This document shows positions 1-64,000 of a stretch of DNA of 64,000 bases, piece by piece. The notes below the pieces were generated by a model. That model was given only the letters and a program-made list of their open reading frames with translations, was not told the DNA's origin and did no database searches. The stretch covers positions 1,024,001-1,088,000 of the forward strand of contig OY782781.1 in the NCBI GenBank assembly GCA_963678315.1, given 5' to 3'. A program made the position numbers and the translations under genes. The first letter of the stretch is position 1; each line of letters begins with the position of its first letter. Source of the stretch: Candidatus Cloacimonadales bacterium. GTDB lineage: Bacteria > Cloacimonadota > Cloacimonadia > Cloacimonadales > JAFGVF01.

Positions 1-1
1 A

Positions 2-1525
2 TTGCGTATTAAGAAATCCAAGGCTGAGCTTGGTGGTGGTGAGAAAAGAATTGATGCTCAACATGCGAAAGGTAAACTGACTGCAAGAGAAAGAATTGCA
101 AATCTAGTTGACCCTGATAGCTTTGAAGAGTTTGACCTCTTTGTTGAACACAATTGTCAAGACTTTGGAATGGAAAAAAACAAGTTTCCAAGTGATGGTG
201 TAGTAACTGGCTGTGGAACAATAAATGGAAGAATAGTCTATTTATTCTCTCAAGATTTCACAGTATTGGGTGGATCATTATCAAAAACTTATGCAGAGAA
301 AATTTGTAAAGTGATGGATATGGCTATGAAAATGGGAGCTCCAGTTATCGGGCTTAACGATTCTGGTGGAGCAAGAATCCAAGAGGGTGTAGATGCCCTT
401 GCAGGTTATGCAGAAATCTTCTACAGAAATGTGATGGCTTCTGGTGTTGTCCCACAGATTTCAGCTATATTAGGACCATGTGCAGGTGGTGCAGTTTATT
501 CTCCAGCAATCACTGACTTTGTAATGATGGATAAAAAGAACAGTTATATGTTCGTTACTGGTCCAAAAGTTGTTAAGACCGTGCTTAATCAAGATGTTAC
601 AGTTGACCAGCTTGGTGGAGCTATGGCTCATGCAACAAAATCTGGTGTTACTCATTTCGTTACTGAAAACGAAGAGGAAACAATATTACTTATAAAGAAA
701 TTATTAAGCTATATTCCTTCAAATAACCTAGATGAACCTCCTTATATCCCAAATGAGGACCCTATAGATAGAGAATGTGCAGAATTAGAAAACATTATTC
801 CTGAAAACCCTAATAAACCTTACGACATCTTAGATGTGATTCACTCAATCGTGGATGAAGGTGAATTCTTAGAAGTTTCAAGAAACTATGCACAAAATAT
901 TGTTGTTGGTTTTGCTCGTTTCAATGGCTACTCAGTAGGTATTGTTGCTAACCAACCTAAAGTTCTTGCTGGTGTGCTTGATATTAATGCTTCAGGTAAA
1001 GCAGCTAGATTCGTTAGATTCTGTGATTCATTCAATATCCCAATTCTTGTTCTTGAAGATGTTCCTGGCTTCTTACCTGGTCCTAACCAAGAACATAACG
1101 GTATCATTAAACACGGTGCTAAACTACTATACGCTTTCGCTGAAGCAACTGTTCCTAAAATGACAGTTATCCTTAGAAAAGCTTACGGTGGTGCTTATTG
1201 TGTGATGAATAGTAGACACATGAGAGCAGACATGGTTTATGCTTGGCCTTCAGCAGAGATTGCTGTTATGGGTCCTGGTGGAGCTGTGGAAGTTATCTTT
1301 AGAAAAGAAGCACAAGCTTCAGATAATCCTAAAGAAACTATGAAAAAGCGTGAAGATGAGTATCGTGAGAAATTCGCTAACCCATATAACGCTGCAAAAA
1401 AAGGTTATATAGATGATATTATTGAGCCAGGAAGAACTCGTTTTAGGGTTATCAGAGCTCTCGAAATGTTAGCTAATAAGAAAGATTCAATACCACCTCG
1501 TAAGCATGGAAACATTCCTTTATAG
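2..1525 (+). CDS. mmdA: Acyl-CoA (methylmalonyl-/propionyl-CoA) carboxyltransferase, decarboxylase alpha subunit; probably 5'-truncated by the window edge
   Basis: [39 protein letters not shown] and C-terminal KHGNIPL motifs; first gene of an alpha-delta-gamma-beta operon. Confidence 0.88.
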
Positions 1526-1533
1526 GTGTAATC

Positions 1534-2244
1534 ATGAGTAAAATTAAAAGTATTATAATCGTACTTCTCATCTTAATAACTTCTGCAACATTATTCTCTT
1601 TTGATAATGCAGACATTACCTTCAAAAAGAATGGTGAAAATGTTACTTTCACTATATCTGATGATTACTGCTTGAAAGCTATTGCTGATAGTGTTAATAT
1701 GCCAATTAAAAAGCTTAAATACATGCTTAAAGATGAATTGAAAGCTTATGGTGAAGAAAATGAAGCATTTGCAGGCATGAAATCTCAAAACAGATCTTGG
1801 GACAACATTTCTCTCAATGAATTAAATATTGAACCAAAGGCTGTTGTCGATCACTTCAATAACTTTACAGATAGTGCCCTTAGCTTCGGCGGTAGTGTAA
1901 CTTTAGTAGGTATCTTAGTAGTTTTCTTTTCTCTTGTGCTAATTAGTGTTTTGATTGCTCAATTCCAGCACCTTGATAAAGCTAGTGCTCCTAAGCCAAC
2001 TAAAAAACCGTCAAAGAAGACTACTGTAGCAACCCCAGTTGGTAAAGTTACTGCAGATTCAAATGCAATATCTTCAAACGCTATTGTTGCAGTTATAACA
2101 GCTTTACATAAACATAAGATGTTAGTTGAAGAAAGACGTAGAATCCAAATGACATTTTCTAGAACTCCTGTAAATATGTGGTCTGCTTCAAATAAAATGT
2201 CAATGCCTAATCTTGCTTATAAGAAACCTGAGAGGAATAAATAA
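1534..2244 (+). CDS. OadG/MmdD-like membrane (delta) subunit of the Na+-translocating decarboxylase, with N-terminal extension
   Basis: TM segment GILVVFFSLVLISVLI, a Pro/Lys linker and an 'AIVAVITALH' motif typical of OadG; position between alpha and biotin carrier. Confidence 0.65.
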   Translation: MSKIKSIIIVLLILITSATLFSFDNADITFKKNGENVTFTISDDYCLKAIADSVNMPIKKLKYMLKDELKAYGEENEAFAGMKSQNRSWDNISLNELNIEPKAVVDHFNNFTDSALSFGGSVTLVGILVVFFSLVLISVLIAQFQHLDKASAPKPTKKPSKKTTVATPVGKVTADSNAISSNAIVAVITALHKHKMLVEERRRIQMTFSRTPVNMWSASNKMSMPNLAYKKPERNK

Positions 2245-2963
2245 TGAAGAAATATAAAATGACTATAAATGGTGAAAAATACGAAGCTAGAATCGTATCT
2301 TTCGATGCTGAACAAGCTAAGGTAGAAGTTAATGGAAATACTTTCTTAGTTGAATTTGACGAAACTGAAGCAGTTAATATACCTAAGATTTCTCGTACAA
2401 CAAGAGAAGTTCCAGGTGCTCCACAGTTATCAGTTGACTATGCTGATGGCACTGTGAAAGCTCCTATCCCTGGTGTTATTGTTTCAATTAAAAATAAAGT
2501 TGGTGACCGTGTAGAAAAAGGTTCTCCAATTGTAATATTAGAAGCTATGAAGATGGAATCAGAAATTGAAGCTCCTGCTTCTGGTGTGATTGAAGAGATT
2601 CTTGTTAAAGAAAAAGCTGCTGTTCACGAAGGTGATGCTTTAGTGAAAATTAAGTTTGATGCTCCTGTTGAAGCTCCAAAAGCTAAAAAAGCTCCAGCAA
2701 GAACTGCTCCAACACCTCAAACTCAAGCTAAACCTGCTTCTTCAGGTGCTAACAGTATCGTAGCTCCTATTCCAGGAACTATCATAGATGTACTTGTTAA
2801 AGAAGGTGATACTCTTACTGCAGATCAAGCTGTTATTATTCTTGAAGCTATGAAAATGGAATCAGAAGTTTCTTCTGACTATGCTGGAAAAGTAAAGAAA
2901 GTACTTGTTTCTAAAGGTCAAGCAGTTCAAGAAGGTGAAGAACTCATCATTCTAGGAGATTAA
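2244..2963 (+). CDS. mmdC: Biotin carboxyl carrier (gamma) subunit with two biotinyl domains
   Basis: Two EAMKM motifs separated by an Ala/Pro-rich linker; N-terminal MKKYKMTING.Y. Confidence 0.85.
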   Translation: MKKYKMTINGEKYEARIVSFDAEQAKVEVNGNTFLVEFDETEAVNIPKISRTTREVPGAPQLSVDYADGTVKAPIPGVIVSIKNKVGDRVEKGSPIVILEAMKMESEIEAPASGVIEEILVKEKAAVHEGDALVKIKFDAPVEAPKAKKAPARTAPTPQTQAKPASSGANSIVAPIPGTIIDVLVKEGDTLTADQAVIILEAMKMESEVSSDYAGKVKKVLVSKGQAVQEGEELIILGD

Positions 2964-2965
2964 TA

Positions 2966-4093
2966 ATGGTTGAATTTATAAATTTCTTTGAAACTACAGG
3001 CTTCTATAATATTAACTATCAATACGTACTAATGATGATAATTGGTATGGTGTTTGTTTACCTAGGTATTGCTAAACACTATGAACCATTATTATTAGTT
3101 CCGATTGGTTTTGGTATTATTATTGGAAACATCCCTGGTGTAAGTTTACAGGGGCAAAGTGTTTATGATGAAGGATCAGTGCTATATTATCTATATCAAG
3201 GGGTTAGTAAAGGGTATTATCCTCCTCTAATCTTCCTAGGTATTGGTGCTATGACAGACTTCTCAACGCTTATAGCCAACCCTAAGCTTATTCTTATTGG
3301 TGCTGCTGCTCAAGCAGGTATCTTTATTACATTTATCGGTTCTTTATTACTAGGCTTCAATGTTATGGAAGCAGCTTCTATAGGTATTATCGGTGGTGCT
3401 GACGGTCCTACCTCTATCTACATTTCATCTAAGCTAGCTCCTCATTTATTAGGTGCTATTGCTATTGCTGCTTATTCATATATGGCTTTGGTTCCTGTTA
3501 TTCAACCACCAATTATGAAGCTCTTAACTACCAAAAAAGAACGTGAGATATATATGAAAACACCTAGACTTGTCTCAAAACGTGAAAAGATTATATTCCC
3601 TATTGTGGGTCTTATCGTTACATGTTTCATCGCTCCAGGTGGTATTTCATTACTTGCTATGCTTTTCTTTGGAAACTTACTTAAAGAGTGTGGTGTGACT
3701 GAGAGATTAGCTGATACTGCTAGAAATTCTCTAATGAATATTATTACTATTCTTCTTGGTGTAACAGTTGGTGCAAGTACTGATGCAAGCAAATTCCTTA
3801 ATTTCTCATCAATCAAGATATTCATTCTTGGTGCTTTCTCTTTCTGTGTAGCTACTGCTTTTGGTATCATTTTTACTAAATTCATGAACCTATTCTTGAA
3901 AGAGAAAATTAATCCTCTAATTGGTAACGCTGGTGTGTCTGCTGTGCCTGACTCTGCTCGTGTCTCCCAAATTGAAGGTCAAAAATATAACAAACGTAAT
4001 TTCCTATTAATGCATGCTATGGCACCTAATGTATCTGGTGTTATAGGCTCAGCTGTGGCTGCTGGTGTTATGCTAGGTATTCTAGGAAACTAA
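2966..4093 (+). CDS. mmdB: Na+-translocating decarboxylase beta subunit (OadB/MmdB/GcdB family)
   Basis: EPLLLVPIGFG, IGIIGGADGPT, AAYSYMALVP, GVIGSAVAAG motifs; highly hydrophobic. Confidence 0.92.
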   Translation: MVEFINFFETTGFYNINYQYVLMMIIGMVFVYLGIAKHYEPLLLVPIGFGIIIGNIPGVSLQGQSVYDEGSVLYYLYQGVSKGYYPPLIFLGIGAMTDFSTLIANPKLILIGAAAQAGIFITFIGSLLLGFNVMEAASIGIIGGADGPTSIYISSKLAPHLLGAIAIAAYSYMALVPVIQPPIMKLLTTKKEREIYMKTPRLVSKREKIIFPIVGLIVTCFIAPGGISLLAMLFFGNLLKECGVTERLADTARNSLMNIITILLGVTVGASTDASKFLNFSSIKIFILGAFSFCVATAFGIIFTKFMNLFLKEKINPLIGNAGVSAVPDSARVSQIEGQKYNKRNFLLMHAMAPNVSGVIGSAVAAGVMLGILGN

Positions 4094-4115
4094 AATATAA
4101 TATATTACAAGCAAG

Positions 4116-4149
4116 AAGAGTGTTGACCAAGGTCAGCACTCTTTTTTTT
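4116..4149 (+). terminator. Intrinsic terminator after decarboxylase operon
   Basis: AAGAGTGTTGACC-AA-GGTCAGCACTCTT hairpin followed by T-tract. Confidence 0.8.
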
Positions 4150-4164
4150 ATTATTGAATAGAGA

Positions 4165-4542
4165 TTATTTTATAATATCGAACGAACCTACTTTGTAGTT
4201 GCCCCAGAACCTGCTATAAACAAGGACCAATCTATAATTATTATTCATAGCAATCGGTTGTTTAATATTGAGAGTTCTTATACTATGCTTGATTACTAAT
4301 GAGTTAACTGGTTGATTTAAGGGGTATCTTATTTTAAAACCATTTACTACTGAGCCTGAAGCATAGAGGTGATTATTAATTAAAACATCAACACTAACAT
4401 CTACAAGGAAGTATTTAGGAATAGCTTCTATTTCGAGATAGAAGGCTGAATCTTGGGTCGCATTTTGAGTGAGTTGACTACCGCAGGAACTACAAAATTT
4501 AGCTGAATCTTGATTTTCTATACCACAATTTGGACAAAACAT
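4165..4542 (-). CDS. Zinc-ribbon domain protein
   Basis: N-terminal MFCPNCG...AKFCSSCG; GGAGG RBS upstream. Confidence 0.75.
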   Translation of the reverse strand: MFCPNCGIENQDSAKFCSSCGSQLTQNATQDSAFYLEIEAIPKYFLVDVSVDVLINNHLYASGSVVNGFKIRYPLNQPVNSLVIKHSIRTLNIKQPIAMNNNYRLVLVYSRFWGNYKVGSFDIIK

Positions 4543-4627
4543 ATATCCTCCAATAATATTTTCTTCTTATCAGAATCATTGTATATGTTTTGTATTCAAA
4601 GTATATTTGTGTCAATATTTTCTTGCA

Positions 4628-4662
4628 TAAAGAAAGAGAGTATTACAAAAGCAATACTCTCT
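4628..4662 (-). terminator. Intrinsic terminator after groES-trxA
   Basis: AGAGAGTATTGC-TTTT-GTAATACTCTCT hairpin then TTCTTT on the minus strand. Confidence 0.65.
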
Positions 4663-4695
4663 AAAAGGGGTTATGTCTAAATCTTACAAGATAAT

Positions 4696-5010
4696 CTATA
4701 AGTATGGATCAATCTTTTCAGTAAGTTTAGATTTATTAACTAAGCCAACAGTTTGTTCTTTAACTTCGCCATCTTTAAAAAGGATGACTGTTGGGATAGA
4801 CATTACAGAGAATTTACCTGCTAAGGCAGGAGATTCATCAATATTAATCTTTACTACTTTAATTTTGCCTTCGTATTCAGATGCTATTTTTTCAATAGTA
4901 GGTGTAAGAGCTTTACAAGGACCACACCAAGGTGCCCAAAAATCAGCTAATACAGGAACATCTGACTGTGCAACAACTTCGTCGAAATTAGTTTCGTTAA
5001 CTTCTATCAT
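4696..5010 (-). CDS. trxA: Thioredoxin
   Basis: DFWAPWCGPCK active site, SIPT cis-Pro motif. Confidence 0.96.
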   Translation of the reverse strand: MIEVNETNFDEVVAQSDVPVLADFWAPWCGPCKALTPTIEKIASEYEGKIKVVKINIDESPALAGKFSVMSIPTVILFKDGEVKEQTVGLVNKSKLTEKIDPYL

Positions 5011-5012
5011 TA

Positions 5013-5285
5013 TTACTCCACAATTGCTAAGATGTCTGAACGAGAAAGTATAAGATATTTTTCACCATCTAATTCTACTTCACTTCCACCGTACTTAGCA
5101 TAAAGAACATTATCACCTACTTTAACAACTTCTTGCAAGTCTTCGTCGTTTCCAACAGCGATAACTTCACCGATTTGAGGTTTTTCTTTAGCTGTATCAG
5201 GAATATATAAGTTCCCAACTTTAGTTTCAGTAGGTTTAGTATCCAACTTAATAACCACGCGATCATCAATAGGTTTTAGTAACAT
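5013..5285 (-). CDS. groES: Co-chaperonin GroES
   Basis: KPIDDRVVI, IPDTAKEKPQ.GEVIAVG, VKVGD.VLYAKYGG.EV motifs. Confidence 0.95.
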   Translation of the reverse strand: MLLKPIDDRVVIKLDTKPTETKVGNLYIPDTAKEKPQIGEVIAVGNDEDLQEVVKVGDNVLYAKYGGSEVELDGEKYLILSRSDILAIVE

Positions 5286-5361
5286 CTTTGTACCTCCATC
5301 ATAATAAATATGTTTTTGATATTATAAGTTTTATCTATTTAGCAAACAAAATATATGACTG

Positions 5362-7827
5362 CTAAATTACGTCAAGTTTATTTTTCTTTTTATTTATAAA
5401 TATACCAGCAATAAGCATCAATGTAGATATTACAAGTCCAATTAAAGACAGATTTTTACTTAACTTATAGCTTTCTGGAGCGAATACCATTTCAATTTTC
5501 TGGGTATTTGCGGGAACTTTCACACCTCTAAGGATATGATTTACTGGATAAATTGGAATTTCCTTGCCATCGGCATAGGCTTTCCAACCTTTTGGATAAT
5601 ATATTTCACTTACAACAAGAAAACCATCTTTTTCTAGATTTTTTATATTGAAAGCAACTTTATGATGATAATCTTCTTGTGGAATTTGTTCAACAATACC
5701 ATGACCAAGCTTAGTATCCATTTCAATAGATTCTTCAAGAATAGCAGTATAAGCAGGATCAAAAGATTTACTTCCTAAGAAGCTCAATCTATCTTCTTTA
5801 TCTTCTTTAACTAGAAGTTGTTTAACAAACCAAGCTCTATCCATAGCCCCCATATTAGGAACTAAATATTGTTTATTATCACCACTTCCTACGGAAGCGA
5901 CTGCATTAAAATTGCTAGCATACTGAGCATCTCTTGTTATCAAATATCTAGCATTAAGCATATTAATTGAGTTGAAGTTAAGAGCATTCTTTCTAAGGTC
6001 TTCAATGCGTTGAAGTTTAGCTCCGTGATAACCACCAGTCATTTGATTATAGCTTGCCCAAGTTACATCATCCATATTATCTAAAACATGCACTCGATAA
6101 GTACCTTTTGCATTATTATCTAGTAGATATTTATCAATAGAATTCATAGCAATTTCTGTCGAATCCTTATGAGGGTATAATTTCTTAAAATAAGCACTGT
6201 TTACATGTGATAAATCGTAGATTATAAATACACCAATAATCAGGATAAATACATTCTTAGATATCATTTTCTTTGTATAGAAGAAGATAAGTCCAAAGCC
6301 TGCTGCTAATAAGAATAATCCCATGGATACAGAATCAGTAAGTAGTTTCAATCTTTCAGCTTTGATTGGTCTTATATGGTCCTGGAACTGTGGCGAATTC
6401 ATGAATTGATTAACATCAATATTGTTTTCATTAGCATATTCTGCATATCTTTCTATTTCTGGAGCTCCCATAAAAGCCATATCTTTGAAGATTGTTGAAC
6501 CTGCCACTAAGTTTATGAAGAAGAGACCAACAAATGAGAAGAAGCATATTTTCATAATTTTATTGAACTTCTCATCGTCTTTTTTATTTAGGACCTCTTT
6601 AAATCCTAATGCTGACAGAACAATCATCAAAATTTGCATTATAACAAGATGTGTTGCAGGAACTCTGAATTTATTAAATCCTGGAAGGTGGTCATGCAAG
6701 AAGTTTGATACAAGAGGGAAGTGTCTTCCCATAGACATAATCATAGCCAAGACAACCCCTAACCAAAGAATTTTTGCATACTTTGACTTGGAATAGAAGA
6801 AGGCTAACACCCCTAGTAGTAGAATTATAACTCCTGTATAGTGATAGGCTTGAGTAAATTGCATCCAGCCCCAATAAGATTTTCCTGAACCTTGTGTAGA
6901 GATACCACCAAAGAAATCAGGGAACAAGAATTCTACAAACTCAGCAGGATGCATTGACCAGCTCTGAGCGTATCCTTTTTCTAGTCCACCTTCACCACCA
7001 CGCATACTATATTTAGAATACTCAAAGTTTGAAAGATGTGGATTAGCAACAGCCAGTGCAGATAGAGTAAAGCCAATTAATAGTAAAATAGTAAACAATC
7101 CATGAGCTTTAATTGTCTTATTTTTGATAGCTAATACAAGTTCATATATCCAGAAAACTCCTAAGAATAAGAACATATAGTAGGTGATTTGCAGATGGTT
7201 AGCTCTTAATTCTGAGATTAAAGAAACAGCAAAGAAGCCCAATCCCAGCAGGTTCCTTTTCTCTTTTAAATAGATAAAGGAGTATAGCACCCAAGGTAAA
7301 ATCATTATTGCCTGGAACTTAGTATTATGTCCCATATCTAATAAAGCTACATAATGGGAGGATAAACTAAATGCTAGACCACATATAGAAGCAACCAGGT
7401 TATTCATTTTCAAGAATCTCAGTAAGAAGAAAATGCCTAGTGCTCCTAAAATGAGGTAGGTAAGCTTCCAACTTACAACAGAATGTATTGTATTTATGAT
7501 AGTATTAGTAAAAGGATATTTGTAAGGAAAGCTAATAAGATAGTTTGGCATTCCACCAAAAATATTACTGTTCCATAGAGCTGGGTCTGAGTGTTCTTCA
7601 TTGTATTTAATCACATCATAAGCGGATTTACGCCATTGGTTTGTATCTGGAGCTTCTGGTTCATAGTGAAGAAAACCAATCTTGAAAAACATTATTGAAA
7701 GTACAATTACAATTAATCCAATACCAAACCATTTGTTCTTTAGAAGTGATTCGATAAAAATCCCGATTGGACTTTCGTTTGTTTGCTTGTTAATATTTTT
7801 TCTAACTACTTTATTTCTCTTGCTCAT
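5362..7827 (-). CDS. YfhO-family polytopic membrane protein (GT-C-like)
   Basis: LWNSNIFGGMP, many TM helices, FRVP, GYHGAKL and C-terminal SEIYYPKGWKAY.DG motif. Confidence 0.75.
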   Translation of the reverse strand: MSKRNKVVRKNINKQTNESPIGIFIESLLKNKWFGIGLIVIVLSIMFFKIGFLHYEPEAPDTNQWRKSAYDVIKYNEEHSDPALWNSNIFGGMPNYLISFPYKYPFTNTIINTIHSVVSWKLTYLILGALGIFFLLRFLKMNNLVASICGLAFSLSSHYVALLDMGHNTKFQAIMILPWVLYSFIYLKEKRNLLGLGFFAVSLISELRANHLQITYYMFLFLGVFWIYELVLAIKNKTIKAHGLFTILLLIGFTLSALAVANPHLSNFEYSKYSMRGGEGGLEKGYAQSWSMHPAEFVEFLFPDFFGGISTQGSGKSYWGWMQFTQAYHYTGVIILLLGVLAFFYSKSKYAKILWLGVVLAMIMSMGRHFPLVSNFLHDHLPGFNKFRVPATHLVIMQILMIVLSALGFKEVLNKKDDEKFNKIMKICFFSFVGLFFINLVAGSTIFKDMAFMGAPEIERYAEYANENNIDVNQFMNSPQFQDHIRPIKAERLKLLTDSVSMGLFLLAAGFGLIFFYTKKMISKNVFILIIGVFIIYDLSHVNSAYFKKLYPHKDSTEIAMNSIDKYLLDNNAKGTYRVHVLDNMDDVTWASYNQMTGGYHGAKLQRIEDLRKNALNFNSINMLNARYLITRDAQYASNFNAVASVGSGDNKQYLVPNMGAMDRAWFVKQLLVKEDKEDRLSFLGSKSFDPAYTAILEESIEMDTKLGHGIVEQIPQEDYHHKVAFNIKNLEKDGFLVVSEIYYPKGWKAYADGKEIPIYPVNHILRGVKVPANTQKIEMVFAPESYKLSKNLSLIGLVISTLMLIAGIFINKKKNKLDVI

Positions 7828-7835
7828 TTAGTCTC

Positions 7836-8510
7836 CTACATCTTGCAGAAATTCAAGATTACAAGTTCATTTTGTTCTGCATCTTGGCTATTAGAACAAT
7901 CATAATAGCAATTATCTTTAACTCTATCATCTTCTTTTAGGTTTCTTTCAAGCATTGCCGACCCTTCTTGGAAATTTAATTCAGGATGGAATTGAACACC
8001 GTACACAGGATTATCTCCCCACTGGAGTGCTTGAACCTGAAGATTCTTATTTTTTGCAATGATTTTAAAAGTATCTTCATGATTAACAACTTCGTCAAAA
8101 TGAGATTGCATAAAAGTAGGATTTGATATTCCCTTAAAAAGAGGATTATCTTCTATCTCAATGCTAGTAAAACCAAACTCAAAGTTCTGAGCTTTTCTAC
8201 AACATTCATCCCCACCTAAGGCTCTAGCTAGCATTTGATGTCCATAGCATATACCAAGAATTGGTTTACCTGCAAAAATGAACTCATTGATAACAGTAAA
8301 AACATCGCTCTGTTCAATATGTTGACTTGATGCAGAAAGCTCTGAACCAGAGATTAACAACTTGTCGTATTTAGAATAATCAATGTTTAGATTACTAGAA
8401 AAAAGTCTTTTAATTTCGTATTTATAATTGTCCTTTAATATTCTATCAATGCTTTGTTTAAACCTAAAAGAAGCATCTTCATTTTTTATTGTATCAAAGA
8501 TAAGAATCAT
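7836..8510 (-). CDS. Class I glutamine amidotransferase-like protein
   Basis: PILGICYGHQ nucleophile elbow and QFHPE motif. Confidence 0.85.
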   Translation of the reverse strand: MILIFDTIKNEDASFRFKQSIDRILKDNYKYEIKRLFSSNLNIDYSKYDKLLISGSELSASSQHIEQSDVFTVINEFIFAGKPILGICYGHQMLARALGGDECCRKAQNFEFGFTSIEIEDNPLFKGISNPTFMQSHFDEVVNHEDTFKIIAKNKNLQVQALQWGDNPVYGVQFHPELNFQEGSAMLERNLKEDDRVKDNCYYDCSNSQDAEQNELVILNFCKM

Positions 8511-8662
8511 TGTATAGCCTCATTATTTTTATATTTTTTTACATCATCTATTCTCTTGATAGGCTGTCAATAAAAAGATTAGTTTGATGAAGTAAAATAT
8601 TTTGCTAATTTAGAAATTGTCCAAAGGACTAAAGTTCTCTGGGCTTTTTCTATTCTCAATTA

Positions 8663-8997
8663 GTATAGACGAACGTCCTTTTGTCTATACAATTTGCTCT
8701 TTATGTCGCCCTTTCAGGGCTATTTTATTTGTGACCTATTACATGGAGGGCAAGCCTCCATGCTTAGTATATGCCACCCCTACGGGGTTTTTATGGATGT
8801 ATAGTCCTAAACAATGTGAATGTTTTTTGTGTTCTTCGTGCTTATCGTAGTGAACGTCTCTACAATTTGTGTAAGCATGAACTTTGTTCAACCTGTCGGT
8901 GGATGCTTACACTCCCCCTAACTCCAAACTTCTCTCCTAACTCAATCCTTACTGGCCTCATTGAAAAATCGGCCTTTTTTCAAGGGGACTAGTAAGG
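8663..8997. repeat. Modular REP/BIME-like repeat cluster 1 (C, F, hairpin, F, partial C, B, A; the A-B-C part reads on the minus strand)
   Basis: C 8663-8690 GTATAGACGAAC..TTGTCTATAC; F 8703-8721 and 8771-8789; hairpin 8742-8762; B 8869-8912 GTGTAAGCAT..ATGCTTACAC; A 8947-8997 CCTTACT..TTGAAAAA..TTTTTCAA..AGTAAGG; modules A, B, C and F recur elsewhere in the window. Confidence 0.85.
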
Positions 8998-9102
8998 GAG
9001 CCCTTAATTTGAATAAAAAAAGTCTTGTGTCTGCAAGAACTAAAAAAAGGATAAACTAATAGATAAAAATTCTTCTTTACATTTATTTAATAGTTTCACA
9101 GC

Positions 9103-9951
9103 ATGATAATCATGAAAATAATCGAATTATTAGAAGTTGCCAAGAGCAAATTTACCAAAGAAAATATAGAGAACCCAGACTTGAATGCAAGAATATTGCT
9201 TTCGGAAGTGACAGTTATTAAGCGTTTAATGTTAGATTTATATCTTAATGAAGAAGTTTCCCAAGAGCAGGAAGAACTTTTCTTAGAATATATTGAGAGA
9301 CGATCAAAGAATGAACCAATTCAACATATCTTAGGGTATACTGAATTCTATGATTTAAGAATCCAAGTTAGTAAGGATGTGTTGATTCCCAGACCCGAAA
9401 CTGAGTACTTGATAGAAATTATTTATGAAAGGATAAGAGATAAAGATAAGGTTAAGAGAATTATTGATATTGGGACTGGGTCGGGAGTGATTGCCTTGAT
9501 GTTAAAAAGGAAATTTCCTTCAGCAGATCTTGTAGCTATTGACATTTCTTCTCAAGCCTTGGCTATAGCTAGAGAAAATGCTAAAATAAATAATTTGGAA
9601 GTCAACTTTGTTGAGGCTGATTTGTTCAATGACGAATTAGGGTCCTTTGATTTAATAGTCTCTAATCCTCCTTATGTTACAGAGGAAGAGTACAAAATTC
9701 TACCTAAAGAAGTAAGAGATTTTGAACCCAAATTAGCTCTTGTAGGTGAAGAAGAAGGGCTTGTATATTATCGGAAAATAATCGAATTAAGTAGAACAAT
9801 ATTAAATGCTCAAGGAAGCATTTTCTTTGAAATTGGAGAAAGGCAAGGAAAAGCTATTTCTTTACTTGCTAAGAAAAATGGATTTAGTAAATTTGAAACT
9901 ATCAAAGACCTTGTTGGTAGAGACAGGTTTTTTGTTATAAATAATAGATAG
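9103..9951 (+). CDS. prmC: Release factor glutamine methyltransferase
   Basis: VLIPRPETE, DIGTGSG and SNPPY motifs. Confidence 0.95.
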   Translation: MIIMKIIELLEVAKSKFTKENIENPDLNARILLSEVTVIKRLMLDLYLNEEVSQEQEELFLEYIERRSKNEPIQHILGYTEFYDLRIQVSKDVLIPRPETEYLIEIIYERIRDKDKVKRIIDIGTGSGVIALMLKRKFPSADLVAIDISSQALAIARENAKINNLEVNFVEADLFNDELGSFDLIVSNPPYVTEEEYKILPKEVRDFEPKLALVGEEEGLVYYRKIIELSRTILNAQGSIFFEIGERQGKAISLLAKKNGFSKFETIKDLVGRDRFFVINNR

Positions 9952-9977
9952 ATAAAGATCATAGATTAGGAAGAGAT

Positions 9978-11231
9978 ATGAAGAAATTTTTAATTAAGGG
10001 TGGAAGAAAATTAAGCGGTAGTGTTGAAGTTTCTGGTGCAAAAAACGCTATATTGCCTATTATTGCAGCATGTTTATTAACTAGAGGAAAATCTGTATTA
10101 ACTAATGTACCTAGATTGGTAGATTTGAAGACAATGGCTCATTTATTAAGAATTATTGGAGCAAGAATCAATTACCAAGATGGTCGCATGGAACTAGATA
10201 CTTCTGATGTATGCTTTGCTGAAGCACCTTATGAATTAGTTTCTAAAATGAGAGCTTCTATCTATGTCTTAGGACCACTTCTAACTAAGTTTAAGCATGC
10301 AAAAGTTTCTTTTCCTGGTGGATGTGCAATTGGTGCAAGACCAATAGATTTACATCTAAAAGCTTTAGAAAAAATGGGAACTAAGTTTGAAACTAAGAAA
10401 GGTTATTTGTATGCAACAACTGAGGAGTTACATGGAGCAGAAATCAATTTTGAGAATGTTTCAGTAGGGGCGACTTGCCATATCTTAATGACAGCTACAC
10501 TTGCTAAGGGAACAACAATTATGCGTAATTGTGCTGTTGAACCTGAAATTGCAAGTTTGATAGATTTCTTAACAAAGATGGGTGCCAAGATAAAGGGTAC
10601 AGGAAGTCAAACTCTTACTATTGAAGGTGTAAAAGAATTATTCCCAGTAGGTATGGAAATGATGCCAGACAGAATTGAAGCAGGCACTTTCTTAATCGCA
10701 GGAGCTATTACTAATAGTGAAATTACTGTTTCAAACTGTAATCCTAATCATCTAGATGAGCTAATCTTAAAGATGAAGCAAGCTGGTTTCAAAATCGATT
10801 GTGATGAAACTAGTATGCATATCTATCCTAATGATGAAATTCTTCCAGTCAATATTGTAACTGATCCATATCCAGCATTTCCAACAGACTTGCAGGCTCA
10901 GTTTATGGCTCTCATGACCTTAGCTAAAGGTTCTAGTTATGTAGAGGATAAAATATTCCCAGATAGATTTATGCATGTCCCAGAACTTAACCGATTGCAA
11001 GCTGATATTCTACAAGAGAATGGTAAAGCTAAGATAATTGGGGTTGATGAATTGAGTGGTGCTGAAGTTATGGCAACTGATTTGAGGGCAAGTGCTGCCT
11101 TGGTATTAGCTGGACTTGCTGCCGAGGGAGAAACTATTGTATCAAGAATTTATCACATCGATAGAGGATATGATAACATAGAAGGAAAACTTAATAAGTT
11201 GGGAGCTTCCATTGAGAGAATTGAAGGATAA
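9978..11231 (+). CDS. murA: UDP-N-acetylglucosamine 1-carboxyvinyltransferase
   Basis: SGAKNA, PGGCAIGARPIDLH, FPTDLQAQ, TDLRA, HIDRGY. Confidence 0.97.
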   Translation: MKKFLIKGGRKLSGSVEVSGAKNAILPIIAACLLTRGKSVLTNVPRLVDLKTMAHLLRIIGARINYQDGRMELDTSDVCFAEAPYELVSKMRASIYVLGPLLTKFKHAKVSFPGGCAIGARPIDLHLKALEKMGTKFETKKGYLYATTEELHGAEINFENVSVGATCHILMTATLAKGTTIMRNCAVEPEIASLIDFLTKMGAKIKGTGSQTLTIEGVKELFPVGMEMMPDRIEAGTFLIAGAITNSEITVSNCNPNHLDELILKMKQAGFKIDCDETSMHIYPNDEILPVNIVTDPYPAFPTDLQAQFMALMTLAKGSSYVEDKIFPDRFMHVPELNRLQADILQENGKAKIIGVDELSGAEVMATDLRASAALVLAGLAAEGETIVSRIYHIDRGYDNIEGKLNKLGASIERIEG

Positions 11232-12282
11232 GAAAATTGCAGTAGCAATGAGTGGAGGAGTAGATTCTTCAGTTGTAGCTGTACTATTGCAAGAACAAGG
11301 CTATGACATAGCCGGCTTTACCATGATTCAGTTTGATGACCAAGAGTTTGGATATTCTAAGGATGAAGGAGCTCAAGCAAGTGCTAATGATGCCAAGAAA
11401 ATATGTGACCAACTAGGTATCCAACACTTCATAATAGATGTTAGAGAAGATTTTCGAAGAATTGTATTGAAAGATTTTGTTGAACAATATAAAGAAGGGA
11501 AAACCCCAAACCCATGCACTCTCTGTAATCCTACTATCAAATGGGGAGCTTTCTTTGATGAAATAAAGAAACATGGCTATGAATATATGGCAACAGGTCA
11601 TTATGTAAAACTTGATAATAAAGAAGATAGACCTCATATCTTTAGAGCTAATAACTCGAAAGATCAAACCTATATGTTATGGGGCTTAAGCCAAGATCAA
11701 CTAGCTCATACTATTTTCCCTCTTTACGACTTAGATAAAGATGAAGTTAGAAAGCTAGCTTCAGATAATAACTTGTTTGTTGCAGATAAAAAAGATTCCC
11801 AAGAGATATGCTTTATAAAAGGACATTACCTAGACTTTGTAAATAAAATAGTTCCTCCTAAAGCAGGAAATATTAAGTTTCTAAGAAGTGGGGAAGTGAT
11901 AGGTAAGCACCATGGTTTAACAGCTTACACTATCGGACAAAGAAAGGGACTTCAAACTTCTATGAATGTAACTCTCTATGTTCATTCTATGGATATAAAA
12001 AAGAATATTCTCTATGTAACAGATAATCGAGAAGATCTAAAGGTTAATTCATTTACCATAACAGATGTTAATCTCTATGTTGATGATATAGCTGAATTGA
12101 AAAATGGAAATGTACAGATAAGATATAATTCTAGACCTGTTGAAATTAAAGATGTCTGCTGGGAAAAAGATAATTTGATTGTTACTCCTAGCCAGGCTAT
12201 AGAATCTGTAACTCCTGGACAATCTGCTGTATTTTATTCTAGCCAGAATGAACTTCTTGCTGGTGGAGTGATTCTTAAATAA
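11212..12282 (+). CDS. mnmA: tRNA 2-thiouridine(34) synthase (true start may be TTG 11221)
   Basis: AMSGGVDSS, TPNPC..CN, ATGHY, KDQTY, KDSQEICF, TPGQSAVFY. Confidence 0.95.
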   Translation: MRELKDKKIAVAMSGGVDSSVVAVLLQEQGYDIAGFTMIQFDDQEFGYSKDEGAQASANDAKKICDQLGIQHFIIDVREDFRRIVLKDFVEQYKEGKTPNPCTLCNPTIKWGAFFDEIKKHGYEYMATGHYVKLDNKEDRPHIFRANNSKDQTYMLWGLSQDQLAHTIFPLYDLDKDEVRKLASDNNLFVADKKDSQEICFIKGHYLDFVNKIVPPKAGNIKFLRSGEVIGKHHGLTAYTIGQRKGLQTSMNVTLYVHSMDIKKNILYVTDNREDLKVNSFTITDVNLYVDDIAELKNGNVQIRYNSRPVEIKDVCWEKDNLIVTPSQAIESVTPGQSAVFYSSQNELLAGGVILK

Positions 12283-12293
12283 GATTTGTAGAT

Positions 12294-13202
12294 ATGCTAG
12301 AAATTATTAAACAGTGGACAGGGGCTTTCCTGCTATCGGCTATTGCAATAGGATTCTTATTCCCTCAACTTGCTGTCTTGAAGCCTATTTTAGCACCAAG
12401 CTTAATGCTGCTATTATTCTGTTCTTTTGTGAAGTTAGATTTCCATATAAAGAAGTTTGTCAGAAAAGAACTTATTCTTTATCCCCTTCTCTGCTGGCTA
12501 ATACTCCCTCCTATTGTTTATTATGGACTAGGATTCTTACCAGAAGAATTGCGTGTAGGAATGTTGTTAGTGGTAATTACTCCTCCTGCCTTAGGTGCTC
12601 CAGTAATAACATCATTAGCCCACGGAGACTTGGAATTCGTGGTCTCTAATGTAACAATATTTAATTTATTAGCACCATTAGCCTACACTTTTATCCCACA
12701 ACTATATCTCAAAAATGTCTCAATGGAGATCGACTACTCTTCTATATTTATGAGAGTAGCCATGTTTATCTTTATCCCTCTAGTCTTAGCAGTTTTAACC
12801 AAAAGGAGCAAAGTTCTAACAAAATATGTGCTTACTAGAATCGACCCTCTGAAAGCACTTATTCAAGTTATTCTCATTGCTGTGGCTGTTTCAACGACTA
12901 CTGATAAAATAAAAAGACTTGATTTTTCTAATCTAATATATCTAGTTATTATTACCTTTCTTATATCCGGCATTCTATATCTAATAGGGATATTGTCAGC
13001 TAAAGGGAATAGAAGGATGATAGCCACATTGCCTATAGCTGTTGGACATAAGAATACACTTCTGGCTTTAACTATTGGGCTTGCTAGCTTCTCTGAACTC
13101 TCAGCACTTCCAGCAGTCTTTTATCTAATTGCGCATCATAGCTATAATGGACTACTAATTACTTACAATCGTAAGGAAGTTAAAAAACAGACTAGTAATT
13201 AG
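12294..13202 (+). CDS. Bile acid:Na+ symporter (BASS/Acr3-like) family transporter
   Basis: About 9-10 TM helices; TPPALGAP..T.LA.GD and 'VGHKNT.LA' crossover-like motifs. Confidence 0.6.
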   Translation: MLEIIKQWTGAFLLSAIAIGFLFPQLAVLKPILAPSLMLLLFCSFVKLDFHIKKFVRKELILYPLLCWLILPPIVYYGLGFLPEELRVGMLLVVITPPALGAPVITSLAHGDLEFVVSNVTIFNLLAPLAYTFIPQLYLKNVSMEIDYSSIFMRVAMFIFIPLVLAVLTKRSKVLTKYVLTRIDPLKALIQVILIAVAVSTTTDKIKRLDFSNLIYLVIITFLISGILYLIGILSAKGNRRMIATLPIAVGHKNTLLALTIGLASFSELSALPAVFYLIAHHSYNGLLITYNRKEVKKQTSN

Positions 13203-13243
13203 AATCTTTTTTTAAGAGATTGCCTTACCATATTTAAACAAGT

Positions 13244-13375
13244 TGTATTAATTCCGCACACCTCAAATAACAATTGTTATATTATCGCACACACAAAACA
13301 AGTAGCTAATATATCATATCTTATTGTATAATAACTAATTACATAATATTATAAATTCATGGAACCCACCTTGCT
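13244..13375 (+). promoter_or_regulatory. Predicted sigma-54 promoter with two upstream activator sites
   Basis: TGGAAC-N5-TTGC at 13360-13374 (consensus TGGCAC-N5-TTGC); TGT-N11-ACA at 13244-13260 and 13275-13291, both ending CGCACA and 31 bp apart. Confidence 0.65.
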
Positions 13376-13408
13376 TTATATAAGAGAAAAATATAATTGG
13401 AGTTAACC

Positions 13409-13753
13409 ATGAGTGATATTCTTTTGATTGGTAAAGCAAGTAGATTACTTGATGAGATTTCTTTCTTTTTGGATTCAAGTAGTTACCATAATGTATTAGT
13501 TTCTCCTGACGAGATTAACTATAAACTACTAAATCTTAATAATATCAGCCATGTAATTATAAATTATGAATTTCCTACTTTTAGAGGATTAGATTGTATT
13601 AAGAAGATTAAGAGTATAAAGGAATTACCTATTATCATCATCACATCAAATAAATCTTCAGAATTTAAATCTTTGATTCTTAAGTCAGGAGTAAATCGAG
13701 TTATAACTAGGCCTTTTAGACCTAAAGAATTAGTTGAATTAATAAGACATTGA
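13409..13753 (+). CDS. Stand-alone atypical (pseudo-)receiver domain protein
   Basis: REC pattern (GLDCIKKIK, LPIIIITS, GVNRVITRPF) lacking canonical acidic residues; ATG 13409 follows a GGAG RBS (track start 13397). Confidence 0.7.
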   Translation: MSDILLIGKASRLLDEISFFLDSSSYHNVLVSPDEINYKLLNLNNISHVIINYEFPTFRGLDCIKKIKSIKELPIIIITSNKSSEFKSLILKSGVNRVITRPFRPKELVELIRH

Positions 13754-13772
13754 GATTACGCTAGGAGGAAAA

Positions 13773-16700
13773 ATGCAAAAATCTAGTCTTGTCGTACTTT
13801 TTATATTAATGTGTAGTCTTCTAGCAGCTGTTTTCCCAGCTGTTGAAGGTTATCACAATTACTCTTATGAATGGGGAACATTCGAAAACGCTATCAGCTT
13901 TAACTGGTACAATGATAATGTTCCTGAAGGTTATAGTGTTGCTAACATTGAATTTAACAGAAATGGTTTCGCAGAACCAATGTTACTTGATTATTGGGGT
14001 TCAGCATATTACACTGATTCAGATATCACCATAGGTAACACTTACAATTACTCTTCAAGATTTGTTTATACAAACAATTCAGATAATTCTACAGAATATT
14101 CTGAATGGAGTTATGTAACTATTGATACTTCTGAACTTGAAGACCTTTTAGATGCTCCTACTAACCTACAATTAGGAGCTGGTACAGATTGGGAAGGTAA
14201 CAAAACCATAATACTATCATGGGATTATACAGCACCAGAAGGTTACTGGCCTGATGGCTTTGTTGTGAAAAGATCTGACCAAGATTGGTTCCAAGAAGTA
14301 TATAATATGGACCCTCCTTTTATGTTCGAAGACATGGATTTCACTATGGGTGAAACTTATACTTATTATGTAAAAGCTAGAATGATGGGTGAAATGAATG
14401 GAGATATGATTGTTTCTAACCCAACTGCAACATTCACAGTTGATACTAATAGTCTTCCTCTAAGTAATATTCAATTTAATGGTATGATGTCTGGGACTTA
14501 CAATGACCTAGAAGCTATCTCATTATTTACACCAGATACAGGTGCTTCAATTTATTATACATTAGATGGAAGCGAACCTACAACAGATGATATTTTATAT
14601 ACAGATCCAATTGTTATTCCTTGGGGATCTGAAGTAAGCTTGAAAGCACGTGCATTTAAAACAGGAGCTACTGAATCAGCTCTTCTAACTTTAGTCTACA
14701 CACTAACAGGTATTGTTAGCGACTACTATCCAGAAGAAAATAAACAAGGTGTTAATCCTGAATATCCAGTTTTTGCTTGGTACAAGCTAGCTTCAGCAAG
14801 TGGTTATTATATAAATGTAGGAACTACATCAGGAAATAATGATATATTAGCTAATCATTTCGTTGATGCTACAGATATGTCTAATTATGATGGTTCTTAT
14901 CTTAGAGAAGGGGTTGAGTTAGACTTAGACTATGAAACTCAATATTTTTGGTCTATTACAGCTCAACAAACAGGAACAGCAACTACAGCTGATAGTGATG
15001 AAAGATCATTCACTACTGCAGCAGAAGTAATAGTTTCTTCATACCCTTATCAAGAGAGTTTTGAGACTTCAACTATTAATCAGTTAGCAGAAGGTTGGAC
15101 TGATATTAATCTAGCTAGCTATCAAACATGGAAGGTGTATAATTCATCAGCTAGTCATGGAAACAATAGTGTTCAACTATATACTTACTCACAAAATGAT
15201 TGGTTGTTCTCTTCAGAGCTTGCCTTCTCTGAAGGTAGAGAATATGAAATACAATTCTCACATAAAGGATCTAGTGCTAGTTTAGATGCTTACTTAGTTG
15301 ATTCTAGAGCTCTTGATACTCCTGAAAACCCAACTATAGTTCAGCACTTAGGACATATTTCTACTACTAATTGGTGGGATACATCTGCCTATAACTATAC
15401 TTCTTTGGAAGATGGAAACTACTTCCTAGCCTTTAAACCTACTAACAATAATGGAACTTATCTTTACTTAGATAATATCATAATCAATGAAGCTATCGCT
15501 AATATCCCAGCTCCTATTGTTGAGTATGATGATGAGGCATGGCATGATAATCCATTTACTTTAGAACTTAACCATGAGATTGAAGGTGCACAATTATATT
15601 ATTATGTAGCTCCAGAATGGCAAAATCCTTATGATTTCAATGCTTCTTTTGCTAGTGATAGAAGTCTATATGAAGGACCAGTTCAAATTGAAGAACCAGG
15701 ATCAAGTATGCTTTATCTACAAGCTGAACATCCAAACTGGTTAGCTTCAGAAATCATAAATATTGACCTTAATATCAAACCTCTATTGCCTGCTCCAATG
15801 TTCGATACAGAGCCAGGTAATTATAACAATCCTATTGATGTAGAGCTTATATCCGAAGCTCCTGCAGCAGATACATATTACACAACAGATGGAAGTGATC
15901 CTTTTACAAGTCCTACTAAAGTACTTTATACAGAAGGTGATCAAATTCATATAGACATGAATGAAACTATCACCATCAAGGCTGCAAGTGTTCAAGAAAA
16001 CTATATGCCATCAGAAATACTTGAAGGTACTTTCACTACAGTTCCTAAATTAGTTCAAGTTACATTCAGTCCTGAAGGCGGACTTTTTACATCAGCTCAA
16101 TCAATTGAACTTAATCATATTGATGCTGGAACTACTATCTATTATACCTTAGATGGTAGTGCTCCAGATAATACTTCTTTGGGATATACAACACCTCTTC
16201 AATTAGCGGAACACACTGTGACTACTATCAGTGCTATTGCTTACAAGGATGGTTTTGAAGAAAGTGATGTATCTTCCCAAACTTATACAATCACAGGTCA
16301 AGTTGATAGCCCAACAACTAATGTTGCAGAAGGTATCTATTCTTCACCTCAATCAGTTTCATTATCTACAACTACAGAATCAGCATCAATAAGATATACA
16401 GTAGATGGAACAGACCCTGATGAAACTTCTACATTATGGACTGGTCTTCCAATTGAAATTGGTGAATTTACTACAAGCACTATTAAAGCTATTGCCTATA
16501 AAGAAAACTGGGCTGCTTCTGAGATGATGACTATTACTATCCAAGTAACTGGTCAATTACCTCAAGTAGAATTTAGCTTAGAAGGTGGTGCTTACGAATC
16601 TAATCAAATTCTATCTCTCAGCGTACCAGGTTATCCAACAGCATCTATTTATTCAACATCAAATGGATCTGAACCTAGCGAAGCTAGCATACTCTACATA

Positions 16701-19700
16701 GGCTCAATACTTCTTAATGCTCCTTCAGATGTAACAATCAAGGCTATAGCAGTTCTTGATAACTACCGTACTTCAGAAGTTGCTTCTAATGATTATGAAG
16801 TTCGCTATAAAGTTGAAACACCTGTCTTTAGTCAAGAGTCAGGAATCTATACAGCTCCTCTTGATCTTGAAATTACTTCTGCTACAAATGGAGCAAGTGT
16901 TTATTATACTACAGATGGTAGTGATCCCACAACAGGCATGCTCTATTCTGAACCTATTCAATTAGAAGAAGATACTAATACAGAAATCAGAGCTATTGCA
17001 ATGAGGAATGGTTGGTTTGATTCAGAACTAGCATCAGTTAATATCCAAGTTACAGGTACAGTTCCAACACCAACCATTGATACTCCTTCTGGTGTTTATG
17101 TTAGTGCTACAACTGTTACTGTCACAAACACCATGGCTCAAGCAGATGTATACTATACACTTGATGGTTCTGAACCAACTACTGATGATAACTTGTATGT
17201 TGAACCACTAACCTTTAATCCTGGAGACAATGATACTCTAAAAGTAAAAGCATTCAGAGAAGATTGGTTACCATCAACAACTGTAACAAGATTCTATTCT
17301 GTTCCAGATGAAACAATGATTTATAGTTTCAATATGGTTAACACAACTCTTACTACAGAAGATAACCCAAGTTACAGCTACTCATTAGTAACTAATCATA
17401 CTACAGCTAATGTAAATGCAAGAATTACTATTCTTGATTCAGATGATAACCCTGTTGTAGTTGATGAAGAAGTAGTGACTATCTTCGGTGAAATAACTAA
17501 TCAATTCTTTAGAGAAATCGATGTTGAACCTAACTTAGCAGAAGGTAATTATACTTATAAGCTAGATATTCTCAACACTGATGATGATATTCTTGATACT
17601 TTTGAACCTACATCTCCTTTCCAAGTTGGTACTCCTGCCTACACAATTACAGGTAATGTTGACCATGACTTTGGAACTCTTGCTGCAGGCTCAACAAATA
17701 CTCATTCCTTTACTTTAAACAGTACTGGAAGCATACCATTAAACATGTCTTATGTTCCACTTAGTGAACCATTCAGCTCTAATATGCTTATTACAGTTTT
17801 AGGTACAGGTAATAGCTGGGAATATACCATAACTTTCCAACCTGAAACTTATGGAACATACTTCGACCAGTTAGTAATCAATACTAATGCTGGTGCTATC
17901 ACTTGTAACTTCTCTGGTGAAGCTGTTATGGGACAATACAGAGATAACATCTCTGAAATCTCTGCTACAGTTGATTATGGACAAACTACTCAAAAGCAGT
18001 TTGTTATCTATAACGATTCTCCTGCTGCTGACTTAAATGTAAGCCTTTCTGAAGCAGTTGATTGGTTATCTCTTGATCAAGTTACTGCTCTTGTTCCTGA
18101 CCAAGATTCTCTTGTTGTAAATGCAACTCTTGGTTTAGCTACTTTAGTTGGTGGGACCTACACAACAGATATCACAATCACAACCGATGACCTTAGAGCT
18201 GAGACTGTTACTATCCCTGTAACTTTAACAGTAAATGGTGCTGTAATTTCAACTTCACATGATGAAATAGAAGTTATCACTGGCGTTGGTGAAGATGTAT
18301 TCTTCAAGTTCAGAATTTCCAATGATGGTTCTGAACCACTTGCTTATTCTTTAGACGAAGATGCTGATTGGTTGATTCCTGAAAGTGATAATGGTAATAT
18401 AGAAGCTAATGGCAATGAAGATAATGAATTAGAATTTGATGGTGATATTCCAGTTGGAACTTATACAACTACTATCACAATTGAATCTAATGATATAAAC
18501 ACTCCTGAACTAACTATACCTGTGACATTTATTGTACAAGATGCAGTCTTTGGTTTCTTACCTCTTGATGGAATTCTTGACTTTGGAAACGTTGCAATGG
18601 GTTCTAGTCGTTCTCTTCCTGTAACTCTTAAGAATACTGGTAATCTTGCTTTAACTGTTAACTCACTTGTTTCAGCAAGTCCAGCTTTCACATTCGATCC
18701 AGAAATCAATGATTTAGAGCTTGCTGGTGGTACAGAACAAGAAGTTGATGTAATATTTACTCCTGCTGCTACAGCTTTCTATAATGATGTAACACTAACA
18801 ATCACTTATGAAGATGAGGAAACTGCTGAGCTATCAATGTTTGGTAGAGGAGAAGACCCTAATCCTTCATTCTCTATTGATTGGGTTGATAATAGATATG
18901 ACTTCGGTAACGTTGAAGTTGGTTCTACAGAAATTAATGACATTCGAGTTTATAACAATGGTAATGTTGAACTTCACTTTAATAACTTTGTCTATGAAGA
19001 TGAAGATATTACTGAGTTTGAGTTAGAAGAATTTACTCTTGATGTTGGTAAAGATCATCACTTTGACGTATCATTTGCACCTATTCTTGCTGGTGAGTAT
19101 GAATTAGATATTCAAATGAATACAACAGAAGGTGCAACTCAAACTGCAGTTATTGAAGCTATCGCTTTCGATAACTCCAACACAGCTCAATTAACTTATC
19201 CTGAAGATGAACCATTTAATGGTGAAATGGGTGTTAATCCTATTGAAGGTCTTGAGGGAACTAACTTCGAATTTAGAGTTGTTTATACTGACTTAGATAA
19301 TCTTCCTCCTAGAGATGGTTCTCCAGTCCTACATTTAGACTTAAACCATGATGGCGATACTGATGATGATGGTGACCAAGTTATCATTATGACTGAAGTT
19401 GATGAAGCTGACCTTGTTTATACTGATGGTAAGCTTTATGAATGTGTCTTCCTAGTACCATTTGGCTACAACCCTCAATACAGAATGGCTGCTTTAGATA
19501 ATGGTTTTAAAGTTGCAGAAGGTCAAGCTACTCATTGGCTTAATGGACCTGTGGTTGCTAATCAAGGTCTTGATTTAGGTCTTTATGCTTCTCATATTGA
19601 ATTTAGCGAATATCATCCTAATGCTGGACAAGAAGTAATAGTTGTTGCTCATATCCAAAACTGGGGTGACTTATCAGCTGATAATGTTCCAGTTACCTTC

Positions 19701-22700
19701 TTGCTTGATGAAGTTCAATTTGACCAGTTAATCATTCCTCATATTGAAGGAAATTCTGAATACACACTAGAAACTACAGTTTCTTCCAATGTTGATGGAT
19801 TCTTACCTGTAAAAGTTCATGTTAACAGAAATAATGCTAATCCAGCACTTATAGAAGCTAATCAGTTAAATAACTTTGCTTCAAGACCTCTAGTTGTCGG
19901 TGATGTTGATGTTCCAGGTTCAATTGATGTAACAGCTACAGCATCTCCTGCTACTGTTTATGAATCATCATATAATACCTTCTCTGTTTACGGTAGAGCT
20001 GATTATGTTGATGTTCATGACCCTAATCTTGATGTTTCTGGTAGCTTTGTTAGAGCTGAATTGCTTCAAACTGGTGAAGTTCAAACTACTCATACTAATA
20101 GCTGGGGTAACTACTCAGTAAGATTTAATACTCCTGCTAATATTGGAGTTTATGATATAGAAGTTTATGTTACAGACTACACACTAGAAGGACAAGAGAC
20201 TACTCAAATGGAAGTTATAGCTCGTCCTGATAGAAAAGATATCCGAGTTTATGTTTCAACAGTAGGCTCTCAATATCCAAGAGTTAATCCTCCAACAGCA
20301 GATACTTTCGATATTTATGTTCAAGTAATGAATATTGGTTCAGTTAATGTTGCTGATGATATCGATGTTGATTTAAATGAAGGAAGAAGTGGCTTAGGTG
20401 GAATTAACTTAGATAACTGGACTATCCTTGGCGGTCTAGATGCTGGAGAGTCACAAACATTCACATTCGAACATCCAGGTGTTGCAAACATAGGTTGGTA
20501 TTACTTCCATGGTGCTGCTACTCATGCAAGCATGCATACAGAAGATAATACAAGTAATAATTATCACAATGGAAGTAAATATATCTATCCAGCACTACCG
20601 GATTTAACTCCAACATATGTATATTTCTATAACCTACCAAATTATAGAAACCATGGTGTGGTTGGATCTCCTTTCAATGGCAAGGTTCAAGTCTCTAACA
20701 AATATGTAACACCATCAATCCAAACTACAGCTACAGTTGAGTATAGAGGACCATTCACAGGTAATGTATGGGCTCCTTTCTCAAACATTGTAGTTCCAGC
20801 CTTAGGTGCTTTTGATAGTGAGAATATTGATTTCGGAAGAGATATTAATATCCCTGTTGGTTTCGCTGGTTTCTATGATTTCAAAATTATAGTTGACCCT
20901 GTAAATCCAGGTATTGTTGCTGAACACAGTGAACTTAATAATGAAATAATCAAAACAATAGAAGTTAAGAATCCTGATTGGGACTTCTTTGTTAATTATA
21001 ATTCTATCGAAATATCAAACTATGACCCTGCTTTCGCAGTAGATCAAGTTAACTTTACAGCTGATATTAGTAACAACGGAACTGACGAAGCTAATAATGT
21101 CCAAGTCAAGTTCGAATATATCAGATTCCAAGATGGAGTAGAGATTGGCCCATGGCAACAAATCGGAGATATCAAAGTAATCCCTAATATTGGAGCTTAT
21201 GATACATTTGAAGATGTTACAAGTGACTTATGGCTTGTACCAAACTCAGATGGTTATAAACTTAGAGTTACAGTAGATCCATTTGATAACTTTGTTGAAC
21301 TTAATGAAAACAACAATGACCAAGAACGTTGGTTAGGTTATGACTTCTACCCATGGGCACATAGTGACTATTACTATGTAACTGTTGGCGAAGAAGGCTC
21401 AGTTGGTAGATATATTTCATCAAGAGCTTCTTGGCAAGCAGACGATGTTCCTGTTGTCTTCTACGATTGGTTCCCACATGAACCATTTACACCTGGAGTT
21501 AACCCTCAACAAATCGGGCTTGAAGATGTTAATATCCCAGGTAATAACGGAACAACATATTCAAGAGCTACTAAAGTATGGAATCAAGTTGGTCTTCACA
21601 AAATCACTTGTCATGTAGATATTACTGATGGAGAAAGAGCAGCTTGGAACATCAATCCTAACCCTCTAGCAGCTAATGGCTTTACTGGACTATATACAAA
21701 TGAAATCTATGAAGATAACAATGTAGATTACTTGTATATGGATGTTCAAGAACCACTACCTGATTTAGTTGCATGGTCTGAATTTATCAATCCAACTATC
21801 CTTAATCCTGATAGAAATGAAGCTGTTGATATTCAATCTTCATTCGAGAATCATGGTGTTGGCGATGTTGATGAAGAATTCAAAATCAAGTTCTATATTG
21901 ATTCTGTTCAATTAGGTAATGAAGTTGTAGTAGCTGGTATCGATTCAAATGAAAACGGTGCAGTTCAAGCTACTGAACAATTCTCTTCAAATGTTGCAGG
22001 TGCTCACGTTATCAGAGTTGAGTTAGATACTGATGGCGTTGTTGGAGAAACTAATGAAGATAATAACTTAGCCTCACGTGTGATTGTGGTTGGACCTGCT
22101 CCAAACATGGTGTTTGGTGAAGAACTAAGAAATGGTAGAGTGGGCAGTGGTCTATCTCTCTCAGATAGTTCTCCTGAAGCTGGTCAAGAAATCATAATTA
22201 CTGCAAATATCACTAATAACGGTAGAGCTGAAGGTTCAGCTTGGGTTGATTTCTACTATGTAATCGCACAAGATTCTACTCTTATTGCTAGCCGTCAATT
22301 TACTGTTATCAATGGTGAAACTGAAGAAATCTCTGTTGACTGGATAGCTGAATCAGAATTTGGTTCTGTTGTTGCTGTAATTAGAGATGCTACTCCAATC
22401 GAGTTTAATGCTCTTGATAATACTGCTGAAGTTGAGTTCGGTCCTTCTCTTCAATTTGTAGGAACTTATGATAATGTTCATATCGATGAAGATGCAGGTG
22501 CTCAATCAATAGGCGATTTAGATTCTATTGTAGAAAACAGAGACAATACTGGAGTTATCTTCTTCGCATCAACTGATGTTGAAGGTGCTACAGTGACTAT
22601 AGATGAAAACAATGTACTTTGGTTAAATCCTCCTACAAACTATCATGGTACAATAACTGTTGATGTTGAAGCTGTTAACCTTTATAATGACAGCAGATCT

Positions 22701-23681
22701 TTAGAAATTAATATCGATGTTGATAATGTTAATGACCTTCCTGTTATGACTCTTCCAGAATCATTTACTGTAACAGCAGGTGACTCATTAGCAGTAGATT
22801 TCCTTCCTTTCTTAGTTGATGTAGATGACGCTGAAGTTTCTCTTAACTTAACAGTTGAAGAAAACAATAATGTAGTTGTTTCTATTCGTGGCTTGGAAGT
22901 TGATTTTATCCCTAACGGTGATTTCGAAGGAATTGAAACTATCTACTTCGCAGTAACTGATGACAATTCAGCTGTAGAAGTAACAGACTCTGTTCTTGTA
23001 GTTATTGCAGATGATAATAACTCATTAGAAGATGCTGACCAAGTAGATTATTTAATTCTTGATAGAGATAGATTCCTTACTAATGGTGATGTAGATTTCT
23101 ATACATTCCAAGGAACAAGTGATCTAGCATATTTCGAAGTTAAAACAGAAAACGAAGATGCTTTAGAACTTTCTATTTACTTAAGTAACCAAGAAGATGG
23201 CTCTGATATTGATCTTGATTTCCCAGATTACCAAGCTACAAATTCTTCTAACATTGAAGTAGAAGTTCCTGCTCAAGGTTACTGGTTCATCCGTGTTCAA
23301 AACGATCCTCTTGCAAGAACTGGAAACAATGACGGTAGATATACTATCAGAATTAAAAGCTTAGTTTCTCCTAAGAATGTTCAACAAGAAAAGGTTGGCG
23401 ATGATAACCAACTAACTTGGGACGAAGTTACAGCTGCTAGAAGCTACAAAATCTACAGAAAAGATGCTAGAAATGCTGAATGGGGTCAACCTTATGCAAT
23501 AGTTAATACTAACTCATTCTTAGATGAAGATTCAGACTATAACTATGTTACTGCTAGTCATAGAAAGACTCTCTATCTATATAGAATTGTTGCTTCAACT
23601 GATCCAATAGGTATGCCTAGAATGCTTAATAAAAATAGTGTTAACGAGATGGATACAAACAACATCTCAAATATGAAATAA
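13773..23681 (+). CDS. Giant secreted multi-Ig/FN3 surface protein (3302 aa)
   Basis: Signal peptide; about 7 'YYTxDGSxP' Fn3-associated/CHB_HEX_C repeats; DFG..N.G ASH/choice-of-anchor-D-like repeats; BACON-like 'DWL' repeats; CARDB-like 'ExNExNN' repeats; cadherin-like NVNDLP; AGGA RBS. Confidence 0.85.
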   Translation: MQKSSLVVLFILMCSLLAAVFPAVEGYHNYSYEWGTFENAISFNWYNDNVPEGYSVANIEFNRNGFAEPMLLDYWGSAYYTDSDITIGNTYNYSSRFVYTNNSDNSTEYSEWSYVTIDTSELEDLLDAPTNLQLGAGTDWEGNKTIILSWDYTAPEGYWPDGFVVKRSDQDWFQEVYNMDPPFMFEDMDFTMGETYTYYVKARMMGEMNGDMIVSNPTATFTVDTNSLPLSNIQFNGMMSGTYNDLEAISLFTPDTGASIYYTLDGSEPTTDDILYTDPIVIPWGSEVSLKARAFKTGATESALLTLVYTLTGIVSDYYPEENKQGVNPEYPVFAWYKLASASGYYINVGTTSGNNDILANHFVDATDMSNYDGSYLREGVELDLDYETQYFWSITAQQTGTATTADSDERSFTTAAEVIVSSYPYQESFETSTINQLAEGWTDINLASYQTWKVYNSSASHGNNSVQLYTYSQNDWLFSSELAFSEGREYEIQFSHKGSSASLDAYLVDSRALDTPENPTIVQHLGHISTTNWWDTSAYNYTSLEDGNYFLAFKPTNNNGTYLYLDNIIINEAIANIPAPIVEYDDEAWHDNPFTLELNHEIEGAQLYYYVAPEWQNPYDFNASFASDRSLYEGPVQIEEPGSSMLYLQAEHPNWLASEIINIDLNIKPLLPAPMFDTEPGNYNNPIDVELISEAPAADTYYTTDGSDPFTSPTKVLYTEGDQIHIDMNETITIKAASVQENYMPSEILEGTFTTVPKLVQVTFSPEGGLFTSAQSIELNHIDAGTTIYYTLDGSAPDNTSLGYTTPLQLAEHTVTTISAIAYKDGFEESDVSSQTYTITGQVDSPTTNVAEGIYSSPQSVSLSTTTESASIRYTVDGTDPDETSTLWTGLPIEIGEFTTSTIKAIAYKENWAASEMMTITIQVTGQLPQVEFSLEGGAYESNQILSLSVPGYPTASIYSTSNGSEPSEASILYIGSILLNAPSDVTIKAIAVLDNYRTSEVASNDYEVRYKVETPVFSQESGIYTAPLDLEITSATNGASVYYTTDGSDPTTGMLYSEPIQLEEDTNTEIRAIAMRNGWFDSELASVNIQVTGTVPTPTIDTPSGVYVSATTVTVTNTMAQADVYYTLDGSEPTTDDNLYVEPLTFNPGDNDTLKVKAFREDWLPSTTVTRFYSVPDETMIYSFNMVNTTLTTEDNPSYSYSLVTNHTTANVNARITILDSDDNPVVVDEEVVTIFGEITNQFFREIDVEPNLAEGNYTYKLDILNTDDDILDTFEPTSPFQVGTPAYTITGNVDHDFGTLAAGSTNTHSFTLNSTGSIPLNMSYVPLSEPFSSNMLITVLGTGNSWEYTITFQPETYGTYFDQLVINTNAGAITCNFSGEAVMGQYRDNISEISATVDYGQTTQKQFVIYNDSPAADLNVSLSEAVDWLSLDQVTALVPDQDSLVVNATLGLATLVGGTYTTDITITTDDLRAETVTIPVTLTVNGAVISTSHDEIEVITGVGEDVFFKFRISNDGSEPLAYSLDEDADWLIPESDNGNIEANGNEDNELEFDGDIPVGTYTTTITIESNDINTPELTIPVTFIVQDAVFGFLPLDGILDFGNVAMGSSRSLPVTLKNTGNLALTVNSLVSASPAFTFDPEINDLELAGGTEQEVDVIFTPAATAFYNDVTLTITYEDEETAELSMFGRGEDPNPSFSIDWVDNRYDFGNVEVGSTEINDIRVYNNGNVELHFNNFVYEDEDITEFELEEFTLDVGKDHHFDVSFAPILAGEYELDIQMNTTEGATQTAVIEAIAFDNSNTAQLTYPEDEPFNGEMGVNPIEGLEGTNFEFRVVYTDLDNLPPRDGSPVLHLDLNHDGDTDDDGDQVIIMTEVDEADLVYTDGKLYECVFLVPFGYNPQYRMAALDNGFKVAEGQATHWLNGPVVANQGLDLGLYASHIEFSEYHPNAGQEVIVVAHIQNWGDLSADNVPVTFLLDEVQFDQLIIPHIEGNSEYTLETTVSSNVDGFLPVKVHVNRNNANPALIEANQLNNFASRPLVVGDVDVPGSIDVTATASPATVYESSYNTFSVYGRADYVDVHDPNLDVSGSFVRAELLQTGEVQTTHTNSWGNYSVRFNTPANIGVYDIEVYVTDYTLEGQETTQMEVIARPDRKDIRVYVSTVGSQYPRVNPPTADTFDIYVQVMNIGSVNVADDIDVDLNEGRSGLGGINLDNWTILGGLDAGESQTFTFEHPGVANIGWYYFHGAATHASMHTEDNTSNNYHNGSKYIYPALPDLTPTYVYFYNLPNYRNHGVVGSPFNGKVQVSNKYVTPSIQTTATVEYRGPFTGNVWAPFSNIVVPALGAFDSENIDFGRDINIPVGFAGFYDFKIIVDPVNPGIVAEHSELNNEIIKTIEVKNPDWDFFVNYNSIEISNYDPAFAVDQVNFTADISNNGTDEANNVQVKFEYIRFQDGVEIGPWQQIGDIKVIPNIGAYDTFEDVTSDLWLVPNSDGYKLRVTVDPFDNFVELNENNNDQERWLGYDFYPWAHSDYYYVTVGEEGSVGRYISSRASWQADDVPVVFYDWFPHEPFTPGVNPQQIGLEDVNIPGNNGTTYSRATKVWNQVGLHKITCHVDITDGERAAWNINPNPLAANGFTGLYTNEIYEDNNVDYLYMDVQEPLPDLVAWSEFINPTILNPDRNEAVDIQSSFENHGVGDVDEEFKIKFYIDSVQLGNEVVVAGIDSNENGAVQATEQFSSNVAGAHVIRVELDTDGVVGETNEDNNLASRVIVVGPAPNMVFGEELRNGRVGSGLSLSDSSPEAGQEIIITANITNNGRAEGSAWVDFYYVIAQDSTLIASRQFTVINGETEEISVDWIAESEFGSVVAVIRDATPIEFNALDNTAEVEFGPSLQFVGTYDNVHIDEDAGAQSIGDLDSIVENRDNTGVIFFASTDVEGATVTIDENNVLWLNPPTNYHGTITVDVEAVNLYNDSRSLEINIDVDNVNDLPVMTLPESFTVTAGDSLAVDFLPFLVDVDDAEVSLNLTVEENNNVVVSIRGLEVDFIPNGDFEGIETIYFAVTDDNSAVEVTDSVLVVIADDNNSLEDADQVDYLILDRDRFLTNGDVDFYTFQGTSDLAYFEVKTENEDALELSIYLSNQEDGSDIDLDFPDYQATNSSNIEVEVPAQGYWFIRVQNDPLARTGNNDGRYTIRIKSLVSPKNVQQEKVGDDNQLTWDEVTAARSYKIYRKDARNAEWGQPYAIVNTNSFLDEDSDYNYVTASHRKTLYLYRIVASTDPIGMPRMLNKNSVNEMDTNNISNMK

Positions 23682-23702
23682 TAGTTTACCACACCACTAC
23701 AT

Positions 23703-23742
23703 AAGAGAGGAAGATCACCACCTTCCTCTCTTCTTTTTTTTT
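23703..23742 (+). terminator. Intrinsic terminator after giant surface protein gene
   Basis: AAGAGAGGAAG-loop-CTTCCTCTCTT plus T-tract. Confidence 0.85.
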
Positions 23743-23797
23743 GAAGAATTTGCATAAAAAGCTAATGATAGTATCTTATTTTAAAAATATACTTAAA

Positions 23798-23958
23798 CCC
23801 ATCTAATACAGTAGAGCTTCTAGAATAGTACTATATTATTTGGCAAGAATAAGTTCCATAATCTCAGCTAGAATATATATTATTCAAACTTCGATTCTGT
23901 AACTTATTTTGCTGAAATAATCTGCACTCTTCACGAGAAGCCTACTGCATCAAATAGG
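23798..23958 (+). mobile_element. 161-bp MITE, copy 1
   Basis: Imperfect terminal inverted repeats CCCATCTAATACAGTAG / CTACTGCATCAAATAGG; 5-bp flanking duplication TTAAA (23793-97, 23959-63); near-identical inverted copy at 40968-41128. Confidence 0.9.
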
Positions 23959-23973
23959 TTAAAGGCTTAACAA

Positions 23974-24141
23974 ATGAAAGATAGAAAAATGTGTAAATGG
24001 AAAAAGAAAGATCTAGAAGATAACTTCCAAGACTACTGTAAGCTCGTAGCAAAACCCAAATATGTGTGCATGAAGTGTGGAAGAGTCACTACAGATGCTT
24101 CTACTGTTTGTAAGGCAAAAGAAATCAAGAAAGAGGATTGA
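23974..24141 (+). CDS. Small Cys-rich protein (55 aa), below the ORF-track cutoff
   Basis: MKDRKMCKWKKKDLEDNFQDYCKLVAKPKYVCMKCGRVTTDASTVCKAKEIKKED; AAAGG RBS; CxxC motif; hairpin AGACCTTTTCGAAAGGTCT downstream. Confidence 0.7.
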   Translation: MKDRKMCKWKKKDLEDNFQDYCKLVAKPKYVCMKCGRVTTDASTVCKAKEIKKED

Positions 24142-24184
24142 ATTTAAGAATCTTTACAAGACCTTTTCGAAAGGTCTCTACACA

Positions 24185-24456
24185 CTTACTGGTCCCCTTG
24201 AAAAAAAGCCGATTTTTCAATGAGGCAAGTAAGGAAGCAGTTAGAAGTTACTGGGAACGCTTTGCCTTTAGTCCGGCTGCTGCCGGATAGCTGGCTAATA
24301 CTGGGATCGCTTTGCCTTTAGTCCGGCTGCTGCCGGATAGCCGGCTAATACTGGGATCGCCAGCCTCTGTGCTGGCTTCACTTAGAACATAGTGATAAGT
24401 GAATTTGTAGAGACTTATTGAAATATTTCTCTTGTATTGTCCTGAAGGAACGACAT
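24185..24456 (+). repeat. Modular repeat cluster 2 (A, D, D, D, E, degenerate C, inverted F)
   Basis: A 24185-24234; 50-bp tandem D units starting 24249 and 24299, short D at 24349; E TTCACTTAGAACATAGTGATAAGTGAA 24377-24403; GTAGAGAC at 24407; inverted F 24439-24456. Confidence 0.88.
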
Positions 24457-24468
24457 AAAAGAGTAACT

Positions 24469-24496
24469 AAAAAAGAGCTGTATAAAACAGCTCTTT
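24469..24496 (-). terminator. Intrinsic terminator after nrdJ
   Basis: AAAGAGCTGT..ACAGCTCTTT hairpin with T-tract on the minus strand. Confidence 0.75.
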
Positions 24497-24519
24497 AATT
24501 TATTATAATCTATCTTAGA

Positions 24520-26793
24520 TTAGCATTTTGACCAGCCACAAGCCTGACATTTAAGACAGCCTTCTTCATGGTAAACAGTAGAACCACATTCTGGGCAAGT
24601 TTTGATTGAAGAATTAGACTTTGCTTCTTCTACTGAAGGAGTTTTATCTGTATCAATATCTATTTTAACTTCTATCTTATTCAAGGTTGATGTTGACTGA
24701 ATTTCTTGGAACTTTGCAAGAGCTGTAGCAACAGCATCTGAGCAAGAAGTAACAAGTTTTCCTTTATTCCACATTGGAGAAGGACAGCGGATACCTCTTA
24801 GCTGTTTGATGATTGATTCTATATCTACATCTGCTCTAAGAGCTAGTGATATAAGCCTTGCTTGAGCTTCTAATTGAGCAGAAGCACAACCACCAACTTT
24901 ACCCATTTGGATAAACATTTCACAGGCACCTTGTTCATCTGAGTTGATAGTAACATACATGTGACCACAGCCAGTTTCGATCTTTTGAGTAATACCTTGA
25001 GTTATCTCAGGTCTTAATCTTGGAGAACGTTTTTCAGAAGCTGTTTCTTTCTCTTCGTTAATCTTTTTACCAACATTAAGAACTTGGAATTGTCTAGAAC
25101 CATCTCGGTAAACAGTTACGCCTTTACAGCCTGTTTCATAAGCTAGTTCATAAGCCATTTGAATATCTTCTTTAGTAGCATCATTCTTGAAATTGATAGT
25201 CTTAGAAACAGCATTATCTGTATATTCTTGGAAAGCTGCTTGCATTCTAATATGCCATTCTGGAGAAATGTCATGGGAAGTAACAAAGACTTCTTTAACA
25301 CTTTGAGGAATCTCATCGATGTGCATTAGAGAACCTTCTTCAGAGATTCTTTCCATAAGTTCATCACTATAAATGCCTAATTCTTCAAGTTTATTGCGTA
25401 AATGCTTGTTTACATAGATAAGCTTTTCACCATCCATAACATACTTCACATAGACAAGAGAGAATTGAGGTTCTACACCACCAGAAGTGTCAGCAATCAT
25501 GGAAATAGTTCCAGTTGGAGCAATAGTGGTAACAGTAGCATTTCTAATACCTTTGCTAGCAATATCTTCTTTTAACGCATTCCAATCTAATTTATTATTG
25601 TTTCTAATTAAAGTATTCTTTTGATAGATAGAACCTTGATAATTAGGGAAAGAACCTTCTTTTTCTGCTAAAATAACAGATCTAACCTTAGAATGATAAT
25701 CAATAAATTCCATAATATCTCTAGCTAACTGAACTGCTTGATCTGAGCAATAAGGAATCTCCATTTGATAAAGAAGGTCAGCCCAGCCCATAACACCTAA
25801 ACCGATTTTACGGTTTGCTTTTACCATTTGGTCTATTTCAGGAAGAGGGAAATTAGATACATTGATAACATCATCAAGGAAATCTACAGAAGAATAAACT
25901 ACTTCTTTAAGTCCATCCCAATCAATTTTACCACCACCTAAATAGAAGTTAGCAACGTTGATAGAACCTAGATTACAAGCTTCATTAGGGAGCAGTGGTT
26001 GTTCTCCACAAGGGTTAGTAGATTCTATCTCTCCTATGTGGGGAGTTGGATTATACTTATTGATTCTATCAAGGAAAATGATACCTGGTTCACCAGTCTT
26101 GTGAGCCTTTTCAACAATCAAAGAAAAGATTTCTTTAGCATTAATCATCTCTATTGTTTGTCCTGTATGAGGGGATACTAGAGGATAATCTTCATCTTGT
26201 CGGACAGCACGCATGAAGTCTTCTGTAATTCCAACAGATATATTAAAGTTAGTGAGCTGAGTAGTATCATCTTTGCAGGTAATAAACTCAAGGATTTGAG
26301 GGTGTTGAACACTTAAGATTGCCATGTTAGCACCTCTACGAGTTCCACCTTGTTTAACAGCATCAGTTGCAGCATTAAAGACTTTTAGGAAACTGATTGG
26401 ACCTGAGGAAACACCATTAGTTGAACGCACCCTAGCATTAGTTTCTCTAAGCTTGCTGAAAGAAAAGCCTGTTCCACCACCACTTTTATGAATCATTGCT
26501 GCATTCTTGATAGTAGTGAAAATACCTTCCATACTATCTTCAAGAGGAAGTACAAAACATGCTGAAAGCTGCTGTAGGTCATTTCCAGCATTCATGAGTG
26601 TAGGAGAGTTAGGTAAGAAATTACCGGAATCCAGTAATCCTTTGTATTGTAAAATTTTATCTTTATCACCTTGTGCTATATTCTCAGCAACACGGCTAAT
26701 CATTTTATCCCAATCTTCTATTGTCTTTCCATCATTGTCCTTTTTGTAATAACGCTTGTTTAGTACTACTTTAGCGTTTTCAGTTAGTTGCAT
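24520..26793 (-). CDS. nrdJ: Class II (B12-dependent) ribonucleotide reductase with C-terminal TSCPD/zinc-ribbon domain
   Basis: PNSPTLMNAG, QLSACFV, QGG.RRGANM, TNPCGEQPL, TIAPTGTIS, GCKGVTVYRDGSR, terminal CPECG..EEGCLKC..CGWSKC. Confidence 0.93.
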   Translation of the reverse strand: MQLTENAKVVLNKRYYKKDNDGKTIEDWDKMISRVAENIAQGDKDKILQYKGLLDSGNFLPNSPTLMNAGNDLQQLSACFVLPLEDSMEGIFTTIKNAAMIHKSGGGTGFSFSKLRETNARVRSTNGVSSGPISFLKVFNAATDAVKQGGTRRGANMAILSVQHPQILEFITCKDDTTQLTNFNISVGITEDFMRAVRQDEDYPLVSPHTGQTIEMINAKEIFSLIVEKAHKTGEPGIIFLDRINKYNPTPHIGEIESTNPCGEQPLLPNEACNLGSINVANFYLGGGKIDWDGLKEVVYSSVDFLDDVINVSNFPLPEIDQMVKANRKIGLGVMGWADLLYQMEIPYCSDQAVQLARDIMEFIDYHSKVRSVILAEKEGSFPNYQGSIYQKNTLIRNNNKLDWNALKEDIASKGIRNATVTTIAPTGTISMIADTSGGVEPQFSLVYVKYVMDGEKLIYVNKHLRNKLEELGIYSDELMERISEEGSLMHIDEIPQSVKEVFVTSHDISPEWHIRMQAAFQEYTDNAVSKTINFKNDATKEDIQMAYELAYETGCKGVTVYRDGSRQFQVLNVGKKINEEKETASEKRSPRLRPEITQGITQKIETGCGHMYVTINSDEQGACEMFIQMGKVGGCASAQLEAQARLISLALRADVDIESIIKQLRGIRCPSPMWNKGKLVTSCSDAVATALAKFQEIQSTSTLNKIEVKIDIDTDKTPSVEEAKSNSSIKTCPECGSTVYHEEGCLKCQACGWSKC

Positions 26794-26816
26794 CCATTAC
26801 TCCTATATATTATTAA

Positions 26817-28265
26817 TTAAATTTCTTTTGAATTCTTCTCTACCCAATAGTCGTTAAGTTCATCAATTGACATTACACAAGCATTGTTCTTCTTTGCATA
26901 CCTTATGGTGTTTATATACAAGCTTTTCCAGAAAGGGTAATCAACAGAATCGAATGTATTGTTATGCCACAAGAGTGATATATGTGAATTGAACTTTTTA
27001 GCTCTGTCAAGTAACTCTTTTAGTCTAATCCCTGAACTCATAGCAGATAGATTCATGCCCTTAGCAGAGAGCATAGATGTATCCATCACAATTAAAGGAA
27101 TCTCTAGAATAGGGAAGGGTCTATTGTTCTTTATGTCAAAAGGATAGAATGGGTAAGATATACCAGCTCTAAAACCAATATTCTCCCAATAACCTAGTGA
27201 AGAATCGTACTTAAACTCCATTTCTGAAAGTAAGTTGAAAGTTCTCTGATACTCAAATGATAACTTGTGAGACCTATATCCCTTAGCTTGAGGAAAAGCT
27301 TTATCAATTCTTTGCTTTTCTTTTATGGCATCCTTAAACTCATAAGCTGACCTAGGAGAGCCATGAAGACCAATGTCTCTGTCTTTAAATACATTAAGTA
27401 CTTGTTCTTTATATTTATTATCAAGGAAATAAGATCTTCTTGAATCTTCTGAATCTTCTTGAACCAAGAGAAAGCTAGTGGACTTTGCACCTAGTTTAGT
27501 TTCTAAGTTAATGATTTTATTCATAGCTTTAACTGGGTTAAAGTTAGCTTTTGTTAGGGAATGAGCAATGAATTTATAAGTTGATCTAGTTAAATGCTTG
27601 CCTAATCTATGCAGATTGTAGCTACAAACCTTCTTATAATGCTCTTTAGCCCACACATCCCAGTAATCAATATCATGCGATAAAGAAACACAGAAATCTT
27701 TATTATCCTTCCAAATCTTATTCTGATTGTACTCAGGCTTGATTAAATCTAAGATTATATCAAGAATATCACAATAAGCATCTACTACAGGGGTTTCAGT
27801 GAAGTCCCATTTGTATTGCATAGATTGCTTATAATCAAACCTAATATCAGGATTTGAGTTTCCTAAGTTTATATGTTCTTGCCAACATGATAAGAGGTAG
27901 AATGCCGAAGCTATAATATCTTTACCAATTTCAGCAGAATTAACCCCTACATTATATATATCCCCTGGTTCAGAGAAGAAGAAAGGTATCTTTTCTCCTT
28001 TATACTCATTGAATCTTACCTTAAACTGAGGATAAGGAATCATCTTCTGGAAGAATGAACTTGCTTCCGGATTATGTTTGATTCTGACAGGGTATTTATG
28101 ACTACTATCAGCACCATAATAAATGTCTACATGAGCTAAGGTCTTCTTATAATAAAAAGAAGGGTTTAGCTTTAGAATGTAACAGAAAGTCCTGAATACA
28201 TACTCTGCTTTAGGTAGAAAGCTATCTTCAACATCTAACAGTATTTTAATATCTAAGTTCTTAAT
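26817..28265 (-). CDS. Polysaccharide deacetylase-like (CE4/NodB-fold) protein; probable ATT start 74 codons upstream of the track start at 28043
   Basis: SHDID, IGLHGS, GYRSH.L, YDSSLGY, EIPL..MD and LLWHN motifs; frame stays open to ATT 28265, which follows AAGGA. Confidence 0.7.
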   Translation of the reverse strand: MKNLDIKILLDVEDSFLPKAEYVFRTFCYILKLNPSFYYKKTLAHVDIYYGADSSHKYPVRIKHNPEASSFFQKMIPYPQFKVRFNEYKGEKIPFFFSEPGDIYNVGVNSAEIGKDIIASAFYLLSCWQEHINLGNSNPDIRFDYKQSMQYKWDFTETPVVDAYCDILDIILDLIKPEYNQNKIWKDNKDFCVSLSHDIDYWDVWAKEHYKKVCSYNLHRLGKHLTRSTYKFIAHSLTKANFNPVKAMNKIINLETKLGAKSTSFLLVQEDSEDSRRSYFLDNKYKEQVLNVFKDRDIGLHGSPRSAYEFKDAIKEKQRIDKAFPQAKGYRSHKLSFEYQRTFNLLSEMEFKYDSSLGYWENIGFRAGISYPFYPFDIKNNRPFPILEIPLIVMDTSMLSAKGMNLSAMSSGIRLKELLDRAKKFNSHISLLWHNNTFDSVDYPFWKSLYINTIRYAKKNNACVMSIDELNDYWVEKNSKEI

Positions 28266-28296
28266 CGGTCAATCCTTAATTTCTATATTGCTTATA

Positions 28297-30612
28297 CTAA
28301 ATTAAAACTTCTTTAAGTACTTCATCAACACACTTAACTAAAGTTATGTCTATACCTTCTTTGATGTAGTCAGGTAATTCTTCAATACTATCTTTATTGT
28401 CATTCGGAACAAGAACCTTGCTTATTCCAGCACGCTTAGCAGCTAAGATCTTCTCTCTTAAGCCTCCAATTGGTAGAACTTTACCCTGTAAGGTAATCTC
28501 TCCAGTCATAGCTATATCATGCCTAACCTTTTTCTGCATAAGCATAGAGGCGATGGTAGTTGTTAGGGTTACACCAGCTGAAGGACCATCTTTAGGTATA
28601 GCACCAGCAGGGAAGTGAATATGGAAAGCATTTTCATTGAAAGCTTCAGCATTTATGCCAAACTTCTCATGATTAGCATGAAGATAACTGAGGGCTATCT
28701 GAGCTGATTCCTGCATCACCTTACCTAATCTACCTGTTAGCTTAACTCCACCTTTACCCGGCATTGAGATAGCTTCACAGAAGAGTATTTCTCCTCCAAA
28801 CATAGTCCAAGCCAGACCTGTAGTTATACCTATTTCAGGCTTTCTATTCTTTATCTCAAGTGAGTATTTCCTATATCCAAGGTAATCATGTACATTAGCT
28901 TTAGTAACAGTAACTTTTGTATCATTACCTTCAGCAACCTTACGAGCTATTTTACGCATTACTGTGCCTATTGTTCTTTGCAGAGTTCTCACTCCTGCTT
29001 CCTTGACATAGTATCTAATCATCTCTTCTAAGGCAGATTTCATAACTCTTACATGTTTACCAGTAATACCATTGTTTTCCATTTCTCTTGGAATCAAGTA
29101 TCTTCTAGCTATTTCAACCTTCTCGTTTTCTAAATAGCTAGAGAATTCTATAATCTCCATTCTATCAAGAAGTGGTTGAGGTATTGTTTGAAGTGAATTA
29201 GCTGTAGTTATGAACATCACATCTGATAAGTCATAAGGAAGATTAAGATAATGGTCTACAAAAGAGAAGTTTTGTTCTGGATCAAGAACTTCCAGTAATG
29301 CAGAAGCAGGATCGCCTCTAAAGTCTTTACCCAACTTATCTATCTCGTCCAGCATGAAGATAGGGTTACTTGAACCAGCCCGTTTAAGCTCAGTGATTAT
29401 CTTACCTGGCATAGCTCCAATATAAGTCTTTCTATGTCCTCTTATCTCAGCTTCATCATGAACACCACCTAGAGACATTCTAATGAAGTTCCTATTCAGT
29501 GCTCTAGCAACGGAGCGTCCGATGGAAGTTTTACCAACACCTGGAGGTCCTACAAAACAGAGGATAGGTCCTTTAATCTCGTTACGAAGCTTCTTTACTG
29601 CCATGAACTCAATGATACGCTCTTTTGCTTTATCTAAACCATAGTGGTCTTTAGTAAGAACTTGTTCAATCTTTTCTAAATCCAAATTATCTTTAGTTTT
29701 CTTATTCCATGGAACATTTACTATCCATTCAAGATAGTTCCTAATAACACTATATTCGCTAGACGCAGGTTGCATTGTCTTCATTTTATTGAGCTCATCT
29801 TGAGCAGCTTCAAAGACAAAATCAGGAAGGTCAGCATCAACAATCTTATTTTCCCAACTGCTTATTTCTTGTTGAACCTCGTCACCTTCTCCAAGCTCTT
29901 TCATGATAGCTTGTAGTTGCTCACGTAGGTAGTATTTTCTTTGGTCCTCAGACATCTCAAGGTCAACATTACTTCTAATAGTATTCTCTAGTTTTAGTTG
30001 CTTTATCAAGTCAGCTAGATATTTATTTAGTTTCTCAATCCTAAATACTAAATCAATAGTAGATAGGATATCCTGCTTTTCTAGTGTCTTGATATCGGTA
30101 TTCTCAGCAATTAAATCAACTACTCTAGACGTCTGTACAATCTGTTTGATTGATGGAATAAACTCTTTTCCAGGAAGATTACTTTCCTTAGCAACAACAC
30201 TTAGAAGTTCTATAGCTATTTTTCTAAGAGCTTTAACTTTAGGTGTATCGTCTAATCTCTCAGCAAGTGATTCCACCTCTACTAATAATAAAGGTTCATG
30301 CTGAATAATCTTCTCCATTCTAACTCTTGAATTGCCCTGTAAAAGTATAGATAAAGACCCATCTTTGTTTCTAACCATTTTAATGATAGTTGCAGCTGTA
30401 CCGTATTCATAAACTTCAATATCATCACTTTCAACGTTGTTTTCTTTTTGAAGAAACATACCAACAGTTTTAGAATGTGCTAAAGCGTAATCAACAACTG
30501 CAATCTTTTCTGGATCAGAAACTACTAAAGGCATTACCATGAAAGGAAATAGCACTAGGTTTGAATTAACTAGTACGGGAAGTGTTCTTGGAACTTTGTT
30601 CTCTATATTCAT
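28297..30612 (-). CDS. lon: ATP-dependent Lon protease
   Basis: GPPGVGKTS, LDEIDK, PKDGPSAG, GGLREK..AA. Confidence 0.97.
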   Translation of the reverse strand: MNIENKVPRTLPVLVNSNLVLFPFMVMPLVVSDPEKIAVVDYALAHSKTVGMFLQKENNVESDDIEVYEYGTAATIIKMVRNKDGSLSILLQGNSRVRMEKIIQHEPLLLVEVESLAERLDDTPKVKALRKIAIELLSVVAKESNLPGKEFIPSIKQIVQTSRVVDLIAENTDIKTLEKQDILSTIDLVFRIEKLNKYLADLIKQLKLENTIRSNVDLEMSEDQRKYYLREQLQAIMKELGEGDEVQQEISSWENKIVDADLPDFVFEAAQDELNKMKTMQPASSEYSVIRNYLEWIVNVPWNKKTKDNLDLEKIEQVLTKDHYGLDKAKERIIEFMAVKKLRNEIKGPILCFVGPPGVGKTSIGRSVARALNRNFIRMSLGGVHDEAEIRGHRKTYIGAMPGKIITELKRAGSSNPIFMLDEIDKLGKDFRGDPASALLEVLDPEQNFSFVDHYLNLPYDLSDVMFITTANSLQTIPQPLLDRMEIIEFSSYLENEKVEIARRYLIPREMENNGITGKHVRVMKSALEEMIRYYVKEAGVRTLQRTIGTVMRKIARKVAEGNDTKVTVTKANVHDYLGYRKYSLEIKNRKPEIGITTGLAWTMFGGEILFCEAISMPGKGGVKLTGRLGKVMQESAQIALSYLHANHEKFGINAEAFNENAFHIHFPAGAIPKDGPSAGVTLTTTIASMLMQKKVRHDIAMTGEITLQGKVLPIGGLREKILAAKRAGISKVLVPNDNKDSIEELPDYIKEGIDITLVKCVDEVLKEVLI

Positions 30613-30636
30613 GATTTCTCCTTTTTAAATTATATG

Positions 30637-33483
30637 TTATTTCAGTAAAATTATCTTCTCAGTGAATTCTTCTTTCTTATTATAAATTTTAACGAAATAG
30701 AATCCATTTGCTAGTTTTTTTTCAACTAAATTTAAGCTGATTTGGGCATCTTTAAAGTCTAAATTATTATATTCTGCTATCTTCTGTCCTTTTAAGTTAT
30801 AGAGACAAATCTTATCAGGATTATTCTTAGTATTAGATTTTATATTTAGGTAGCCCTTGGCAGGATTTGGATAAATCTCATAGTTTACGAGTGCAGGCTC
30901 TGAATCATCTGCATTTTCAACAGGGGGACTTGTGTTACTTAATAGACTAAGCATCATAGATCTTACTTCATTTTCTTGCATATAATATAGTGGAATACCA
31001 AACAAGAAAAGTTCATATCTTTCGTTAGAATTATAGATAGCTACAGCGTCATTGCTTTCTGCTTTTCTATAAAGAACATTTTCAGCATTGTTGAAAGTAG
31101 TAATCATTGATATATCACCATCCCAAGTAGATGGTAGAAGCTCTGCTCTAGTATTCAGAGTAGGGTAGAGATCACTGACAAAAGAAGAACATTCTGGTAG
31201 ATTACTTAAACTTACTTGTCTATCACCAATAAAAGTATTATAGAAGTCTTCAGGAATATCCAAAACAGATTTCCAACCTGAAATTACTAGTTTCCCACCA
31301 GAGAAGAGATAATTCCCTAATAAAGTAGAATAATCTCCTAGAGAGCTAGCAGACACGCTTTCATTATACCAAATAACAGCTTGGTAAGAAGAAATTAATT
31401 GCCATGTTAGTTCCTCACTATCTAAATCTATAGAGTCTACATTATATCCTGCAAAAAGCATTTCTTGATAGAAGTTATCAACTGCTTGGTCAGTAGGACT
31501 CAATACAGAACCAGTTCCATTTTGGGTGTCATCAACTAATAAGATTGCCTCAATTCCAGAAAACTCAGTAGGAACAGCAATTATATCTGTTTCTGTTGAA
31601 GGCAAGGTCTGGAAACCATCTTCAGTAACAAGTGTAACATAAAAGTGGTATTCTTGACCATTCTCTAGATTATCAATAATAATCTGATTAGCTTCTATAG
31701 GCTCTGTGTTGAATTGTGTCCAAGTGTCTTCTGCTAATTTCTTGTAGTAAACATTATAACCTGCAATAGCAAGCTGAGTAAAATCAATATCGAAGTCGTT
31801 TGTCCAAGATAGCAAAGCTGATTCATTTCCTGAATAAACATCTGCAATATGAAGCTGTTTATCTGACTTATAGCTAATCAAATTCCAATTATCTCTATCA
31901 ACTTCTAATTGATGAATATCTCCATTAATTGAAACAGTGTTAGAAAAGTTAAGTCCATGATTAAATTTAACATTCACGGAGTCACTATCTGTGTAGACAG
32001 GTATAGTTAGTTGGAACTGTGTATTGGTATTTGCAGTTACATCATTTAGAAACTTAATTTCATTGCTGTCATTGTTTATAAATGGCATATAAGTATATGA
32101 AGGAATACCGCTTGAATATATCCATTGATAGAAGAATTGCTCTAAGTCTAGCCCTGAAACACTTTCACAATGAGCAATAAACTCTTCTGTAACTACATTG
32201 CTATACTTGTTATTTTCAAACCAGCTTGCAATTATTTCCCAGAAAGTATCATTGCCAACTTCTAATCTCAACATGTGTAAGACAGATGCTGCTTTTTCAT
32301 AAGATGGTGGCGAGAAATAAGACATGTATTCCGGGTCATATATAGTTTGAGGACCATTGCTATTAGCCCAATTCTTGTAATAATTCTGGATATCAGTATT
32401 TACATATTCTATCATAGAATCATATCCATTTAAATGATAATCCCATACAGCTTCAGAGTAGACTGCAAATCCTTCAGAAAGCCATACATCTTTCCATGTG
32501 AGGGGAGTTAGACAGTTTCCGAACCAATGGTGGGAAAGTTCATGAGCTACCGTGTATTCTTCATCATCAGCTTCTCCATCGATAAAGTTAGTGCCCAGGG
32601 TTGTCATAGTTTGATGCTCCATTGCTCCGAATGTTTGCATTACTACCAGAGCCTGTCCATATTTTTCAAAAGGATATTCACCATAAAAGCTTGCATAAGT
32701 TTCCATCATCTCTGGAACTAAAGCAAAGTCAACTAAGCAATCATCATAGAAGTTGGATTGAACAAAGTGCTGGATAGGTACAAGTGTACCATCTTCTTTT
32801 TCATAAGTCTGTTCTATTAACTGATATGGTCCTATGTGAATTACTGCTAAGTATGTGGACATAGGATTTTCCCCAATCCATTCATAAGTTTTTGTTCCAT
32901 TACTGTTATCAGTTGTTTGCCCTTGTAAACCATTGCAAGCAGCAAGCCAATCAGATCTACAAGTTACATAGAAGTCTATTTCAGCTTTATCCCAAGGATG
33001 GTCGTAAGATGGCCACCAGAATCTACCAGCATTAGGGTCTGAAATTGTAAATACTGACTCATTTCTGAAAATCATGCCGATATTGTAGCCTTCACTCAAG
33101 CTAGGAGAACCTGAATAGAATACTTTGGTTGTAAATTCTTCTCCAGCATTCACATCAAGGTCAATACTGATAATGCCATTTGCAAAAGAATATTCAGCGT
33201 TTTGTCCATTTACTTCAACACTACTTATTCCTAACCCTTCTAATTCATACTCTATTTCAGATAAGTTTTCTTCAGCAAGAACAGTAGCTAAAACAGATCC
33301 TTGGATATATTCATTTTCATCATCTATTGTTAAATCAATTACATATCTTTCAACATCAAAACCATGCAGAGAATCGGCTAATACAGGTCTATCTAATCTA
33401 ACATTATTGCTTTCAAAATGTGGATGTGCTATTGCAAATGTTCCCCAAATTGATAACAGAATTATCATAATGTATTGTCTCAT
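30637..33483 (-). CDS. Secreted M1-family aminopeptidase with FN3 domain and T9SS-like C-terminal domain
   Basis: GAMEH, HELSHHWFG...WLSEG, YEKAASVLHMLR; IYPNP tail; likely start MRQYIMI at 33483 after GGGAG (track start 33543). Confidence 0.88.
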   Translation of the reverse strand: MRQYIMIILLSIWGTFAIAHPHFESNNVRLDRPVLADSLHGFDVERYVIDLTIDDENEYIQGSVLATVLAEENLSEIEYELEGLGISSVEVNGQNAEYSFANGIISIDLDVNAGEEFTTKVFYSGSPSLSEGYNIGMIFRNESVFTISDPNAGRFWWPSYDHPWDKAEIDFYVTCRSDWLAACNGLQGQTTDNSNGTKTYEWIGENPMSTYLAVIHIGPYQLIEQTYEKEDGTLVPIQHFVQSNFYDDCLVDFALVPEMMETYASFYGEYPFEKYGQALVVMQTFGAMEHQTMTTLGTNFIDGEADDEEYTVAHELSHHWFGNCLTPLTWKDVWLSEGFAVYSEAVWDYHLNGYDSMIEYVNTDIQNYYKNWANSNGPQTIYDPEYMSYFSPPSYEKAASVLHMLRLEVGNDTFWEIIASWFENNKYSNVVTEEFIAHCESVSGLDLEQFFYQWIYSSGIPSYTYMPFINNDSNEIKFLNDVTANTNTQFQLTIPVYTDSDSVNVKFNHGLNFSNTVSINGDIHQLEVDRDNWNLISYKSDKQLHIADVYSGNESALLSWTNDFDIDFTQLAIAGYNVYYKKLAEDTWTQFNTEPIEANQIIIDNLENGQEYHFYVTLVTEDGFQTLPSTETDIIAVPTEFSGIEAILLVDDTQNGTGSVLSPTDQAVDNFYQEMLFAGYNVDSIDLDSEELTWQLISSYQAVIWYNESVSASSLGDYSTLLGNYLFSGGKLVISGWKSVLDIPEDFYNTFIGDRQVSLSNLPECSSFVSDLYPTLNTRAELLPSTWDGDISMITTFNNAENVLYRKAESNDAVAIYNSNERYELFLFGIPLYYMQENEVRSMMLSLLSNTSPPVENADDSEPALVNYEIYPNPAKGYLNIKSNTKNNPDKICLYNLKGQKIAEYNNLDFKDAQISLNLVEKKLANGFYFVKIYNKKEEFTEKIILLK

Positions 33484-33634
33484 AGTTCTCCCAAATTTTT
33501 TATATTTTTTTATTAATAAAAATAGAGCTAGCATATTTGACAAGAAAAAAGTAAAATAAGTGGAGGGAGTCTTGTGTAATCGCCTTTTATGTTATGTTAA
33601 ATTCTTTTTAAATATAGGCTATTTATACTATAAT

Positions 33635-33840
33635 CTTAATGGTCTCCTGCATTAAATTGTCTTTTTATGCAGGTGGTGCAAGGGGACATAGGCAGTGTGG
33701 AGTTAGGAGTCGGTTACTGGGAACGCTCAGCTGCTAGCTGGCAAAGAGAAGTTAGCAATTACTGGGATCGCCAGCCTCCGCGCTGGCTTCACTTAGAACC
33801 TAGTGATAAGTGAATTGTAGAGACGAACGGCCGTTCGTCT
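33635..33840 (+). repeat. Modular repeat cluster 3 (A-variant, D, D, E, C)
   Basis: D at 33715 and 33760; E 33788-33814; C GTAGAGACGAACGGCCGTTCGTCT 33817-33840. Confidence 0.88.
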
Positions 33841-34057
33841 AAATTAATTGATAATGTTGGGAGTGTGAATCTGTAAACTAGTAACCCCGACTAGCCTATA
33901 TATCATTTGATAAAGGGCATAAGATATTATAAATGTATCGATTTAATCAACAAATCAAGTTAAGATTCTCTAAGCATAACATACTAAACCTAAAGTTTAA
34001 TCTTGACATATTTGCACTATTAAACAAATTAAGAATAATACATTCAAAAGGATAAGT

Positions 34058-35806
34058 ATGGAAACATTTAAGCATGTAAAGAAATATGTAAAAAAGAGTA
34101 TTCCACGTTTGGCTCTAGGCTTTTTAGTTTTGCTAGTTGTTGATGTAATTCAACTAGTTATCCCAATAATAACTAAGAATGCTATTGATAGAATTCAAGC
34201 ACAAGAGATTTTAAAATCAGGTCTATTAATAGTTGGGGCACAGATTCTTGGTTTAACCGTCGGAATAATGGTAATGAGGTTCTTCTGGAGAATTCTAATA
34301 ATAGGTAACTCTTTCATTATAGAAAAATTGATTAGAAATCAGTTCTATAAACATTTGATGAGACTTTCTCAAAACTTCTTTAACCATAATAAAATTGGTG
34401 ATTTAATGGCTCATGCTACCAATGACCTTACAGCAGTTAGAATGATGTTTGGATTTGGTTTGATAGCAGGTTTCGATATCCTTTTAATGGCAGTAGCTTC
34501 TTTAGCTTTCATGGTATCTATAAATCTGAAACTTACTTTATATGCTGTTATACCAATGCCTTTTATCTCAATAACCATTCTTATCTTTGGTAAGAAGCTT
34601 CAAAAAAGATTTATGAAGGTACAAGAATCATTCTCAGAAATGTCTGGAACAATTCAAGAATCAATTTCAGGAATTAGAGTGGTAAAAGCATTCGCTCAGG
34701 AGGATTCTGAATTAAAGAAAGTTAAGAAAAGCTCAATTAATTATGTAAAGAGAAACATTTCAATGGCATTGCTTGATGGTATATTCCATCCTTTCATGGG
34801 TTTTGTAATTAGTTTATCTATGCTAGTTACCCTTATTCTTGGAGGACAGCTAGCAATCAATGGTACTATTACTATTGGTGATTTCTATGCATTTAACTCC
34901 TATTTAGGCATGCTTATCTGGCCTATGATGGCTATTGGTTGGATTGTTAATCTATATCAAAGAGGTACTGCTTCTCTAAAAAGATTAAATAAAATCTTTG
35001 ATACTGAAGCTGAAATTACAGATGATGAAGCAGACTTTTCTATCAAAGATATTAAGGGTAAAATAGAAATAAATAACTTGAACTTCAATTATGAAGGTAG
35101 CAAGGCAAATGTATTTAACAACATTAGTACAGGTATTGATGTTGGACAAACTTTGGCTATTGTGGGAAGAACAGGTTGTGGAAAATCAACATTGATTGAT
35201 TTATTAGCAAGAATATATAATCCACCAAAGCGTTCTATATATATTGATGGCAATGAAATTCATAATATTCCTTTAGAAGTCCTTCACCGTGACTGTGTGA
35301 TGGTACCTCAGGATATTTTCCTCTTCTCTGATTCTATAGCTAATAACATTGCTTTGGGAAAACCTGATGCTTCTAGAAAAGAAATTGAAGAAGCTACTAA
35401 ATTAGCTCAAGTTTATGATGATATTATTGAGTTTGAAAATGGCTTTGATACAGTAGTAGGAGAACGTGGAGTTACTTTATCTGGTGGACAGAAACAACGT
35501 GTTGCTATTGCACGAGCTTTATTATGCAACCCTAGTATTCTTATATTAGATGATGCTCTTTCTGCAGTTGATACTCTAACAGAAAAGAACATTCTTAATC
35601 ATTTGATTGAATTTAGAAAAGCCAAAACGACAATCATAATCTCACATAGAATTTCATCTGTTAGTCATGCAGATAAGATAATTGTGATAGATAATGGCAA
35701 GATTGCTGAAAGTGGATCTCATGATGAACTTATTAGCCTTAATGGTTTGTATAAAGACTTAGATGATAAACAGAAAATAGAAGAACGTTTAGAAGGAGAG
35801 TTTTAG
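34058..35806 (+). CDS. ABC exporter, fused TMD-NBD, heterodimer subunit A
   Basis: GRTGCGKST, LSGGQKQR, ILILDD (non-canonical Walker B), SHR. Confidence 0.92.
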   Translation: METFKHVKKYVKKSIPRLALGFLVLLVVDVIQLVIPIITKNAIDRIQAQEILKSGLLIVGAQILGLTVGIMVMRFFWRILIIGNSFIIEKLIRNQFYKHLMRLSQNFFNHNKIGDLMAHATNDLTAVRMMFGFGLIAGFDILLMAVASLAFMVSINLKLTLYAVIPMPFISITILIFGKKLQKRFMKVQESFSEMSGTIQESISGIRVVKAFAQEDSELKKVKKSSINYVKRNISMALLDGIFHPFMGFVISLSMLVTLILGGQLAINGTITIGDFYAFNSYLGMLIWPMMAIGWIVNLYQRGTASLKRLNKIFDTEAEITDDEADFSIKDIKGKIEINNLNFNYEGSKANVFNNISTGIDVGQTLAIVGRTGCGKSTLIDLLARIYNPPKRSIYIDGNEIHNIPLEVLHRDCVMVPQDIFLFSDSIANNIALGKPDASRKEIEEATKLAQVYDDIIEFENGFDTVVGERGVTLSGGQKQRVAIARALLCNPSILILDDALSAVDTLTEKNILNHLIEFRKAKTTIIISHRISSVSHADKIIVIDNGKIAESGSHDELISLNGLYKDLDDKQKIEERLEGEF

Positions 35807-37948
35807 ATGCGTGGTAATCACGGAATGGATTTTGATGAAATAAAAACAAATATTCTAGATCGTAAGCTTCTAGGCAAACTACTTGTATACCTGAAACCAT
35901 ATTCTTTTATGGTGGTTGTAGCACTAGTAATTCTATTTATCATTGCTGGTATTGAGCTTGTTATACCTCTTATTACAAGAACTGCGTTGGATAATTTCAT
36001 TATTCCTAATAAACGCGTGTATCAAACAGTTGAAGTTGAGCAAGCAGACTTTATTCAGAGTAAACTTAAAGAAGAAGCCTATACAAAGATAAGCCTTCAA
36101 GACACAATAACTTTTGTTATTGATAATCAAGAAATTAAAAGAATTGCTAAAGTAGATGAAAAGTTTGCTTCTATAATAAACCAAAACCAAGAACTATATT
36201 ACCTGATTCCTTTGAACCAGAAGAACCGTTCTATCTTAGAAGAGAATTCTTTGATGGATAAGGTTAGTTTTATTGGTTCTGACAATGTGGCTATCCCATA
36301 TTCTCAAGTAAAAGTAATGTCTTCTTCTGATATCCTTAACTTGAACAAGAGAGTCGAATATCAATTGTTTGGGAAAAAGAACAGTATAATTAACTTCTAT
36401 ATCTTGGGACTAGTTTATCTAGTATTTATACTTCTTCGTTTTGTAGCTCAATTCTTGCAAACTTATATTTCAAGATATTTCTCACAGCACGCTATGAATG
36501 ATTTACGTTCAGACTTGTATGAACACCTTCAAAAGATGCCAGTTAGCTATTTTGATAAAAACCCTGTGGGAAGACTAGTTACTAGAGTTACTAACGATAT
36601 TAGAGCTCTAGATGAAATGCTCTCAGCTGGCGTTATAACAATTGTTCAAGATATGATTCTTATTGTTGTAATCGTGGTAATTATGCTGACATTAAATTGG
36701 AAATTAGCTCTGATTTCTTTTGCTACAATTCCATTAGTGATAGTTCTAATTAATATCTTTAAAAGCAAAACTAGAAAGATATACAGAGTAGTTAGAAAGA
36801 GACTTGCAAGCTTGAATGCAACTTTAGCTGAACACATGTCTGGAGCAAAGATTATTAACTTATTCAATCAAAGACAGGCTAAAGAAGCAGATTTCGAGAA
36901 GCTTAATGAAGAATACTTTGAAACTAACTTCCAGCAGTTAAAACTATTTGCCTTCTTTAGACCAACTATTCATGTAATGTCGCAAATAGCAACAGCTTTA
37001 ATTCTCTGGTACGGTGGTGGACAGATTCTTGATGGTATCATCACTATCGGTACATTTACAGCCTTCACATTCTACGTTGGAAAACTATTCCAGCCAATTA
37101 ACGACTTTAGTGAGAAGTTTAATATCTTGCAAGGTGCCATGGCTGGTGCTGAAAGAATCTTCGACTTAATGGCTATGGATCTTGATGATTATAGAGAAGA
37201 ATTGACTATGAATAAAATCATGAACGGCTCTATTGAATTTAAGAATGTCTGGCTTGCATATATTGAAGAAGATTGGATTCTTAAAGATGTATCTTTCAAG
37301 ATTAATAAAGGTGAAAAGGTGGCTCTTGTAGGTCATACTGGTTCTGGTAAAACATCTATCGTTAACTTAATTCTTGGCATGTATCCATATCAAAAAGGTC
37401 AAATCCTTATTGATGGTAAGTCTCTCAAAGAATACTCTTTACACGATATAAGAAATAATATTGGCATTGTTCAACAAGATGTCTTCTTGTTCTCTGGAAC
37501 TATAAAAGACAATATTCTGCTTAGTAATACAAAGTTAACTGACAACGATATGCACAGAGTTGCTAAACATGTTAACGTTGATAAATTCATAGAAAGTCTT
37601 CCAGAAAAATACTATGAGCCTGTTATGGAGAGAGGTTCAACCTTCTCTGTTGGGCAAAGACAGTTGATGGCTTTTGCTCGTGTTTTAGCTTACAATCCAG
37701 CTATATTCATTCTCGATGAAGCTACTTCCAACATTGATACTGAAACTGAAATCTTGATTCAAGATGCTCTTGAAAAGATAATGGAGAATAGAACTTCTAT
37801 TATTATTGCTCATAGACTGTCAACGATTCAACATTCTGATAGAATTATTGTGCTACATAAGGGAAAAATTGTTGAACAAGGCAATCATCAAGAACTTTTG
37901 CAAAAAGAAGGACTTTATTACGACCTTTATAGACTGCAATACAGTTAG
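35807..37948 (+). CDS. ABC exporter, fused TMD-NBD, heterodimer subunit B
   Basis: GHTGSGKTS, FSVGQRQ (degenerate signature), ILDEATS, AHRLST. Confidence 0.92.
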   Translation: MRGNHGMDFDEIKTNILDRKLLGKLLVYLKPYSFMVVVALVILFIIAGIELVIPLITRTALDNFIIPNKRVYQTVEVEQADFIQSKLKEEAYTKISLQDTITFVIDNQEIKRIAKVDEKFASIINQNQELYYLIPLNQKNRSILEENSLMDKVSFIGSDNVAIPYSQVKVMSSSDILNLNKRVEYQLFGKKNSIINFYILGLVYLVFILLRFVAQFLQTYISRYFSQHAMNDLRSDLYEHLQKMPVSYFDKNPVGRLVTRVTNDIRALDEMLSAGVITIVQDMILIVVIVVIMLTLNWKLALISFATIPLVIVLINIFKSKTRKIYRVVRKRLASLNATLAEHMSGAKIINLFNQRQAKEADFEKLNEEYFETNFQQLKLFAFFRPTIHVMSQIATALILWYGGGQILDGIITIGTFTAFTFYVGKLFQPINDFSEKFNILQGAMAGAERIFDLMAMDLDDYREELTMNKIMNGSIEFKNVWLAYIEEDWILKDVSFKINKGEKVALVGHTGSGKTSIVNLILGMYPYQKGQILIDGKSLKEYSLHDIRNNIGIVQQDVFLFSGTIKDNILLSNTKLTDNDMHRVAKHVNVDKFIESLPEKYYEPVMERGSTFSVGQRQLMAFARVLAYNPAIFILDEATSNIDTETEILIQDALEKIMENRTSIIIAHRLSTIQHSDRIIVLHKGKIVEQGNHQELLQKEGLYYDLYRLQYS

Positions 37949-38093
37949 TCCTATACGCATTTTAACAAAAACTTAATACTTTTTAGCTTATTTTATGCAT
38001 TTTAAGTAAATATATTAAAAAAAATGTTTGACATTGTTTTTAATAGACATAATATGCCTTAATGAAATTTTATAATAAAACTCATGGGAGGAA

Positions 38094-40841
38094 ATGATGA
38101 AAAAAAACTTGTTATTTGTACTCGCGTTTATTCTAGTAGTTAGTTCTGCATTCGCTAATTCTTTTAAAGTAGCTGAATTCAATGCTAACAATGAAAAAAA
38201 CACACGTTACGAACAAATTTCTTGGATTGATGATTTCGAAGGTGAAGACAACTGGACATCTGTTGATGAAACAAATGCTCCTCAAGCTTGGGAATCTCAT
38301 GAAGAAGGTGGAACATACGGTGATGTATGGTACATGGGTGGAGATATTAATGGTTATGTAGATAACTTATATCTCGTTTTAGACACTCCAGCTATTAATG
38401 TTACAGCTGGTAATTCAACATTAACTTTTGACTTAAACTACGCATTTGAAGGTCCTGGTGTATCAGGCGATTATGATGGTTGGGACGGTGGTAACATCCG
38501 TGTTTCTACTGACCAAGAAAACTGGACTGTTTTAACAGGTGCTCCTGCATATAACTGTACTTCAATGTACTCTTTCGGCGAAATTCACGGTGAAGGTGCT
38601 GGTGTAGCTGGTTGGGGCGGAAGCTCAAACGGTTGGACAGAAGCTTCATTTAACTTATCAGCTTATGAAGGTCAAACAGTATATGTAAGATTTGCATTTG
38701 CTTCAGATCCTGCTTATAACACAACTGATGATGCTACATTATTCGGTATGAAAGTTGATAACATCTCTTTAGGTGATTTCACTAATGATGGTACTGAAGG
38801 TCAAATGGTTCCTTCTTCAATGGTTCCTCTAGGTGGCGACATCTGGAATCTTGCTGAAGTTACTAATGCTTTCTCAGGTACTCACGTATACCAATTACAA
38901 AATGATGAAGGTACTTATAATCCTAATATGATTAATGGTATCATCTCTCCAGTTATTACTCTTCCAGCTGATGGCGACATTATCGCTACTTTCGAAGCTA
39001 TGGGTAACTGGGTAGATCCAGAAGATGAAGTTCAAGGAACTCCTCTTAGTGATTTAGAATATGTTGGTTTTGAAGTTTCTTTAGAAGGTGAAGACCAATG
39101 GTATGCTATGTCAAACCCTTACGGTTTAGATACTGGTTCTAACTATGTTTATTCTTCAATGGCTGACGTTTGGATGCCTTTCCATGAAGCTTACACTGGT
39201 TTAGACGGTAGAATCGATGATTATGCTGGTGAAGATGTAAGATTTAAATTCTACTTCAAATCTGATGGTGACACTCCTTCAGGTACTGGTGTAATGGTTG
39301 ACGACTTTAGAATCATCAACGATGTATTCTTAGCTAACCCTACAAACTTAAACGCTGATGTTATTGATAACTCAGAAGTTGAATTATCATGGGATGCTCC
39401 ATTATTAATGGCTCCATCAGAAGTTGTTTGGACTGATGCTTCATGGGCATCATTCATTAATGACGCTGCTCCTTATGCAATCAAAATTGTAAATGATGAT
39501 AATTATGATAAACCACTTGCTGATGTAAGCTTTATGCTTTACAACACTGAAGGTACTATCGCTGGTACTGCTTCTGTTTACGCTTGGGCAGACAATAATG
39601 GTCTTCCTGGTACAGAATTAGCTGCTGTTACTGGTGTTGCAGATATCACTTCACAAGCATGGACATTAGTAGACTTCTCAGCAGAAGGCGTTGTAGTTCC
39701 TGCTAATGGTGCTATTTACGTTGGTGTTGGTGACTTCGAAAACGATAGTAACCAACAAGGTCTTCTTTGTGATACAACATCTGAAACTGTAATGTCATTC
39801 ACATTCGGTCAAGGCGTATGGTCACAAATCGATGCTGCTTATGATACAGTTAAAAATGTTGCTTTAAAAGCTAACATCTTAGAAAGTGATTCTTCAATCC
39901 CTAATGCTGATAGCTATGTAGTTTATCATTCAGAAGATGGTGTTGATTACTCACAATTAACTGAAACAACTGCTTTAACTTATACTCATACTAGCCCAGT
40001 TCAAGGTGCAACTAACTACTATAAAGTTACTGCAATGTTCGGTGCAAATGAATCTACTGGTACTATCACAACAGCTTTCTTATTACCTGCTGGTTTAAGT
40101 GAAGTTTCTAATGATGATGGTTCTTCAGAAGGTGCTTATGAAGCTGGTGTTGGTGCATTAGTTGCAACTAAATATCAACATGATTACCAAGCTACTTTAA
40201 AGTATATCAAATTATACGTTGAAGAAGTTGGTACTGGTGCTACTCTTTGCAGAATCCACGAAAATGATGGTGGAATTCCTGGTACTCAATTAGCAAACGT
40301 TGTTATTCAACCTGCTAACTTAATTGAAGGTTGGAACACTATCGAATTAGATAACGAATTTGAATTTGTAACAGGTTCATTCTTTATCGTATTTGTTAAT
40401 GTTAACAACACATCAGCTATCGGTTTTGACGAAGATACTAATGGTATGACTTGGTCATCAACTGACGGTGGTGCTAACTGGGCAGATGTAACAGAAGGTA
40501 ACTTATTAGTTCGTGCTATCGTTGAAGATGGTGGTACTGATAATGATAACAATGAAGTTCTTCCTTTTGTTTCTTCAGTAAGCAACTATCCTAACCCATT
40601 CAACCCAGAAACAACTATTAGCTTCAACATGTCAAAAACAGGTAAAGCTAACGTTTCTATCTACAACATTAAAGGTCAATTAGTTAAATCTCTTCTTAAC
40701 GGAACAGTTTCAGCTGGTCAAAAAGACCTTGTATGGAATGGTACAGACAACAATAATAACTCTGTTGCTTCAGGTGTTTATTTCTACAAAGTAGAAACTT
40801 CAAACCAAACAATCAACAGAAAAATGGTTCTTCAAAAATAA
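38094..40841 (+). CDS. Secreted acidic beta-rich protein with FlgD-Ig/T9SS-type C-terminal domain
   Basis: Signal peptide; jelly-roll-like repeats (WDGG, VRFAFASD, VDD); FN3 NPTNL; NYPNPFNPETTISF...VASGVYFYK tail. Confidence 0.8.
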   Translation: MMKKNLLFVLAFILVVSSAFANSFKVAEFNANNEKNTRYEQISWIDDFEGEDNWTSVDETNAPQAWESHEEGGTYGDVWYMGGDINGYVDNLYLVLDTPAINVTAGNSTLTFDLNYAFEGPGVSGDYDGWDGGNIRVSTDQENWTVLTGAPAYNCTSMYSFGEIHGEGAGVAGWGGSSNGWTEASFNLSAYEGQTVYVRFAFASDPAYNTTDDATLFGMKVDNISLGDFTNDGTEGQMVPSSMVPLGGDIWNLAEVTNAFSGTHVYQLQNDEGTYNPNMINGIISPVITLPADGDIIATFEAMGNWVDPEDEVQGTPLSDLEYVGFEVSLEGEDQWYAMSNPYGLDTGSNYVYSSMADVWMPFHEAYTGLDGRIDDYAGEDVRFKFYFKSDGDTPSGTGVMVDDFRIINDVFLANPTNLNADVIDNSEVELSWDAPLLMAPSEVVWTDASWASFINDAAPYAIKIVNDDNYDKPLADVSFMLYNTEGTIAGTASVYAWADNNGLPGTELAAVTGVADITSQAWTLVDFSAEGVVVPANGAIYVGVGDFENDSNQQGLLCDTTSETVMSFTFGQGVWSQIDAAYDTVKNVALKANILESDSSIPNADSYVVYHSEDGVDYSQLTETTALTYTHTSPVQGATNYYKVTAMFGANESTGTITTAFLLPAGLSEVSNDDGSSEGAYEAGVGALVATKYQHDYQATLKYIKLYVEEVGTGATLCRIHENDGGIPGTQLANVVIQPANLIEGWNTIELDNEFEFVTGSFFIVFVNVNNTSAIGFDEDTNGMTWSSTDGGANWADVTEGNLLVRAIVEDGGTDNDNNEVLPFVSSVSNYPNPFNPETTISFNMSKTGKANVSIYNIKGQLVKSLLNGTVSAGQKDLVWNGTDNNNNSVASGVYFYKVETSNQTINRKMVLQK

Positions 40842-40861
40842 GAAGACATCATAAATAAATT

Positions 40862-40895
40862 AAAGACTCTTGGCTTTGCTGAGAGTCTTTTTTTT
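40862..40895 (+). terminator. Intrinsic terminator
   Basis: AAAGACTCTTGGC-TTT-GCTGAGAGTCTTT plus T-tract. Confidence 0.85.
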
Positions 40896-40967
40896 GTATA
40901 TAATATATAAGGCCTGGCTCAATTAGACGTTTTTCACTCCTTACTCTAAGACATTTTTAGAGATAAT

Positions 40968-41128
40968 CCCATTTGATGCAGTAGGCTTCTCGAGAAGAGT
41001 GCAGATTATTTCAGCAAAATAAGTTACAGAATCGAAGTTTGAATAATATATATTCTAGCTGAGATTATGGAAGTTATTCTTGCAAAATAATATAGTACTA
41101 TTCTAGAAGTTCTACTGTATTAGATGGG
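40968..41128 (-). mobile_element. 161-bp MITE, copy 2 (inverted relative to copy 1)
   Basis: Reverse complement matches 23798-23958 with 5 mismatches by eye; 5-bp duplication ATAAT (40963-67, 41129-33). Confidence 0.9.
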
Positions 41129-41141
41129 ATAATTACTCCAT

Positions 41142-41318
41142 CCTTACTTGCCTCCTTGAAAAAATGCCGATTTTTCAATGAGACCCTTAAGGCAGCAGTA
41201 AGGAATGAGGAGTTAGGACACTAGGAAAGGAGTGCGGCGTTAGGAGTGTAAGCATCCGCCGATAGGTTGAACATAGTTCATGCTTACGCAAACTGTATAG
41301 ACGAACGGATGTTCGTCT
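41142..41318 (+). repeat. Modular repeat cluster 4 (A, B, C), interrupted at C by the IS; continues at 42990-43169
   Basis: A 41142-41192; B 41246-41289; C from 41295; duplicated C core 42990-43009; inverted F-like 43151-43169. Confidence 0.85.
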
Positions 41319-42989
41319 CAGACTGCTGACAAAGTAGAAAAAAGGTGTTTACAGCCAATTTTAGTTTTCATCTGATAGTTGATAGATTTTTTAGTATTGG
41401 TGATGATATTGTTGCATAAGTTCACTATGGGAGACAATATACCCAAAATAATCAAAAAATTTGAGTATTTTTGTTAAAATAGAACCCTTTTTTAGCTTTT
41501 TATTGATTCTCTTAAAGTATTTAACTAATTTTACTAAATTTTGAGTACAAGCTGTCATTAGAGCTTGTTCTTTAACTTTTTCAAGTCCTCTATATCGTGC
41601 ATATCGATATCCATGATTTTGTTTTGCATTAGCAAAACTCCTCTCAATTGTCTCTTTTCGGCGCTTATAAATTTGTTTACCACAGAATGTTAAACGATTC
41701 ATATTTATCTGGTCTTTATATTTTTCCCAGACATGCCGATTTAGTACTTTCCTCCTTGTTTTATTTGAAGTACATTTAGATAAATGAGGACAGTTTTTAC
41801 AGTCTTCAGCATTTGATACGTATTCTTTGTAGCCCTCTCTTCTTGTTGTTTTGTAATGTAATAATTTGTTATTTGGACAAATATATTGGTCGTTGACTGA
41901 GTCAAATTTGAATTTATTCTTGCTGAAAAATCCTTTTTTATGGCTACCTCTTTTGTACCCTATTACCCCCATTATTCCTTTTTCACATAAAAAACGACAA
42001 TTATCTACAGTATTATACCCAGCATCTAAGCCTACAGCTATAACATTAAAATTAAACCTTTCAATCTGCCGAAGAAGACGAGATTTATATACCACTGCAT
42101 CATTTATATTCCCAGGTGTTATAAATACATCTGTTATAAAATTACATTTAGGATCCGTTGTCCTATGGTCTAAATAAAAGAAGCCTTGTGGTTTGCGGTC
42201 TCGTGCCATAAAACCACTGTCTGGATCTGTTGTGCTGGATTTAATTGTCTTGGTTTCTTCCTGTGGTTCCTTAGGAGGAAGTGGTTTTATATTGTGTTTT
42301 TTTCTGTCTTCTGCGACTGCTTCATCCAAATCTTTAATATATTCTTTTGTAGTTCTTTTTACTACAATTTTTATGAACTTATTCTTATTCGCATTAGCTT
42401 TTATATGGGTTGAGTCTGTATATAAAATTTTCCCATTAACTAAACCATTTTCAATGCCTAACTTAACAATATTATCAAAAATCTCTTGAAATAAATCATT
42501 ATTAGCAAATCGTCTTTTACGAGTTTTACTTATAATTGAATGGTGAGGAATTTTATCATTAAATCCGAACCCTAAAAACCATCTATATGCAAGATTAACT
42601 TGTATTTCTTTAAATATTTGACGTTCTGATTTAATACCAAAGAGATAACCTATTAATATTATTTTAAAAAGAGTTATTGGATTAATAGCAGGTCTGCCAA
42701 AAGTCTCATTGTATGTGTCTTTCATTATATCATAAACGAAAGAGAAATCTATATATTCATCAAAAAACCTAAGGATATGATCGTCTGGAACCTGTTCTTC
42801 TAAATTTACAAGCTCAAATTCGTATTGTTTTCTATATTCTTCTTTAATCATTTTACCACCTCTAATTATATGCCTATCATATAATAAGGAGTAATATTGT
42901 CAAGTCTATTTGTGCTTTTTCTGGGTTGTTTAGTACAGAAAAAACATACGAAAATCACACATTGATTACATGACTTTGTCAGCAGTCTG
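41319..42989 (-). mobile_element. IS1182-family insertion sequence (1671 bp)
   Basis: Perfect 17-bp TIR CAGACTGCTGACAAAGT (41319-41335 / 42973-42989); flanked by the 20-bp direct repeat AGACGAACGGATGTTCGTCT. Confidence 0.9.
41391..42851 (-). CDS. IS1182-family DDE transposase
   Basis: GRPAINP..LFKI.LIGYLFGIKSER, YRWFLG, DSTHIKANA, STTDPDSG, LDAGY, YICP..C..C zinc motif, RKETIERSFA.AK. Confidence 0.92.
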   Translation of the reverse strand: MIKEEYRKQYEFELVNLEEQVPDDHILRFFDEYIDFSFVYDIMKDTYNETFGRPAINPITLFKIILIGYLFGIKSERQIFKEIQVNLAYRWFLGFGFNDKIPHHSIISKTRKRRFANNDLFQEIFDNIVKLGIENGLVNGKILYTDSTHIKANANKNKFIKIVVKRTTKEYIKDLDEAVAEDRKKHNIKPLPPKEPQEETKTIKSSTTDPDSGFMARDRKPQGFFYLDHRTTDPKCNFITDVFITPGNINDAVVYKSRLLRQIERFNFNVIAVGLDAGYNTVDNCRFLCEKGIMGVIGYKRGSHKKGFFSKNKFKFDSVNDQYICPNNKLLHYKTTRREGYKEYVSNAEDCKNCPHLSKCTSNKTRRKVLNRHVWEKYKDQINMNRLTFCGKQIYKRRKETIERSFANAKQNHGYRYARYRGLEKVKEQALMTACTQNLVKLVKYFKRINKKLKKGSILTKILKFFDYFGYIVSHSELMQQYHHQY

Positions 42990-43347
42990 AGACGAACGGA
43001 TGTTCGTCTATATGATAATGCTAATTGCCATAGTTTATTAAATTATCTTTATTCGTACATTTCCATGTACTTCATGATACACACGTCTGTGTGTATCTAC
43101 GGAAAAGGGGGTATGCTATCCTTTTTACAATAAAGCTTTTGCTTAATATCAGTCTTAAAGGGACGCAATATCCAATAGCTTGGGGTTTTAACCTAAATAA
43201 TGTAGCATCTGGGTTCGATTCTAGAGATATATTTAGCTTGTGAAAGATAGTATAAGTCAAACAACTTTAGTAAAAAAACAGAATTTCCTTTACAGATTTT
43301 TATCAAAGTGCTATAATGAAAAAAATAATAATAAAAAAAGGAATACC

Positions 43348-45063
43348 ATGGAGAAAGTATGGGAAATCGGGGGAGAATTATCCCTTAAAGAGAAGAAGTT
43401 CCGAAATGAAATTTCCACAGAACTGAAATGTCCTCGAACGATTGCTGCTCTTCTTATTAAGAAAGGGCTAAATACTAGAGAAGATATTGATGCTTATCTG
43501 AACCCAAAGATTGAAGATATTCATGATCCATTTCTATTTAATGACATGGATAAAGCAGTTGATAGAGTTCTATATGCTATTGACAATAAAGAAAAGATAA
43601 CAATTTATGGGGATTATGATGTTGATGGAACGACATCTACAGCCCTTCTATATCTTGGTTTAACAAAGCTTGGTGGTATTATAGACTATTATATTCCTCA
43701 TAGAATGATAGATGGTTATGGGCTATCTCTTTCAGGCTTAGAGCAGATACAAGAAAACAATACAAAACTAATTATTTCAGTAGATTGTGGGATTAATGCA
43801 ATTGATGAAGTTGAACAGATAAAATCCTATGGAATGGATATTGTAATTACAGACCACCATAATCCTAAAGAAGAGTTACCAAAAGCTTTAGCTATTATTA
43901 ATCCTAAAGTTGAGGGGTGTGGTTATCCATTCAAAAAGCTAGCAGGTGTTGGGGTTGCTTATAAACTTTTAATGGCAATTTTCAAGCGTTTAGGAATAGA
44001 TAATAAAGAGAATATTACCAAGTATTTAGATCTAGTAGCTGTTGGAACTATTGCTGATATTGTACCTTTAGATGGGGAAAACCGAGTTTTCTCTTCATTA
44101 GGGTTAATTCAATTGATTGAGAAGAATAATTATGGACTCAAAGCTCTGATAAATATGGCTAATCTTAATCAAAAGACATTAACTTCTACGGACATAGTTT
44201 TTGGTTTAGCACCTAGAATCAACGCTGCCGGAAGAATGGGTTCTGCTGATATTGCTGTTGAACTTCTTATCTCAAATGACATAATACAATCAAATGAATT
44301 AGCTGAAAATATTGAGAGACAAAATTCTTTGAGACAAAGGGAAGATCAAAAGACTTATCGAGAAGCAATCGAAATTATTGAAAAGAAATACCCTAACATA
44401 GATGATACAGTTTTGATGGTTCTTTCATCTGATAGCTGGCATCAAGGTGTTATTGGCATTGTTGCTTCTAAACTAGTTGAGCAATACAATAAGCCTATAA
44501 TTATGATTTCAGTTAAAGATGGAGTAGGTTCTGGTTCTGGAAGAAGTGTTTCAGACTTTGATTTGTTTAAAGCCCTTACATGTAATGAAGAAGATTTGAT
44601 AAGCTTTGGTGGGCATAAATATGCTGTTGGATTAACTTTATACCAAGAATATATTGATATTTTCGAGAATAAATTAACTGATTACATACGCAAACACATG
44701 ACCCAAACTATTGCACAGCCAATAATAAGTATAGACTCTCATTTAGAATTATACGATATAAATAATACTTTTGTTGATTGGATTGAAAGATTTAGTCCTT
44801 TTGGCTCTGGCAATAAGGTTCCTGTTTTCTATACTGAGAAAGTAGCAGTTTCAACTTATCCCTACGTTGTGGGAAGGAATCATCTTAAACTTAAAGTTAT
44901 TAAAGATGGGGTAGAACTTGATTTAATAGGCTATAACCTTGGAGATTACTTAACCCATATTAGAAAAAATAGTGTCATCGATATTGCTTATTCTGTTGAA
45001 ATTAATACTTTCTTCAAAAAGAAGACAATCCAAGGTAAATTGATTGATATAAAGATTGATTAA
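43348..45063 (+). CDS. recJ: Single-stranded-DNA exonuclease RecJ
   Basis: YGDYDVDG, VDCG, TDHH, LAPRINAAGRM, GSGRS, FGGH; ATG 43348 after AAGGA (track start 43240). Confidence 0.95.
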   Translation: MEKVWEIGGELSLKEKKFRNEISTELKCPRTIAALLIKKGLNTREDIDAYLNPKIEDIHDPFLFNDMDKAVDRVLYAIDNKEKITIYGDYDVDGTTSTALLYLGLTKLGGIIDYYIPHRMIDGYGLSLSGLEQIQENNTKLIISVDCGINAIDEVEQIKSYGMDIVITDHHNPKEELPKALAIINPKVEGCGYPFKKLAGVGVAYKLLMAIFKRLGIDNKENITKYLDLVAVGTIADIVPLDGENRVFSSLGLIQLIEKNNYGLKALINMANLNQKTLTSTDIVFGLAPRINAAGRMGSADIAVELLISNDIIQSNELAENIERQNSLRQREDQKTYREAIEIIEKKYPNIDDTVLMVLSSDSWHQGVIGIVASKLVEQYNKPIIMISVKDGVGSGSGRSVSDFDLFKALTCNEEDLISFGGHKYAVGLTLYQEYIDIFENKLTDYIRKHMTQTIAQPIISIDSHLELYDINNTFVDWIERFSPFGSGNKVPVFYTEKVAVSTYPYVVGRNHLKLKVIKDGVELDLIGYNLGDYLTHIRKNSVIDIAYSVEINTFFKKKTIQGKLIDIKID

Positions 45064-45065
45064 TC

Positions 45066-45902
45066 ATGATAAACAACATTAAATATCTATTATTACTATG
45101 TCTTCTAAGTCTTTGCATAGTTTCTTGTGCTAGCTATAAGAAAACTAATTTACATATTGAAAAAGTTGAACTTCTCGGACTTGTTAATCATGAGATAGAC
45201 TTTTCGGATATAGCTTATGATGAGAGAAGCAAGACTCTTTTTGTTGCAGACAAGCAAAGTAACAAAATTAGCTTATATAAAGATTTCAAATATCAAAATA
45301 AGTTTGGTGGATCTGGTTTTAATAATACACAATTCCAAAGACTGTCAGATATTGCAATAGCTTCTAATGGTAATCTACTTGCTTTAGATGACTTGGATAA
45401 AAGAATAAAGATATATAATACTGATGGTAAGTATTTGAATATAATTGATTTAAAGAAGTTCTCTAATCCAGTTAAATTCAGTATTGATAGAGATGATTTT
45501 TTGTATATCTACGACAACAATCAACAAGAGATAATTGTCTACAATCTATTGAACGACAGTGAATTTATTAGATTCGGAAAGTTTGAGATTGATTTACCAA
45601 TAAATATAGTGATTCATGGGGATTTACTAAGTATTAGAACTTACGACGATGAAACTGATTTCTACACTACAATGGGTGAGTTTGTGCAAGCTGTACCCAA
45701 ACTTGCAGTTCAGGATAGATATGAGAATGTAATAACTCACGAGGGCAGATTTTTAAAAATCAATGGGGATATATATCCCAGTATTGTTTTACCATTACAA
45801 GTAAAATTTATAGATATTAACGGAGATAGCTTGATAATTGCAAGTAGTAATCAAATACAATTATTTAAGCTGAATTATAGAAGATTAGGAGATGATAAAT
45901 AG
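45066..45902 (+). CDS. NHL-repeat/beta-propeller lipoprotein
   Basis: Lipobox-like IVSC; 'KFGGSG....QF..LSDIAIASNGNL..LD...RI' NHL pattern. Confidence 0.65.
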   Translation: MINNIKYLLLLCLLSLCIVSCASYKKTNLHIEKVELLGLVNHEIDFSDIAYDERSKTLFVADKQSNKISLYKDFKYQNKFGGSGFNNTQFQRLSDIAIASNGNLLALDDLDKRIKIYNTDGKYLNIIDLKKFSNPVKFSIDRDDFLYIYDNNQQEIIVYNLLNDSEFIRFGKFEIDLPINIVIHGDLLSIRTYDDETDFYTTMGEFVQAVPKLAVQDRYENVITHEGRFLKINGDIYPSIVLPLQVKFIDINGDSLIIASSNQIQLFKLNYRRLGDDK

Positions 45903-47405
45903 ATGGCTAATAAAAATATAAGCTACTACACATATATTATTTTTGCAGCAATTGCTTTGGGGATTAGTAGGTACTCGTATAGTTTAGGGATATTTGCTTT
46001 CATTGGCTTTATTCCATTGTTTAGATTCTTTGAACAAGCAAAACATAAGACTTTAACTCTTCTCAAAGCAGGTGCAATATTCTCGATAATAAATACTTTA
46101 ATCTCCTATCACTGGGTCGGTGTAGTAACTATTCCGGGTTTAATTGGAATGATTATTCTGTTTGGACTCTACTATTGGGCAAGTTTTGGAATGATAAACT
46201 ATATCTGGAATAAGAACCCTAAGCTAAAATTGTGGGGCTTCATCATGACTTGGATGGCTTTGGAATCATTTACTTTCTTAACTGAATTTAGATTTCCATG
46301 GCTAAACATAGGTTATGCGCTAGTTGATTTTAACTACTTACTACAAATAGCTGATATTGGTGGGGTTTACCTCTTATCTTTCTTAGTCTTGCTAGCAAAT
46401 GTTATTATCTACCAAATTATGCAAGGGAAAAAGCAGTTCATATATGTAATGCTAATACTTGTAACTGTCTGGTTAGGATATGGATATGTAAGGTCTTCTA
46501 ATATAAAGCTAACTAAAGAAGATATTAAAGTAAAAGTTATGCAACCATGTATTCCGGTTGATAAGTTTGATATGGATTTGCAGGATATTCTAAATATTTA
46601 TGATAAACAAGCTTATTATGCTTCATTAGAAGATGTAGATTTGCACATCTGGCCAGAAGCTTCTATGCCAATCTCTATGTTAGATCCTAATTATGCTAAC
46701 GTTAAGGAAGCAGTTAGAGCCATAGCTAAACGCTATAAACTAAATCTCTTCTTAGGTACTATCCATCATGAGAAAGCACCAGAAAACTACTATTTTGACC
46801 AATATAACTATAATACAGCTGTAATGGTGTCTTATCCAGAATTAACATTCTCAGAACCTTACTTCAAAAGAATTTTAGTTCCTGTTGGAGAAAGAATGCC
46901 ATATTTAGACTACTTACCTTTCTTGAGAAACTTAGAGTTTGGTCAAGCAAATTGGGAATTCGGAAAAGAAGCTAAATTCTATCATGTTAAGACTAAACAA
47001 GGTAAAGAATTTACTTATTCTCCACAGATATGTTATGAGATTATCTTTCCAGAAATATCCAATGAAATAGCAAGGCACGATGTTGATTTTATAGTTAATA
47101 TTACTAATGATGCTTGGTTCGGCAATACAGTCGGCACTTTCCAGCATGCTATGATGACAAGGGTGAGAGCTATCGAAACAAGAAAGCCTATCATCAGATG
47201 TGCTAACAATGGACACTCAATGGTTGTATCCCCTAATGGTAAGATTGAGACTTATTCCAAGCTTAACGACTTATCAAATTTCGATGCTCCTGTATTCACA
47301 ACAAGCAGTGAGTCAATCTATGTGAAGTACTTGTATGGAATTAAATATTTCTTCTTTGCAGGCTTATTTATTGTTTTTTTACTTGCCAAGTTTTTGAAAG
47401 TGTAG
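45903..47405 (+). CDS. lnt: Apolipoprotein N-acyltransferase
   Basis: FPW..IGY, WPEA, KRILVP.GE, QICYEIIFP, NITNDAWFG, RAIETR, NNGHS. Confidence 0.93.
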   Translation: MANKNISYYTYIIFAAIALGISRYSYSLGIFAFIGFIPLFRFFEQAKHKTLTLLKAGAIFSIINTLISYHWVGVVTIPGLIGMIILFGLYYWASFGMINYIWNKNPKLKLWGFIMTWMALESFTFLTEFRFPWLNIGYALVDFNYLLQIADIGGVYLLSFLVLLANVIIYQIMQGKKQFIYVMLILVTVWLGYGYVRSSNIKLTKEDIKVKVMQPCIPVDKFDMDLQDILNIYDKQAYYASLEDVDLHIWPEASMPISMLDPNYANVKEAVRAIAKRYKLNLFLGTIHHEKAPENYYFDQYNYNTAVMVSYPELTFSEPYFKRILVPVGERMPYLDYLPFLRNLEFGQANWEFGKEAKFYHVKTKQGKEFTYSPQICYEIIFPEISNEIARHDVDFIVNITNDAWFGNTVGTFQHAMMTRVRAIETRKPIIRCANNGHSMVVSPNGKIETYSKLNDLSNFDAPVFTTSSESIYVKYLYGIKYFFFAGLFIVFLLAKFLKV

Positions 47406-47437
47406 TTAAGTTGGCAAAGTAACATTTTAAGGTGATT

Positions 47438-47791
47438 ATGGAAAAACTATATTATACTATTACAGAAGTAAGTGAATTGCTAGATTTAAAGCCTTACGTC
47501 ATTCGCTATTGGGAAACCGAGTTTCCTCAAATAAAAGGAAGCAGAAGACAAGGACGTAATAGGCGCTATACACCAAATGAAGTTGAGTTTATTAAGCAAC
47601 TTAAAGAGTTGTTACATGAAAAGAAGTTCACTATTAAAGGTGCAAAGCAAAAACTTAAAGAGAAGAAACAGGTAGCTCAAACAGTTGTAACTACTAAGCC
47701 AGCTGTTGATAAACTTGGTAAGTTAAAAGCAATAAAAGAAAAGATTCATTATATCAGCACTTTGGTAGAATCTGCTACTAGTAAATCCTAG
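47438..47791 (+). CDS. MerR-family transcriptional regulator
   Basis: YYTITEVSELLDLKPYVIRYWETEFP HTH, GRNRRY, FTIKGAK. Confidence 0.88.
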   Translation: MEKLYYTITEVSELLDLKPYVIRYWETEFPQIKGSRRQGRNRRYTPNEVEFIKQLKELLHEKKFTIKGAKQKLKEKKQVAQTVVTTKPAVDKLGKLKAIKEKIHYISTLVESATSKS

Positions 47792-47794
47792 TTA

Positions 47795-48415
47795 TTATAC
47801 TAAGAAGTTTAGCAGAGCAAAAAAAGCCATTAGAATCATCATTACCCCTGATGCTTTTCTAATGTTGCGTTGGAACTTCTCGGATACAAACTTCTTGAAG
47901 TGGCTGATAAGGTAAGTCATTCCTATCCACCAAGCTGTAGAACCTAATAATATCCCAATTACTACTGTTGTTACGTCCATTACCCTATTTGAGGCACTAA
48001 TTGACATATGGAATAAGATAAATATCTGTAAGAATACAAATATAGTAGGTGGATTAATTATTGCTAATAAGAAGGTGTTTCTAAACTCATGATGCAGTTT
48101 AGGAGTCTTAGTTTTAACTTCAAAATCACTCTTTTTAAGGATTCTAATCCCTAATAAGGTCAGAACTACGGCAGAAATAATTCTTACCCAAAACTGGTTA
48201 TCTTTAAGGAACTGGTCAATTTGCATTACTCCTAGCGAAGCAATAAAAGCAAATATAGCATCAGCCGAAGCAGATCCCATTCCGGCAGCAAAGCCACTTC
48301 TTTTACCCTTCTCCATTATTCTGTGAAGCGCAAAGAAGGTTATAGGTCCTGAAGGCATTGATGTTACTATACCAGTAATAAATGCCTTAAAAAATAAAAC
48401 GTAATCTATATTCAT
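47795..48415 (-). CDS. LysE-family translocator
   Basis: PSGP, G.RSGF.AGMG.A.AD and 'LAIINP.TI' motifs; hydrophobic. Confidence 0.8.
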   Translation of the reverse strand: MNIDYVLFFKAFITGIVTSMPSGPITFFALHRIMEKGKRSGFAAGMGSASADAIFAFIASLGVMQIDQFLKDNQFWVRIISAVVLTLLGIRILKKSDFEVKTKTPKLHHEFRNTFLLAIINPPTIFVFLQIFILFHMSISASNRVMDVTTVVIGILLGSTAWWIGMTYLISHFKKFVSEKFQRNIRKASGVMMILMAFFALLNFLV

Positions 48416-48636
48416 AATCCAAACTTCTTTCTACTTAATTAAATTCATGCAATACAAAGTTTATATTGTTGTAAAGGTATTTTTGAATAAGTTAATTTAA
48501 CAAACACTATAGATGCGTGATAATAAAGGACTTTACCCTATGTTTAGTTATTGAATTTTACTCTAAGTTATTAATAATCTTGCATAAAAATATTAAAACT
48601 TAAAAGTAGGATTATTATTTGAGGAAATGGTAAGAT

Positions 48637-48924
48637 ATGAAAGTCATTTTAGTGTTTGTAATCGGATTTATCCTAGGTTCTTTTCTTCTTAAGAAGGCTA
48701 AGATCTTTAAAATAAGCTCAATTGCTACAGATTGGAGCTTATATCTTTTATTGTTAGTGCTAGGTATTACAATTGGTGCTAATGATAAGATAGTTAGTAA
48801 CTTCTTTAGCATAGGGTTAAAGAGCTTTCTGTTTGCAATTGCTTCAATTCTTGGTAGTATAGTTTTTATTCTTCCCTTGTATTTAATCTTCAAAAAGAAG
48901 GTAAATCATGAAACAAAGTCTTAA
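48637..48924 (+). CDS. LysO/DUF340-family exporter, N-terminal part
   Basis: Three TM helices, LLLLVLGITIGAN. Confidence 0.65.
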   Translation: MKVILVFVIGFILGSFLLKKAKIFKISSIATDWSLYLLLLVLGITIGANDKIVSNFFSIGLKSFLFAIASILGSIVFILPLYLIFKKKVNHETKS

Positions 48925-49513
48925 GTTCTTAGCTATATTTGCTATCGGAGTTCTTATAGGAATATATATTAAGTTCCCAGAAAGCATAGACTTTGACTTC
49001 ATATCAGAGATTCTTTTGTATATGCTTGTCTTTAGTGTAGGAATATCACTTGCTAAATCAGAAGGAGTCTTTCGGATAATCAAGACCTATCATCTAAAAT
49101 TGTTCTTACTTCCTCTAATGATAATAATAGGCAGCTTAGTTGGCTCTGTATTACTTGGAATGTTCTATCCTGATGTAAACTTAAAACACTCACTGGGCTT
49201 AGGCTCTGGTTTAGGTTATTATAGCTTATCTAGTCTGATGATTTCTCAGTACGGCTTTAAAGAAATATCTGCTATAGCTTTAATGAGCAATATACTACGA
49301 GAACTTATTACCCTGATTACAGCTCCAATAATGATAAAAGTATTTGGACGCTTTGCTCCTATTGCTTCTGCAGGTGCTACTTCTATGGATACTACTCTTG
49401 GAGTTGTTTTGAAGCATACAGGAGAAAAGAATGCAGTAATCTCGATGTTCAATGGTGTTATACTGAGTCTAATGGTGCCTCTATTAATAACCTTAATCTA
49501 TTCCGTTTTGTAA
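48908..49513 (+). CDS. LysO-family lysine exporter, C-terminal part
   Basis: GLGYYSLSS, NILREL, GATSMDTTL motifs. Confidence 0.8.
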   Translation: MKQSLKFLAIFAIGVLIGIYIKFPESIDFDFISEILLYMLVFSVGISLAKSEGVFRIIKTYHLKLFLLPLMIIIGSLVGSVLLGMFYPDVNLKHSLGLGSGLGYYSLSSLMISQYGFKEISAIALMSNILRELITLITAPIMIKVFGRFAPIASAGATSMDTTLGVVLKHTGEKNAVISMFNGVILSLMVPLLITLIYSVL

Positions 49514-49551
49514 TATTATAAACTAGTAAACCCCTATCTTTAAAAGGAAAT

Positions 49552-50184
49552 ATGATGCAAATTAAAAATATAATCTGGGACTTCGATGGAACTCTAATGG
49601 ATACTTATCCGGCAATAGCAAGAACAACCTATAATGTCAGTCAAAAGAATGGAGCTCAAGTAAGTTATGATGATATCTATAGGTTAAGCAAAGTTACTCT
49701 CAAAACAGCACTGCAAGCAATATCTAACGAGTCAGGTAAAACAGTAGAAGAGCTCTTTCAAGAGTATTTGGAAGAATATCCTAATTTCCCAGCAAGCACC
49801 TTAAAGGTATTTCCTATTGTCGAGAATGTGCTTCAATATGTAATCAGTAATGGTGGAAAGAACTATCTAATAACAAATCGAGATAAAGAATCCTTGTATA
49901 ATCACTTAGAAGAGCATAATTTAGACATATACTTCTCTGATATAATTACAGGATCTTGTGGCTTTCCTAGAAAACCAGACCCTTCAGCTTTTTTACACCT
50001 AAAAGCAGAACACAAGTTATCTGGGAAAGATACTATTACGGTAGGGGATAGGTTTATTGATGTTGAAGCAGGTCAGCAGGCTGGTTTTGCAGGCATTATA
50101 TATGACCCAGCAAGTTACATTCCTGAGAGTAAGTTTCAGAAAGTTACTTCTTACGCAGAATTACTAGATTTGCTTAGACTTTAA
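49552..50184 (+). CDS. HAD-IA family hydrolase
   Basis: WDFDGTL.DT, RKPDP, VGDR..DVEAG. Confidence 0.9.
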   Translation: MMQIKNIIWDFDGTLMDTYPAIARTTYNVSQKNGAQVSYDDIYRLSKVTLKTALQAISNESGKTVEELFQEYLEEYPNFPASTLKVFPIVENVLQYVISNGGKNYLITNRDKESLYNHLEEHNLDIYFSDIITGSCGFPRKPDPSAFLHLKAEHKLSGKDTITVGDRFIDVEAGQQAGFAGIIYDPASYIPESKFQKVTSYAELLDLLRL

Positions 50185-51235
50185 TTCTTTCGAGAATCTG
50201 TTCTTCTATTGATTTGTCTGTAGGACTAAGCTCCACTGCTAATACTACATAAGGTATTGGGAAGTCTTGTAGTTGTTTGATTTTCACATAGTCTTTCTCT
50301 GTTATGATTAAGCTGTTAAAGTTTCCTTTTGCATAAGATTTCTTTATCTGCTCAATTATCTCAGGATCATCATAAGCAAAGTGGTCTGTTAGCTTAAAAT
50401 GTTTAGTAAAGACAATGCCGTATTCTCTACAACTTTTCTCAAAGCCTTCTGGATAGCCAATCCCTGACAGAAGTGCATTTCTTCCCTTGTTTAGCTCAGA
50501 TACTTCAACATTCTTGTGCTGAGAATCATATAGAGCAAGTGGCTGATAATTAAACTTAAGAATATCGACTCCTGAATTAAGTAATTGTAGGGGAATATTC
50601 TTATCATCTAGCTGATTCCAGATTAGAAAAGATGCCTTATTCATTGTGCAAGTAAATTCTCTTAGAAGACCTGCTGGTAGAGTGAATCCATTGCCTAATC
50701 CAAAGCCTGAGTTGAATATCAAGAAGTCATAGTCATGCTTCACTTTTAAGTGCTGAAAAGAATCATCTAGTATTACGAAGTCTGTATCAGGATATTCACT
50801 TTCTATCATCTCAAGGGATTTTCTTCTATCTTTCCCTACAATCACAGGAATATTACTAAGCTTCTGGGCTAAGAGTAAAGGCTCATCACCGGCTAGTTTA
50901 GCTTCTTCAAAGACTTCTTTCCCATTGGAAATAAACTTATTGCTATCTTCATAAGCACCTTTATAGCCTCTATGTGATACGATTATCTTGAATCCCTTTC
51001 TTGTAAGCAAATTAGCTAAGAATATGGTAAAAGGGGTTTTCCCTGCTCCACCACTCACAATATTTCCAACAGAAATTATTTTAATATCTGATTTGTATGA
51101 TTTAAACAATCCCAGCGTGTAAAATACTCTTCTAATATACTGCACACTTCCATAGCCTATCCCAAGGGGGGCTAGCAAGTATGACAATATAGATCTTTTT
51201 CGAAGATGCTTATCGATTAGTTTTTGAAGGTCCAA
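50174..51235 (-). CDS. lpxK: Tetraacyldisaccharide 4'-kinase
   Basis: VGNIVSGGAGKTP, RGY, GDEP.LLA, LDDSFQH, LPAG.LRE, TEKD.VK. Confidence 0.92.
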   Translation of the reverse strand: MDLQKLIDKHLRKRSILSYLLAPLGIGYGSVQYIRRVFYTLGLFKSYKSDIKIISVGNIVSGGAGKTPFTIFLANLLTRKGFKIIVSHRGYKGAYEDSNKFISNGKEVFEEAKLAGDEPLLLAQKLSNIPVIVGKDRRKSLEMIESEYPDTDFVILDDSFQHLKVKHDYDFLIFNSGFGLGNGFTLPAGLLREFTCTMNKASFLIWNQLDDKNIPLQLLNSGVDILKFNYQPLALYDSQHKNVEVSELNKGRNALLSGIGYPEGFEKSCREYGIVFTKHFKLTDHFAYDDPEIIEQIKKSYAKGNFNSLIITEKDYVKIKQLQDFPIPYVVLAVELSPTDKSIEEQILERIKV

Positions 51236-51243
51236 TCTTACTC

Positions 51244-52449
51244 CTAGAAAGCCTGACCAAAGTTTATTCTGATTTGTAAATCTTCTTCTTCAGAGTGACC
51301 TAAGTCTGCTCGTATAACCATGTCTTGATTGAAGTAGAATCTAAAACCACCACCCCAACAGTATTTCATGTCTTCAAAGAATAGTGAAAAGTCATAATCT
51401 GGTGCAACTCTTCCTAATTCCCCGAAAACCATTCCTTGGAATCTATGTCCATAAATAGGGAATCTATATTCTGATTGCATCAAGAATGAGTGTCTATCCC
51501 TAAAACGATAGTAGTAGTAGCCTCTAAAAGTCTCGAAATCACCTAATAATGCTTGGTCTAAGTAAGGAGCAACTTCGGTGTATTGCCCTTCTTCTTGGAA
51601 AACATAATTCATTAATAGAGTTCTTTCTTGGTCAACAACTTCTTTACCATCGGTGAACTGGGTATATGCTCTTAAAGCTAAAGTGCTTCTTTCTGTAATT
51701 GGAATAAATCCCATTAAATCAGCATCAATTTTGTAATAATCCCAGTCATTGTCTTTATCATGACCTAACATATTCAAACTCTTCTTCACAGAAGTAATGA
51801 ATTTTACTCCTTGATGAGGATTCATCTTGTTGTCTACAAAAGAAGATTCTAAGCCTAGTGTCATTGTATCTGTTATATAATCTTTTTCTTTAGAAGAAGA
51901 AGACTCGTATCTATATTCTGTATATAAATCAGTGTGGTCAAACAAGCTGTACTTTAGTCCTCCATAATATGCTTGGGTCCAACCTTCTTTAATTGCATAT
52001 CCTTTGCTAGTTGGAATTGTTCCAACTGTAGGAATATCCATAGTCTCAGCTTCGTAGTTTGGACTATCATTTCCTAACCAATAGATTCTCACATCATTGA
52101 ACTTTATAATTGAAGTTGATGCATAAGTTGAAAGTTTGTCATTTAGGCTAATGTCGTAAAGGTCAACCCATAGGGTAGAGGTATTACTGGTAGGACTCCA
52201 CAAGGCTCCAACAGAAGTCTTAGCTCCTTTTTCCATAATGTCGATATTATAATAGAAGGCACCAATCATAAAACCAGCTTCATTTATATAGAATCCAAAG
52301 GGGATTAGCTTAGATTTTTCGTTTTCTTCTACTTTATAGAAGTCAATAACTGGGTCGATAATATTTGAAAGAGCTCTAGAAGAGAGTAAGTTTATGCTTA
52401 TTAGTAAAGATAGTAACAGCACTATATTTTTAGTTTTAATCATTTGCAC
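51244..52449 (-). CDS. Omp85/BamA-TamA-like beta-barrel without obvious POTRA domains
   Basis: Signal peptide, FRGY motif, EYRFP, GGGFRF, RAD.G, C-terminal NFGQAF. Confidence 0.7.
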   Translation of the reverse strand: MQMIKTKNIVLLLSLLISINLLSSRALSNIIDPVIDFYKVEENEKSKLIPFGFYINEAGFMIGAFYYNIDIMEKGAKTSVGALWSPTSNTSTLWVDLYDISLNDKLSTYASTSIIKFNDVRIYWLGNDSPNYEAETMDIPTVGTIPTSKGYAIKEGWTQAYYGGLKYSLFDHTDLYTEYRYESSSSKEKDYITDTMTLGLESSFVDNKMNPHQGVKFITSVKKSLNMLGHDKDNDWDYYKIDADLMGFIPITERSTLALRAYTQFTDGKEVVDQERTLLMNYVFQEEGQYTEVAPYLDQALLGDFETFRGYYYYRFRDRHSFLMQSEYRFPIYGHRFQGMVFGELGRVAPDYDFSLFFEDMKYCWGGGFRFYFNQDMVIRADLGHSEEEDLQIRINFGQAF

Positions 52450-52733
52450 CTCATAATCATTTTATTCAATATCTGAACAATCAACTAAAATTGTCAAAGT
52501 TTAATTAAATATTCAGCGTTTTGAAATTTTCTAAAAAAAGTATATTTTGCTTGATTGTGCCTGTAAGTTCCCTGTTTATAAAAGATTATAGCTTTACGAT
52601 GTTCACTTAGAAGTCTAGTCAAAAACAAAAATTTGACAACAAGATTTTTTTTCGTATAGTTGGGGATAATTATTTTATAAGCTGTAAAATAGTGACTTAG
52701 TTTATTATAAAATTTGTACTTAGGAGTTATATT

Positions 52734-55037
52734 ATGCAAATTCCAGTTTTTTGGTATGTCGCCCCGATTGGTGCAGTGATTGCACTACTATTCGCATTTG
52801 TTTTTTTTAACGAAGTTAAGAAGAAAGACCCTGGAAATGCTAGAATGCAAGAGATTGCTTCCCATGTTAGAGAAGGTGCCTTTGCTTATTTAAAACAACA
52901 ATATATTGGTGTTGGTATATTCTTCATCGTAGCTTTCATTGTCTTCAATATCATGGCATGGTATGACCTCCTTCATAGTTTAGTTCCAATTGCTTTTATT
53001 ACTGGTGGATTCTTTAGTGGCCTAGCTGGCTTTATCGGTATGAAGACTGCTACAATGGCCTCTAACAGAACTGCTCAAGCGTGTTCAAAAAGTTTGAATC
53101 AAGGACTTAAAGTTGCCTTTAGAGCTGGTTCAGTAATGGGACTAGTTGTGGTAGGTCTTGCATTAATTGATATTTCTGCTTGGTTCTATTTCTTAAACAT
53201 GTTTGGTGTTAAGCTTGAAACTATTACAGTAATTATGTTATCATTCGGAATGGGTGCATCTACTCAAGCTCTTTTTGCTAGACTTGGTGGCGGTATCTAT
53301 ACTAAAGCTGCTGATGTAGGAGCTGACTTAGTAGGTAAAGTTGAAGCTGGAATCCCTGAAGACGACCCTCGTAACCCTGCTACAATAGCAGATAATGTTG
53401 GTGACAATGTTGGTGATGTTGCTGGTATGGGTGCTGATTTATATGAATCTTATGCTGGTTCAATCCTTGCTACTGCTGCCCTAGGAATGGCTGCTGTTAC
53501 TCAATTCGGACAGAACTTTGCTGCTGAATGGGCTATGAAGTTTGTTACTGCTCCAATGGTGCTTGCTGGTATTGGTGCATTTCTTTCCATTATAGGTATC
53601 TATATGGTATCTAGTAAAGAGAATGCAGGAACTAAAGAATTAATGTTTGCCTTGAATAAATCTGTTTATGGCTCTTCTCTGCTTATCGCAATTGCTTCTT
53701 ATTTTGTTACAAAATTTATGTTACCGCCTGAAATATCTTTTGGAATCTTTATAGCTAGTGTTGTCGGTTTGATTGCTGGTGTTCTGATTGGATATTTCAC
53801 AGAAAGATACACTTCTGATTCTTATTCTCCAACTCGTGGTATTGCTAAACAAGGTGAATACGGTCCCGCAACTGTAATCATTGATGGACTTGCAGTTGGA
53901 ATGAAATCAACTTTCGCACCTGTCTTTATTATTGCTACGGCTATTTTAGTAGCTTTCAGTGTAAGTGGTGGTTGGACAAGTATAGAATTAGGTTTATATG
54001 GAATCGGTTTTGGAGCTGTTGGCATGCTAGCAACTCTGGGAGTAACATTAGCTATGGATGCATTCGGACCTATTGCTGATAATGCTGGTGGTAATGCTGA
54101 AATGTCTGCTTTACCTGAAGACGTTAGAAAGAAAACAGATGCTCTTGACTCAGTAGGAAACACAACTGCTGCAACAGGTAAAGGTTTTGCTATAGGCTCA
54201 GCTGCCTTAACAGCTATGGCACTTTTAGCTGCTTATCTAGAAGAAGTAAGATCTGCTCTTCATCACTTGAATCCAGAAACTTTAATTAACAATGTTTCTC
54301 TCAAAACTGCGTCTGTAACCGACTTCATAGCCCACTTCGAAGTACATTTAATGAATCCAAAATTCTTATTAGGTATCTTTATTGGTGCTATGGTTGCTTA
54401 TGTTTTCTCTGCTTTCACCATGAAGGCTGTTGGTAATGCTGCTGGGGATATGGTTGCAGAAGTTAGACGTCAATTCAAAGAAATTCCAGGTATTCTTGAA
54501 GGTAAAACTAAGCCAGATTACAAACGCTGTGTTCTTATCTCAACTAAAGGTGCTCAACGTGAAATGGTTAAACCTGCTATCGTAGGCATCATTACCCCTG
54601 TTATTGTTGGCTTAATCCTTGGTGTTGCTGGTGTTTTAGGACTTCTAGCGGGTGGCTTGGCTGCAGGCTTAGTGTTGGCTATTATGATGAATAATTCAGG
54701 TGGTGCATGGGATAATGCTAAGAAATATGTTGAAACTGGTCAACATGGCGGTAAGGGTTCTGATACTCATAAAGCTACTGTTGTTGGCGATACTGTCGGC
54801 GATCCATTCAAAGACACAGCTGGCCCTTCAATCAACATCTTAATCAAGCTTATGAGTATGGTTTCAATTATCTTTGCAGGACTTATTGTTGCCTATTCTC
54901 CATATTTTGAAAGTCTTTATGATAAAGGATCTGATGAGATTGAACAACTGCTATCTAACAAAGATAATGCTAAAGTAGAACTTGTTAATATTGATAAAAC
55001 AGAAGTTAAATCAACTGAAAAACAAATCCAAAAATAG
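52734..55037 (+). CDS. hppA: Membrane-bound ion-translocating pyrophosphatase, K+-dependent, Na+,H+-PPase-like
   Basis: [49 protein letters not shown]. Confidence 0.95.
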
Positions 55038-55060
55038 AAAAAACCCTAGTTAAATAAATT

Positions 55061-55097
55061 AAGAGAGTGCTGGATTTTCAGCACTCTCTTTCTTTTT
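55061..55097 (+). terminator. Intrinsic terminator after hppA
   Basis: AAGAGAGTGCTG-loop-CAGCACTCTCTT plus T-rich tail. Confidence 0.85.
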
Positions 55098-55108
55098 GCC
55101 TATAGCAC

Positions 55109-55281
55109 CCTTACTAGCCACCTTGAAAAATTGGCTTTTTTTCAAGGAGGCAAGTAAGGACGGAGTTAGACATGAGGAGTTACTGGGAACGCTTTGCCTT
55201 GAGTCTGGCTGCTGCCGGATAGCTGGCTAATAGTGGGAACGCACAGCCCCTAGCTGGCAAAGAGAAGTTAGCAGAAACTGG
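55109..55281 (+). repeat. Modular repeat cluster 5, left part (A, D, D, start of third D)
   Basis: A 55109-55159; D at 55181 and 55231; linker AAAGAGAAGTTAGCA shared with cluster 3; ACTGG 55277-55281 cut by the intron. Confidence 0.88.
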
Positions 55282-57175
55282 ATAGGGGTAGGGGTGCTAT
55301 CATTACTGACACCCCTCCCTCCGAACCGTACGTGCGGTTTTCCCGCATACGGCTCTCCAGATAATAATTTACTCTCTATGTAGAGATTGACATAATTGAC
55401 GGTGGGTTTCGGTTAGAGAGAGAAGCCCAGCGTCTTCAAAGATTTTGTTTGGGTATCTGATATTATCTCTACCTGTTGTAGCTATTCCTTTCCGTTTTTC
55501 AAATTTCTTAAGAATACTTCTTAATCGCCGTCGTATCCAACCATCTAAACTTGGAAAAGTACTTTTATAACAATGTTTATAATATTCAAACCAACCCCGA
55601 ATTATACGGTTTATTCGTTTGATTATTTCTTTTAAGCTTTTCCCATTTGTTCTTCTAGTATGTTTTCTTATACTATCCTTGAATTTCTTTTCGCTCTTAC
55701 GTTTAGGAAACTTTCAGAAAATCTTTATTTTCTCATAGTTCTTAGATTTAACAAACCTATAACCTAAAAAGCCTATCTCATCTTGCATACTATCAAGAAT
55801 TTTAGTCTTTGTAGGATGAAGAATTAACTCAGCTTTTTCCGTCCATTGCTTTACTATTTCAAGAGCTTCTTCTGATTCTTTCTGGCTTCTACACATGATA
55901 ATAAAATCATCAGCATATCTTACCATTTGATAGTATTTGCTACTCATTAACCAGTCGAATTTGTTCAAGTAGATGTTTGCTAACAGTGGACTTAATACTG
56001 CACCTTGTGGTGTTCCTTTTTCGGGAATCCATGTATCTAGCCCATTAAATATACTTTGATTTAGAAATTTCTCAATCAATTCTAATACCCGACTATCAGA
56101 TATTTCTTCTTTTACTAAATCCATTAATTTAGACTTAGGTATTGTATCAAAATATCCTTTTAAATCTGCATCAACTACGTATCGATAGCCTCGGTTAAGG
56201 TTATTATACACTATTCTAAGTGCATCTTTGCAACTTCTTTTAGGTCTAAAACCAAAACTGTTATCTGAAAACTTTATTTCAAATATTGGTTCGATTACAT
56301 TTCTTATTGCTGTTTGAACAATTCTGTCCTCAACTGTTGGAATACCTAAAGGTCGTTTCTCCTTACTTCCAGGTTTATCAATCATTACCCTTTTAATTGC
56401 ATTTGGCTCATATTCCTGCATTTCTAAGCGTTTAGCTAAGCCTTGCAGCCTTTGTTCAAGATGTTTCTCATAGTGAGAAATATTCATCTTATCAACTCCA
56501 GCACTACCTTTATTAGCTTTTACTCTTTTCCATGCAGATAACAGATTAGCTTTTGAATAAACTTTATCTATTAAACTAAACCATTTGCCACCTTTGACTC
56601 CCCTTTGGAGAGCTGTCAACATTTTGTCTGTCCAGACAGATGATTCTGTCCACTCCCATTCTAATCTTAGTTGTGAGTTTTCTTCTTGTTCTTGTTTAGT
56701 CTCTTTTGACACTGTCGAACATTTTTCTTTCATCTGTTTCTCCTTTCAAAATTTTATTATCCTGTTCCCCTTCGCTACTCTTAGGTTATGTTGTCCTAAG
56801 TATCATCACTACTATGAGAACTCTGACTCCTGAATATATCTCTAAACCTATATTCAGGTCTCATAGCTTACCTCTAACTAACTTCTTACCATTCCATCTC
56901 CTACCACATCTAAAGTCCTGATATAACTTTATCACATCATTCAGTTTATCAGGTGTATGATAAAACTCTTTATCATCATCAGTTTTCGCCCTGCGATCGG
57001 AGGCTCAACACTATTAGCTGCCGAAACGAGTTCACTAATGTTACGGACTGGTCTTTCATTTCCTGTTACTCCCCACCTAACCTCACGGTTACGCAGTTAC
57101 ATTCAATTACAAATCTCTGATGTAAGATTTGGTTAGGACTTTCACCTAACAGATAGTTAGATATCACTATCGTAC
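55282..57175 (-). mobile_element. Group II intron (1894 nt) with RT/maturase ORF and no endonuclease domain
   Basis: Minus strand begins GTACG and ends ...CCCCTAT; DV GAGCCGTATGCGGGAAAACCGCACGTACGGTTC with AGC triad, followed by a DVI stem; removing it restores ACTGG|GAACGCCAGC of module D. Confidence 0.92.
55369..56733 (-). pseudogene. ltrA: Group II intron reverse transcriptase/maturase with one in-frame TGA (55714-55716)
   Basis: RPLGIPTVEDR, DADLKGYFDTI, GTPQGAVLSPLLANIYL, RYADD, FLGYRF; after the TGA the same frame gives 114 aa of X domain (IRGWFEYYK, LDGWIRRRLR) to TAA at 55369. Confidence 0.88.
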
Positions 57176-57730
57176 GAACGCCAGCTGCTAGCTGGCTTCA
57201 CTTAGAACATAGTGCTAAGTGAATTTGTAGAGACGAACGGACGTTTGTTTAAATTAAAAAAGATGGTAGATAATTGAGCTCCATTTTATCACCCATGGTT
57301 AAAACCATGGGCTCTTTATTGATTTACCCTTACAGGGTATAAATACCTTTTACTGGAAGAAAGAAGGAACGCGGACACTCCGAATTTGATGAAATATATG
57401 GAGTCAAATGAAGGTTGGTCCGCTTTGAAAGATATTTTCTCGATGGAAATAGCTTTTAAAATTAATCTTACATCTTTAATAAATAGGATTCTAACCTTTC
57501 GAACATCCAGTTAGGATTAAACATTATGTCGTCCCTTCGGGACTCAATTCATTTATATTATTCTACATGGGGTACAAGACTCAGTCAAAGCCTGACACGG
57601 CCCTGGCTTAATATATGACTTCCTTTCAGGACTAATACAAACATCGAATTTGAAAGCTAGAAGCTTGAGTACCCAGATGCTGATGGGGTGTAAGCACCAC
57701 TGATAGCTTGAACAAAGTTCATGCTTAGGC
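57176..57730 (+). repeat. Modular repeat cluster 5, right part (rest of D, E, C, hairpins, F, F, B)
   Basis: GAACGCCAGCTGCTAGCTGGC 57176-57196; E 57197-57223; C from 57227; CCCATGGTTAAAACCATGGG 57292-57311; F 57526-57544 and 57615-57633; B 57688-57730. Confidence 0.85.
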
Positions 57731-57793
57731 AAAATAGAGTTTCTTTCCCTTATAAATAACTGAGACCACCTCTAATAAGAGCTAGATTTAAGC

Positions 57794-57821
57794 TTGACTT
57801 AATCTTACCATAAAATATGCT
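57794..57821 (+). promoter_or_regulatory. Possible sigma-70-type promoter of obgE
   Basis: TTGACT-N16-TATGCT about 30 bp upstream of the ATG; such matches are common in AT-rich DNA. Confidence 0.45.
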
Positions 57822-57845
57822 TGAATTTTAATATAGATAAAATGA

Positions 57846-58874
<1,029 letters not shown>

Positions 58875-58875
58875 G

Positions 58876-59958
58876 ATGGATTTAGGGCATTTAGAAAACT
58901 GGATTAAGTTTAAAAGATTAGAAGGTGTAGGAAGCGTTTATAGTCAGAAACTTTTAGAAAGTTATGGCGATCCTGAGAATTTCTTAGGTAAGAAGTTAGA
59001 TGTTGATTTCTTGCCTAAGAAAGTTCGAGACAGTATTTATAATTGTCCTTCCTTAAATGATTGGGGAAGGATTTGCAAGCTGATTGATAAGTTTGAAATC
59101 AATTATTTAACAATTCTGGATAAGGAATATCCTGATGAACTGAGGAATATATATTCCCCTCCATTAGTAATATTCTATCGAGGTCAACTACCACTAAAAC
59201 AATTAAACAATACTTTAGCTATCGTAGGTACTAGAAGAGCTGATAACTATGGTAAATACATGGCTAATAAAATTAGTAGAGAGCTATCTACTAAGGGTGT
59301 GATAATTGTGAGTGGACTTGCTTATGGTGTTGATACAATAGCACATCAAGCTTGTTTGAATGCTGGTGGAAAAACTATTGCTGTAATGGCTACAGGTTGT
59401 GATCAGATATACCCTCCTGAAAACAGAAATTTAGCTGATGAAATAATTAAAAATGGTGCAATTCTATCTGAATATGAACCTGGAGTCGCTGCCGAAAGAT
59501 ACTATTTCCCAAGAAGAAATAGGATTATTTCTGCTTTATCAACTGGTACATTAGTAGTGCAAGGTAAGAAGAATAGTGGTGCTATGTTGACAGCTAAGTA
59601 TGCTTTAGATCAAGGCAAAGAATTATTTGCAATTCCGGGAGAAGTTAATAACTATCTTTCTGAAGGTCCTAATTACTTACTGCAAAATGGGGCATCTATA
59701 GTTTTAGATTCAGAAGATATATTCGCTATTTTTGCTAATGGTGACTATGTGGAACAACTTACTATCTTTCCTGAACTTTCACAAGAAGAAAAGAAGGTCT
59801 ATGATGTTATCAAAAAAGAGAATAAAGAAGTCTATTTTGATGAATTAGTAATAAAGACAAGACTTCCTTTACCAAAACTTTCTTCCTTACTCATGAACTT
59901 AGAACTCAAGAGCGTGATAGAAGCATTACCAGGGAATAAGTATATATATATTCTATAA
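58876..59958 (+). CDS. dprA: DNA-processing protein DprA
   Basis: AIVGTR, VSGLAYGVD, FPRRNRIISALS, SGAMLTA, C-terminal winged helix LMNLEL. Confidence 0.95.
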   Translation: MDLGHLENWIKFKRLEGVGSVYSQKLLESYGDPENFLGKKLDVDFLPKKVRDSIYNCPSLNDWGRICKLIDKFEINYLTILDKEYPDELRNIYSPPLVIFYRGQLPLKQLNNTLAIVGTRRADNYGKYMANKISRELSTKGVIIVSGLAYGVDTIAHQACLNAGGKTIAVMATGCDQIYPPENRNLADEIIKNGAILSEYEPGVAAERYYFPRRNRIISALSTGTLVVQGKKNSGAMLTAKYALDQGKELFAIPGEVNNYLSEGPNYLLQNGASIVLDSEDIFAIFANGDYVEQLTIFPELSQEEKKVYDVIKKENKEVYFDELVIKTRLPLPKLSSLLMNLELKSVIEALPGNKYIYIL

Positions 59959-60031
59959 GCCAAATATAGTTTTTAGTTGACTGGTCACCAAGAGTGTAAA
60001 TCTGTGTTCTCAGATTATATCGGAGAAGTAA

Positions 60032-60631
60032 ATGTTATATATATTAGATTTATGCGGAACCTTTGTATTTGCCGTAACTGGTGGACTTAAAGCAGTTAAG
60101 AATGACCTTGATATATTAGGAATAATAGTTTTGTCGGTTATTACAGGTGTTGGTGGGGGAATAGTTCGAGATATTATTATTGGACTAAAAACACCAATGG
60201 CTTTTCAAGATGAAAGCTATCTAATTATCTCTATAGTAGCAAGTATAATAGTCTTCTTTTGGGGTGGAAAGATAGAAAGTAGAATGACAACTATCAAGAT
60301 TCTTGATGCAATCGGAATGGGTTTATTTGCCAGTATTGGTGCCAGGAAGGCTATAGTTTTTGGAATGGGTCCTATCGGAATACTCATGATGGCAGTAATT
60401 ACAGCTACTGGTGGAGGAATGATAAGGGATATCTTTGTGAGAGAAGTTCCAGCTATAATTAGAATTGATATCTATGCTACTGCAGCCTTGTGCGGAGGAA
60501 TAGTCGTGCTAGTTTTGAACCAATTAGGAATAGGTGAAAGCTATCAATATATGGCAGCAATCATCACTACTATGGGTATGAGGTTATTAGCTATGAAGTT
60601 AGATTTACATCTTCCAAGAGCGAGAAAGTAG
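60032..60631 (+). CDS. TRIC/UPF0126 (YadS-like) membrane protein
   Basis: Duplicated TG.GGG..RD motifs, LDAIG.GLF. Confidence 0.88.
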   Translation: MLYILDLCGTFVFAVTGGLKAVKNDLDILGIIVLSVITGVGGGIVRDIIIGLKTPMAFQDESYLIISIVASIIVFFWGGKIESRMTTIKILDAIGMGLFASIGARKAIVFGMGPIGILMMAVITATGGGMIRDIFVREVPAIIRIDIYATAALCGGIVVLVLNQLGIGESYQYMAAIITTMGMRLLAMKLDLHLPRARK

Positions 60632-60840
60632 AATAATTATATAAACTTGGTTGCTATAGATAATTAAGCTAAATTTAAAACTCTTCAATACAAATTAAGA
60701 ATTCTACAAAGAAAAATAAACATTGTTAATAGTGTTAATATGTATGTTTCTTAACAATTTAGGAGATACCAACTAAATAATAATTGACTTATATAATGTA
60801 TATAAAAATATGTCAGAAAAACGATTATGAGGTAAGAATT

Positions 60841-62097
60841 TTGGCAAGTAAATATAAATTACCACGTGGAACCTATGATATCCTACCGGAAACAAGTTAC
60901 CAGTGGCAATATATTCTTAATACATTTAGGGATACTGCTAAATTATTTAATTTCAAAGAAATAGTTACACCTATATTTGAAGATGCAGACCTTTTTGAAA
61001 GGAGCTCGGGAGAAACTTCTGACGTTGTCTCAAAAGAAATGTACAGATTTCAAGATAGAAAAGGTAGAACTTTTGCCCTTAGACCAGAAGGCACAGCTCC
61101 TGTTGTAAGAAGCTTTGTTGAGAATAATCTAGGTGGACAAGGGGAAACTCAAAAACTATTTTACTTTGGACCTATGTTCAGGTACGATAGACCTCAAAAG
61201 GGGCGTTACCGCCAGTTCTATCAATTCGGGATAGAAGCTATTGGTTCTAATAATCCTTTTGTAGATGCTGAAGTTATCTTCTTCTTTTCTACATTCTTGA
61301 AGACGCTAGGTCTAACTGACTATGAAGTAGAAATTAATTCTGTCGGAAATAAGGCAGTTTCAGACAGATACGATACAGTCTTAAAAGAATTCTTCCAACC
61401 TCATAAAGATGAATTATGTAGTGACTGCAAAACTAGATTAGATAAGAAACCACGCAGACTGCTAGACTGTAAGGTTCCTTCTTGCAAAGAGATTGCTAAA
61501 GGTGCACCTGTTATGCTTGATTATTTAGATCAAGAGTGTAGTGAACACTTTGAACAGGTGAAAAAGTATCTTGATTCTTTTGGTGTTAAATACACTGTCA
61601 ATCCTAAAATAGTGAGAGGATTAGATTATTATACACACACAGCTTTTGAGTTTTTAAACAATAAGCTTGGAGCTCAAAATGCTATTGGTGCTGGTGGACG
61701 TTATAACGGACTAGTTCAACAAGTGGGTGGAAAAGATGTTCCAGGAATCGGCTTTGCTGGTGGGTTGGAGCGAATACTTTTATCTATGGAAACTCAAGGA
61801 TTATTCTGTGGAAATCAAACTCAGCCAACTGTTTATATGATTCCAATGGGAGCAAAGGCAATTGAAGCTTCTGTTGAAATTATTGCAAATCTAAGAACTA
61901 ATGGTGTTTCTGTTGAATACAATCCTGACAAGTTATCTATGAAGGCACAAATGAAAGCAGCTGATAAGAATAAGGCAAAATATGCTGTAATCATTGGAGA
62001 TGAAGAACTTGATAAGGGAGTAGTCACTCTTAAGAATTTAATGGAGCGTACGCAATCTGAAGTGCAGATTTCAGATTTAGTATCTAACATTCTATAA
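60841..62097 (+). CDS. hisS: Histidine--tRNA ligase (probable TTG start 60841; track start 60784)
   Basis: PRGT.D, LRPEGTA, FRYDRPQKGRYRQF.Q, VRGLDYY, GGRYNGL; GAGG RBS before TTG. Confidence 0.96.
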   Translation: MASKYKLPRGTYDILPETSYQWQYILNTFRDTAKLFNFKEIVTPIFEDADLFERSSGETSDVVSKEMYRFQDRKGRTFALRPEGTAPVVRSFVENNLGGQGETQKLFYFGPMFRYDRPQKGRYRQFYQFGIEAIGSNNPFVDAEVIFFFSTFLKTLGLTDYEVEINSVGNKAVSDRYDTVLKEFFQPHKDELCSDCKTRLDKKPRRLLDCKVPSCKEIAKGAPVMLDYLDQECSEHFEQVKKYLDSFGVKYTVNPKIVRGLDYYTHTAFEFLNNKLGAQNAIGAGGRYNGLVQQVGGKDVPGIGFAGGLERILLSMETQGLFCGNQTQPTVYMIPMGAKAIEASVEIIANLRTNGVSVEYNPDKLSMKAQMKAADKNKAKYAVIIGDEELDKGVVTLKNLMERTQSEVQISDLVSNIL

Positions 62098-62109
62098 TAT
62101 CTCAATTTT

Positions 62110-62139
62110 ATAGCAGTCATTTACCGGCTGCTATTTTTT
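62110..62139 (+). terminator. Intrinsic terminator after hisS
   Basis: ATAGCAGTC-loop-GGCTGCTAT plus T-tract. Confidence 0.65.
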
Positions 62140-62165
62140 CATAAATAAAAACAAAGGAAAAACTG

Positions 62166-63833
62166 ATGCACGCTTTTGCTATTATTTTTAATTTGTTAGG
62201 ATCCCTTGGCGTCTTTCTTTATGGAATGCGAGTCATGAGTGACGGTATTCATAAAGTAGCTGGAGAAAAACTTAAAAACATTCTAAACTTCATGACCAAA
62301 AACAGATTTATGGCTGTGTTTACTGGCTTTTTCATTACAGCCTTAGTCCAGTCTTCTTCTGCAACAACTGTTATGGTCGTGAGTTTTGTTAATGCCGGAC
62401 TTTTAAACCTTGTTCAATCTATTGGGGTTATCATGGGTGCCAATATCGGTACTACTGTTACAACCTGGATTGTGTCTTTTATTGGTTTTAAATTCAAAAT
62501 ATCTGCTATAGCTCTTCCTATTATTGGTGTTGGGCTACCACTATTCTTTTCAAAATCAAAGAAGAATAAAGAGTGGGCGGAAGTATTGATAGGTTTTGGT
62601 TTACTCTTCTTGGGACTATCTTTCTTGAAAGGTTCAGTTCCTGATATTAAGAGTCACCCAGAAATACTTAATTTTGTAACTGACTTAACAGGACATGGCT
62701 ACTTCACATACTTTGGTTTTGTTCTATTAGGAACTCTTTTAACCATAGTAGTACAGTCATCATCAGCGGCTATGGCGATAACTGTGACTATGGCTTACAA
62801 AGGATGGATTGACTTTCCAACAGCAGCCATGATTGTTCTTGGTGAAAACATAGGAACAACTATAACAGCATATTTAGCATCTATTGGAACAACGGTGAAT
62901 GCAAGACGTGCTGCTAGAGCACACATGCTCTTCAATGTGTTCGGGGTATTGTGGATGACGATATTCTTCTATTGGTTCATCAATGGAATTGTTTGGCTAG
63001 CTCCATGGGATAGCTCATTGATAAACTTACCTTTATCATTATCTCTTTTCCACACTGTATTCAATATACTTAATACACTTATTTGTATCTGGTTAATTCC
63101 TTATTTTGCAGTGCTAGTAGAAAAGCTGGTAAAACCTTCATCAGTTGACAAGAATAAAGACTATAATCTTCAATATATTGATTCTGGAGTAGTTGATACT
63201 ACAACTTTCAATCTTGAGAAAGCTAGACATGAGATATTTAAACTTGCTAGGATTTCAGAAGAGATGTTTGAGACTGCTTTACATCTATTCTTTAACCCTC
63301 ATAAGAAGTTGGGACAAGAAGTTGATTTGATTAAAGACCAAGAAAATCTAACAGACCAAATGCAAGAAGGTATTACTAAGTACTTAACTAAATGTTCTAC
63401 TGAAGCTATTTCTGAACAATATGCTCAAAATATAAATGCTATGATTAGAATTACTAGTGAGCTTGAAAGTATTTCAGATTCTGCCTTTAGAATCATGCTA
63501 ATCACTAAGAAGAAGTATGACCAAAAGCTTGAAATGCACCCAGAAGCTACAAAAGAAATTAAAGATATAGCTAAGACTGTTAAAGAATTCATGTCTTTAT
63601 ATAATGAGAAGATGCTTGAACATATGAAGAAAACAGATCTTAAGCAAGCTTATGATATAGAAACAGAGATTAATAATATTCGTAAGAAGTACAAGAATAA
63701 TGCAAGAAAGAGAATTGCTTCAGGTCAAGCTGATGTACAAGCAGAATTGCTTTACATTGATTTGCTTAAGCACTTTGAACATATCGGAGATTACTCCTTA
63801 AATATTGCTCAAACTCTTAGAAGCGTTAGATAA
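62166..63833 (+). CDS. Na+/Pi cotransporter family protein with PhoU-like C-terminus
   Basis: Two QSSSA repeats, GANIGTT/GENIGTT, C-terminal ELESISD/FEHIGDY helices. Confidence 0.9.
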   Translation: MHAFAIIFNLLGSLGVFLYGMRVMSDGIHKVAGEKLKNILNFMTKNRFMAVFTGFFITALVQSSSATTVMVVSFVNAGLLNLVQSIGVIMGANIGTTVTTWIVSFIGFKFKISAIALPIIGVGLPLFFSKSKKNKEWAEVLIGFGLLFLGLSFLKGSVPDIKSHPEILNFVTDLTGHGYFTYFGFVLLGTLLTIVVQSSSAAMAITVTMAYKGWIDFPTAAMIVLGENIGTTITAYLASIGTTVNARRAARAHMLFNVFGVLWMTIFFYWFINGIVWLAPWDSSLINLPLSLSLFHTVFNILNTLICIWLIPYFAVLVEKLVKPSSVDKNKDYNLQYIDSGVVDTTTFNLEKARHEIFKLARISEEMFETALHLFFNPHKKLGQEVDLIKDQENLTDQMQEGITKYLTKCSTEAISEQYAQNINAMIRITSELESISDSAFRIMLITKKKYDQKLEMHPEATKEIKDIAKTVKEFMSLYNEKMLEHMKKTDLKQAYDIETEINNIRKKYKNNARKRIASGQADVQAELLYIDLLKHFEHIGDYSLNIAQTLRSVR

Positions 63834-63963
63834 ATAAGAAGATTTATAATTAATTACAAGATATAAAGTCACAAGCTCACATTATTTGAAATGTGAGCTT
63901 GACATTTTTAAAGAGAATAATTTTATGTAACATAGATAAATATAAAAATTCCAAGAGGTTCTA

Positions 63964-64000
63964 ATGATTAAAGCCAAAGTTTTTGTTAAACTAAAACCAA
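63964..64000 (+). CDS. purS: Start of probable PurS (phosphoribosylformylglycinamidine synthase subunit), truncated by the window edge
   Basis: GAGG RBS then MIKAKVFVKLKP, resembling PurS N-termini; only 12 codons are visible. Confidence 0.45.
   Translation, partial: MIKAKVFVKLKP

Follow-up and report, generated by a model that had tools for sequence, protein, structure and literature searches.

The intron and its exons

On its minus strand, the window (the whole stretch of 64,000 nt analysed here, from a Candidatus Cloacimonadales bacterium) carries a group II intron with an RT/maturase ORF containing an in-frame TGA. The intron is inserted 4 nt after a DNA hairpin belonging to a REP-like repeat, and two empty units of this repeat lie directly downstream (Table 1). 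Intron boundaries were set using a second genomic copy and an alignment with relatives. Direct reading of the minus strand bore out the exon ends of the original prediction (GCCAGC-TAGCA-GCTGGC-GTTC upstream and CCAGT downstream) as well as the GTACG start, the first intron base being 57175 (GTACG) and the last 55282 (...CCCCTAT), with the GTTC between hairpin and intron at 57179-57176; an automated scan described the same hairpin as a stem of 7, a loop of 3 and a gap of 4. Joining the exons restores the repeat called module D, as had been proposed: the ligated exons give GGCGTTCCCAGT, and the predicted junction of the spliced RNA would be GCTGGCGTTC-CCAGT. No exact empty site or ligated-exon junction for this locus was found in public contigs, where joints skipping about 1.94-2.04 kb link different repeat units and not an exact empty site; the public RNA run (X20) spans 56586-56929 only and does not demonstrate splicing.

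Group II identity was established on general criteria: the Rfam family RF00029 (domains V and VI) matches 55282-55357 on the minus strand with 62.7 bits (gathering score 40), the GUACG 5' end is GUGYG-like, and the ORF encodes an RT/maturase. A consensus fold of six sequences contained 108 pairs, with compensatory changes in 40. None of the Rfam D1-D4 families passed its threshold on the intron (17.6 bits for RF01998, cutoff 35); matches to them were obtained elsewhere, with RF01998 on locus L010 and RF02003 on the second intron family of the genome. The ribozyme is compact, with 529 nt outside the ORF (1,894 - 1,365), and the bulged A of domain VI is probably the branch point.

Table 1. Position of the intron, its exons, its pairing elements and the neighbouring repeat units in the window (a slash marks the insertion point)
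Feature	Position	Strand	Basis or remark
Group II intron, 1,894 nt, GUACG ... CCCCUAU (DNA CCCCTAT)	55282..57175	-	Direct reading, second copy, alignment of relatives
5'-exon DNA hairpin, GCCAGC (57196-57191)-TAGCA-GCTGGC (57185-57180)	57180..57196	-	3' arm 4 nt before the insertion point
IBS1, GCGUUC, overlapping the last two hairpin bases	57176..57181	-	5/6 complementary to EBS1, U-U mismatch at -3
alpha, ACAUCA, loop of the second 5' hairpin of domain I	57118..57123	-	Pairs with alpha'
EBS1, GAUCGC, 6-nt loop framed by conserved CGAG-CCUCC ... GCGAAA	56993..56998	-	Pairing with 5' exons, permutation test
alpha', UGAUGU, terminal loop of the CCUGAUA...UAUCAGG stem	56934..56939	-	Pairs with alpha, covaries in relatives
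EBS3, G, intron nt 272, in GUG-G-UAGGAG	56904	-	Covariation with first 3'-exon base
RT/maturase ORF, 454 codons with the TGA counted as sense	55368..56733	-	RVT_1 118-327, GIIM 349-416
In-frame TGA as codon 340, within the linker joining RT palm and X/thumb domain	55714..55716	-	Conserved in relatives
Domain V, 33 nt, AGC triad, distal stem 4 bp, 5-nt loop GAAAA	55323..55355	-	Rfam alignment and pairing-based finder
Domain VI with the 3' end; A bulge at 55289, splice site 7 nt away	55282..55320	-	Rfam alignment and reading
IBS3, C, first 3'-exon base	55281	-	Pairs with EBS3 G56904
3'-exon start CCAGT, second half of the core CGTTC/CCAGT	55277..55281	-	Direct reading, second copy, repeat census
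Two empty repeat units directly downstream of the intron, cores 55241-55232 (CGTTCCCACT) and 55191-55182	55182..55241	-	Direct reading

For EBS1, the original prediction had pointed to a GAATG loop in the CCTGATA..TATCAGG stem. This loop is alpha', and EBS1 is the GAUCGC loop at 56998-56993; GAAUG (56942-56938) was ruled out, as it overlaps alpha' and is read GUAUG in L001/L003. Among 47 distinct sites of the intron and its relatives, 38 showed EBS1-IBS1 pairing over at least 4 contiguous pairs, versus 5.3 when partners were permuted (1,000 permutations, at most 15), the contiguous pairing being of 4 bp in 16 sites, 5 bp in 17, 6 bp in 5 and 3 bp or less in 9. The EBS1 of the intron itself makes only 2 contiguous pairs with GCGUUC (5/6, with the central U-U), and that of L001/L002 only 1. 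EBS3 and IBS3 are paired in 29/29 family members with both ends known (C:G 17, A:U 5, U:A 4, U:G 3). The alpha-alpha' pairing covaries (L004 reads ACGUCA/UGACGU) and gave a loop-to-loop complementarity of 5.57, versus 4.63 with permuted partners (maximum 5.09, 300 permutations); this test was used because a column-wise count on the HMM alignment, in which the loops are misaligned, gave no signal. A non-exhaustive search found no intron loop complementary to target positions -7 to -12, and an EBS2 is not apparent since identical copies of a related intron sit behind unrelated hairpins.

The target repeat and the hairpin rule among relatives

The 2.99-Mb genome contains the sequence CGTTCCCAGT 149 times, versus 1.5 expected from base composition, and the core of this repeat, CGTTC/CCAGT, is the one split by the intron. 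Four empty units had been announced in the window at 24249, 33715, 55181 and 55231; four were found, at 24259, 33725, 55191 and 55241 (positions of the first C of CGTTCCCA on the minus strand), within about 10 nt of these positions, the unit at 55241 being the variant CGTTCCCACT. Over the whole genome, 184 GTTC/CCAG units were counted, and GCGTTC precedes the site in 145 of them. The second intron copy, 99.4% identical (11 differences), lies in the same repeat subtype, and outside the repeat nothing relates the flanks of one copy to those of the other. This occupied subtype (stem 6-7 bp, gap 4) has 13 members among 186 units, so that the chance of finding both copies in it was calculated by hand as 13/186 x 12/185 = 0.0045. 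Insertion at the hairpin of a multicopy repeat, first proposed for the copy of the window, is also true of the second copy, and of 88%-identical relatives in two other genomes. The idea that the repeat provides many harmless targets held only in part: there are 184 units, but only 24 empty units have a perfect hairpin of at least 6 bp, only 11 empty units belong to the occupied subtype, and the genome contains two copies only.

Relatives of the intron were grouped as family X, for which 57 mapped 5' exons reduced to 49 distinct sites. A perfect hairpin of at least 5 bp ending 2-9 nt upstream of the intron was present in 44 of these 49 sites and absent under this rule from the other 5, whereas shuffled exons gave 4.8 such sites on average and never more than 11 (200 shuffles). 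The distance between hairpin and insertion has its mode at 4 nt (21/44 sites), which is also the distance at the locus, and stem sequences vary freely among sites from many hosts; a T tract after the hairpin was found in 0/28 rebuilt targets. The intron is not a single odd element, as it had been taken to be: it belongs to a large lineage whose rule is a hairpin with a short IBS1. The 88%-identical copies in two other genomes also follow hairpins, and two of their three distinct sites continue with CCAGT. In the L004-L008 genome, six copies with identical RTs and the same EBS1 sit behind three unrelated hairpins sharing only (C/T)TA, and the main target unit has 24 empty copies versus 0 for a control pattern. 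Outside family X, hairpins were seen at L098 and L103 and not at L015/L016, L088 or L095; the other lineages with an AGC triad and a 5-nt loop (L081, L082, L084, L087, L089, L091, L093, L097 and L107) are without mapped 5' ends. Because the target repeats are themselves palindromic, the association with hairpins may be owed partly to the niche and not to recognition.

Proposed targeting mode and reading frame

We consider it likely that the intron is an endonuclease-less retroelement of a large and coherent lineage (family X) that lies outside classical IIC and uses an IIC-like targeting. Its ribozyme combines a domain V of the type found in the IIB-like bacterial classes E and F with an alpha' in a terminal loop, and its targets would be defined by three cues: a hairpin in the DNA (or in the 5'-exon RNA) with its 3' arm about 4 nt upstream, of which the shape rather than the sequence would be read; EBS1-IBS1 pairing over 4-6 bp; and a single EBS3-IBS3 pair at the first base of the 3' exon. 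Here, all three cues would be offered by the repeat subtype GCCAGC-N5/6-GCTGGC followed by GCGTTC/C, which would explain why the intron splits the core CGTTC/CCAGT. By analogy with IIC introns, the hairpin would be recognised by the RNP, insertion would probably proceed by reverse splicing at replication forks without endonuclease, and the present two copies may still be mobile. Counting against this explanation are the presence of two copies only, the 11 units of the same subtype left free, the in-frame stops and the mismatch of the intron's own EBS1.

The ORF scored 408 bits on TIGR04416, and the absence of an endonuclease (En) domain, already noticed in the original prediction, was confirmed by the domains found (RVT_1 and GIIM). 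Five copies from three genomes keep the TGA that separates the RT domain from the maturase domain. Both intron copies of the genome carry an in-frame stop, copy 2 having a second one besides the TGA. Since dN/dS is about 0.05 (0.04-0.06) on either side of the TGA, with a dS of 0.5-0.85 to the copies of other genomes, the downstream domain is considered to be kept under selection in frame. A tRNA-Sec is present in the genome, and no convincing SECIS hairpin was detected downstream of the TGA (MFE -11.2 kcal/mol, z = -1.73). Genome-wide TGA recoding is judged unlikely, given that table 11 leaves long ORFs intact and that the genome is 97.9% complete. No intact family X RT was found elsewhere in the genome, and the RT of the second intron family, the only other one present, is split. 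To our knowledge, a translational switch by an in-frame UGA is not described in any group II intron.

A first alternative, which we hold to be doubtful, is that the lineage does target hairpins but that these two copies are immobile relics, spread or kept by recombination between repeats or mobilised in trans, with the TGA as a fixed defect. The TGA of both copies, the extra stop of copy 2, the 11 differences between copies, the EBS1 mismatch with the target, the eleven same-subtype sites still empty and the lack of an intact RT of family X or of the other intron family all agree with it, whereas the sharing of the TGA with copies in two other genomes at this dS, the equally low dN/dS on both of its sides and the unrelated outer flanks of the two copies argue against it.

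Class assignment and comparison with known systems

Domain V was typed by a pairing-based finder, the regular expressions used first having been dropped as too narrow. Of 96 loci, 75 had an AGC triad, a distal stem of 4 bp and a loop of 5 nt, and only L010, L101 and L102 had a CGC triad with 3 bp and a 4-nt loop, with standard controls (L104-L106) at 5 bp and 4 nt; 12 of the 96 loci gave no domain V (mostly at contig ends), and 3 calls were spurious. The "full-length domain V with AGC" of the original prediction was thus right for the triad, the domain being nearly but not fully full-length (33 nt, 4-bp distal stem, 5-nt loop). In the RT tree (87 rows, quick search, SH-aLRT only, three CGC-type IIC references and no E, F or g1 sequences with class labels), the 64 rows of family X form a clade with a support of 100, and the CGC-type clade stands elsewhere with 99. 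The RT of the intron does not group with class C RTs in this tree, and "not class C" is thus an assignment based on a thin set of references together with the domain V criterion. The suspicion that the intron is probably non-IIC was accordingly upheld by its AGC triad, by a distal stem that is not 2 bp shorter and by its RT outside the CGC-type clade of this quick tree with three class C references. Relatives in unrelated sites, targeting by EBS1/EBS2 without the hairpin, and an ordinary class C RT were none of them observed.

The traits defining IIC introns according to Toor et al. 2006 (PMC1702495) are a CGC triad and a domain V distal stem 2 bp shorter, neither of which is present here; a location after terminators "or other inverted repeats", which agrees with the hairpin 4 nt upstream at both copies; an EBS3-IBS3 pair of IIB type, as in the 29/29 pairs; and an IBS1-EBS1 pairing of 3-4 bp with no EBS2, for which family X shows mostly 4-5 bp and up to 6. 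The AGGAA of the 11-nt epsilon' bulge, also an IIC trait, is read in the copy of the window (A1 columns 112-117), as UGGAAG or CGGAAG in relatives, and is absent in L004. For classes IIE and IIF, the accessible text of Nagy et al. 2013 (PMC3753933) describes a 5-nt domain V loop, a terminal-loop alpha' and a length of 450-700 nt without IEP, all of which match the intron (loop GAAAA, terminal-loop alpha', 529 nt outside the ORF), together with covarying EBS2-IBS2 and site-specific homing, the former of which does not match, identical introns being found at three unrelated sequences at -7 to -12, where the hairpin sits.

That the intron is an ordinary class C member using a repeat hairpin instead of a terminator, with domain V differences falling within class variation, is improbable. 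Its targeting is IIC-like, the best solved-structure matches of its RT are IIC (214 and 209 bits versus 139 for IIB and IIA), the location after "other inverted repeats" is known for IIC (Toor et al. 2006, PMC1702495) and Toro and Martinez-Abarca 2013 mention class C ORFs that diverge and fall outside the main node; but the domain V departs from IIC in triad, distal stem and loop, the CGC-type RT clade (99) is apart from the family X clade (100), the IBS1 is mostly 4-5 bp and up to 6 from a 6-nt loop, and the PDB IIC RTs match a true CGC-type RT (L010) over its full length with 392/361 bits, versus 209/214 for the RT of the window without C-terminal match (244/201 for L019). Sequence-specific homing by EBS1 and EBS2 into a home site that merely happens to be a palindromic repeat is very improbable: most copies per genome do lie in one repeat type, EBS1 is a 6-nt loop like that of IIB introns and classes E/F are reported to retain EBS2-IBS2 with covariation (Nagy et al. 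2013, PMC3753933), but copies with identical RT and EBS1 follow three unrelated hairpins, hairpins stand at a fixed distance (mode 4 nt) with freely variable stems in 44/49 sites, and the non-exhaustive search for a loop complementary to -7 to -12 gave none.

The preferred reading, a family X retroelement outside classical IIC with IIC-like targeting, could tentatively be extended: family X may be an undescribed class-level, structure-guided lineage specialised in REP-like palindromes, with the UGA of the Cloacimonadales branch as a programmed recoding site (read-through or selenocysteine), which we regard as possible and rather doubtful. If family X is such a lineage, hairpin recognition would predate the reduced IIC ribozyme or be independent of it, and if the conserved UGA is read through, it would be a simple dosage control limiting the full-length retroelement protein. 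A large and widespread sister lineage that targets in this way with a different domain V would offer a natural comparison for finding which RNP parts read the DNA hairpin, and would bear on the ancestral or derived status of the small IIC ribozyme; REP-like repeats, besides terminators and attC sites, may act as safe harbours for retroelements, and family members whose RT is intact, the six-copy L004-L008 intron for one, are candidate structure-directed gene-targeting tools. A hairpin-guided, nearly sequence-free targeting is given as a hallmark of class C alone in the accessible text of Zimmerly and Semper 2015 and Gomes et al. 2025; all lineages but class C are said to home to specific sequences (Zimmerly and Semper 2015), and the accessible text of Sonbol and Siam 2021 reports no role of an upstream structure for IIB introns. 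The literature search, made without Michel et al. 2007 and the Zimmerly database, found no paper on hairpin targeting by a non-IIC lineage.

Compared with class C introns (B.h.I1, GsI-IIC, IIC-attC introns), family X has in common the lack of an endonuclease domain, a compact ribozyme, multiple intergenic copies, insertion a few nt after a DNA stem-loop, a short IBS1, an EBS3-IBS3 pair, no apparent EBS2 and, for the RT of the window, a closest likeness to IIC RTs among solved structures. It differs by its domain V (AGC, 4-bp stem, 5-nt loop, versus CGC, 3 bp, 4-nt), by its RT outside the CGC-type clade, by a 6-nt EBS1 loop giving mostly 4-5 bp, and by targets that are GC-rich REP-like palindromes without T tract and not terminators or attC sites. 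With classes E, F and g1-g4 ("class G"), as described in the accessible literature, it shares the absence of En, the 5-nt domain V loop, the distal alpha' of domain I and the 450-700 nt without ORF; unlike classes E/F, which are described with covarying EBS2-IBS2 and site-specific homing, neither is apparent in it, family X being compared with them by description only. Ca.ac.I1 is taken here to be the intron of Candidatus Cloacimonas acidaminovorans, of the same phylum as the relatives found in this work. Varieties g1-g4 were named by Toro and Martinez-Abarca 2013, g1 including Ca.ac.I1; the g1 or "class G" introns include Ca.ac.I1, Rh.js.I1 and Sr.me.I2 (Toro and Martinez-Abarca 2013; Toro et al. 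2018), and F and g1 are given as outgroup to class C (Monachello 2016). A group II intron of Pseudomonas putida KT2440 was linked to REPs in 2/9 copies (Tobes and Pareja 2006, PMC1525189), and the intron P.p.I2 is listed under CL1A in the accessible literature. REP-targeting insertion sequences (ISPpu9, ISPpu10, ISPa11, IS1397) are unlike family X in being DNA transposons, and the association of the KT2440 intron is weak (2/9); what family X would share with these elements, as they are described, is a safe landing in palindromic intergenic repeats that occur in many copies.

Intron anatomy and the occupied repeat

The exon boundaries of the window intron were obtained by direct reading (5' exon end GCCAGC-TAGCA-GCTGGC-GTTC, 3' exon start CCAGT) and are those of the original prediction. 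Its domains V and VI (DV/DVI) matched the Rfam model with 62.7 bits (gathering score 40), and the reverse transcriptase (RT)/maturase ORF scored 408 bits with TIGR04416; the domain search of this ORF found no endonuclease domain. The source genome G000 (one contig, C1, of 2,988,751 bp; nearest relatives in the public genome collection, Cloacimonadales MAGs) carries a second copy, 99.4% identical (11 differences), at ...GCCAGC-ACGGAG-GCTGGC-GTTC/CCAGT..., the slash marking the insertion point. Both copies occupy one repeat subtype, with different hairpin loops and unrelated outer flanks.

Joined, the exons form CGTTCCCAGT, which occurs 149 times in G000 (60 on the plus and 89 on the minus strand), where base composition would predict 1.5; the upstream arm next to this core differs between units. 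GCGTTC precedes in 145 of the 184 GTTC/CCAG units, and a perfect hairpin ending at most 9 nt upstream was found in 61 of the 184 for stems of at least 5 bp and in 24 for stems of at least 6 bp. Eleven empty units belong to the exact occupied subtype (stem 6-7 bp, gap 4), and the random-hit probability of both copies in this 13-member subtype is about 0.0045 (13/186 x 12/185, worked by hand). The presence of the intron in a repeat hairpin is real and far beyond chance.

GC skew puts the replication origin near 0.73 Mb and the terminus near 2.0 Mb, and relative to replication the CGTTCCCAGT units show a strand bias: 101 of 149 units and 59 of 86 clusters are in the lagging-strand orientation, opposite to most long ORFs; both intron copies read in this same orientation. 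G000 also has two copies (L015 and its twin in L016) of another group II intron family, unrelated to the first, and in both the RT is split over two reading frames. This family matches Rfam RF02003 and RF00029 and has a 5-nt DV loop; since the 5' exons of the two copies are mutually similar and have no GC hairpin, this family looks like a sequence-specific homer.

Positions of the features and loci discussed (window coordinates unless a locus or contig is named)
Feature	Position	Strand	Description
Window intron	57175-55282	minus	group II intron, 1,894 nt; GUACG to ...CCCCUAU
DV/DVI	55282-55357		Rfam match
RT/maturase ORF	56733-55368	minus	in domain IV; RVT_1 + GIIM
In-frame TGA	55716-55714	minus	codon 340; sole interruption of the ORF (ORF reading)
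TGA in L003	L003:3518-3520		88% relative
alpha	57123-57118		ACAUCA, second 5' hairpin loop
alpha'	56939-56934		UGAUGU, domain I loop
GAAUG	56942-56938		EBS1 of the original prediction
EBS1	56998-56993	minus	GAUCGC
EBS3	56904		G, intron nt 272
Second intron copy	C1:2505193-2507086
tRNA-Sec gene	C1:2291151-2291245
L015 intron	L015:870-2776 (G000:C1:982661-984567)	plus	unrelated family
Introns in tandem array	L008:2039-3908; about 4049-5918		six-copy type, identical
ORF-deleted derivative	L012:2036-3066		about 1.0 kb, L009-type
L047 site	L047:~150-200		metagenome contig
L098 site	L098:~50-98		metagenome contig
L103 site	L103:~560-598		Sulfobacillus plasmid
L010			Eubacteriales MAG; CGC-type DV
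L101			Ligilactobacillus plasmid; CGC-type DV, behind T-rich hairpin
L102			Aeromonas plasmid; CGC-type DV, between integron cassettes, behind attC-like hairpin
L104			Sinorhizobium; outgroup, AGC / 5 bp / 4-nt loop
L105			Shigella flexneri; outgroup, AGC / 5 bp / 4-nt loop
L106			Bacillus cereus RT with endonuclease; outgroup, AGC / 5 bp / 4-nt loop

Class of the ribozyme and its RT

The definition of IIC ribozymes in Toor et al. 2006 (PMC1702495) comprises a DV in which CGC replaces AGC and the distal stem is shortened by 2 bp, an epsilon' bulge with AGGAA, and a 3-4 bp IBS1, no EBS2 and an upstream stem-loop. DV was typed with a pairing-based finder over 96 loci. The combination AGC / 4-bp distal stem / 5-nt loop was found in 75 of them, including the window intron and all its relatives, the CGC / 3 bp / 4-nt combination in exactly three (L010, L101 and L102), and AGC / 5 bp / 4-nt in three outgroups; 12 loci (mostly contig ends) gave no DV and three gave spurious calls. 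The outgroup L105 may be S.f.I1, an intron named as class A (Toro and Martinez-Abarca 2013, PMC3552965).

The RT tree had 87 rows (IQ-TREE, LG+G4, quick search, SH-aLRT support); ORFs of less than 380 aa were excluded from it, as were the duplicates L002, L005-L008 and L013-L018. The window-intron RT belongs to a 64-row clade (support 100), here called family X, and the three CGC-type RTs form their own clade (support 99) in another part of the tree, amid further AGC/5-nt-loop lineages. Against the GsI-IIC RT and 7UIM, which we take to be the Eubacterium rectale IIC RT (a name absent from the entry title), the CGC-type L010 RT matched along its whole length (392 and 361 bits), the window-intron RT scored 209 and 214 bits, and the family X RT of L019 244 and 201 bits; all three scored about 140-150 bits against IIB and IIA RTs. 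Structure-match scores and tree together indicate an RT nearer class C than CL/ML, yet outside the CGC-type group.

Exon-binding sites and hairpin targets

Aligned over their 5' 440-470 nt, six family X members give a fold of domains I-III with 108 consensus pairs, and compensatory changes occur in 40 of these. The GAAUG loop, originally proposed as EBS1, carries UGAUGU, the complement of ACAUCA; L004, from the genome of the six-copy intron described below, has UGACGU/ACGUCA at these places, and the best loop-to-loop complementarity over 47 distinct family X sequences averaged 5.57, against 4.63 for permuted partners (maximum 5.09, 300 permutations). UGAUGU is alpha', located in a terminal loop, and ACAUCA is its partner alpha; GAAUG was rejected as EBS1. 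EBS1 is instead the 6-nt loop of the preceding hairpin, flanked by the conserved motifs CGAG..CUGC and GCGAAG. It pairs with the 5'-exon end over 6 bp in L004 (UAGCCU with GGGCUA) and L009 (AAUAUC with GGUAUU), and over 4 bp in L003 (GAGCGC with AGUUC). In the window intron, EBS1 pairs with five of the six bases of GCGUUC, with a central U-U mismatch and only two contiguous pairs; an EBS1 of the L003 type would match all six bases of this repeat consensus. At L047 (49% RT identity) the 5' exon also ends GGCGTTC and EBS1 starts GAUCG; this recurrence hints that the U-U mismatch is tolerated, or that the EBS1 register is incompletely understood. In each of 29 introns compared, the identity of EBS3 follows that of the first base of the 3' exon (C:G 17, A:U 5, U:A 4, U:G 3).

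A search of the public genome collection for relatives gave 12 loci. Three copies in two other Cloacimonadales genomes (88% nucleotide, 93-94% protein identity to the window intron) lie behind CGCGGG-N7-CCCGCG-ACC (twice) and CGGGC-N6-GCCCG-AGTTC (once); CCAGT continues two of these three sites, and a further hairpin-TTTCCCAGT unit is nearby. Another genome carries six copies, all encoding the same RT, of an intron further removed from the window intron (61-63% RT identity): four lie behind CCCATAGC-N4-GCTATGGG-CTA, one behind CCGGGC-TTAC-GCCCGG-GTGTTA and one behind CGGATT-GA-AATCCG-AGCGTTA. Two of those four, identical to each other, occupy alternate units of one tandem hairpin array (L008), with empty units between and beside them, and the genome holds 24 empty copies of the CCCATAGC-N4-GCTATGGG-CTA unit (at most 2 mismatches) against none of a reversed control pattern. 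One intron thus lands behind unrelated hairpins with only a few site-adjacent bases in common, which is evidence against a sequence-specific IBS2. In another Cloacimonadota MAG (L012), an ORF-deleted derivative of the L009-type intron keeps both ribozyme ends and the same GTCCC-ATC-GGGAC hairpin site.

Metagenome contigs were scanned by RT alignment; 539 of the 596 candidate stretches were relatives, and the best 80 (38-54% identity) were kept. An nhmmer profile of the six-sequence ribozyme alignment matched 64 of these 80 (67 rows). The 57 mapped 5' exons of at least 25 nt, genome loci and both G000 copies included, collapse to 49 distinct sites. A perfect hairpin of at least 5 bp, its 3' arm ending 2-9 nt upstream, is present at 44 of the 49 (at least 6 bp at 38), against an average of 4.8 sites, and never more than 11, over 200 exon shuffles, and the gap is 4 nt in 21 and 3 nt in 10 of the hairpin sites. 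At least 4 contiguous EBS1-exon pairs were found at 38 of 47 sites (permuted partners: mean 5.3, maximum 15, 1,000 permutations). No T tract follows the hairpin in any of the 28 targets rebuilt from both exons; the targets are GC-rich REP-like palindromes, not intrinsic terminators. The window intron is one member of a large lineage rather than a singular oddity, and the main point of the initial idea, that an intron outside IIC and lacking an endonuclease homes to a repeat hairpin, holds. Outside family X, two AGC/5-nt-loop introns (L098 and L103) likewise have a hairpin, 5-8 nt before the putative 5' splice site, so hairpin targeting may extend beyond family X plus IIC.

Reading frame, targeting and known classes

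Aligned with IIC RTs, the in-frame TGA maps to the variable linker that joins RT motif 7 to the X/thumb domain. It is shared by five copies from three genomes (both G000 copies and the 88% relatives L001, L002 and L003); an order-wide search found it only in G000, G022 and G040, and other family X members do not have it at this position. Among YADD-to-X-motif ORF pairings at all loci examined, 82 had no stop, one had a frameshift and five had one stop, namely three of the TGA lineage plus L040 and L047, with stops at other positions. Between the window copy and L001, dS was 0.52 upstream and 0.85 downstream of the TGA, and dN/dS 0.057 and 0.044, with 35 synonymous versus 10 non-synonymous differences downstream; the domain after the TGA has therefore remained under purifying selection, with its frame unchanged, since the copies diverged. 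The domain has no methionine codon for an independent start, the TGA is unchanged in contigs that span it from three further public runs (three studies), and G000 has a tRNA-Sec gene; no convincing hairpin was found when the sequence after the TGA was folded. Read-through or other recoding would be the simplest reading, and is a candidate.

Most likely, an RNP of lariat RNA and RT/maturase would find the hairpin in DNA, probably as single-stranded DNA at the replication fork, by analogy with what the consulted part of Zimmerly and Semper 2015 (PMC4424553) reports as proposed for endonuclease-less introns. EBS1 would pair with 4-6 bases beginning about at the stem end and EBS3 with the next base, and reverse splicing would follow about 4 nt downstream of the stem; in G000 one repeat subtype would supply these cues. 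The G000 copies may be weakly active or inactive because of the EBS1 mismatch, the TGA, a second stop in the ORF of copy 2, and the copy number of only two.

A search of the openly accessible literature brought up no account of a lineage outside IIC that targets hairpins. Published accounts describe sequence-specific homing for every lineage but class C (Zimmerly and Semper 2015, PMC4424553), state that upstream secondary structure has no reported part in IIB introns (Sonbol and Siam 2021, PMC7923331), name only IIC as hairpin-recognising (Gomes et al. 2025, PMC12584367), and list a Pseudomonas putida group II intron as REP-linked in two of nine copies (Tobes and Pareja 2006, PMC1525189). Variety g1, which includes Ca.ac.I1, was split off by Toro and Martinez-Abarca 2013 (PMC3552965); the term 'class G' appears in Toro et al. 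2018 (PMC5894124), and F and g1 served as outgroup to class C in Monachello et al. 2016 (PMC4748821). Nagy et al. 2013 (PMC3753933) count a DV loop of 5 nt, an alpha' in a terminal loop and a size of 450-700 nt among the peculiarities of IIE/IIF introns, and describe these classes as retaining a covarying EBS2-IBS2, which family X does not show.
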